A stretch of 39,905 nucleotides of DNA from an uncultured Clostridia bacterium. GTDB lineage: Bacteria > Bacillota > Clostridia > Christensenellales > UBA1242. The stretch is from assembly GCA_944372675.1 (NCBI GenBank), contig CALVZW010000003.1, positions 1-39,905 on the forward strand. Reading direction: 5' to 3'. Below, piece by piece: positions 1-39,905 of the stretch (position 1 is the stretch's first letter; the number at the start of each line of letters is the position of its first letter). A program made the position numbers and the translations under genes. The notes beneath the pieces are model-generated. The model did no database searches. It saw only the letters and a list, made by a program, of their open reading frames with translations, and was not told where the DNA came from.

Positions 1-95
1 AATTTTTTAAAAAAAATTTTTATTTTATTATATTAAACTAATGACAAAAATTAAATTTTATGATATTATATAAGTATCATTATAGGAGAATTTTA

Positions 96-815
96 ATGTT
101 TTGGATAGATATTGTATTTATAGTTCTCGTAGTTTTGTTTGGATTATGGGGACTTAAGCAAGGATTTTTAGCATCAGTTATTTCTCTTGTTGGAATTGCA
201 TTGTCTGTTGTGTTAGCAGTTTGGCTTGCTCCACCTTTTACAAGTTTTATTGATAACTTATTCGGTGGTGCAATTTCAGATATGTTCACCAATGTAATGA
301 ATGGTGTTGTTTCGGGCTTTGGCAATGTTGATTATAATTTGCCAGCTGATACTTCAGCAAGCACATTAATCGAATCATTTGATGTAAATGGCGTTTTAAA
401 ATCATTGATGGATGTTATGCTTGGAAGTGAAACACTTGTCGCAGGTACAAATGTGTTGGCTTGGTTCTCAACTAAATTAGGCGGATTACTAACAACATTA
501 TGTGGTGCAGTTTTACTATTCTTATTAATAAGAATTGTTATTGCACTATTGAGTAAACTTTTCGATAAAATCACAGAAAATAGAGCAGTTAACGGACTTG
601 ACAGAGTTTTAGGATTTGTTTTTGGAGCAATTAAAGGTTTAATTTTTGTTGCAGTTATTATAGCAATACTTAACATACTTTGCGTAATTCCAGCGATGAA
701 CGATTTTGTTACTACTTGGTTAGATAAAACATCTATACTAAATGATTATGCAAATTGGATTTTCCAATTAATAGATGATTTTACTTCACGGTACAACATA
801 ACTTTATTTAATTAA
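96..815 (+). CDS. cvpA: CvpA (colicin V production) family membrane protein
   Basis: N-term WIDIVFIVLVVLFGLWGLKQGF and C-term LDRVLGFVFGAIKG are CvpA signatures. Start moved from 60 to ATG 96 because AGGAG lies just upstream; sigmaA-like ATGACA-17-TATTAT at 41-69. Confidence 0.85.
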   Translation: MFWIDIVFIVLVVLFGLWGLKQGFLASVISLVGIALSVVLAVWLAPPFTSFIDNLFGGAISDMFTNVMNGVVSGFGNVDYNLPADTSASTLIESFDVNGVLKSLMDVMLGSETLVAGTNVLAWFSTKLGGLLTTLCGAVLLFLLIRIVIALLSKLFDKITENRAVNGLDRVLGFVFGAIKGLIFVAVIIAILNILCVIPAMNDFVTTWLDKTSILNDYANWIFQLIDDFTSRYNITLFN

Positions 816-819
816 ATTT

Positions 820-856
820 AAAAAAATCTCTAATTTATATCTTAGAGATTTTTTTT
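820..856. terminator. Bidirectional intrinsic terminator
   Basis: AAAAAAATCTCTAA / TTAGAGATTTTTTT inverted repeat between convergent genes. Confidence 0.75.
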
Positions 857-956
857 ATATTTTACAAAAAATTTATTTTACTAGGAGTTTCATTTACTAA
901 TTTACCGAATAAAAAACTTACAATTTTGATTATAAAAAAAGATAGGTATTCCCTAT

Positions 957-1862
957 CTAATCGTCAAGATTAAAACTTTTCATAATGTCCATTAAATCTT
1001 CTTTAGGTTGCAATGCTTCAAGCATATCAAATTTATCATCATCAGGTTTTTCTGCAGATTTACTTAAACTTTGTTCAAGAACTGCTAAATAGTTAGACTT
1101 TTGGTCTGGCGAAATGTCAGCATCCTTATGAGAAGTTTTGTATTGAAAGTTGTCAAAATCATCAAATTCACTTTTTAGAAATTTTTCGAAATCCCCTTCA
1201 TTTTCAAAATCATTTTTTTCTTTATCGACTAATAAATTTGACTTTTTATTTTGAACTTGAAAATTATTATTTTCCTGTTTGCGTTCCTTTTTTTTGTCAA
1301 TGTCAATTCGCTTAACTGTAGGATTTTCCGTTGATTCACTATTTTTATAATAAGCATTATTTTGATTATTTCCCCACATACGCGATAAAAGTGTTTTAGC
1401 ATAAATTTTTTCAGCCGTTTTATTTACACTACTTGGCATTTGCGATAATTCAACTTCTTTTGACAAAATTTTATTTAATGCCTCTTCAAATTCATCGAAC
1501 AAAACAGATATTCCACTCACTTTATTAATATTTGGGTATAATGCTTTAACTTCATTTAAAATGTTATTCCATTTTTTGTAAAGCACTTTAACCCTTTTAA
1601 TTTCCAATTCATAAATAGTTTTTGCACTAGATTCAATTTCTTTTGCAGTTTCAACTGCTACAACAAGTGCATTAGAAATTTGGTCATCTTTTTTATGATA
1701 TGAATCCAATTCCATTTTGCATTGCATAAGTTCGGCTTGTGCTTGCATAGCCTCTTGTTTTGATTTTTCTATTTCATCTTCATACTGATTTTTTAAATTC
1801 GCAATGTAATTTTCAACTTCTTTTTTATTATAACCCTTTCTTTCAATATCAAATTCTTTCAT
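957..1862 (-). CDS. DivIVA-domain coiled-coil protein
   Basis: N-term KEFDIERKGYNKKEVENYI matches the DivIVA membrane-binding motif (F....GY...EV..Y/F), followed by coiled coil; AAGGAG RBS. Confidence 0.75.
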   Translation of the reverse strand: MKEFDIERKGYNKKEVENYIANLKNQYEDEIEKSKQEAMQAQAELMQCKMELDSYHKKDDQISNALVVAVETAKEIESSAKTIYELEIKRVKVLYKKWNNILNEVKALYPNINKVSGISVLFDEFEEALNKILSKEVELSQMPSSVNKTAEKIYAKTLLSRMWGNNQNNAYYKNSESTENPTVKRIDIDKKKERKQENNNFQVQNKKSNLLVDKEKNDFENEGDFEKFLKSEFDDFDNFQYKTSHKDADISPDQKSNYLAVLEQSLSKSAEKPDDDKFDMLEALQPKEDLMDIMKSFNLDD

Positions 1863-1874
1863 ATTTTCTCCTTA

Positions 1875-2279
1875 TCAAAAAGCATATCCTATGCAACTTA
1901 TTGCCACAACAATTAATGAATACAAAAATAATTTTAAGTACAGTTTATTTTTAAAAAATAAATAAACTAATATAAACCCTAATGAAATACTTAAAAATAT
2001 TAATGGTAAAATATAGTGAAATGGTAACACAAAAATATCTCTAAATAAAAATACTACACCTACCAATATTAATGAAATTCCAGCAAAAAATGACGAATCT
2101 AATTTAAACAATATTCCACGCGTTAAGACTAATATTCCCATCACTATTAAAAAAATTTGAAACCAATAAACAACTATAAAAGAAAATTGTTCAATACCAC
2201 ATAAATTTAAAATGAAACAAATTAAGTACATTCCAATTATTGTAAAAAATATAGAATTATATATCGTTATTTTCTTCAA
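1875..2279 (-). CDS. Hypothetical multi-pass membrane protein
   Basis: About 5 hydrophobic segments. TTG at 2279 is preceded by GGAG at 7 nt (ORF track start 2297); overlaps the lgt 3' end. Confidence 0.7.
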   Translation of the reverse strand: MKKITIYNSIFFTIIGMYLICFILNLCGIEQFSFIVVYWFQIFLIVMGILVLTRGILFKLDSSFFAGISLILVGVVFLFRDIFVLPFHYILPLIFLSISLGFILVYLFFKNKLYLKLFLYSLIVVAISCIGYAF

Positions 2280-3252
2280 TTTTTTTCTCCATTTCATTTA
2301 AATTTTTATTAGATTTGTTATTTTTTTCATTTTCTTCAGTATTTACATTTTCTTTTAATGTATTTACTTTAATGTTTTTGGAATTTATACTTTTTTCAAT
2401 GGTAATAGAGTTTTTTACATCCAATTCATCATTAATGTTATTTTTTAAATAAATTTTATTTAATTGGTTCTTTATTTTCTTTCTTTCATTAAATATCACA
2501 CCAATCATTAATGCAATTCCAGCAATAACAAACAAAATACTTACTACTTGCGATACTGGAATGTTAGAATTTCCTATGAAAAGTATTTCACTTTCTTGTC
2601 GCATTCCTTCAAGAAAAAATCTTTCAATGCCATATAAAATTAAATATAAACTAGTAACAATGCCAAGAATTTTAACTCTTCTAAATACCAACATTAGTAT
2701 GACAAAAATTATTACGCAAATCATACTTTCGTAAAAGAATGTTGCATAGTGCCATTCACCCAACTTGTCGATATACACAGAAAAAGGAAACCATTGTAAA
2801 TCAGGGTTAGTAACAACTTTACCATATACTTCTTGATTAGCATAATTACCCCAACGACCTATTGCTTGAGCAATAACTAAACTCGGGGCAACTAAATCTG
2901 TAATTTTTAATAAATTTTGATTTCTAATAACTGAAAATAAAATTAGACCAATTAGCCCGCCTATAATACCGCCATAAATTGCCATACCCCCATTCCATAT
3001 AGCAATGGCTTCCATAAAGGTGTAAGATTGTCCAGAGAAAATAATATAGTAAATTCTTGCACCTACAATCGCCAAAGGAAAACACCATAAAAGAACTTCG
3101 TAAGGAAAATCTTTGTCATAATTTTTTAATTTATTGTTATAACAAGCAACCAAAACAGCGACAAGAACACCTGTCGCTATAATTATGCCATACCACTTAA
3201 TAGTCAAACCAAAAAGTTCAAATGCTACCCCCACTTCTAACAAGTTTACCAT
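2257..3252 (-). CDS. lgt: Prolipoprotein diacylglyceryl transferase
   Basis: WYGIII, GARIYY, IWNGGMAIYGG, QAIGRWGNYANQEVYG, FFYES, RFFLE motifs; low-complexity N/K/E C-terminal tail. Confidence 0.95.
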   Translation of the reverse strand: MVNLLEVGVAFELFGLTIKWYGIIIATGVLVAVLVACYNNKLKNYDKDFPYEVLLWCFPLAIVGARIYYIIFSGQSYTFMEAIAIWNGGMAIYGGIIGGLIGLILFSVIRNQNLLKITDLVAPSLVIAQAIGRWGNYANQEVYGKVVTNPDLQWFPFSVYIDKLGEWHYATFFYESMICVIIFVILMLVFRRVKILGIVTSLYLILYGIERFFLEGMRQESEILFIGNSNIPVSQVVSILFVIAGIALMIGVIFNERKKIKNQLNKIYLKNNINDELDVKNSITIEKSINSKNIKVNTLKENVNTEENEKNNKSNKNLNEMEKKIEENNDI

Positions 3253-3273
3253 TGTTTTTCTCCATTGCTTTTA

Positions 3274-3301
3274 ATTATATCACATATTGTTAAAATTGCA
3301 A
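3274..3301 (-). promoter_or_regulatory. sigmaA-type promoter for lgt operon
   Basis: Minus strand TTGCAA-16-TATAAT with TG extended -10. Confidence 0.6.
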
Positions 3302-3317
3302 ATTATTTTAAATAGAT

Positions 3318-3974
3318 TTACGAAACAAAAACATTATCTTCATTTACTTCACTATTGTTAGAATTTAGTGCAATTTTGCTAATTGAAATTTCATATGCGA
3401 TTTTATTTTCAACAGTATAATCGTCAATCTTTTTTTGATATTCACGGCTTTGAATACGGCCCTGAAGAACAACCTTTTCACCAACATTTATTGATTTTAC
3501 AAATCTAGCATTTCTTCCCCAAGCAATACAAGGTATGTAATCTGATTTATTATAAGCCCTATTTACTGCAATTAAAACATCACATATTTCTCTATTAAAA
3601 GGTGTTGTTCTATAAATTGGCTCTTTACAAATATAGCCCGCTAATTCAATGACATTAGTTGGATAATTTTCTATTTTTGGCACAATTTCTCTTACAAAAA
3701 TAGTTAGTGCTAGTTTGCTTTTACCATCAATTTGCTTGTTATAACTACGGAATTGCCCTTTTAATGCCACCATATCACCAACTTTTAACCCTTCTTCACG
3801 AAGTATGCGTTCAGAAATTGTAATAGGTATAAAATCACATTGACTCGATAATCTTTCAATTTTTATTGTCATATTGTAAAAGCCTTCACCATAGACTTCG
3901 TGACTAAATTCAGCATTGCTGACAATTTCCCCGTAAACATAAACTTTGTTGTTATTCATTTGCTCGTAATTCAT
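3318..3974 (-). CDS. ssb: Single-stranded DNA-binding protein, tandem-OB clostridial type
   Basis: FSHEVYGEGFY, GQFRSYN, YRTTPFNREICD, SDYIPCIAWGRNA, GRIQSREYQK: two OB folds; GGAGG RBS. Confidence 0.9.
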   Translation of the reverse strand: MNYEQMNNNKVYVYGEIVSNAEFSHEVYGEGFYNMTIKIERLSSQCDFIPITISERILREEGLKVGDMVALKGQFRSYNKQIDGKSKLALTIFVREIVPKIENYPTNVIELAGYICKEPIYRTTPFNREICDVLIAVNRAYNKSDYIPCIAWGRNARFVKSINVGEKVVLQGRIQSREYQKKIDDYTVENKIAYEISISKIALNSNNSEVNEDNVFVS

Positions 3975-3994
3975 TTATTTCCCTCCATCGTGCA

Positions 3995-4762
3995 TTATGA
4001 ATTTTTACTTTGAATACCTTGACTATTTATTGTGTAATCATCTTGATAAATAAGGTCACCAATACAAGTAATTGTAAAACCTTTCTTTTTTAAACGGTCA
4101 AGTAAAAGAGGAAGTGCATCTAAAATGTGGTCAGAATTATTATGACAAAGTATAATACTACCATTTTTAGCATTGTTAATAATTCTCATTGTAATTTCAT
4201 CCGCTGATAATCCTTTCCAATCTAGCGAATCAACATCCCATTGAATAGTTTTTAAATTCAAACTTTCCGCTTGCTCAATTAATGAGTTATTATATGCCCC
4301 ATAAGGGGCTCTAAATAAAGTAACTTCTTTATTAGTAATTTTTTCAATTTTGCTAATTGATGTTTCCAACTCTAACTTTTGATTTTCAGCCGAAAGTTTT
4401 GTCATATCAGGGTGAGTATTACTGTGAGTTCCAATTTCAAACCCGCTATCACTAATCTTTTTAACTAAATCAGGGTTGTTATCCACCCAAAATCCAACTA
4501 AAAAGAAAGTGGCATTAACTTCATACTCCTTACAAATTTCCATAATTTTTTCAGTTTTATCAGCACCCCAAGCCGCATCAAATGAAATAGCCACTTTAGG
4601 TTCAGTAGTTTCAACGCAATAAATTGGAACTTTTCTTATTGTTTGCCCCAAAAACACACCTGCAACCCTACCGCCATCAAGATTAATGCATAAAAGCGCA
4701 AGTAAAATAAATACAAAAAATAATTTTTTTATAATACTTAACCTAAAAACTATAAATTTCAT
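3995..4762 (-). CDS. pdaB: Polysaccharide deacetylase, sporulation PdaB family
   Basis: CE4 motifs SFDAAWG, HSNTHP, FRAPYG, WDVDSLDW, ILCHN; N-terminal membrane anchor. Confidence 0.85.
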   Translation of the reverse strand: MKFIVFRLSIIKKLFFVFILLALLCINLDGGRVAGVFLGQTIRKVPIYCVETTEPKVAISFDAAWGADKTEKIMEICKEYEVNATFFLVGFWVDNNPDLVKKISDSGFEIGTHSNTHPDMTKLSAENQKLELETSISKIEKITNKEVTLFRAPYGAYNNSLIEQAESLNLKTIQWDVDSLDWKGLSADEITMRIINNAKNGSIILCHNNSDHILDALPLLLDRLKKKGFTITCIGDLIYQDDYTINSQGIQSKNS

Positions 4763-4812
4763 TTAAGCACCTCAATTATATAATTTATAAAAATGAAAAA
4801 AATTGTAAATAA

Positions 4813-4819
4813 TGTCGAA
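4813..4819 (+). promoter_or_regulatory. Candidate Spo0A box
   Basis: TGTCGAA (consensus TGNCGAA) in the intergenic region between divergent sporulation-associated genes. Confidence 0.4.
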
Positions 4820-5011
4820 CAGTGTTTTGTTATGTATTAATTTCATATTTTTCATAACTGTTATACTATGTTTATGATAATTTATTTTTTTTTAGAACTT
4901 TCTTTACAAATTTTGGTACACATTTTCAAAAATAGGAATAGTATGTAATAGGTTCTTTGCTCTTCCCTACAAGCAAAGGGCCTGACTTTTGACCAGCAAG
5001 GATAAAATAAA

Positions 5012-5755
5012 ATGAGTTTATTGCAACTAAAGAATGTAAGTCTTAATTATCATTCACCCAAAGGTGAAACACTTGCACTTGAAAATATTTCATTTGATGT
5101 TAAAGAAAATGAATTTATTGCAATTGTAGGCCCTAGTGGATGTGGTAAAACAACAATTTTGTCATTAATATCAGGAATATTAAAACCAAGCAGTGGGGAA
5201 ATCATCAAAAATGGTGAATATGAAAACTTTATTGGTTATATGTTTCAACGCGACCATTTATTTGAATGGCGTACAATTTGGCAAAATATAATTTTAGGAC
5301 TTGAAATACAAAAGAAAAAAAATATTCAAAACTATGAATATTTAACACAACTTTTAAAGAAATATGGATTATATGACTTTAAAGATAAATTCCCTCGAGA
5401 ATTATCTGGAGGAATGAGACAAAGAGTAGCACTCATACGCACATTAGCACTTAACCCGAAAGTCTTGTTGCTTGATGAACCCTTCTCAGCATTGGACTAT
5501 CAAACAAGGTTAAATGTGTGCGATGATGTAAACAACATCATAAAAAGCGAGAAAAAAACTGCAATACTTGTAACTCACGACATTTCAGAGGCTATCTCTA
5601 TGGCAGATAGAATCATCATTTTGACTCCCCGCCCTTCTAAAGTCAAAAAAATAATAAACCTAAATTTACAAAAATACGGTACACCTTTTAATAGGCGTGA
5701 ATGTAGTGAATTTTCTAAATTGTTTAATGAAGTATGGAAGGATTTGGAGAATTAA
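5012..5755 (+). CDS. NitT/TauT-family ABC transporter ATP-binding protein (YtlC-like)
   Basis: Walker A GPSGCGKT, signature LSGGMRQR, Walker B LLLDEPFSALD, H-loop VTHD. Confidence 0.92.
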   Translation: MSLLQLKNVSLNYHSPKGETLALENISFDVKENEFIAIVGPSGCGKTTILSLISGILKPSSGEIIKNGEYENFIGYMFQRDHLFEWRTIWQNIILGLEIQKKKNIQNYEYLTQLLKKYGLYDFKDKFPRELSGGMRQRVALIRTLALNPKVLLLDEPFSALDYQTRLNVCDDVNNIIKSEKKTAILVTHDISEAISMADRIIILTPRPSKVKKIINLNLQKYGTPFNRRECSEFSKLFNEVWKDLEN

Positions 5756-5757
5756 TA

Positions 5758-6570
5758 ATGAAACAATCAAAAGAAAACTACTCTAAAGAACACTTAAGAT
5801 ATTTAAAAAAAATAAAGAACAAAAAAACTATTGTTCTTAGCAGTCAATTAGGTTTGCTTATCTTGTTTTTGCTATTGTGGGAACTTCTTGCACAAATTGG
5901 GGCAATCAATTCCTTCATAACAAGTTCGCCATCAAAAATTGTCAATACAATTGGAGAACTTTGGGCAAGTGGCGACTTATTGAAGCATATGGGAGTTACA
6001 TTACTTGAAACTATAGCAGGGTTTTTTATAGCATCTATATTAGGTACTTTAATTGCAATATTATTATGGTGGAGTGAAATGCTTCGCAAAATATTAGAAC
6101 CATATATAATAATTTTAAATAGTCTACCAAAAATAGCACTTGGGCCACTAATTATTATTTGGGTTGGCTCAGGAACAAATGCAATTATAGCAATATGTGT
6201 TTTAATATGTATTATTATAACCATAATTACAATGCTAAATTCATTCCTATCTTGCGATGAAGATAAAATTTTGTTGATGAAATCAATGGGAGCAAATAAG
6301 TTTACTATTTTAACTAAATTAGTATTACCTTATTCAGTACCAAACTTTATTTCAATGCTAAAGATAAATGTAGGTATGAGTTGGGTAGGCTCAATTATGG
6401 GTGAATATTTGTCAAGTAGTGCTGGGCTAGGATATTTAATAGTGTATGGCTCACAAGTATTTAGACTCGACCTTGTTATGACAAGTACAGTCTTACTGTG
6501 CATACTCGCTGGGTTAATGTATTTTGCAGTCGCTCTTCTTGAAAAATACTATAATAAAAAGCATAGATAA
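5758..6570 (+). CDS. NitT/TauT-family ABC transporter permease (YtlD-like)
   Basis: LNSLPKIALGPL, EAA-like MKSMGA, GEYL...GLGYLI. Start set at ATG 5758, directly after the ATPase stop with GGAG upstream. Confidence 0.9.
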   Translation: MKQSKENYSKEHLRYLKKIKNKKTIVLSSQLGLLILFLLLWELLAQIGAINSFITSSPSKIVNTIGELWASGDLLKHMGVTLLETIAGFFIASILGTLIAILLWWSEMLRKILEPYIIILNSLPKIALGPLIIIWVGSGTNAIIAICVLICIIITIITMLNSFLSCDEDKILLMKSMGANKFTILTKLVLPYSVPNFISMLKINVGMSWVGSIMGEYLSSSAGLGYLIVYGSQVFRLDLVMTSTVLLCILAGLMYFAVALLEKYYNKKHR

Positions 6571-6656
6571 ATATATACTAACAATCTAAAGAATTAGTAA
6601 AACAAAATAAGACCGACTAAATTCAAAAGTCTATTCTAAACTATCAAAAAGATAGT

Positions 6657-6687
6657 AATAAAGCCTTGAAATATCAAGGCTTTATTT
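6657..6687 (+). terminator. Perfect 13-bp inverted repeat, probable terminator of the ABC genes
   Basis: AATAAAGCCTTGA-AATA-TCAAGGCTTTATT. Confidence 0.6.
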
Positions 6688-6934
6688 AATAATATAAGTA
6701 AAATGTTTGTTTTATTTGTTACATAAAATATTGTGTTTATTTATAGAAATATTTTCAAAGATAAAAACATTTTTTACATTTATGTTTATAAATAAATTAA
6801 ATATTATAAATTAATTAAGTTAATTTTAAATTACAGTTATATTTTCTTATTCTTTATTTATGTTAATAATAAATTATAATACTGTATATTTATTGTAATC
6901 AAATAAACATAATACACAATATAAAGTGTATTAT

Positions 6935-6971
6935 AAAAAGAGAACACACTTAGTATTGTGTATTCTCTTTT
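6935..6971 (-). terminator. Intrinsic terminator of the Ord-like gene
   Basis: Minus strand AAAAGAGAAUACAC-loop-GUGUGUUCUCUUUUU; the single mismatch is a G-U pair only on the minus strand. Confidence 0.7.
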
Positions 6972-7056
6972 ACTCCCTGCAAATAAACCATTTAGAATAA
7001 TTGTTAATTTAATTCCCCTGCTTATTTAAACAATTAAAACTAAATAATTTAATAAA

Positions 7057-8265
7057 TTATTTGTCGTCATGATTATGGCAACCGCAACCACAGTGTTCGT
7101 CTTCACATCCACAGCCACAATGTTCATCTTCGCAACCGCAATCGCAATGACTATGACATCCGCAATCACAACCGTGATAATCATTTGGGTCAATTTCTAC
7201 AACTGAAAATGCTTGAACAAATTGTGCTCTTGGCATTTTTTCTGTTGTTACATAACCTGCTTCTGCTTCTAAAACATCAAGTAATCTATTTACAATAGTA
7301 GCACAAGTTAATTCAACTGTTTTAGGTCTTTCAACAGTAATAGTTGTATCAGGTTCACCTTCAATAGTCCAAACATTGCTATCAAAATCGTCTTTTGAAT
7401 ATACCATACCGATACATTGAGTTTCAAGTGTAACACCTTCTTCAGTTTCAGTTGTAACTACAGCACTCATACCACGAGCATCGCCCGCTTTAATTGTCAT
7501 ATTCAAAGTTTCTGATTTTAAGTCTTTATCATAAACTTGTGGTACGCATTTTTGTGTTTGTTTTTTAACAGTTAAGCCCAATTGAGAACACAACCAGCCG
7601 TTTGTATTCCACATATATGACGGAGCAAATTTTCCTTCATTAATTAACTTTTGTCTTTCTGCTTCACTAATATTATCAGCAGATGCTACTTGTTCTTCAA
7701 ATTCTTTTAATGTTAATCCAGCACCGTGTGCTCTAGCAAGTGCAATTCCGTAATCTTCTACATTGTAACTTGTTTTACCTGTTATTTTCTTAATTGTTTG
7801 TGTAGCACCTGCAAGTGTTGTGATTAAATTACCCCAAAATACATCTTGGTATCCTGAGCCACAAATTGTACAACCATTTTCCTTTGCCAAAGCATCAATT
7901 TCAGCAGTAAGTTCTGGATTTGAGTTCCAAGGATAAAATGCTTCTTCACAAGTTGTAATTGCATTAATACCACATTCAGCACAAACCAACAACGCGTCTT
8001 TTAAATCACTTAACAAACTCATTGTTGCAACAATGCAAATGTCTGGATTTGTTTCAGCAAAAACATCTTTTGCTTTAGTTGCATCTTGTATTTGAACATT
8101 ATATGTATTGCCATCATTGATAATTTCGCCAATATCTTTGCCAAATTTGCTTTTATCAATATCTAAAGCACAAACTATTTCTCCACCTTTTTCATATACA
8201 TATCTCATTAAATATTGAGACATTTTGCCACAACCATACATTGCGACTCTTAATTTTCTTTCCAT
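7057..8265 (-). CDS. 2,4-diaminopentanoate dehydrogenase (Ord)/DapB-N family NAD(P)-dependent oxidoreductase with Cys/His-rich tail
   Basis: Rossmann VAMYGCGKM, GINAITTCEEAFYPW, GCTICGSGYQD, TCATIVNR. ATG 8265 follows GGAGG. Confidence 0.8.
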   Translation of the reverse strand: MERKLRVAMYGCGKMSQYLMRYVYEKGGEIVCALDIDKSKFGKDIGEIINDGNTYNVQIQDATKAKDVFAETNPDICIVATMSLLSDLKDALLVCAECGINAITTCEEAFYPWNSNPELTAEIDALAKENGCTICGSGYQDVFWGNLITTLAGATQTIKKITGKTSYNVEDYGIALARAHGAGLTLKEFEEQVASADNISEAERQKLINEGKFAPSYMWNTNGWLCSQLGLTVKKQTQKCVPQVYDKDLKSETLNMTIKAGDARGMSAVVTTETEEGVTLETQCIGMVYSKDDFDSNVWTIEGEPDTTITVERPKTVELTCATIVNRLLDVLEAEAGYVTTEKMPRAQFVQAFSVVEIDPNDYHGCDCGCHSHCDCGCEDEHCGCGCEDEHCGCGCHNHDDK

Positions 8266-8288
8266 AATAACCTCCAAGGAATAAATAC

Positions 8289-8317
8289 ATTTTAACTAAT
8301 AATAATATTTTTGTCAA
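8289..8317 (-). promoter_or_regulatory. sigmaA-type promoter of the Ord-like gene
   Basis: TTGACA-17-TAAAAT on the minus strand. Confidence 0.7.
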
Positions 8318-8341
8318 TTAATTTAAAACTATTCCATAAAA

Positions 8342-9493
8342 TTATTTGTTAAAAGAAAGAAAACCAAAACCCTCGCTATTTCTATCAAAAACAATTGGCG
8401 TACAATAATGTTGTAACATAGTTTTAATTTGATTAGGAGTAATTTTTCTATTGTATTTTTGAATAATTAAACAACTAACCCCCGCCACTAAAGGTGCACT
8501 TACACTCGTTCCACTCATTTTTGTATAATCAGTTTTATTTCCACAAGAAACCAAATTTACACCAGACACTACTAAATCAGGCTTGTAAAATTCAAATGCA
8601 GGGCCACGAGATGAAAATTCTGCTATTTTAAATTTTTCTTTTTGATATTCCCCATTTTCGTTCCTTTCATCATCTATTGACCCAACTGTAATAATTTTAC
8701 GACTAACTCCCGGTGATTTAATTGTGTTTTTTTCTGGTCCACTATTTCCAGCGGCAGCAACAACAACTATTCCGCTATCCCACAATTTTTCAGCCCCTTT
8801 CATAAGTGGGTCAAGTTTTGAAGTTGGCATAGCACCAAAACTCATGCACACTACATCAATATTATATTTTTCTTTATTATCGTAAATCCATTGCATTGCT
8901 TCAAGCATTTCAACTGAAGAAGATTGCCCATCATTATCAAGTGCCTTTAAAATTATTAGATTACATAAGGGTGCTACACCAGCATATTTTTTCGCGCCAA
9001 CTATTCCATTAGCCCCTATTAGTCCAGCAATGAAAGTCCCGTGTCCGTTATCGTCATATATTTCAGTTTTATTTTTATTAGTAAAATCTTTAAAATAAAT
9101 TATTCTATTGCTAGGAAACAAAAAATCTAAATGTGGACTTATTCCTGTATCAATTATGGCAACATTTATTTCTTTACCATAAATTCCGTTTTCATAAAAT
9201 GTTTTAACACCTATAATATCTTTTGCTACATTAACTTGTGCAAAGACTTTTGTTTGAGATGACACAAAATTTACAAAATTAGTTTTAGCAATGTTTTGTA
9301 AATCTTTAACATCAATTTCTATGCAAATAGCATTAATAAATTTATAAACTTTAACTAATCTATATTTTAATTTTTCAAAATATTCAATTGCCTTGTTAAT
9401 ATCCTTAACATATACAATTACAGATAATTTTGAAACATCGTTTTGCTGAGTTCTAACAATTTTACATAACAATTTATCTAATTTATTATTCAT
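8342..9493 (-). CDS. aprX: Intracellular subtilisin-family (S8) serine protease, AprX-like
   Basis: Catalytic triad IIDTG, NGHGT, SGTSVSAP; oxyanion AAGNSG; no signal peptide. Confidence 0.85.
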   Translation of the reverse strand: MNNKLDKLLCKIVRTQQNDVSKLSVIVYVKDINKAIEYFEKLKYRLVKVYKFINAICIEIDVKDLQNIAKTNFVNFVSSQTKVFAQVNVAKDIIGVKTFYENGIYGKEINVAIIDTGISPHLDFLFPSNRIIYFKDFTNKNKTEIYDDNGHGTFIAGLIGANGIVGAKKYAGVAPLCNLIILKALDNDGQSSSVEMLEAMQWIYDNKEKYNIDVVCMSFGAMPTSKLDPLMKGAEKLWDSGIVVVAAAGNSGPEKNTIKSPGVSRKIITVGSIDDERNENGEYQKEKFKIAEFSSRGPAFEFYKPDLVVSGVNLVSCGNKTDYTKMSGTSVSAPLVAGVSCLIIQKYNRKITPNQIKTMLQHYCTPIVFDRNSEGFGFLSFNK

Positions 9494-9507
9494 AATATCT
9501 CACTTTT

Positions 9508-9549
9508 CAAAATATGGTGTATTCTATTTAAATAATACACCATATTTTG
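9508..9549. repeat. Perfect 16-bp inverted repeat (terminator or mRNA processing/stability hairpin)
   Basis: CAAAATATGGTGTATT-10 nt-AATACACCATATTTTG between two co-oriented genes. Confidence 0.8.
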
Positions 9550-9870
9550 TTATTTTATTAAATTAATTAATTGCTCCATTTTTTGTCTTTGTTCCTCATT
9601 AAGCAATGGTTTAATCATTTCAGCCAACTTTTCAATTTCGTTCGGGTCAAAGGTTCCATTTCGTTTTTTCTCATTTATTATTTTAAATACTTCAGTTATT
9701 AACTCTGCTTCACTCATATTTTGAAACTTACCAATTAATTCTTCAATTTGGTCGCCATATTGCCATTTTAATTCATCCATAGCCTGTTTTTCTTCCTGCG
9801 AAAAATTATTATCTTGCGCTTTTTTGACAAAATCATTTACATTAGTTTTATTATAATCTTTAATATTCAT
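9550..9870 (-). CDS. Hypothetical small helical protein, possibly sporulation-related
   Basis: 106-aa ORF with AAGGAG RBS; amphipathic helical pattern; no family recognised. Confidence 0.75.
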   Translation of the reverse strand: MNIKDYNKTNVNDFVKKAQDNNFSQEEKQAMDELKWQYGDQIEELIGKFQNMSEAELITEVFKIINEKKRNGTFDPNEIEKLAEMIKPLLNEEQRQKMEQLINLIK

Positions 9871-9949
9871 TATTCACTCCTTATCCGCTTTGCGAACATT
9901 ATATAATATGCATTCATAAAATATTTTGACAAAAATTGAGAGGTGAAGA

Positions 9950-10270
9950 ATGAATAATATTGAAAATTTATTTAGCGTTATTAAATCTTTTTTACCTGTT
10001 GCTGACAATTATTTAAAAAATTCTCCTCTTGAACCATATTTACCGCAAATACAAAACATTGTTTCTACCATAGACTCATTAGGTGGGATTGACAATATTA
10101 ATTCAATACTAAAGCCATTTTTAAATTTAAATCAAAATAAAAATCAAAATAATTTAAACACAGTAGACAACAATATGAATGCCACCACAAATAACATTGA
10201 AATTAGCAATGCAATTACTTTTAACAAAAATAAAACACCAATAGATTATTATAAAAAAATAGAAAACTAA
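9950..10270 (+). CDS. Hypothetical Asn-rich protein
   Basis: 106-aa ORF with GAGGTG RBS; no family recognised. Confidence 0.7.
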   Translation: MNNIENLFSVIKSFLPVADNYLKNSPLEPYLPQIQNIVSTIDSLGGIDNINSILKPFLNLNQNKNQNNLNTVDNNMNATTNNIEISNAITFNKNKTPIDYYKKIEN

Positions 10271-10288
10271 ATACTAAGTTTTTTACGC

Positions 10289-10846
10289 CTAAAATCTACT
10301 TTCAAATCTCGTTTTATATCTGTCAACATTTTTTAAAACTTTTTCAGCATAAGCATTAGTTTCTTTGTATGGGGTAGTTATTAAAACTTTATTATCAACT
10401 GAATATGCATTATTGCTTAACCAATTTCTAACAATTCCTTCCCCTGCATTATAGGCACACAACACTGTATAATCATTATCAAATCTATCCATAAGATATC
10501 TTAAATAAAATGTGCCCATATTAATATTAAATTGCGGTTCATATAATTTATTCACAGTATAATCACTAATACCCATTCTAACTGCAAGCCATTCTGCTGT
10601 ACTTGGCATAATTTGCATTAAACCAATTGCTCCGCTTGGTGATTCACATAAATTATCAAAACTGCTTTCTTCATTGATGACACTTGCAATAAATGCAGGT
10701 TCAACATCATATATATATCCCGCTGTATTAATTTCATCTACAAATTTTAGCGGATATAAGACATTGATGTAAGTTATGTAAACAATTATTGAACTAAACA
10801 ATACAATGCTTGATAAAATAATAGACAAGCCCTTAATTTTATTCAT
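10289..10846 (-). CDS. Membrane-anchored lytic transglycosylase (SLT domain)
   Basis: INEESSF, GAIGLMQIMPSTA, NINMGTFYL, AYNAGEG, PYKETNAY motifs. Confidence 0.92.
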   Translation of the reverse strand: MNKIKGLSIILSSIVLFSSIIVYITYINVLYPLKFVDEINTAGYIYDVEPAFIASVINEESSFDNLCESPSGAIGLMQIMPSTAEWLAVRMGISDYTVNKLYEPQFNINMGTFYLRYLMDRFDNDYTVLCAYNAGEGIVRNWLSNNAYSVDNKVLITTPYKETNAYAEKVLKNVDRYKTRFESRF

Positions 10847-10851
10847 AATTT

Positions 10852-10879
10852 ATTGTATGTCATTTTTATTTAATTATAC
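10852..10879 (-). promoter_or_regulatory. sigmaE-type promoter of the SLT gene
   Basis: GTATA-15-CATACAAT on the minus strand; the -10 matches the sigmaE consensus. Confidence 0.55.
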
Positions 10880-10896
10880 TTTATATTTAATATATA

Positions 10897-10925
10897 GAAT
10901 AATCAAAGATTTTTACACATAAAAT
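10897..10925 (+). promoter_or_regulatory. sigmaE-type promoter of ylbJ
   Basis: GAATA-16-CATAAAAT; ylbJ is sigmaE-controlled in B. subtilis. Confidence 0.55.
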
Positions 10926-10930
10926 TTTAT

Positions 10931-11956
10931 ATGATAAAAATTGAAGTAAACAAACGCAAAATTAAAGGTTATAAAACAATGATTTTTTGTTCAATTTTTC
11001 TTGTTATAACCATAATTTTTTTAATAGTAAATCCTAACAAATATATAAACTCAGCATTTAATGGAATTTTAATTTGGGCAAAAGCAGTTTTACCTGCCCT
11101 TTTCCCTTTCTTTTTCATAACAAAATTGTTAACTGAATTAGGCGGAGTAAAAATATTAGCAAACTCTATGCACAAGTTTATGCAAAAAGTATTTCATGTT
11201 AATGGTATTGGAAGTTATGTATTTTTAACAAGCATTATGAGTGGATATCCGGTTGGAGCAAAAATTACGAGTGAACTGTATGAAAAACAAATGATTACTT
11301 CAAGCGAAGCAAAAAGATTAGTTACTTTTACATCAACTTCAGGCCCACTTTTTATAATAGGTACTGTTGGAGTTGGTATGTTTGCAAGTACAACAATGGG
11401 TTTTATTGTACTTATTTCTCATTTTCTTGGTGCATTTTGTAATGGATTATTATATCGCAATTATAATTACGATAAATCAAAACAATCACAACACAATTCT
11501 CATAAATTTCAATTTAATGGCATTAGTGAAAACATACTTGAAAAATCAATGATTAGTGCAATTAATTCAGTTTTAGTTGTTGGTGGATACATTGCAATAT
11601 TTTTTATTTTGATAGACATATTTAGTGATGTTGGAATAATAAAAATATTATCTGCAATTTTTAATTCAATTTTATCAATTTTTAACATTTCATCACAATA
11701 TGCTAATGGTTTATCAACTGGTTTTTTAGAAATGACAAGAGGTTGCTATGAAATTTCAACAATATTTACTGATTTACAAATTGCTACAGTTTTAGTAACT
11801 TTCATAATAACATTTGGCGGATTATCTACGCACTTACAAGCAATGACATTTTTACAAAAATGCAACATAAAAATATCTTTTTTCTTAAAACAAAAAATGA
11901 CACACGCGTTGTGTGCGTGCATCATATCAATATTTTTAACAATGATATTTATGTAA
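10931..11956 (+). CDS. ylbJ: Sporulation integral membrane protein YlbJ
   Basis: VLPALFPFF, SGYPVGAK, SGPLFIIGTVG, GFLEMTRG, FGGLSTHLQ. Confidence 0.9.
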   Translation: MIKIEVNKRKIKGYKTMIFCSIFLVITIIFLIVNPNKYINSAFNGILIWAKAVLPALFPFFFITKLLTELGGVKILANSMHKFMQKVFHVNGIGSYVFLTSIMSGYPVGAKITSELYEKQMITSSEAKRLVTFTSTSGPLFIIGTVGVGMFASTTMGFIVLISHFLGAFCNGLLYRNYNYDKSKQSQHNSHKFQFNGISENILEKSMISAINSVLVVGGYIAIFFILIDIFSDVGIIKILSAIFNSILSIFNISSQYANGLSTGFLEMTRGCYEISTIFTDLQIATVLVTFIITFGGLSTHLQAMTFLQKCNIKISFFLKQKMTHALCACIISIFLTMIFM

Positions 11957-11993
11957 AGTTAAATAAATATAATACAAAATAAATCTTTAACAA

Positions 11994-12725
11994 TTAAATT
12001 TCATCCCATACTTCATAAAGGCGGTCATAGATACCCCTTAAAGATTTTATTTTTCCTATTTCGTTTAACAAAACTTGAGCCATAGCAATTATAAGTGTCC
12101 TATTTTTTAATTTAATTGCTTCTTTTAATGCTTTATTATAAAATTTAATTTCATTCCCCTTGTCTTCTTTTATTTTGTAATCAGAATCCACTACCCTTTC
12201 CATATCAAGACAAATTTCGTCTAATCTAGAAACATAACTGTCAACGCTATGTTCTTCATCATCTTCATTTAGATTTTCATCGTCATTATTAGTATCGATT
12301 TGAATATTTTTCGCATTTTCTAAATAAAGCATAGCATTACGAAATGGCAAAATAAAATAATGTCCAAAGTTTTTGTATATATCATTAATTGTTCCATCAT
12401 AAACAAAGTGTTTACTTGTAAATGCCTCATAATCTATTTTATTTAAAGCAATTTGTTGTAAAATTAAATAACAAAGAGCTACAATTTTTTCATTTTCTTT
12501 AGGCATTACAAAATTTTTAGGTTTATTTTGTCCTGCCGAAATTGCAATACCAAGTTCAGTGGTAAAATCAAAGTTTGCAATGCATTTTTTTACAACTTCT
12601 CTTAAAGAATCATCATTATTTATACTTTCTAATAATTTAATTATATTATTACCCATCATAATATATTTTGCATCTATAAAATTATTACAAAGCATAACAA
12701 AAGGTCTTTGTTCTTTTGTCTCCAT
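11994..12725 (-). CDS. Hypothetical protein
   Basis: 243-aa ORF, GAGGTG RBS, upstream TTGTAA-17-TATAAT promoter; no family recognised. Confidence 0.8.
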   Translation of the reverse strand: METKEQRPFVMLCNNFIDAKYIMMGNNIIKLLESINNDDSLREVVKKCIANFDFTTELGIAISAGQNKPKNFVMPKENEKIVALCYLILQQIALNKIDYEAFTSKHFVYDGTINDIYKNFGHYFILPFRNAMLYLENAKNIQIDTNNDDENLNEDDEEHSVDSYVSRLDEICLDMERVVDSDYKIKEDKGNEIKFYNKALKEAIKLKNRTLIIAMAQVLLNEIGKIKSLRGIYDRLYEVWDEI

Positions 12726-12864
12726 TTTTTCACCTCAAACATTGCAATTATATCACAAATTAAAATATATTACAAATAAATTTAATATCAACTATTAAAA
12801 CAGTTGGCAAAATTCAAAAATTATGGTAGAATATGCTAATAAATTCTATAAGGAGGCGTCTTAC

Positions 12865-13410
12865 TTGAGTACACAGTTTGTCCCTGACGAAACAGAAAAT
12901 AAATTAATTTTATTATTCATACTCGACAAAATGGAAATACCTTTAACAGAAAATTCCATTATGGATATTGCAACAAGCAGAAACAACTGGCTTTCTTATA
13001 TGGATTGTAAAGATATTTTATGGCAGTTAGTACAAGCGAAATTTATTTATTTTGAGCAAAACCCTAACAACAAAGATGATGGACTTTATTCTATCACATC
13101 AGAAGGACGCGATTGTTTATCGCACTTCTTTGCAAAAATACCACAATCTATTCGTGAAGATATTGCCGATTTTTGCAAACAAAATCGTATAATCTTTAAA
13201 CGCGTACAAGAATATGTTTCTGACTATCATAAAAACAATGATGGTTCGCATACAATAGTTTTAAAAATTAATAGTCCAAAAGGTTTTCAACCAATTTTAA
13301 AAATACAGTTAAAAGTTGACACAAGAAGAAGTGCAATTAATGCCTGCAAAAAGTGGCAAGACAAAGCACCAATAATATATGAGAAAATATTAGAAGATTT
13401 ACTTGATTAG
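12865..13410 (+). CDS. DUF4364 family protein (winged-helix-like)
   Basis: ENKLILLFILDKMEIPLT, YSITSEG, AINACKKW...APIIY. TTG 12865 follows AAGGAGG; promoter TTGGCA-17-TAGAAT overlaps the longer ORF start. Confidence 0.8.
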   Translation: MSTQFVPDETENKLILLFILDKMEIPLTENSIMDIATSRNNWLSYMDCKDILWQLVQAKFIYFEQNPNNKDDGLYSITSEGRDCLSHFFAKIPQSIREDIADFCKQNRIIFKRVQEYVSDYHKNNDGSHTIVLKINSPKGFQPILKIQLKVDTRRSAINACKKWQDKAPIIYEKILEDLLD

Positions 13411-13420
13411 GAGGACACTT

Positions 13421-13789
13421 ATGACAACAAATAATAAGCAACAATATTACACGCCACAGGGGATATGTTACAACCAATTTGTTTTAAACTTCGACATAGA
13501 TGAAAATAATGATTTGATTTGCCGTGATGTTAGAACTTTAGGTGTTGGATGTAAAGGAATGATTTCAACATTAAATTATATGATTGCTAATCGTAAAGCA
13601 AAGGAAGTTGCAAATGAACTTGAACAATTCCAAATATGTAAAAACAACACTTCTTGTGCGTTGGAATTAGCAAAAGCCCTTAAAGAAGCAGTCTTAGTAC
13701 ATAGCGGTGCAGACATTTCTCAATTACACACAAAAAGGAAGCCCCCAATTACAAGTATTGGGTTATCAATACAATCTAAAAAACAATAA
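13421..13789 (+). CDS. TIGR03905/TSCPD-domain 4-Cys protein (divergent)
   Basis: YTPQGIC...GVGCKG...IC..NTSCALELAKAL resembles the GxC..GGC..C..TSCPDQLA pattern; AGGAGG RBS before ATG 13421; usual neighbour of DUF4364. Confidence 0.7.
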   Translation: MTTNNKQQYYTPQGICYNQFVLNFDIDENNDLICRDVRTLGVGCKGMISTLNYMIANRKAKEVANELEQFQICKNNTSCALELAKALKEAVLVHSGADISQLHTKRKPPITSIGLSIQSKKQ

Positions 13790-13819
13790 ATACAAATTCT
13801 TAAATAATCATACAATGCA

Positions 13820-13856
13820 AAAAAACTACTAATTCAAATTTTATTAGTAGTTTTTT
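13820..13856. terminator. Bidirectional intrinsic terminator
   Basis: AAAAAACTACTAAT / ATTAGTAGTTTTTT between convergent genes. Confidence 0.8.
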
Positions 13857-13859
13857 ATT

Positions 13860-14849
13860 TTACGCGACTAATTTTGAAGCGACTTTTTGGGCAATTGTAT
13901 TGTCTACAACTTTAGAAAAAGGAACATCTTTTGTTAATTCTCCAGCATTTCTAATAATATTTAACAAGTTTTGATATGCACTTTCTTTCATTACAGGAGT
14001 ATCAACCCAAGCATCAATTGCCTTGTAACTTTCAATTGCGTTTTTAATTGATGTTCTAGTACTACCTGTAAATGACGGCATTAAAGAATCTACAACATCA
14101 TCAATTGAAGCAGTCATAAGGAATTCATAACCTTTAAATACTGCAGTTAAAAAACTTTCCGCTTTGTCGCTGTTTTTCTTTAACCAACTTGAAGTTGCCA
14201 TAAAAGCAGTATATGGAACTTCCCCACTTTCCAATCCAATTGAAGCAACTTGATAACCTTTTCCTGCTGCTATATAATCGCTTGCAGTAGGTTCAAACAT
14301 TGTACAGTAATCACCAGTACCATTTTCAAAAGCACTTACCATTAAATCAAATGCAACATCAAGATTAACATTTGCAGTTTCACCTAATCCATTTTGGTCT
14401 AATACATATTGTAAAGTCATTGCAGGCATACCTCCTCGGCGTCCACCTAAAATTTCTTTACCGGCTAGGTTAGACCATTGAAAATCGGGTTCTGCTTCTC
14501 TACCAATTAATAAAGTACCATCTCTTTTAGTAAGCTGACCAAAAATTATTGGTTGCTCAGTACTTTCTTGTGCAGCAACATAAACAGCAGTTTCTGGGCC
14601 TAATAAAGCTACTTGTGCTTGCCCCGAAATTAATGCAGTCATTGATTTATCTGACCCGCCACCATTTATTAACTCTATCTCAATGCCTTCATCTTCGAAA
14701 TAACCATTATTTATGGCTATGTATAATGGCGCATAAAAGATACTATGGGTTACTTCGTTCAATTTAATTTTATTTTCTGAATTTCCACAACCACTAAATG
14801 CTAATACAATTACCAAAGCAATAGTTATAATTATATTCGTTGCTTTCAT
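13860..14849 (-). CDS. NMT1/THI5-like ABC substrate-binding lipoprotein (YtlA-like)
   Basis: Lipobox-like AFSGC; LNEVTHSIFYAPLYIA, GQLTKRDG, GGRRGGMP, FEPTAS, VPYTAF. Confidence 0.88.
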   Translation of the reverse strand: MKATNIIITIALVIVLAFSGCGNSENKIKLNEVTHSIFYAPLYIAINNGYFEDEGIEIELINGGGSDKSMTALISGQAQVALLGPETAVYVAAQESTEQPIIFGQLTKRDGTLLIGREAEPDFQWSNLAGKEILGGRRGGMPAMTLQYVLDQNGLGETANVNLDVAFDLMVSAFENGTGDYCTMFEPTASDYIAAGKGYQVASIGLESGEVPYTAFMATSSWLKKNSDKAESFLTAVFKGYEFLMTASIDDVVDSLMPSFTGSTRTSIKNAIESYKAIDAWVDTPVMKESAYQNLLNIIRNAGELTKDVPFSKVVDNTIAQKVASKLVA

Positions 14850-14968
14850 ATTTCCTCCAAAAATAATTTGTATAAATTATATTTATACATTTCAATATAT
14901 TCTTTTATTTTAACTTTGGTGAATATTTATGATTTTTTTTAAAGTTTTAAGTAATTATATGTAATTAA

Positions 14969-14997
14969 TTGTAAAAAAATATTTAATATGTTATAAT
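14969..14997 (+). promoter_or_regulatory. sigmaA-type promoter of pgsA
   Basis: TTGTAA-17-TATAAT with TG extension. Confidence 0.65.
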
Positions 14998-15013
14998 TAA
15001 ACGAAGGTGAAAT

Positions 15014-15661
15014 ATGAATATAAAACAAGTGCCAAATATTCTTAGTTTTATAAGGCTCTTTCTCGTACCGATATTTATAATATCTTTTTTTGTAATTGAT
15101 AAGTATGTTGCACTAGGTGTTTTTATAATAGCGTCAATTACAGATGTTGTTGATGGATATATAGCAAGACATTTTAATGCAATGACTGAGTTTGGTAAAA
15201 TATTAGACCCTTTTGCTGATAAATTAATGAAAATGGCTGCATTAATTTCGCTTACTATAGTTAACTTAATTCCAATATGGGTAACTGTTTTAATGATTAC
15301 TTGCGATTTGGCGATGATTATAAGCGGACTTTGCATATATAAAAAGAAAATAACAATACAAAGCAATTGGATTGGAAAAGCAGGAACTTTTATTATTAGT
15401 TTAGGCGTAGTTTTGAGTTTCTTTACTGAATGGATTGGAGAAGTAAATGTTTATGTGATTTATGCCGGAATTACTGTTGCTGTAGTTGCAGGACTTGATT
15501 ATGTTTACATTTTCTTTAATAAGAAAATTAATCGCAAACAAAAACACGATAAATCTACGCAAGATAAAACTACTTTAAATATTAACGAATTAAATAATCT
15601 AAATAAAACTGAATTATTAAGTAGCAATGAGAATTTAGAAGAAACAAAAGATATAAAATAA
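15014..15661 (+). CDS. pgsA: CDP-alcohol phosphatidyltransferase (PgsA-like)
   Basis: PNILSFIR; DVVDGYIAR...FGKILDPFADK signature. Confidence 0.85.
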   Translation: MNIKQVPNILSFIRLFLVPIFIISFFVIDKYVALGVFIIASITDVVDGYIARHFNAMTEFGKILDPFADKLMKMAALISLTIVNLIPIWVTVLMITCDLAMIISGLCIYKKKITIQSNWIGKAGTFIISLGVVLSFFTEWIGEVNVYVIYAGITVAVVAGLDYVYIFFNKKINRKQKHDKSTQDKTTLNINELNNLNKTELLSSNENLEETKDIK

Positions 15662-15798
15662 ATATTTTTAAAAGTATCTAAAATAATTTTATAATTTAAC
15701 TTTTATTTAATCTAACTTTTTAAAGAAATTATATTTTAATTAAATTAAACAAATAATTTATAGCATTAAAATTGTACATATCATTTTAAATAAAATTA

Positions 15799-15827
15799 TT
15801 GACAATAGTATTTACTTATGGTATAAT
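15799..15827 (+). promoter_or_regulatory. Consensus sigmaA promoter
   Basis: TTGACA-17-TATAAT with TG extended -10. Confidence 0.8.
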
Positions 15828-15843
15828 AATTACGAGGTAAATT

Positions 15844-16095
15844 ATGTTAAATTCATTAATTTTAGGTGTTACTTTTGGCGAATGGATATCAACTTGGTAC
15901 CACATTATAGCAATTATTTTGATAGTAATTGGCATTGCTATGTACATACTATCTAAAAGAATGACTATGGTTATAAAAAAATGTGATAAAGTTGAAGCCA
16001 ACGATAAGTTAATGACTACAATAAGAATTATTGCACTTGTCATATTTGTCATAGGTATCATACTATTTTGTTTGCCACCTAAAGGCTTCGAATGA
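15844..16095 (+). CDS. Small two-helix membrane protein
   Basis: 83 aa, two hydrophobic segments, GAGGT RBS, consensus promoter upstream. Confidence 0.75.
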   Translation: MLNSLILGVTFGEWISTWYHIIAIILIVIGIAMYILSKRMTMVIKKCDKVEANDKLMTTIRIIALVIFVIGIILFCLPPKGFE

Positions 16096-16116
16096 TTGTA
16101 CATCTTTGTACAATTT

Positions 16117-16192
16117 GCTCCCATCGTCTAGTGGTCTAGGACACTAGCCTCTCACGCTGGCAACACGGGTTCGACCCCCGTTGGGAGTACCA
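16117..16192 (+). tRNA. tRNA-Glu (anticodon CTC)
   Basis: Acceptor GCTCCCA/TGGGAGT, D-loop AGTGGTCTA, anticodon arm CTAGC-CTCTCAC-GCTGG, T-loop GTTCGAC, encoded CCA. Confidence 0.96.
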
Positions 16193-16193
16193 C

Positions 16194-16228
16194 AAAAAAA
16201 TTCTTAATTTATATTAAGAATTTTTTTT
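16194..16228. terminator. Intrinsic terminator after tRNA (probably bidirectional)
   Basis: AAAAAAATTCTTAAT / ATTAAGAATTTTTTTT. Confidence 0.75.
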
Positions 16229-16307
16229 ATACTAAAATTTTTATAAATTAATACAACAAACTTAACCTTTAAACTCATTTATTTATAATTTTATTTTGAA
16301 ATTTTAA

Positions 16308-16339
16308 TTAGTAAAGTATTAATTTTGTTACTTTACTAA
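16308..16339. repeat. 11-bp inverted repeat downstream of spoIIIAE
   Basis: TTAGTAAAGTA-10 nt-TACTTTACTAA. Confidence 0.6.
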
Positions 16340-16374
16340 AATGCTAATTTTTTATAAAACATTATGTAACTTAA

Positions 16375-17625
16375 TTATGTATAAAAAGCATTACCCGATA
16401 TAATTATTAATCCCACCGTAATTAAATACATAAATGCTATACATAAAATTGTAGCAACTAAGTACCCCATTGTCTTAGATACAGTAAAAACAAAATTACT
16501 TGTCCTAGAATCTGCCAACGGTTCAATTACTGCTGAAGCAAGTTTTAACCCCAAACCAAAAATTACTATTTTAATTACGGGAATAATTATCGTGGCAAAT
16601 AAAAGTAATAAACCAGCAACACCAAGTGCATTTTTTATTAAAATTGAACTTGACATTATTAAATTAAACCCATCTGATAAATATCCTCCTACTAAAGGTA
16701 TATAACTTTTAATTGCATATTTTGCAGTTTGAACTGATACCCCATCAAAACTTCCAGCAGTAATGCCTTGAATAGTTAAAAAGGTAAAAAATAATGTCAT
16801 TATTGAACCAGTTACCCATTTAAAAGAACTTTTAAAAAATGAAATAAATTTATCCAGTTTAATATTATTGATTAAATTACCTACAATTGTAAAAATAAAA
16901 GTACAAATAAACAAAGGAAAAACTACATAGTTAAAGATTTGCATTACACCAGATACAAGCACTGCGACAAGTGGTTGAAAAACACTAACAGAAACTAAAC
17001 CTCCCAAACTTGTAAGCAAAGTCAACAAAATTGGAAATAATATTTGCATCTGTGCTTGAATTGATGATAATAAGTTTTTTGTCATACCAACTAAAGAAAA
17101 TACAGCACCAGATAAAATTACAATAATTACACCAAAACAAACAAAGTGAACAATATCAGCAATAGACTGGTCATTAGTTTTTACCCTCAAATTTGAAATA
17201 AAACTACCCAATATTGCAATTGCACAAATAGTTGCTAAAAGTGGTATAAAATTTAAAATTTCATCTAATAAAATATTAAATATTTGTTGAAATAATGATT
17301 GATCACTTGATAAATCGCTTGAAAGTAATTTTGAAACTTTATCATAGAAACTTGAAGACCCAAAAATGCTTTGCTCTTGTTCACTTAATCCGTTTAAAAT
17401 TTGTTGGAAATCGCCTAAATCAATTCCGCTTAATTGTTCCTCAACAGTTTCTGTTAATTCTTGTTCAATCTCATCTAAATCGGTTGATGTTTCAGTAGCA
17501 GTTGTTAAAGTTGTAAAAAAACTTAAAATAATTACCAATATCGCAAACAATATTAAAAAAATATCTTTGTATGAAAATTTTACTAATTTAGAATAAAGTT
17601 TTTTTTCATAAATATTTTTAATCAT
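16375..17625 (-). CDS. spoIIIAE: Stage III sporulation protein AE
   Basis: Polytopic; TAKYAIKSYIPLVGGYLSD, LIKNALGVAG, AVIEPLAD; operon position. Confidence 0.92.
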   Translation of the reverse strand: MIKNIYEKKLYSKLVKFSYKDIFLILFAILVIILSFFTTLTTATETSTDLDEIEQELTETVEEQLSGIDLGDFQQILNGLSEQEQSIFGSSSFYDKVSKLLSSDLSSDQSLFQQIFNILLDEILNFIPLLATICAIAILGSFISNLRVKTNDQSIADIVHFVCFGVIIVILSGAVFSLVGMTKNLLSSIQAQMQILFPILLTLLTSLGGLVSVSVFQPLVAVLVSGVMQIFNYVVFPLFICTFIFTIVGNLINNIKLDKFISFFKSSFKWVTGSIMTLFFTFLTIQGITAGSFDGVSVQTAKYAIKSYIPLVGGYLSDGFNLIMSSSILIKNALGVAGLLLLFATIIIPVIKIVIFGLGLKLASAVIEPLADSRTSNFVFTVSKTMGYLVATILCIAFMYLITVGLIIISGNAFYT

Positions 17626-18005
17626 ATTAAACCTAAAATAATATTTAATATTGAAGTAAATATAGGCAATGCTAAAACAAGAATTACAACTTTACCACCC
17701 AACATTATCTTATCTGCAATTGAGGAATTTCCACTATCAGCACACAAACTAGCACTAAACTCAGTTAAATAACCAACGCCAATAATTTTCAATAAAATTG
17801 AAAACAGTTCTGACGAAACACCAGTTTTGGCAACAATGTTATTAAAAACAGCAAATACACCACTAAGCATATCAACAAGTTCAAAAAAAATTAGTAGCGA
17901 ACCGGCCAACCCAAGTAAAACTGCTATTTCTGGTTTTGTTTGTTTAACTATCAAAACTGCGATAGTAGTAATTAATCCAATTGCAATAATTTTGAAAATT
18001 TCCAT
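17622..18005 (-). CDS. spoIIIAD: Stage III sporulation protein AD
   Basis: LLKIIGVGYLTEF..LCADSG..SIADKI.LGGKV.IL.LALP. Confidence 0.95.
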   Translation of the reverse strand: MEIFKIIAIGLITTIAVLIVKQTKPEIAVLLGLAGSLLIFFELVDMLSGVFAVFNNIVAKTGVSSELFSILLKIIGVGYLTEFSASLCADSGNSSIADKIMLGGKVVILVLALPIFTSILNIILGLI

Positions 18006-18011
18006 ACAAAC

Positions 18012-18206
18012 CTACAACTGAAATAAAATTTTTACACTTTCAAATAATTCTCCAATCATATTAATTAACATTAATAAAACAATAATTACCCCTGCTAAAG
18101 TCGCAAGTGTAGCAATTTCATCTTTGCCAGCATATTTTAATACTTGATTTACTACTGCAGTTAAAATACCTATTGCTGCAATTTTAAAAATTATTTCAAT
18201 TCCCAT
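18012..18206 (-). CDS. spoIIIAC: Stage III sporulation protein AC
   Basis: IFKIAAIGILTAVVNQVLKYAGKDEIATLATLAG; 64 aa. Confidence 0.95.
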   Translation of the reverse strand: MGIEIIFKIAAIGILTAVVNQVLKYAGKDEIATLATLAGVIIVLLMLINMIGELFESVKILFQL

Positions 18207-18216
18207 TTTTTACTCC

Positions 18217-18690
18217 TTAAATTAAACATACTGCTAATGCTAAACCGAATAAAAGTCCAAGTTTCAAAGAAATTTTGCCAATCCTATCAAAGTCGCTTTC
18301 ACAATTTTTAATTAGATCGCAAACTTGTACAGAATAATTTTTTAATTCTATAATTTGATTTTCACTATCACTTTTTCCAAGATGCAAAAATATGTTGTTT
18401 AACACACCAACCTCATCATTTTTAATAATCATATCATTAAAATTTGTAGAATTGTTTAAATAATTATTTATAATTTTAGTAAGAGTTGGATTAGGCTTAT
18501 GTTCCATAATAAATTTATTTAAAACTAAATTAATACTATCTTTATAAAAATTGATATTATTAATTAAATAATTTATCAAGTCATTTAATTCCTTGAAAAA
18601 TTTAATTCTTTGTTTATAATAATTGCTTATGCCCCACCCTATATAAGTCGTACATAAAACAATTAAAATTGCGATAACAATATTTATCAT
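18217..18690 (-). CDS. spoIIIAB: Stage III sporulation protein AB
   Basis: N- and C-terminal TM segments, LGKSDSENQ motif, lies between AA and AC. Confidence 0.85.
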   Translation of the reverse strand: MINIVIAILIVLCTTYIGWGISNYYKQRIKFFKELNDLINYLINNINFYKDSINLVLNKFIMEHKPNPTLTKIINNYLNNSTNFNDMIIKNDEVGVLNNIFLHLGKSDSENQIIELKNYSVQVCDLIKNCESDFDRIGKISLKLGLLFGLALAVCLI

Positions 18691-19596
18691 TTACATACAC
18701 AGACACTTAAAATTTTTGTCATAAACTCCTTCAATAGTTCCAGCCCCATTTCTTGTTGACAATAATACATATCTTTCAAAAGTCTTTTTTTCAATTAATT
18801 GTTCAAAATCTTTTTTTTCACGCAAAGCGTTAATATCATCACAGTGCGTTGTTGCTATAACTTTTACTCCACAACCTAACGCATAATGTATAGCATCTAC
18901 ATCAAGTTTATTAGCAATTTCGTCTGTCATTACTACATTAGGCTTCATACTTCTAATCCCATTTTCAAGTCCAAATTGCTTAGTACAATTTGAAATTACA
19001 TCACAAAATATGCCTAAATTATACTGCGGTACTCCATTAACAGAATTCGCAATTTCATTTCTTTCATCCACAATAAGTATATTTTGCAAATATCTTTGTG
19101 AAATTTGAAAAGCAATATCTCGCAATAAAGTTGTTTTGCCAGCACCAGGGCTGGAAACAATTAAAGTATTAAAAATTCTTGGTTCAGTAATATATTCAAG
19201 TATTTTAAGACTGCAATTTTTTACTTCGTGAGGAACTCTTATATTAATAGAAGATAAATTTTTTAAAGTTTTGATTACATTTCCTTCACGAACACAAGTA
19301 CCAGCAAGTCCAATTCTAATTCCACCCGAAATAGTAATAAATCCTTGTTTTATTTCTTCATTATATGCGTAAATAGAGTTTTCACATGCTTTTGTTATAA
19401 TATTGTCAATAATGCCTTTATTACAAATTATCGCTTTTGCTATAATATCAGTAACACCATCTTTTGATAAATAATAAATACCGCCATAATCAATAATGAT
19501 AGGACACCCTATTCTTAACCTAATTTCGTTTATCTTAGTAAAATTTAATTTTTTTATAGCCTCAGATATTTCAAAAGGCAAATATTCACATAGCAT
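18691..19596 (-). CDS. spoIIIAA: Stage III sporulation protein AA (secretion-type ATPase)
   Basis: EIRLR, GFITISGGIRIG, SPGAGKTTLLRD, VDERNEIA, IRSMKP...DEI, ATTH. Confidence 0.95.
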   Translation of the reverse strand: MLCEYLPFEISEAIKKLNFTKINEIRLRIGCPIIIDYGGIYYLSKDGVTDIIAKAIICNKGIIDNIITKACENSIYAYNEEIKQGFITISGGIRIGLAGTCVREGNVIKTLKNLSSINIRVPHEVKNCSLKILEYITEPRIFNTLIVSSPGAGKTTLLRDIAFQISQRYLQNILIVDERNEIANSVNGVPQYNLGIFCDVISNCTKQFGLENGIRSMKPNVVMTDEIANKLDVDAIHYALGCGVKVIATTHCDDINALREKKDFEQLIEKKTFERYVLLSTRNGAGTIEGVYDKNFKCLCM

Positions 19597-19613
19597 ATTT
19601 TTCCTCTTAAATT

Positions 19614-19643
19614 ATTTATATTAGACAAGCAGTAAACTTATGA
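19614..19643 (-). promoter_or_regulatory. sigmaE-type promoter of the spoIIIA operon
   Basis: TCATA-16-AATATAAAT on the minus strand; spoIIIA is sigmaE-dependent in B. subtilis and C. difficile. Confidence 0.55.
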
Positions 19644-19849
19644 TTATTTTTTGTAAATAAATAATTGATTAATTAAATTTTGCATTTTTACTAAAAAAAT
19701 AATTAGATAACTAGTTTTTAAAATTTGCTGTTAACATTAAGTTGCTAATTTAAATAAAAAAATAAACTGCTTAACAAATAACTTAATAAATAAAAAAAGT
19801 TAACAAAGTTAACTTTAAAATATGAATTTTTAATTTGTAAAATATATAT

Positions 19850-20701
19850 CTACTTTATTTTGTAAAAAATATCTTTTAACTTTTTAGCATCCTGAGCCAT
19901 TATGTTTTTTGATTCACTAATAATAGTAGCATTATCAATTTTATAATCTTGTAATAAAGTTGCCAATGGTTCAAATTCTGGCCCAAATTCAGTATCATCT
20001 AAAGTCAAATGTCTTATTTCACCTTTTGATGAAAATTCTATTTTTGAAAAATGTATGTGCATTTTTCGAGTTCTAAATTCGCCCAATTTCTCAAAAGAAT
20101 ATTCAATAATTCTTTTATAATTTTCCTTGTCTAAATTACCTTGTAAAATACAATTTATATGCCCAAAATCAAAAGTTGGAATAAGAGAATCATGCATTGT
20201 ACATAAATCTACAATTTCTTTGTAAGTTCCAATTTGTTGGAACTTACCCATAGTTTCAGGACATAAGTAAATTTTTTTATTACAATATTTTTCATCAAAT
20301 AATTCCATAAATCTTTTTAAATTATTAGTAACATTTCTCAAAGCATCTTCTCTAGCCATCTTCATACAACTGCCAATATGGACTACGCATTTTTCACCTT
20401 GCATTAAAATTAATTTATCAAGCGAATTGCTTATATAATTAAAAGATTTTTCTATCGCATCATTATCAGGATTAGCAAGATTAATAAAATAAGGCGCGTG
20501 AACACTAATTTGAATATTATTTTGTTTTGCATTATTTGCAAATTCAATAGCAGTTTCATCCTTTAACAAAATTCCACGTCCAAATGAATATTCATATAAA
20601 TCTAGTCCAAAATCATTTAGCCATTTAAAAACATCCTTTGTAGAACTAAAGCCTTGCTCATAAAATAAGTCGTCATTACCAGATGGTCCAAATTTTATCA
20701 T
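19850..20701 (-). CDS. nfo: Endonuclease IV-like TIM-barrel protein (AP endonuclease family 2)
   Basis: SVHAPYFINL, VVHIG, PETMGK, DFGH, HIHFSKIE...GEIRH metal ligands. Confidence 0.8.
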   Translation of the reverse strand: MIKFGPSGNDDLFYEQGFSSTKDVFKWLNDFGLDLYEYSFGRGILLKDETAIEFANNAKQNNIQISVHAPYFINLANPDNDAIEKSFNYISNSLDKLILMQGEKCVVHIGSCMKMAREDALRNVTNNLKRFMELFDEKYCNKKIYLCPETMGKFQQIGTYKEIVDLCTMHDSLIPTFDFGHINCILQGNLDKENYKRIIEYSFEKLGEFRTRKMHIHFSKIEFSSKGEIRHLTLDDTEFGPEFEPLATLLQDYKIDNATIISESKNIMAQDAKKLKDIFYKIK

Positions 20702-20718
20702 TAATAATACCTTATATA

Positions 20719-21570
20719 CTATATAAAGCGTATTTTACTAATAAAATACCCATTATCTAGTACTCCTTTTGAAATAATTTCATTTTTGTATACCAACACA
20801 CAATCTTCAATTGTGCTGTTACAATTATCTAATTTAAGTCTACTACTATTTATAAATGTAGATAAAAGTTTTTCATTATCAATTACAATTTGTTTAGTGT
20901 TTTTAAAAATTGTATTTAAATTAATTATAGATTTTTCATTAATTTCTTCAAATTTAAATGAGTTCTCAATTAAAAACTCACCACATTTAATTCTAGTTAA
21001 TTTGCTCATATATGCGTGAGTATTAAGTTTTGATGCTATGTCTCTTGCAATACTTCTAATATAAGTTCCAGAAGAACATTCTATTTTAAATTGAAAAGTG
21101 TTATGATTAACTTTAGATAAACATTGTAAATCATAAATATGGATAAGTTTAGGTTCTAAATTAAAATCTACATTCGCCCTTGCTAAATCATATGCTCGTT
21201 TACCATTTACTTTTTTTGCAGAATATTTTGGCGGTAATTGATATTGCTCTCCTATCATTTTATTTAGTACTGTGTTAATTTCTTCTAATGTAGGAATTTG
21301 TCCGCCACTACTTATAATTATACCCTCAGCATCTAATGTATCAGTTTCAATTCCAAAAGTAAATTCAGCAATATAAGTTTTATTTTTATTTAAATAGTAA
21401 TCAAACAATTTAGTGCATTTACCCAAAGAAACAGGAAGTACACCTTCTGCCATAGGGTCTAAAGTACCTAAATGTCCAACCTTTTTTTCGCCTAAAATTT
21501 TACCCACTTTTCGACAAGCGGTATTACTTGAAATTCCAGCAGGCTTATTTAAAACAACAATGCCATTCAT
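20719..21570 (-). CDS. truB: tRNA pseudouridine(55) synthase
   Basis: NKPAG, KVGHLGTLDPMAEGVL, PPKYSAKKVNG, CSSGTYIRS. Confidence 0.96.
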   Translation of the reverse strand: MNGIVVLNKPAGISSNTACRKVGKILGEKKVGHLGTLDPMAEGVLPVSLGKCTKLFDYYLNKNKTYIAEFTFGIETDTLDAEGIIISSGGQIPTLEEINTVLNKMIGEQYQLPPKYSAKKVNGKRAYDLARANVDFNLEPKLIHIYDLQCLSKVNHNTFQFKIECSSGTYIRSIARDIASKLNTHAYMSKLTRIKCGEFLIENSFKFEEINEKSIINLNTIFKNTKQIVIDNEKLLSTFINSSRLKLDNCNSTIEDCVLVYKNEIISKGVLDNGYFISKIRFI

Positions 21571-22538
21571 TCTTTTATTAACCTTTTTTCAATAGATTTT
21601 TTAACCGCTCCCACTATTTTTTCAATTTTACCATACATTTGACAACCCGATGCTTTACAATGTCCACCGCCTCCAAAGTCTTTTGCTATGTCACTTACAT
21701 CAACATCATATTTACTTCTTAAGCTTAATTTATGAACACCACAAGTTGATTCTGTAATTAACACTGCTATTTCAACTTTATCAATTGATAAAATATGAGA
21801 AATTAATCCGCCCGTATCATCAATATTTGCATTGTAATTTTTTAAATCTTTATTTGATATAGTTGAAATAGCAATTTTTCCATCATTAAATAATTGCAAA
21901 TTATTTAATGCAGTTTTTAAAAGCATAGCATTTTTAAAAGATATTCTCATCATAAAATGTCTATTAAAATTTTCTGCATCAAATTCATACTCAAGTAAAT
22001 TTGCAACCACTCTTAATGTATGTGGAGTAGTACAGTCGTGCATAAATCCACCAGTATCTCTTAATATACCAAGGTATAAAAACTCGGCAATTTCCTTGTT
22101 TATTTCATACCCACATTCATTCATAATATCAAATAAAAATTCACAAGCACTAGAACTTTGAGATGAAACAAAATTAATATTTGCAAAGTTTTGAAAAGTT
22201 TTATGGTGATCAATTGCTATACTATTTGTAAAATTTTTAAAAACACTTGAATAATCACCAATCCTATCTATATCTGCACAATCTGTAGCAATTATTAAAT
22301 CATATTCTTTAGGAAATTCATATCGAATAATATTTTCAATATTCAAGTAATAATATTCATCAAGAACTTTACTTGGCATATAAACATACGCATTTTTGCC
22401 CATATTTCTTAGCATTGTGGCTATAGCACAAGAAGAGCCAATCGCATCACCATCTGGCAAAATGTGCGTAAAAATTGCTATGTTATTTGCATTGCTTATC
22501 ATTTCTTTAAATTTACAAAAATCGTATTTGTTACTCAT
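21567..22538 (-). CDS. nrnA: DHH/DHHA1 phosphoesterase (NrnA)
   Basis: HILPDGDAIGS, IDHH, DTGGF, GGGGH..ASG; canonical position between rbfA and truB. Confidence 0.9.
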   Translation of the reverse strand: MSNKYDFCKFKEMISNANNIAIFTHILPDGDAIGSSCAIATMLRNMGKNAYVYMPSKVLDEYYYLNIENIIRYEFPKEYDLIIATDCADIDRIGDYSSVFKNFTNSIAIDHHKTFQNFANINFVSSQSSSACEFLFDIMNECGYEINKEIAEFLYLGILRDTGGFMHDCTTPHTLRVVANLLEYEFDAENFNRHFMMRISFKNAMLLKTALNNLQLFNDGKIAISTISNKDLKNYNANIDDTGGLISHILSIDKVEIAVLITESTCGVHKLSLRSKYDVDVSDIAKDFGGGGHCKASGCQMYGKIEKIVGAVKKSIEKRLIKE

Positions 22539-22552
22539 ACTTTCCCTTTATT

Positions 22553-22594
22553 AAAAAGAGGCTATGTAATGGAATAAATCCCAAGACAAGCCTC
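22553..22594 (-). terminator. Hairpin/terminator after rbfA
   Basis: Minus strand GAGGCU-UGU..UGGGA-UUUA-UUCCA..ACA-U-AGCCUC followed by UUUUU. Confidence 0.6.
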
Positions 22595-22599
22595 AAATA

Positions 22600-22932
22600 T
22601 TATATTTTTTTAAATAAGTCATTCATTTTATCTACATAATCAAGAGTCTCATCTAAATAAAAGTGCAGTTCTGGCATCACTCTAATATCAACCATTCCAG
22701 CAAGTTTTTTTCTAATAAAACTAGCACTGTCTTTTATAGTTTTAAAGCACTCTTCTTTGTTTTTTGAATTATAAATGCTTATATAAACATTGCAATGAGA
22801 TAAGTCGTTTGTTATTCTAACTTCACTTACCGTAATCATTCCATCAATTCTTGGGTCTTTGATTTCGTTGCGGAAAATATCAGAAATTGCTTTAACAAAT
22901 TCTTCATCCAATTTATTTAATCTATTATTCAT
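22600..22932 (-). CDS. rbfA: Ribosome-binding factor A
   Basis: EIKDPR, V.ITNDLS...VYIS, FIRKKLA, R.MPELHFYLD. Confidence 0.95.
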   Translation of the reverse strand: MNNRLNKLDEEFVKAISDIFRNEIKDPRIDGMITVSEVRITNDLSHCNVYISIYNSKNKEECFKTIKDSASFIRKKLAGMVDIRVMPELHFYLDETLDYVDKMNDLFKKI

Positions 22933-25323
22933 TTATCTTTCTACCTGCTCCATAATATATGCTTCAAAAATATCTAACTCTTTTATGTCATTAAATCCGT
23001 CTAATTTAATACCGCATTCGTAGCCCTGCATAACTTCTTTTACTTCTTGTTTTTCTTTTTGGAAAGTTGTTATTGTTGTATCTACAACACATTCACCGTT
23101 TCTCATAACTCTAATGTGTGAGTTTTTAGTTATTTTACCATCAAGCACATAACACCCTGCTACTGTACCAATTCTACTAATTTTAAATAGAACTCTAACT
23201 TCACAATGTCCAATAACTTTTTCTACAAAAATTGGTTTTAACATAGACTTAATTTTTGCTGTTGCATCTTCTAAAACTTGATAAATAATTTTGTACTTAT
23301 TTATAGTAACATTGTGTTGTTCGGCTAATGCTTGTGCATTGCTTTCAACTTTAACATTAAATGCTATGATAGTTGCATTTGAAGCAATTGCAATTTCAAC
23401 ATCATTTTCAGTTACTGCACCAACTCCACCGTGTATACAATGAACTCTTACTTCTTCATTTTCAACAGCAGATAACATTTGTTCTAGTGCCTCTAATGAA
23501 CCTTGAACATCAGTTTTTACAATTAAGTTGTATGGTGTTTTATCATCCATATGCTTTAAAAATTCTTCAGCAGAAATACTTGTAGCAGCATTTTGTTTTG
23601 CAAGTTGTACTTTATTCTTTCTATCAACAATAACTTGTTTAGCAGTTTTTTCGTCAACGGCAATCAAAGTATCTCCAGCATTAGGCACTCTATCTAAGCC
23701 AAGCACAGATACAGGAGTAGATGGAGTCGCTACTTCAATTCGTTGTCCTTTATCGTTAGTCATTGCTCTTACTCTACCAACTGCTAATCCCGATACAATA
23801 GTATCTCCAATGTGTAATGAACCGTTAGTAATCAAAACATTTGCAACAGGACCTCTGCCCTTATCAAGTTTTGCTTCAATAATACTACCTATTGCGTTTC
23901 TATTTGGATTTGCTCTTAAATCACTTACCTCGCTAACAAGTAATACTACTTCAAGTAATTTATCAATGTTAATATTGTTTCTAGCAGAAATTTCAACCAT
24001 CATAGTATCTCCTCCCCACTCTTCAGGGAGAATATTTAATTCTGCTAATTGTTGTTTAATTCTATCAACATTCGCCTCTGGCTTATCAATTTTGTTAATA
24101 GCAACAACCATAGGAACACCTGCTTTGCGAATATGTTCAACTGCTTCTTTTGTTTGAGGCATTACGCCATCATCAGCAGCAACAACAAGGATAGCAACAT
24201 CAGTTACACTTGCTCCTCTTGCACGCATTGCAGTAAATGCTTCGTGTCCTGGTGTATCAATAAAGGTTATTTGATGCCCATCATAATCAATGGTATAAGC
24301 ACCAATGTGTTGTGTAATTCCGCCTGCTTCAGAAGATGTTACATTGGTTTTTCTAATAGTATCTAATAATGAAGTTTTACCGTGGTCAACATGTCCCATA
24401 ACAGTTACTACTGGTGGACGGTTTATTGTAGAATTAATATCGTCAGCCTCTTTTATTTTCTCCAATAATTGTTCGTCAGCACTCTTTTCAAGTTGCAACT
24501 CTAATTTTACACCAAATTCATCAGCAATTAAGGATGCTGTGTCAAAGTCGATACTTGTATTAATGTTAGCCATAGTACCAAGTATAATGAGCTTTTTAAT
24601 AATATCAGAAGCAGTTTGACCAATTTTTTCAGATAAAGTTTTTACAGAAACTTCTTGGGTAGTAATTATTGCATGGTCAATTTTTATATAATTAGGATTT
24701 TCAGCAGTTTTACCTTTCTTTTTCTTTTTACCAAAGAACTCTTGGTCATTCAATGCTGAATCATACTTAGTTACGCGACCTTTTTTAGTTTCAAAAGTTT
24801 TATGCGTTTCTTGTTTTTTCTTATTAACTTGACTGTTTTGAAATTTATTCTTACCTTTTTCAATAACCACATCAGAAAAAGTAATTTTCTTTTCAGTTTT
24901 AGGTTTGTTATTGTTTTGATTTGAATTATCTTGTTTTGTTTTTTCAAAATTATTTTTATTTTGCAAAGGTTTTTTGTTCTGTTTCCAATTATCACTTTTT
25001 TCAACAGGTTTATCAAAGACTCTTTTTTGAACACTATTATCTTTTGATTTTTTTGCCTCTACATTTTCATTTTTGGAAACTTCAACAGAAACTTTTTCTT
25101 GAGAAACTGTAACAGGTTTTTCTTTTATCTGTTGATTTTTTTCTTCAAGATAATTCTTTTCATTTAATTTTGTTTTCTTCAAAACATTTTCAAGGTCTTG
25201 TTTAGCCTTCTTTAAAGCATTAGTCAAATTATGAATATCACCATTAGTTTGGTGCATTTTTGCAATTAATTTTAAATTATCAAATACCAATGTGTTTTTT
25301 GTTGTTTTTTTATCTACTTCCAA
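22933..25323 (-). CDS. infB: Translation initiation factor IF-2
   Basis: [33 protein letters not shown]-terminal ECGI; TTG start after AGAGGT. Confidence 0.97.
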
Positions 25324-25343
25324 TATTACTACCTCTTTTCTTC

Positions 25344-25372
25344 ATTATATCACATCAAATAAATTTTGTCAA
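25344..25372 (-). promoter_or_regulatory. Internal consensus sigmaA promoter for infB
   Basis: TTGACA-17-TATAAT with TG extended -10, overlapping the last codons of ylxR. Confidence 0.75.
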
Positions 25373-25603
25373 TTCATCATAAGTTTCTTGCGGAATTTCT
25401 CGCTTAAATGCTCGATTTAGACTTCTTTTTTTTACACTTGCATTTATGCAAGACTCATTTTTACAAATATATGCGCTTCTACCAAAATATTTTTGTTTGT
25501 CATTGTTTATGTGCAAACTGCCTTCACTCATAGTTAATCTAATTAACTCGTTTTTTGGTTTTTTCTGCCTACATACGCAACACATTCTTAGTGGTTCACT
25601 CAA
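25355..25603 (-). CDS. ylxR: YlxR (RnpM) family RNA-binding protein
   Basis: PLRMCCVCRQKKPKNELIR, GRSAYIC, LNRAFK. Confidence 0.92.
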   Translation of the reverse strand: MSEPLRMCCVCRQKKPKNELIRLTMSEGSLHINNDKQKYFGRSAYICKNESCINASVKKRSLNRAFKREIPQETYDELTKFI

Positions 25604-25614
25604 AATATCACCCT

Positions 25615-26862
25615 TTACTTGTCCTCTTCATCAAAATCCACTTCAAAATCTTCATTAGTTAAATTATCAATTTCATTTACATTTGATTGAGTTTCATTTT
25701 CAAAATTTTCATCAGCAAAATCATCATCTTCTAAACTAAAATCGTCATCTGAAATAACAAAGTCATTTTCGTTAAGATTATCAGCAATGCCTGAATTAAA
25801 TGAATTATCTTTTTTATCCTCTTCTTCGGTCTTAACATCAATCTTGTATCCAGTCAATCTTGCTGCTAATCTTACATTGTGCCCGTTCATACCAATAGCA
25901 AGAGATAATTTATCTTTATCTACTATTACTTTTGCAGTGTGATTAAGTTCATCAATTTCTACACTTTTTACAGTTGCAGGAGATAATGCTCTAGCAATAT
26001 AAACAAATGGGTCATCGCTATATTCAATAACATCAATTTTTTCGCCATTTAATTCAGCAGTTAAAGTGTTAATTCTAGCGCCCTTATTACCAATACAAGC
26101 ACCAACTGGGTCTATTGTTCCATTTTTTGAAGCAACAGCAATTTTTGTTCTTAACCCTGCTTCTCTTGAAATACTCTTAATTTCAACTTCCCCGCTTTCA
26201 ATTTCAGGAACTTCAATTTCAAGTAATCTTCTTACATAACCTGGGGCTTTTCTTGATAAACAAATTTGTGGACCAAAAGGTGTATCCTTAATTTGTTTTA
26301 CAAAAACTTTAATTTTATCACCAATATTATATTTTTCTTTTGGTATTTGCTCAAAATTACTTAAAACACCATATATGTTAGAATTTCCTATTTCAACATA
26401 TACATTTTTTTCATCTTTACGATTAATTATACCAGTAACAATTTCGTTTTCTTTTCCGTTCATTTCTTGAAGCATTTTTTCTTTTTCCGCTTCGTGTATT
26501 CTTTGCATAATTATGTGTTTAGCAGTTTGTGCAGCGATTCTTCCAAATTCTTCTTTTGGTACAACTTCTTCTGTAATTAAATCGCCAATTTTATATTTTG
26601 CACGAGTTAATCCCTTGTTTGCATCTGCAACACTTATTTGCTTTTCAGGGTCTTCTACTTCTTCAACAACACTCTTGTATGCATACAATTTAATTGTGTT
26701 TTTTTCTGGAATTAATTTAACAAAAGCAGACCTAGCCTCACCAAAATTTTTTTTGTACGCAGATGTTAATGCTGCTTCAAGAATTTGAATAAATTCTTCC
26801 TTATTGATATTTTTTTGTTCTTCCAAATCATTTAATGCATTAAAAAAATCTTTGCTTACCAT
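25615..26862 (-). CDS. nusA: Transcription factor NusA
   Basis: FGRIAAQTAK, REAGLRTKIAV, DPVGACIG, LSLAIG.NG.NVRLAARLTG; acidic C-terminal tail. Confidence 0.97.
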   Translation of the reverse strand: MVSKDFFNALNDLEEQKNINKEEFIQILEAALTSAYKKNFGEARSAFVKLIPEKNTIKLYAYKSVVEEVEDPEKQISVADANKGLTRAKYKIGDLITEEVVPKEEFGRIAAQTAKHIIMQRIHEAEKEKMLQEMNGKENEIVTGIINRKDEKNVYVEIGNSNIYGVLSNFEQIPKEKYNIGDKIKVFVKQIKDTPFGPQICLSRKAPGYVRRLLEIEVPEIESGEVEIKSISREAGLRTKIAVASKNGTIDPVGACIGNKGARINTLTAELNGEKIDVIEYSDDPFVYIARALSPATVKSVEIDELNHTAKVIVDKDKLSLAIGMNGHNVRLAARLTGYKIDVKTEEEDKKDNSFNSGIADNLNENDFVISDDDFSLEDDDFADENFENETQSNVNEIDNLTNEDFEVDFDEEDK

Positions 26863-26871
26863 TTTTTTCTC

Positions 26872-27330
26872 CTAAAAATCAATTTTTAATTTAGCACTTG
26901 CTATATCTTTCATATTAATTTCAATATTTTGTTGTTTTACTTGTAAAACAATGCTATCATCTTTAACTTCAACAAGCAACCCAACTAATTCTTTTTGTTT
27001 TTCAATAGGTTTAAATAATTTTACTTCAAGTTCTTGATTTAATCTATATAAAAACTCTTTTTTATTTTTTAGTTGCCTTGTCAATCCAAAAGATGAAACG
27101 CTTAAATTGTATGCTTGACCGTTAGAAACATCCGCATTTTCAACCATAGCATCAATTGCGTTATGTACTTTTTCGCAATCGTCAATTGTAACGCCACCAT
27201 CCTTGTCAATAAAGACAGTTAAAGTCATTTCGTCGCCTTCTTTAGCATATTCGACTTCAATTAGTCGACAATTACAACTTTGAATAATTGGTTCAATGTC
27301 TTTTTCAATTTTTACTAACTTTTCGTTCAT
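26872..27330 (-). CDS. rimP: Ribosome maturation factor RimP
   Basis: LTVFIDKDGGVTIDDCEKV, YNLSVSS.GL.R.L; first gene of the nusA operon. Confidence 0.93.
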   Translation of the reverse strand: MNEKLVKIEKDIEPIIQSCNCRLIEVEYAKEGDEMTLTVFIDKDGGVTIDDCEKVHNAIDAMVENADVSNGQAYNLSVSSFGLTRQLKNKKEFLYRLNQELEVKLFKPIEKQKELVGLLVEVKDDSIVLQVKQQNIEINMKDIASAKLKIDF

Positions 27331-27347
27331 AAATTCCCCTTATAAAA

Positions 27348-27372
27348 TTGAGAGTGGCAAAGCCACTCTCAA
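27348..27372 (-). promoter_or_regulatory. rimP 5' leader hairpin
   Basis: Perfect 11-bp GC-rich stem TTGAGAGTGGC / GCCACTCTCAA between promoter and RBS. Confidence 0.7.
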
Positions 27373-27384
27373 CATTGTAACTTT

Positions 27385-27413
27385 ATTATATCAAATAAAT
27401 ATGATATAGTCAA
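27385..27413 (-). promoter_or_regulatory. sigmaA promoter of the rimP-nusA operon
   Basis: TTGACT-17-TATAAT with TG extension. Confidence 0.75.
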
Positions 27414-27418
27414 GTATT

Positions 27419-27730
27419 TTATTCATTATTTTCATTATCTTCGTCAAGTAATTTGTAATAAGCATCAAATACTGCATCAATTACTGCATCATCTTCAACA
27501 ACTGATAAAACTTCATCAGATTCTTCATCAGCATCTAACAAGAATACTATTGCTTCGTCATCAGCAACCCCTTCCATTTTTTCTACAGGTTTTAAAATCG
27601 CGTAAACTTCGTTTTGATAAGGAATAATTGCGATTTGTTCAAATTCAACTTCCTTGTCATTTTCGTCATAAAGAACGATTGTTCCAAGATCATTTTCATC
27701 TAATAATCTTTCAATTGCATTTTTTTCCAT
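27419..27730 (-). CDS. DUF1292 (YrzB-like) acidic protein
   Basis: IVLYDENDKEVEFE, YAILKP, VEDD....AVFDAY; directly downstream of ruvX. Confidence 0.85.
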   Translation of the reverse strand: MEKNAIERLLDENDLGTIVLYDENDKEVEFEQIAIIPYQNEVYAILKPVEKMEGVADDEAIVFLLDADEESDEVLSVVEDDAVIDAVFDAYYKLLDEDNENNE

Positions 27731-27739
27731 AATTAACTC

Positions 27740-28153
27740 CTATATACTTTTTTTGTCTAAATAACTTTGTAGAATAAAAGTGGCTGCAATTTTATCAATA
27801 ACCTGTTTCCTATCCTTTCTTGAAACATTGGCATCAATTAACATTTTTTCGGCACTGACAGTTGTTAATCGTTCATCAATAAATTCTATTTTTTGACTAC
27901 AATATTTTTTAAGTTGATCGGCAAATTCGTAAGTTTCTTTGCATTTTTCTCCTTGAGTTCCATCCATATTTAATGGTAAACCAAAAACTATAACATCAAC
28001 TTCGTTTGCATTTGCAACATCTGCTATATGTTTTAAATCCAATTCAAGTGATTTTCTATGGTAGGTTTCAAGTGCTGATGCAAAAATATTTAATGCATCC
28101 GACAATGCTAAACCAATTCTTACTTGTCCTAAATCAACTCCCAACTTTCTCAT
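27740..28153 (-). CDS. ruvX: YqgF/RuvX family pre-16S rRNA nuclease
   Basis: LGVDLGQVRIGLALSD, GLPLNMDG, DERLTT, IDKIAATFILQSYLD. Confidence 0.95.
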   Translation of the reverse strand: MRKLGVDLGQVRIGLALSDALNIFASALETYHRKSLELDLKHIADVANANEVDVIVFGLPLNMDGTQGEKCKETYEFADQLKKYCSQKIEFIDERLTTVSAEKMLIDANVSRKDRKQVIDKIAATFILQSYLDKKSI

Positions 28154-28285
28154 ACTTGCCTGCCACTGTGTTTATTTTAACATATAAAATTAAAAAATCA
28201 AAGCATTTAACAACAAATTTAAAACAAAACTTTTAAATATTTACAAATAAATTTAAAGTTAGACATTTTATTTAAGTAAAAAATA

Positions 28286-28822
28286 TTACTTACTAGTTAC
28301 TGCTTTTATTATGTCATCAACAATTTTGTTTAATGATTCAGGTAATGAATCCGCAAATTCATATTGAATGTTATATTTATTTAAAATTTCCAATGTAGTT
28401 TGCCCTACTTCATCCGCTTGTTTTTCCGATTGATGTCTACCATTTGTATCATATTCAACAACTCTATTTAAATAATAATTCCAATTATTAAATGAATTGT
28501 TTACACTTGCAATAAAAGTATTAAATTCTTCTTTAGCACACTCTAAATTATTGTAATAAATGCTAATTAATGGAGGTGCATCAGTTATAACAACATCAAC
28601 TTTATCCATTAACCTTGCAATTCTATAAAATTGGTTTCCAAAAATATATACTTGATTTTCAAAAGCAGTAAAATTTTCTTCAAAAAATAGTTCTTTAGCA
28701 AATTCAGGTGCCATTTCACAATTTATGCCCCTCATTTTGAGTGCAGCAAATATATAAGCCATGGCAGTAGATTTTCCTGAACCTGGAGCACCAAATAAAT
28801 TTATAACAATATTTTTTTTCAT
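28286..28822 (-). CDS. P-loop NTPase/kinase, NadR/Ttd14 (AAA_28)-like
   Basis: INLFGAPGSGKST Walker A, EFAKE, VVITDAPPL, YDTNGRHQS. Confidence 0.7.
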   Translation of the reverse strand: MKKNIVINLFGAPGSGKSTAMAYIFAALKMRGINCEMAPEFAKELFFEENFTAFENQVYIFGNQFYRIARLMDKVDVVITDAPPLISIYYNNLECAKEEFNTFIASVNNSFNNWNYYLNRVVEYDTNGRHQSEKQADEVGQTTLEILNKYNIQYEFADSLPESLNKIVDDIIKAVTSK

Positions 28823-28904
28823 TTTAATTCCTTTTATTCATAAATTTTAGCAAACTGCAAATACTACAATGAAACCAACAAAGGTTTCTAATAGGAGGCA
28901 CAAG

Positions 28905-29039
28905 ATGAAAGAAGGTTTAATACTTGGAATGCTTGCAGGCATTGTAGTCGGTGCGATTTTAGTTAACACTAGTAAGCCTGTTCAACAAATGGTTGAAAAA
29001 GGCAAAGCCGAACTAAAAAAACAAGTAGAAAAGTTATAA
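28905..29039 (+). CDS. 44-aa single-pass membrane protein (YtxH-like architecture), not in ORF track
   Basis: AGGAGG 6 nt before ATG; MKEGLILGMLAGIVVGAILVNTSKPVQQMVEKGKAELKKQVEKL; fills an otherwise empty gap. Confidence 0.85.
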   Translation: MKEGLILGMLAGIVVGAILVNTSKPVQQMVEKGKAELKKQVEKL

Positions 29040-29138
29040 TCAGTTTATTTTTGCTAAATAGACATTTGTTATACATACTTTAATTAAAGTTAAGTCTATT
29101 TTACACCTCAACTAATTATAACAATCTTACATCTATTG

Positions 29139-29170
29139 AAAGAGTCTTTTAGGACTCTTTTTATTTTTTT
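29139..29170 (+). terminator. Intrinsic terminator (possibly bidirectional)
   Basis: AAAGAGTC-TTTTAG-GACTCTTT followed by a T-tract on the + strand; abuts the stop of the convergent gene. Confidence 0.65.
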
Positions 29171-29868
29171 GCAACAAGTTTGTTAAAAACATAATCGTCA
29201 AGATATTCTTGCAAAAATGGATACTTATTTACTGGATTTTTATCGTTATAAGCTAAATCAAATCTAAGCAAATATCTATCAAAATCGCCATTAAATCCAC
29301 TTTCAAACAAATTAAGCAACTTTTCTTTATCATTTTCTGCTTCAACAATATGCAACAAAACGACATCACCGCGTTTTACATGCTCCAAAAATGCGAGCAT
29401 CGCGTGATTATTACTTAACCAATCTTTTTGTTTAAATATAATATCAGTCAATTCTTTTGAAAAGACATCTTTTTTAGCAACACATATTATGTTAGCATCA
29501 GTATTTATTAATTGAAGTCCAAATACTCCTTTTTGACGCTTTTTATATGTGAAAGCGATTGCTAGAATTTCCCATTCGTAGTTAGTTTTTCTTGACATCA
29601 AAGACGAAATATCATTAGCGAATTTTTGTATATCAATAAACCCACCAATAATTAAATCGTCTTGATACCTACTCATAATTGTATTGATACTGTTAATATC
29701 TTCATTAATTACATCATAAAATTGTTTGTATTTTTGCTTAGTTGCTTCGCTAAAATTTTTTATTTCTTCATATTCTTGTTGTTGTAATTCTTTTTTTTCT
29801 TTAAGTTTGGCAAACAAATCTTTTCGTTCTTTTGATATTATATCAAAAACTTCAGCATAATCTTTCAT
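29161..29868 (-). CDS. Hypothetical protein with N-terminal coiled coil
   Basis: 235-aa ORF, GGGAGGT RBS, 16 bp downstream of hpf. Confidence 0.75.
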   Translation of the reverse strand: MKDYAEVFDIISKERKDLFAKLKEKKELQQQEYEEIKNFSEATKQKYKQFYDVINEDINSINTIMSRYQDDLIIGGFIDIQKFANDISSLMSRKTNYEWEILAIAFTYKKRQKGVFGLQLINTDANIICVAKKDVFSKELTDIIFKQKDWLSNNHAMLAFLEHVKRGDVVLLHIVEAENDKEKLLNLFESGFNGDFDRYLLRFDLAYNDKNPVNKYPFLQEYLDDYVFNKLVAKK

Positions 29869-29884
29869 TGTTTACCTCCCATAA

Positions 29885-30415
29885 TTAATATTCAAGTTCA
29901 ATATGTCCAAAATCATTGTCATGACGGCGATAAACAACATTAACTTTTCCTGTTTCAGCATTAAGGAAAACATAAAAATCGTGGTCTGTCATTTCAAGAC
30001 TTGCGATTGCATCTTCAACATCAGTTGGATCAAGTTCAAATTTCTTTGTTCTTGTAACTTTATTGTGTACAACTTTTGGTTCATCAGCCAAAAATTCAAG
30101 TTCTGGAACATCAAATGACGATTTTTTAAATCTGTCTTTAAATTTGTCTTTGTTTTTATAAACTTGTCTTTCAATTTTTGAAAGTGCTGTGTCAATATTT
30201 ACATACATATTGTCGCTTGCTACTTCACTTCTAAAAAATGAATACTTGTCTTTAATTGTTATTTCCATTTTGTAAAGCCCGTTTTCGTATTTACAATAAA
30301 CTTGTGCTTTAGCCTCTGAATTAAAATATCTATCTAATCTGTCAATTTTCTTTGTAATGATATCTTTTAATTTTTCACTTACATTATAATTTTTTGATAA
30401 TATTTCTAATTGCAT
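29885..30415 (-). CDS. hpf: Long-form ribosome hibernation promoting factor
   Basis: KKIDRLDRYF, DNMY..ID.ALSKIERQV.KNK, DHDFYVFLNAETGKVNVVYRRHD..FGHIE; promoter TTGCTA-17-TAGAAT. Confidence 0.95.
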   Translation of the reverse strand: MQLEILSKNYNVSEKLKDIITKKIDRLDRYFNSEAKAQVYCKYENGLYKMEITIKDKYSFFRSEVASDNMYVNIDTALSKIERQVYKNKDKFKDRFKKSSFDVPELEFLADEPKVVHNKVTRTKKFELDPTDVEDAIASLEMTDHDFYVFLNAETGKVNVVYRRHDNDFGHIELEY

Positions 30416-30496
30416 AATTCACCTCTTAATTACCTTTGATATTCTATCAAAATTTATTAGTTTTAGCAAGCAAAATTAACTACAATTTAATTAAAG

Positions 30497-31792
30497 TTAG
30501 ATTTTGCTCTCATTTTTCAATCTTTTAATTGCTTTATTACATTCAAATACAATTTTTTCAACATCAATAAAATCCGCAAATTTGCCGTTTTCATATAAAA
30601 TTTGTCCGTTAACCATAGTCATTTTTACATTTTCAGGTTTTGCTGAATAAACAACATTTGAATAATAATCATTAATTGGAATCATATTTACATCTTTTGT
30701 AGAAATTCTAATTAAATCTGCCTTGTAGCCAACCTTTACTTCCCCTATTTTGTCTTGCAAGTTTAAGGCTTTTGCTCCATTTAAAGTTGCCATTTGTAAC
30801 ATAAATGGTGCGGACATAATATCTGTTTGATGCAAATTTACTTTTTGTAGCAATGATGCTAAATACATTTCGCGGAACATATCTAATGAATTATTACTTG
30901 CCGCACCATCTGTTCCTAAACAAACATTAATATTGGCTTGTAGCATCGAATAAATAGGCGCAATTCCACTGCCAAGTTTCATATTGCTTGCTGGACAATG
31001 AGCAACTGAAACATTGTGTTGATTTAAAATATCATAGTCGTCTTTGTCAATATAAACACTGTGTGCTATTAAACATTTATGTTCAAAAAAACCAATATTT
31101 TGAAGAAGTTGCACTGGAGTTTTATTGTATTTACCTACGCAATCACCAATCTCGCCTAATGTTTCCGAAACATGTATGTGCATAGGCAAATTAAATTCTT
31201 TAGCAATAAATACAGTATCTTCAAGTCCTTTTGTATCAATAGTGTAAATTGAATGAGCATAAGCCATATAACTTACTAAGTCATTATTATGTGGTAAAGA
31301 TATATATTCTTCTTTTAAGGATTTATATCTATCTTCATATAAAGTTGCTCCTAACGCACAAACGCATCTTGTACCTAATTTTATATTAGCATCAACTATT
31401 GATTTTGGGAAAAAGTAGGCATCTAGATTTGTTGTTATACCGCTTTTTATGCTTTCTAAAAGCCCTAATTGTGTGCCATAAAATACATCATCAGGTTGCA
31501 AATATTTTTCAATTACAAACATATTTTCATATAGCCATTGTTGAAGTTCCACATCATCTTTTAATCCCCTAAATAAAGACATTGCATTATGTGCGTGCGC
31601 ATTCACAAAACCAGCACATAAAATATCATCTTCAAAATCAATGATGCGATCTGCAACAAATGCTTGTGAAAACAAATTATCATTTTCGCCAACAAATGTT
31701 ATAGTACTATCTTCTATACAAACGGTATATTTTTCTAAAACTTTAGAGTTTTCAACATCTAAAATCGTTGCATTAACAATTTTTATTTTCAT
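30497..31792 (-). CDS. mtaD: Amidohydrolase, MTA/SAH deaminase family
   Basis: GFVNAHAH, HIHVSET, HCPASNMKLGSG, GTDGAASNNSLDMF. Confidence 0.8.
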   Translation of the reverse strand: MKIKIVNATILDVENSKVLEKYTVCIEDSTITFVGENDNLFSQAFVADRIIDFEDDILCAGFVNAHAHNAMSLFRGLKDDVELQQWLYENMFVIEKYLQPDDVFYGTQLGLLESIKSGITTNLDAYFFPKSIVDANIKLGTRCVCALGATLYEDRYKSLKEEYISLPHNNDLVSYMAYAHSIYTIDTKGLEDTVFIAKEFNLPMHIHVSETLGEIGDCVGKYNKTPVQLLQNIGFFEHKCLIAHSVYIDKDDYDILNQHNVSVAHCPASNMKLGSGIAPIYSMLQANINVCLGTDGAASNNSLDMFREMYLASLLQKVNLHQTDIMSAPFMLQMATLNGAKALNLQDKIGEVKVGYKADLIRISTKDVNMIPINDYYSNVVYSAKPENVKMTMVNGQILYENGKFADFIDVEKIVFECNKAIKRLKNESKI

Positions 31793-31799
31793 AAAACAC

Positions 31800-33194
31800 C
31801 TAAACTAATTTTAAAATTTTGTCTGCAATATATAATCCGTGTGCGGCAGCGTGGCTTAAACTTCGTGTAAAACCGCCACCATCACCTATTGCATAAACAT
31901 TCTTGCAACCCTTTATTTCAAAATCATCAGTTTCAGGTCTTGTAGCATAGTATTTACATTCTATACCATATAACAATGTATCAGTGTTAGCAGTTCCTGG
32001 TGCAATTTTATCTAATGCAAAAATAGTTTCAACAATATTATCTAATTGTCTTTTTGGCATACACAATGCTAAATCACCTGGTACTGCTTCAAGTGTAGGA
32101 CGAGTAGTAGATTGTGCAAGTCTTTCAGGTGTTGTTCTTCTACCCTTGATTAAATCTCCAAATCTTTGAACTAAAACGCTACCACCACTAATTTTGTTAG
32201 CAAGTGATGCAACATACCGTGCGTACTCAATTGGTTCTTTAAAAGGTTGAGTAAATGTACTTGTAGATAGCAAAGCAAAATTACTATTTTTTGTTTTCTT
32301 ATCTTCTTGTGCATAACTATGTCCGTTAATTGTTAAGACACTGTCTGTATTTTCCATAACAACATGCCCTCTTTCATTAAAGCAGAACATACGCACAACA
32401 TCACCATAACCTTTTGTTCTATACCAAACTTTAGGTTCGTATATTTGTTTGCTAAAATTTTCCCAAATGATAGATGGTAATTCAACACGAACACCTAAAT
32501 CTACTTGATTATTGTTGCATTCAACTCCATTTTTATCACACCAATTTCTAAAATCTTGACTACCTGCTCTACCAACAGCAAAAACAATGTGTTTACCTTG
32601 TACAGAAACTTCAGTATTTTGATAATGAAATAACACTGTATTAGTAGATTTATCTACATCAAAAACTTTAGCACGAGTTAAAATTGTAATTTTTGTTTTT
32701 AAAAATTCAATTAATTTTAACATTGTAAAATAATTTTCATCTGTACCTAAATGTTTTAAATCGGTTTGTCGTAAATGTAAATCATATTTTAAGCACTCTT
32801 TTTTTAATTCGTCATTAGGGTGGAAAACTTTGGTAGTAGCACCAAAATTCACTAAAACATCATCGGCTTGTTTAATGTAAGAATACACCACTTCTTGAGG
32901 TAAATAATCAGTTAACCAACCACCATACTCAGTTCCTATGATGTATTTTCCATCACTAAATGCCCCAGCACCAGCCATACCACTCATAATGGCACAATTA
33001 GCGCACTTTAAACAACCACCTTTACCGTGATTGTTGACAATCAAAGGACATTTTCTTTCTGCTAAATCATTGCCCTTTTCAATAAGTAAAATTTTTAATT
33101 TGTCATTTTCTTGACACAACCTGTAAGCAGTCATAATACCGCCAATTCCACCCCCGATGATGATAACATCATATTTGCTTAAAATTTCATTCAT
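31800..33194 (-). CDS. FAD-dependent oxidoreductase (uncharacterised dehydrogenase family)
   Basis: IIGGGIGG FAD motif, C..C..C + GAGAFSDGK, VDLGVRVE, IGDGGGFTRSL. Confidence 0.85.
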   Translation of the reverse strand: MNEILSKYDVIIIGGGIGGIMTAYRLCQENDKLKILLIEKGNDLAERKCPLIVNNHGKGGCLKCANCAIMSGMAGAGAFSDGKYIIGTEYGGWLTDYLPQEVVYSYIKQADDVLVNFGATTKVFHPNDELKKECLKYDLHLRQTDLKHLGTDENYFTMLKLIEFLKTKITILTRAKVFDVDKSTNTVLFHYQNTEVSVQGKHIVFAVGRAGSQDFRNWCDKNGVECNNNQVDLGVRVELPSIIWENFSKQIYEPKVWYRTKGYGDVVRMFCFNERGHVVMENTDSVLTINGHSYAQEDKKTKNSNFALLSTSTFTQPFKEPIEYARYVASLANKISGGSVLVQRFGDLIKGRRTTPERLAQSTTRPTLEAVPGDLALCMPKRQLDNIVETIFALDKIAPGTANTDTLLYGIECKYYATRPETDDFEIKGCKNVYAIGDGGGFTRSLSHAAAHGLYIADKILKLV

Positions 33195-33217
33195 AATTTA
33201 ACTCCAATTTTTAATTT

Positions 33218-36200
33218 TTATTCATTTGTGTATTTATAAATTGCTGATATCTTATTGCCGACTTTGTTTGTTGTTAAACTCTTTCCCTTGCCCTGCTTTT
33301 TATCTGGGAAAAATTCCTTGTAAGTTTTTTTAATAAAATTGTCATTACCAGCAAATTTTATAACATATTCAGCATCCTTGTCCGCTATGTCAACAAACAA
33401 TATTTCATCATTATCTGCTAGTGCAAACACTTTTGCTCCTTTTCGTGCTCTTTGCGATAATTCAATGTTCCCAACATTAAATCTTTTACCAAGTCCTTTC
33501 TTTGTAGCAAGAATAAGTTCGCCACTTAAGCCCATTAGCCCTGCATATACTAAATGGTCATTGTCATTTAAATTGATACCTTTAACACCTTGGCTAATTC
33601 TTCCGCTTAAAGGTATTGAACTTACTTCACAATTAAGAGCCATACCAGATTTTGATATCATCAGTAAAGTTTTGTTTGCTTTAGATTTAATAACATTTAT
33701 TACTTCATCATTATCTTTAAGTTTAATTGCTAAATATTTTTGCTTAGCAACATCATATTCAATTAAACTTGTTCTCTTTAATAAACCAAATTTAGTTACA
33801 AAAATTAATTCACTCTTGTCTTTTTTGTCAATTTCAAACATCGCCAATATTTTTTCATTAACATCTAATTCTTTGCAAACAGTTCTTACCCCTACACCTT
33901 TATCACGCCATTTTGCTTCTTTTATGTCTTCAACTGCAATTCGGCAAGCATTTCCCTTATCGGTAAAAGCAACCAAAATTTTATCAGTAGTAGTCTTTAA
34001 AATGTTGTAATGCAATTCATTTTCTGTCATTTGCGAATTGTATTCTTTGATAGTGGTTTCAAAGTGTTTAGGTTGCATTCTTTTTATTGTTCCATTTTGC
34101 GTCAAAGCAACTATTGTGTCTTCAACAACTTTGTTGGCTTCCAAAATACTTTCTATGTCAATTTCTCCAAAACTTTTAACAATTTTTGTTAATCTTGGCA
34201 TACTATATTTTCTTCGTATTTCCAACATTTCTTCTTTAATTACTTCAAGTTGAAGTTTTTTAGAATTTAAAATTGCAGTCAATTTTTCAATTAATATTTT
34301 TAATTCATTTATTTCTTGTTCAATTTTGTAAACTTCAAGACTTGTTAATCTTGCTAAACGCATATCCAAAATTGCTTGTGCTTGTTTTTCAGATAATAAA
34401 AATCTTTGTCTTAAGCGTACTTTTGCCTCAGTAGTATTTGGGCTTGTTTTAATAATAGCGACAACTTCATCAATGTTAACAATTGCAATATGAAGCCCTT
34501 CTAAAATATGCATTCTTTCTTTTGCATTATTTAAATCAAATCTTGTTCTTCTAACAATTATACTAACTTGGTAATTAAGATAATATTTTAAAATTTCCAT
34601 TAAACCTAATTGTTTAGGCTTACCATCAGCAATTGCAACCATATTTATACCAAAAGTTGACTGCAAATCGCTGTACTTATATAATAAATTGAGAATATCA
34701 TTAGCATTGTATCCCGCCTTAACAGTAATGACTGCTCTTGTTCCACTGCGGTCAGATTCGTCTTTAATGTCTTGAATCCCTAACAACGCACCTTTCTTAT
34801 CTTCACGAATATCGGCAATTTTTGAAAGTAAAGAAGATTTATTCTTTTGATAAGGTATTTCAGTAATTACAATATTTGTCTTGCCATTGCCAGCATCTTC
34901 AAAATGAGTTTTAGCACGAATTGTAATTTTACCCCTACCCGTTTCATAGGCTTGATATAACTCATCTGTTGAAATGATTGCACCAGTTGGAAAATCTGGC
35001 CCTTTAATAATTTTCATCATTTCTTTTAAACTAATTGAAGGATGTTCAATCAAAGCAATTACACCATCAATAACTTCGTTTAAGTTGTGTGGCGGGATGT
35101 TAGTAGCAAGTCCAACCGCAATACCAACCGCACCATTAACAAGTAAATTTGGGAATCTCCCAGGAAGTGTATTTGGTTCTTTAAGAGTATCGTCAAAGTT
35201 AAAACTCCACTCAACAGTGTCTTTTTCTAAATCCCTTAAAAGTTCCATAGCAAGTGGCGCTAATTTTGCTTCGGTATATCTCATTGCCGCCGCACTATCA
35301 CCATCAACTGAACCGAAATTACCGTGTCCCTGCACAAGTATACCACGCATATTAAATGGTTGAGCCATTCTTACCATAGCATCATAAACCGATGTATCAC
35401 CGTGCGGATGATATTTACCTAAACAATCACCAACAATTCTAGCACATTTTCGATATTGTTTGTCTGGCGTCATTCCCAATTCAAGCATTGTATATAAAAT
35501 TCTTCTTTGAACTGGTTTTAAACCATCTTCAACTCTAGGAAGTGCCCTATCAAGCAAGACGAACTCGCTGTAAGGAATCATAGAATTATGAAGCACTTCG
35601 TCAATAGATTGAACTATCAAACCGCCGTCTATTTTCCCTCCGCCTTTCATTGTTTTATCTTGTTTCGGCTCTTGGTCGTTATAAGCCATTTTCTTTACCT
35701 CTTTTTTTATTTCGTTAGTAATAGAACTTTGTTTTACCTTATCTATTCTATTTTTGTTTTCAAAATTTTCTTTCTTTTCAAAATTAATATTTTCATTAAA
35801 ATTATCTAGATTTTCTTCGTCTTTAACATTAGTTTCAACATTTAAGTTTTCTTCGTAATTATTAAAATTTTCATTTTGCTTTATATAATATTTATCAGCA
35901 CTCTCTCTCTGCTCATTTTCAAAATTACTATTCTTATCTTCACTTTCAAAAACAAACTCATTTATACTTTCGTCTTCCTGAGTATATTCAACTTGATTAA
36001 TTTTTTTATATTCATTGTTATCATTGCTTTCAGTATTTTCTATCTCATTTACTTCTCTATCATTATTTTCTAAAAAGTTTTTTAACTTATGTGATGCACC
36101 TTGTTTAGTTATCTTATTTTCTTCTATGTTGTTGTCTTTATATTTATCTAAATTTGTTTTATCATTATGTTGACTAATATCTTCTTTTTCATTGTTATTT

Positions 36201-36382
36201 TGATTATTTGGTTTTACATTTTCATAGTAACTAAATAAATCTAATTGTCCCTCAATGGGTTTGTTTGTAAACTCTTCACTTTCTTCATCATCCAAATTCC
36301 TTTGAGGTAATTCAAATATTGACATTTGCCCCTCAATAGGTTCATTTGTGAATTCTTCATCCTCTTCGTCAAAATAAGACAC
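33218..36382 (-). CDS. parC: Type IIA topoisomerase subunit A (ParC-like) with ~230-aa acidic N-terminal extension
   Basis: [23 protein letters not shown], catalytic AAMRYTE, beta-pinwheel CTD without a canonical GyrA box; GTG start after AGGAG. Family is certain; ParC versus GyrA is inferred. Confidence 0.8.
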
Positions 36383-36424
36383 AACATTCTCCTAAACATT
36401 ATTATAAGTTAAAAAACTAAACTG

Positions 36425-38392
36425 TTATTTAATTTTCTTCAATTTATCAAATTCATCAGGTTCTTTGTTAAAGTTTGCGTATTCCGATATATATTGCTTT
36501 CTTGACTCAATGTCATCACCCATTAAAGTAGTTATTAATTTTTCAGCCTCAGCAGCATCTTCAATTGATACTCTAATCATAGTTCTATTTTTAGGGTCCA
36601 TTGTAGTTTCCCATAGTTGTTCAGGGTTCATTTCACCAAGACCTTTATATCTTTGAATATCATATCCCTTACCAAATTCGTCAGCATATTGTCTTAACTG
36701 GTCATCAGAGTAAGCATATTTAACTTCGTTTTTCTTAGATATTTTGTATAAAGGTGGCACTCCTATATAGACATGTCCATCTATGATTAGTTGTTTCATA
36801 TATCTATAAAAGAATGTCAAAAGAATAGACCTTATGTGTGCACCGTCTTGGTCAGCATCTGCTAATATGATAACTTTATCAAATTTCAAACTTTCTACAT
36901 CAAAATCATCACCAATGCCTGCACCCAATGCTGTTATGATTGAACGGAATTCGTCATTTTGCAAAACTTGTTCCAATCTTTTCTTTTCAACATTTAGTGG
37001 CTTTCCTCTTAGTGGCAATATTGCTTGAAAAGACCTATCTCTGCCCATCTTAGCACTACCGCCAGCACTATCACCTTCAACAATATATAATTCATTCTTT
37101 TTAGCATCTCGCCCACTACACGAAGCAAGTTTACCTATTAAAGCAGTAACTTCAAGACTATTCTTTGCCCTTGTAATTTCTTTAGCCTTTTTTGATGCTA
37201 ATCTCGCACTCGCCGCTAATTTGCCTTTGTTAATAATTGCTTCCAAAATCTTTTTATTATCTGCCTTTTCCATAATGGCTAGCAAATGCGTATATACTAA
37301 ATTATCAACTTCAGTTTTGGCTTCAGGATTACCAAGTTTTGTCTTTGTTTGTCCTTCAAACTGAACATTCTTCATTTTAATAGATAAAACCGCTGTAATG
37401 CCTTCACGGTAATCTTCACCCATTAAATTAGTATCTTTTTCTTTTAGCAACCCCGCTTCTCTACCCGCTTCATTAAATACTTTAGTTAAAGCAGTCTTAA
37501 ATCCTGTCTCGTGCGTTCCACCTTCACTGGTTGAAATATTGTTTACATAACTAAAAATGTTTTCAACATAAGCATCAGTGTATTGAATTGCACATTCAAG
37601 TTTTACAATGTCAGATTGTGCTTCAAAATAAATTGGAGTTGAATATAAAGCATTTTTGCCTTCGTTTAAATAAGAAACAAAGTCTTTAATACCGCCGTCA
37701 TACTTGTAAATTCGTTTTAAGCAAGAACCATCTTCATTAATTACATTTTCATCAATTAATTCAATAGTTGCACCTTTGTTTAAAAATGCGTATTCTTTTA
37801 ATCTTTTTGCAATAACTTCGCCACTAAAATTAATCGTTTCAAAAATGCGTGCATCAGGTTTAAAATGAACAAAAGTACCCTTGTCGGAAGTACTCCCTAA
37901 ACAACGCAAAGGACTCTTAACCGTTCCACCAAGAATTTTACCTTTTGAATTTGGAACTGAATGAAATTGTATTTTATATTTTTTACCATTCCTATTAGTA
38001 ATTACATCCAACCATTCACTTAAAGCATTTGTAACGGATGCACCCACTCCGTGCAAACCGCCCGAAAAAGCATAGTTATCATTGTTAAACTTTCCGCCTG
38101 CGTGTAATTGCGTAAATACAACTTCAACACCAGATATTCCTAATTGTGGATGTTTATCAACAGGTATACCTCTACCATTATCTTCAACTGAAACCGTACC
38201 GTCTTTATATAAAGTAACAATAATTTTATTACCATAACCATTGGCAATTTCATCCATTGAATTATCTACTATTTCCCATAGTAAGTGATGAAGTCCTTTT
38301 GCACTAGTCGTACCAATATACATACCAGGGCGTAATCTAACCGCCTCAAGACCTTCCAAAACAACTATATCTTTTGAATTATACTCTTTCAA
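36425..38392 (-). CDS. parE: Type IIA topoisomerase subunit B (ParE-like)
   Basis: EIVDNSMDE, DNGRGIP, GGLHGVGAS, EGDSAGG, PLRGK, DADQDG, RYKGLGEM; TTG start after GGAGG. ParE versus GyrB is inferred from the partner gene. Confidence 0.8.
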   Translation of the reverse strand: MKEYNSKDIVVLEGLEAVRLRPGMYIGTTSAKGLHHLLWEIVDNSMDEIANGYGNKIIVTLYKDGTVSVEDNGRGIPVDKHPQLGISGVEVVFTQLHAGGKFNNDNYAFSGGLHGVGASVTNALSEWLDVITNRNGKKYKIQFHSVPNSKGKILGGTVKSPLRCLGSTSDKGTFVHFKPDARIFETINFSGEVIAKRLKEYAFLNKGATIELIDENVINEDGSCLKRIYKYDGGIKDFVSYLNEGKNALYSTPIYFEAQSDIVKLECAIQYTDAYVENIFSYVNNISTSEGGTHETGFKTALTKVFNEAGREAGLLKEKDTNLMGEDYREGITAVLSIKMKNVQFEGQTKTKLGNPEAKTEVDNLVYTHLLAIMEKADNKKILEAIINKGKLAASARLASKKAKEITRAKNSLEVTALIGKLASCSGRDAKKNELYIVEGDSAGGSAKMGRDRSFQAILPLRGKPLNVEKKRLEQVLQNDEFRSIITALGAGIGDDFDVESLKFDKVIILADADQDGAHIRSILLTFFYRYMKQLIIDGHVYIGVPPLYKISKKNEVKYAYSDDQLRQYADEFGKGYDIQRYKGLGEMNPEQLWETTMDPKNRTMIRVSIEDAAEAEKLITTLMGDDIESRKQYISEYANFNKEPDEFDKLKKIK

Positions 38393-38421
38393 AGCCTAAC
38401 CTCCAAAAACATAACAAAGTG

Positions 38422-38449
38422 ATTATATCATATTTTGGACTATTTGCAA
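38422..38449 (-). promoter_or_regulatory. sigmaA-type promoter of the topoisomerase operon
   Basis: TTGCAA-16-TATAAT with TG extended -10. Confidence 0.6.
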
Positions 38450-38776
38450 AAAGATTTAACACACATTTTTTGCAATTTATATTTAAAAATTTTGTTATAC
38501 TTAATTTGGAAAAATTTGTTAATTTATTATTTTAAATAAAATATAAGTAAAATTTTACATATAAATTACATAAATAAAACGAAAAACATTGCCATTTATC
38601 TAAACAAAGGAATAATGATTTATTCATAGCATAATTTTTTTATTAGCAAAATTTAAAACTAAAAATTTAAAAAAATTTATAATTTCACTAAATATATTGA
38701 TTTCACTAAATTATCATTATAAAATGTCCTATTTTAAATTTTATTTTGATAAATATTTATAATAAATAATCAAATT

Positions 38777-38810
38777 AAAAAATGCTTATGATAGCATATA
38801 CCATAAGCAC
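38777..38810 (-). terminator. Intrinsic terminator of the surface protein gene
   Basis: Minus strand GUGCUUAUGGUA-UAUGC-UAUCAUAAGCAU-UUUUU. Confidence 0.75.
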
Positions 38811-38850
38811 TAAAAAATTTTTCCTTTATATCTTTAAAATAATCAATTAA

Positions 38851-39905
38851 TTATATCACAACACTAATGTTAGGTATTCCACCTCCAGTTATGGTTATAG
38901 TGTGACTCATATTAATATCATTCGGTGTTGTAAACACATAATAATCATTTATTGTACTTCCATTCCCACCATAAGTAATACCCCAAGTATATGGTCGAGA
39001 AACTGTTATTGTGTATGTTGTATTCTTTTCTAACTCTAGTTTTATTGTAGTTGTTCCCGAAACCGCAATTTGTTGCACATCTGTATAATTATCTTTTGTT
39101 CCATTTAAGATATTAAATATTATATGTCTGTCGAAATTTGTTGGCACATCTAATGTAATTGTTATTGTTGTTGTGCAAGTCAATTTCTCCCATACTGCAT
39201 ATAAATTTATTACCCCATTATGTGTTGTAGTTAAATTTTGTACCACCTGATTATTACCATAAACTACACCACCGTTTGTTGTTGTTGCCCAACCTTTAAA
39301 CTGATAGTACTTATACGCAAATGTGTTTACCGTTAATGCCTTTTGCTCATTGTAAGTAAATGTTAGGTCAGCCATACTACTTGCACCTGTTGAAATTGCT
39401 CCATTTGGTGCGTTAGCATTAAATTTTACCGTGTATGTATTTATTGTCCATTGTGCAGTTAGCGTTAAATTACTATTGCCACTATATGTTGCACCTGCAT
39501 CATAGTTGTTACTATCATTACCGCTCCAATGCGTAAAATGATATCCCGTTTTTGTAAAACTAAAACTACTATTAGTTATATCTAAAATTGTTGCAGGGGT
39601 TCCGCTGTTTATTAATGCAGTTGTATATGGATTACCTGTTGCACCATCTCCCGCATAATATGTAATCTTATAACCTTTTTCAACCATATTTGCAACTACA
39701 TTTAAATCACTTGTAATATTATTTACTACAACAACTACACTACCATTATTTATGTGATATGAAAATTTACAATTATTTGTTGTGTAAAATGTATTTTGTT
39801 CTTTTCCACTTAATAATATTGTTTCATTATTATTAAATGTAAGAGAATTTAATTCATAATTATCTGTATTAAATGTATATGTTATTGTTGCAGTACCAGA
39901 ATCTT
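38851..39905 (-). CDS. InlB B-repeat (Listeria-Bacteroides repeat) surface protein, 5' end outside the window
   Basis: Two repeats: ITYYAGDG..FTKTGYHFTHW..LTLTAQW and YTVKFNAN..YYQFKGW..INLYAVW. The frame has no stop from 39687 to the window edge, so the listed ATG is internal. Confidence 0.85.
   Translation of the reverse strand, partial: DSGTATITYTFNTDNYELNSLTFNNNETILLSGKEQNTFYTTNNCKFSYHINNGSVVVVVNNITSDLNVVANMVEKGYKITYYAGDGATGNPYTTALINSGTPATILDITNSSFSFTKTGYHFTHWSGNDSNNYDAGATYSGNSNLTLTAQWTINTYTVKFNANAPNGAISTGASSMADLTFTYNEQKALTVNTFAYKYYQFKGWATTTNGGVVYGNNQVVQNLTTTHNGVINLYAVWEKLTCTTTITITLDVPTNFDRHIIFNILNGTKDNYTDVQQIAVSGTTTIKLELEKNTTYTITVSRPYTWGITYGGNGSTINDYYVFTTPNDINMSHTITITGGGIPNISVVI

Follow-up and report, generated by a model that had tools for sequence, protein, structure and literature searches.

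The bacterial sliding clamp DnaN is bound by its clients through short linear motifs. The accessible text of one review defines the motif as Q-phi-x-[L/M]-[F/L] or Q-phi-x-[L/M]-x-[F/L] and gives QLDLF as the consensus of highest affinity (PMC11139829), in agreement with the consensus given in an earlier note made on the present DNA from its letters alone. In the same text, Hda carries the motif QLSLPL in a disordered N-terminus, Pol II and Pol IV carry C-terminal motifs, and one complex, Pol III alpha and epsilon, can use its motifs to fill both sites of the clamp dimer simultaneously, the "toolbelt" arrangement (PMC11139829). In E. coli, topoisomerase IV is positioned by MukBEF, through the ParC C-terminal domain and the MukB hinge, and by XerCD/MatP, as described in the accessible parts of PMC7614492, PMC3950513 and PMC5061553. 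The words "topoisomerase" and "gyrase" have 0 occurrences each in the accessible text of the clamp review (PMC11139829), and the PCNA partner table, in the part of PMC9690074 available, includes Topo I and Topo II-alpha and no bacterial topoisomerase. No clamp-binding bacterial type IIA topoisomerase was found in the open-access literature, covered mostly as titles and abstracts and including parts of PMC13220808, PMC9690074, PMC11139829 and PMC7614492. The earlier note, which knew of no clamp-binding arm on such an enzyme, is borne out within that range.

The gene described here resembles the clamp clients Hda, Pol II and Pol IV in having a Q-phi-x-L-F type motif at the free tip of a segment, here a predicted disordered one, frequently after Gly and with acidic flanks, as far as these are described in the accessible text of PMC11139829. 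It differs in encoding a type IIA topoisomerase subunit, which has two tandem motifs on a leash of about 180 residues. In contrast to Pol III alpha and epsilon, both motifs lie on one chain, 26-27 residues apart, and may bridge the ring. With E. coli topoisomerase IV and its partners MukBEF, XerCD and MatP it would share the placing of a decatenase on the chromosome by a partner protein; a folded C-terminal domain and an SMC protein serve there for MukBEF, whereas an N-terminal linear motif and the replication clamp are proposed here. With E. coli topoisomerase III and DnaX it would share the physical coupling of a decatenating enzyme to the replisome and action on precatenanes. That enzyme, however, is of type IA, its partner is the clamp loader and not the clamp, and a linear motif is undescribed in the accessible part of PMC7614492.

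A ParC-like gene with an N-terminal arm

The window, the whole stretch of 39,905 nt that was analysed, comes from a member of the small-genome gut Clostridia and contains the following features.

33218..36382 (−), long ParC-like ORF of 1054 aa (arm plus core), stop-free; the same 1054-aa length from 13 independent contigs
36389..36393 (−), Shine-Dalgarno (SD) sequence AGGAG with a 6-nt spacer to the GTG start of the long form; AGGAG or GGAG at the equivalent place in 8/8 genus genes
36314..36358 (−), tip module 1, 15 residues, codons 9-23; core QMSIF at 36328-36314
36233..36277 (−), tip module 2, 15 residues, codons 36-50, then SYY; core QLDLF at 36247-36233
35690..36217 (−), acidic N-rich low-complexity linker, codons 56-231, unalignable between species
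35687..35702 (−), internal SD-like AGAGGT (35702-35697), 7-nt spacer and ATG (35689-35687), in frame; the canonical ParC start
33218..35689 (−), ParC-like catalytic core and C-terminal beta-pinwheel (Pfam), without a GyrA box
36425..38392 (−), ParE/GyrB-like B subunit of the same operon, immediately upstream with a 42-nt gap

The long form starts at the GTG 36382-36380 (−), so that about 231 codons precede the usual ParC start at ATG 35689 and the arm is fused in frame to the ParC-like core. In this core, Pfam DNA_topoisoIV (PF00521) matches residues 279-719 with an E value of 8e-159 and is followed by DNA_gyraseA_C (PF03989, E 8e-30). The B subunit contains HATPase_c, DNA_gyraseB, Toprim and DNA_gyraseB_C and passes the NCBIfam subfamily NF004189, its gyrB and parE equivalog scores lying below their cut-offs. 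The GyrA box, whose role is described in the accessible part of PMC7614492, was searched for as [RK]GG.G and occurs nowhere in the 1054-aa protein. In a paralogue on another contig of the same genome (C29), QNRGGVG is present and the gyrA equivalog is passed (1169 > 902); this is the true GyrA, and on these two grounds we rejected a second gyrase. The long ORF does not pass the curated ParC equivalog (parC_Gpos, 731.7 vs a cut-off of 813.25), and scores 828-852 with the gyrA equivalogs (cut-offs 877-902). Because only the subfamily NF004044 is passed (764.6 > 654), we class the product by its profile scores as "ParC-like, second type IIA enzyme" rather than as a curated ParC; the gene is best explained as the A subunit of a predicted topoisomerase IV-type enzyme. 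The genome has 1.2 Mb, and one type IA topoisomerase is visible in it.

Tip modules and their candidate partner

The two tip modules are diverged copies of one module, 27 codons apart, exactly where the earlier note had placed them. In a repeat search the two appear as direct repeats of 46 nt with 78% identity, 81 nt apart. Over the first 11 codons the copies differ by five synonymous changes and one non-synonymous change (E to K), the count given in the earlier note. Against the published definition, as given in the accessible text of PMC11139829, motif 2 (QLDLF) fits exactly; motif 1 (QMSIF) departs from it only at position 4, with I in place of L/M. The polymerases of the same genome carry similar motifs at the clamp-binding position, ESGQMSLFD after the HhH domain of the DnaE-type polymerase and FEQLSLFD after IMS_C in the Y-family polymerase. 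The pattern G-Q-phi-[SD]-phi-F occurs three times in this genome, twice in the arm and once in DnaE, as judged by eye from the match list of a six-frame translation with frames of at least 80 aa.

Within the genus, both motifs are kept in 9/9 species genomes read (this one and eight others) and are also present in P0014, P0016 and P0140; the same-genus genome G007, 90% complete, gave no match. GQMSIF of module 1 is invariant in the eight aligned genus sequences and in L081-L088. Module 2 keeps an invariant G-Q, its motif being spelled QLDLF, QIDLL or QYS[LIM]F. The spacing from Q to Q is 26-27 aa in 8/8 genus genes. A test set beforehand, that the QxxLF motifs be conserved while the linker diverges, gave this result in all nine genus species genomes read. 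The same division appears between strains: among the variants listed from four metagenome runs, the tip has six synonymous and one non-synonymous (I43V), the linker 5 synonymous and 18 non-synonymous (tip vs linker, Fisher p = 0.0045), and the few core codons covered 4 synonymous and 0 non-synonymous. In the AlphaFold2 monomer model, residues 11-60 of the tip form a block with pLDDT 68-84 and the linker lies mostly at 36-50, in a model that is poor as a whole (mean 52, the truncated core only 50-70). The motifs stand at the N-terminal tip, in an acidic context of low hydrophobicity.

A word search for the tip module among proteins of near length found 18, all ParC-like, and among shorter proteins one 185-aa fragment, 100% identical. 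A profile search of 1.84 billion representatives gave four matches, two of them ParC tips. A 1854-aa surface-repeat protein was taken as a spurious tip-module match, since it matched on NKPI[DE]G only, and the fourth profile match is an 84-aa protein with three motifs. In a genome collection the pattern [IV][ED]GQMSIF gave 60 matches, of which 8 were confirmed, all in the same genus. In an order-wide sample (100 genomes besides this one, three of the 100 from its family), the arm was not found outside the family among the matches listed; there, matches from other families are ordinary open frames of at most 900 aa, and those above 900 aa are this gene (1057) and the family members G076 (1021) and G049 (940).

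We modelled two copies of DnaN with tip residues 1-60. The complex scored 0.48 (runs 0.48, 0.51 and 0.47) vs 0.00 for the best of three controls, in a score band where results are wrong more often than right if the guess was not already a likely one. At least 69% of contacts are shared between the runs, with a partner pLDDT of 55 or more. The pass mark was reached by 58/80 solved complexes and 2/110 mismatched pairs; only 7/80 solved complexes pass at 0.60 or less, as do both passing mismatches, and with custom alignments and two DnaN copies this calibration is only rough. Because clamp-peptide complexes have already been solved, the pass may reflect no more than likeness to them. Modelling of the kind that the earlier note had proposed gives weak support to an interaction.

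Other genera of the family present a different picture of the tip. Among 59 family genomes of other genera, the N-terminus is at least 100 aa long in 29, and 23 of these 29 have a tip motif, leaving six long arms without any Q motif. Nearly all sister-genus tips follow the pattern Q-phi-x-phi-x-x-phi and have an acidic residue in fifth place (QIGIEEL, QICYDEL, QLSFDDL). The acidic heptad Q-phi-x-phi-[DE][DE]-phi, which lies outside the clamp definition as given in the accessible text of PMC11139829, is found in 25/59 genomes, and a strict clamp penta- or hexamer in only 5/59. Four family genomes combine a long acidic arm with an N-terminal [DE]FDDL[LI]D that has no Gln. In two sister genera, where the ParC N-terminus is short, the motifs are YGQINIFD and KQVNMFD. 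The DnaE motifs of the five sister genera checked are canonical (GQFSLF three times, GQIDMF, GQITMF). Since these DnaE motifs are canonical and the tips mostly heptads, the ancestral tip may serve another partner.

We therefore weighed a reading in which the tip docks a protein other than DnaN, such as SMC-ScpAB, DnaX, FtsK, ParE or the basic C-terminal domain of ParC itself, and the clamp-like spelling is convergence or drift within the looser Q-phi-x-phi-x-x-phi. The preponderance of heptads over strict motifs, the canonical DnaE motifs beside them and the Gln-less tips all speak for it, as does the fact that the known recruiters are MukB and XerCD/MatP for topoisomerase IV and DnaX for topoisomerase III in the accessible part of PMC7614492. 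On the other hand, the genus motifs match the clamp motifs of the organism's own polymerases, the preceding Gly included, clean Q[IV]N[IM]F motifs occur in two other genera, the DnaN fold stands above its controls, and none of the candidate partners has positive support of its own. We consider another partner unlikely on the whole, though a real possibility. Docking on the clamp, as the earlier note had put forward, is supported in so far as the motifs are conserved in the genus and near-identical to those of the polymerases; it is weakened by the mostly non-canonical sister tips and by the departure of QMSIF from the definition.

The acidic linker and the two candidate starts

Across the eight genus genes the linker is 97-271 aa long, with a net charge of −6 to −49 and low hydrophobicity. 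Here, the 206 residues between motif 2 and the conserved core, a stretch that takes in about 25 residues past the internal ATG, contain 23% D+E, 20% N and 15% K+R, and 19% hydrophobic residues vs 39% in the core. Only one weak 15-nt array was found as a tandem repeat in the linker.

Acidic tails have been described on gyrase A subunits, and the arm might chiefly be a non-specific tail of this kind, a DNA mimic, a DNA-capture auto-regulator or a solubility tag, in which the tip has a minor or structural role. The charge and low hydrophobicity common to all eight genus genes would suit such a tail, as would the six of 29 long family arms without a Q motif. A low-complexity N-terminal stretch of about 150 aa is present in this genome's DnaE as well, which suggests that such inserts are common here. 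This explanation leaves the invariant G-Q-M-S-I-F, the fixed 26-27 aa spacing and the 6:1 synonymous excess confined to the tip without an account, and it can coexist with tethering instead of replacing it. As the chief role of the arm we regard it as improbable.

Stop codons are absent from the arm frame and number 10-59 in the other five frames of these 693 nt; at a GC content of 0.24 the analytic probability of a stop-free arm by chance is 4.9e-12; 0/20000 shuffles were stop-free. The frame is open in nine species. Thirteen of the 18 tip-bearing proteins are exactly 1054 aa long, each from a separate contig. Contigs from four other runs tile 35403-36700 without insertion or deletion and bridge both junctions, although among the contigs listed no single one spans the whole 1301 nt; the assembly across 35600-36400, which the earlier note had wished to see checked, is upheld by them. 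Misassembly or non-translation was rejected on the common 1054-aa length in independent contigs, the open-frame probability, the indel-free tiling and the selection on the tip. Joints that skip from 35527/8 to 36594-36628 (X5, X10) could be read as an arm-less allele; their sides are at most 36 letters at 90% likeness and they would delete parts of both conserved genes, and they were taken as pieces from other organisms.

An SD sequence with GTG or TTG stands at the same position in 8/8 genus genes. The 231-residue in-frame extension with its GTG start and AGGAG ribosome-binding site is as the earlier note had read it, and the view that it is translated and selected is sustained by the retained SD and start and by purifying selection on the tip. 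The arm is open and under selection. That ParC starts at ATG 35689 and the upstream frame is an artefact of annotation or assembly is scarcely credible: a good internal SD and ATG at the canonical start in 8/8 genus genes would fit it, but the open frame in nine species, the conserved upstream SD and start, the selected tip and the bridged junctions go against it. At the arm/core junction of all eight genus genes (8/8), an SD-like purine run (GAGG, GGGG or GGAG) precedes an ATG, and the residues encoded there differ. This conserved internal SD and ATG suggests a second, arm-less isoform.

Proposed tethering to the clamp

On balance, the best reading is that the long isoform carries a motif-tipped disordered leash which tethers topoisomerase IV to DnaN clamps, and we hold it to be somewhat probable. 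The isoform starting at GTG 36382 would bear a disordered acidic spacer of about 180 residues, with GQMSIF and GQLDLF at its free N-terminal tip inserting into the hydrophobic pocket of the clamp. Because their spacing is fixed, the motifs may fill the two pockets of a single clamp dimer together. Loaded clamps that stay behind on freshly replicated DNA would in this way hold the enzyme, and the decatenase would gather at sites of intertwining between sister duplexes. As a flexible leash, the spacer would drift in sequence and keep its acidic, low-hydrophobicity character. The internal ribosome-binding site and ATG probably also give an untethered short isoform. DnaN binding itself is put forward on likeness of motif and on one in-silico fold that gives weak support; bivalent docking and action on precatenanes are inferred.

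Motif 2 with its tail, QLDLFSYY, and the sister heptads have the spacing Q-x-x-phi-x-x-aromatic/phi, which we take to be the PIP-box pattern. The likeness is formal only, and the clamp of bacteria is DnaN, in contrast to PCNA of the eukaryotic partners. A bolder version, which we consider doubtful, would have a replisome-coupled decatenase locked bivalently on the clamp ring behind the fork, the internal start setting the ratio of tethered to free enzyme and the family heptad representing an unrecognised PIP-box-like class of bacterial clamp motif.

In E. coli, MukB, DnaX, XerCD and MatP are implicated in guiding decatenases to precatenanes behind the fork. Within the present family the proteins range from those with canonical pentamers, by way of acidic heptads and tips lacking Gln, to those without an arm, a natural structure-function set for the specificity of clamp motifs. 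If the tethering is true, a new class of enzyme would join the clients of the beta-clamp, and unlinking would be coupled to replication in a simple and portable way. Such a leash is perhaps especially relevant in reduced genomes such as this one, with its 1.2 Mb and one type IA topoisomerase.

The ParC-like gene and its start sites

The features of the window that bear on the ParC-like gene are as follows.

33218..36382, minus strand, ParC-like ORF (1054 aa, GTG start, AGGAG 6 nt upstream)
35687-35702, minus strand, in-frame SD-like run and ATG at the arm/core junction
36425..38392, minus strand, GyrB/ParE-like gene (stop 42 nt ahead of the ParC-like ORF start)

By Pfam, residues 279-719 of the ORF form the type IIA A-subunit domain, with beta-pinwheel repeats behind it. 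The usual start of such proteins corresponds here to ATG 35689, which opens the core; about 231 codons, the arm, precede it. The arm (693 nt, 24% GC) contains no in-frame stop, while the remaining five frames contain 10-59; 20000 shuffles yielded no stop-free sequence, and the chance comes analytically to 4.9e-12. The tip (codons 1-55) carries motif 1, QMSIF, and motif 2, QLDLF, in a 46-nt direct repeat found by repeat search (78% identical, copies 81 nt apart). An earlier note had described the GTG start with its AGGAG, the open frame, the positions of both repeat copies and 5 synonymous plus 1 non-synonymous differences over their first 11 codons, and all of these were recovered exactly. The stretch 38450-38900, upstream of the parE-like gene, is very AT-rich (GC 0.14-0.17) and is probably the promoter region of the operon.

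Two A-subunit genes were found in the assembly (1.21 Mb, 96% complete). The one on contig C29 lies behind a gyrB-like frame, carries QNRGGVG, which resembles a GyrA box, and passes the NCBI gyrA equivalog (1169 > 902). No such sequence is present in the window's A subunit, which clears the cut-off of the 'DNA topoisomerase (ATP-hydrolyzing)' subfamily model alone, its scores on the gyrA and parC_Gpos equivalogs staying under theirs. By these matches it reads as a ParC-like, second, non-supercoiling-type enzyme and not as a curated ParC. The sole type IA topoisomerase gene found in this 96%-complete assembly is L092 (G000:C66:572-1870 (+), 744-aa frame), and no separate topoisomerase III was detected there with the type IA query used.

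In all eight genus genes (the window's own and L004-L010) the arm/core junction has an ATG that an SD-like run, GAGG, GGGG or GGAG, precedes in frame. In seven of them the run is 7-12 nt ahead of the ATG, which lies 23-26 codons before a conserved QSIDEV block; in the exception, L006, the ATG is just 7 codons before the block, with GGAGG ahead of it. The residues encoded by the run vary (KEV, REG, KGV, KER, KEQ). Because the run is kept in nucleotides but not in amino acids, it suggests that translation can initiate internally at the ancestral start; the product would be an arm-less ParC.

Conservation of the arm in the genus and the family

With the arm as query, matches came up in 8 of the 9 other same-genus genomes and in 0 of 31 genomes of other genera. 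The genus set comprised the own genome and eight species (seven matched genes read, plus eight loci from a species-genome collection). Throughout this set GQMSIF is followed, 26-27 residues on, by GQLDLF, GQIDLL or GQYS[LIM]F. Across the genus the linker (codons 56-231 in the window) is unalignable past motif 2 and ranges from 97 to 271 aa, so that the motifs are kept while the linker diverges, as the earlier note had asked of homologues. A GTG or TTG start stands a few bases behind AGGAG/GGAG in 8/8 genus genes examined. Of the 18 proteins found to carry the tip, 13 have a length of exactly 1054 aa and come from separate contigs. In one same-genus ParC, P0140 (1027 aa), module 2 recurs some 100 residues into the linker as a third and degenerate copy (QKLNLFEYYD), which shows that duplication of the module is ongoing.

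Positions 35403-36700 were tiled by contigs of four runs from four studies (one run shares its study with a possible source sample). Among the pieces listed, none spans the whole interval, both the parE/arm and arm/core junctions are bridged, and no insertion or deletion is reported; this answers the call for read support across the arm, and an artefact is very improbable.

Variants listed in the four runs
Tip, codons 1-55: 6 synonymous, 1 non-synonymous (I43V)
Linker, codons 56-231: 5 synonymous, 18 non-synonymous
Core codons covered: 4 synonymous, 0 non-synonymous

Among these variants, tip and linker differ in synonymous/non-synonymous counts (Fisher p = 0.0045). Constraint on the tip resembles that on the enzyme core, and the linker drifts without ever breaking frame. 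The arm is under selection and appears to be translated. The linker is acidic in the genus genes measured (net -6 to -49), with 19% hydrophobic residues vs 39% in the core. We consider it quite unlikely that the arm is mainly a non-specific acidic tail.

The comparison of ParC-like N-termini took in 59 genomes of the family outside the window's genus.

N-terminus 100 aa or more: 29 genomes, 23 with tip motif
N-terminus under 100 aa: 30 genomes, 4 with tip motif

Paired tip motifs in these genera are 24-29 residues apart (start differences taken by hand). Most of the motifs take the form Q-phi-x-phi-[DE][DE]-phi (QIGIEEL, QICYDEL, QMGFDEF, QLSFDDL), with an acidic residue where the clamp motif needs F or L, and the strict clamp-motif definition fits only 5/59 genomes. 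The DnaE motif is canonical in the five sister genera checked (GQFSLF, GQIDMF or GQITMF), and clean motifs, YGQINIFD and KQVNMFD, occur in two genera whose N-termini are short. The ancestral tip may be a non-canonical clamp binder, of a spacing that we liken to the PIP box, sharpened in the window's genus; alternatively, its partner may be another molecule. That the window's tip docks a partner other than the clamp is possible, if rather doubtful. Four ParC-like arms of 115-356 aa (L064, L067, L068 and L050, in G011, G083, G074 and G041) start M[KNG][DE]FDDL[LI]D, without Gln, and 3/4 of them are very acidic and P/E-rich; this tip is perhaps the family motif in truncated form. Outside the family, no match listed in the order-wide sample, which had 44 more matches than those listed, exceeds the ordinary frame length of 900 aa. 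Within this survey of family and order, the arm is a patchy, family-specific invention.

Clamp-type motifs and structure predictions

Excerpts of a 2024 review define the clamp-binding motif as Q-phi-x-[L/M]-[F/L] or Q-phi-x-[L/M]-x-[F/L], name QLDLF, which falls within the consensus given in the earlier note, as the strongest binder, and place the motif of Hda in a disordered N-terminus (PMC11139829). Motif 2 is QLDLF itself; in motif 1 the I at position 4 is the sole departure from the definition. Scanning the own genome in six frames gave ESGQMSLFD behind the HhH domain of the DnaE-type polymerase and FEQLSLFD behind the little-finger domain of the Y-family polymerase; by spelling, the tip motifs match these polymerase clamp motifs, which lie at the expected sites. 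The DnaE-type polymerase (L074, G000:C47:3-4040 (-)) has about 150 low-complexity N-terminal residues, with Pfam PHP from residue 154, so disordered N-terminal inserts seem common among this genome's replication proteins.

The AF2 monomer model of residues 1-361 was of poor quality as a whole (mean pLDDT 52; tip blocks 68-84, linker mostly 36-50). The cognate DnaN (368 aa, 116-row alignment) was folded in two copies with tip residues 1-60 (8-row alignment), own alignments and two DnaN copies being departures from the calibration. The score was 0.48 (runs 0.48, 0.51, 0.47) vs 0.00 in all three controls, with contact agreement of at least 69% and partner pLDDT of at least 55. The mark is passed by 58/80 solved complexes and 2/110 mismatched pairs; scores <= 0.60 include just 7 of those 80 complexes and both passing mismatches. 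The verdict on the multimer model, a check that the earlier note had proposed, was 'weak support'. Since clamp-peptide complexes are already solved, the pass may reflect mere likeness of the tip to a clamp motif.

Three other frames carry such motifs. L090 (G000:C102:1640-2209 (-), 190 aa) matches bAvd-like (PF22296, E 7e-11), the family of accessory proteins of diversity-generating retroelements, and its N/E-rich N-terminal extension holds a canonical YDQLNLFDD. Since the excerpted literature reports transposases and the reverse transcriptases of group II introns as clamp partners, a clamp-tethered retroelement protein is conceivable. L089 (G000:C8:659-1933 (-), 425 aa) has KIQMSLFEED close to its C-terminus and no Pfam match, and is a further candidate clamp client. 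P0142 (L093:4001-4255 (+)), a stand-alone acidic 84-aa ORF of gut-metagenome contigs, is made up of three DGQI[SN][LM]F motifs 24-30 residues apart and may act as a small multivalent binder of the clamp, or as a decoy. Its relatives are encoded at 107 loci, its neighbours, named by eye, are deformylase-like, flavodoxin-like and Hsp20-like genes, and no matching viral contigs were found.

Proposed tethering of the enzyme to the clamp

We lean, cautiously, towards clamp tethering of the ParC-like enzyme through its arm. The tip motifs would fit into the pocket of DnaN, perhaps filling both pockets of a single dimer, whose two sites can be occupied simultaneously (PMC11139829, excerpts). Clamps remaining on DNA after synthesis, their accumulation being a topic of PMC4284645 as excerpted, would keep the enzyme on the freshly replicated DNA in which precatenanes arise. 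In the excerpts at hand, topo IV is recruited via MukB and XerCD/MatP and topo III via DnaX (PMC7614492); a table of clamp partners lists Topo I and Topo II-alpha for PCNA but no topoisomerase for the bacterial clamp (PMC9690074). The 2024 review mentions neither topoisomerase nor gyrase (PMC11139829), and excerpts of a 2026 review on replication in E. coli and B. subtilis describe no clamp-topo IV contact (PMC13220808). The earlier note knew of no clamp-binding arm on a type IIA topoisomerase, and our literature searches, as far as the sources were excerpted, found no such report. Of its clamp-tether reading, the arm, motifs, spacing and selection are borne out, and the interpretation as a whole is partly supported; to that extent the ParC-like enzyme is a candidate further beta-clamp client, a known kind with a new carrier.
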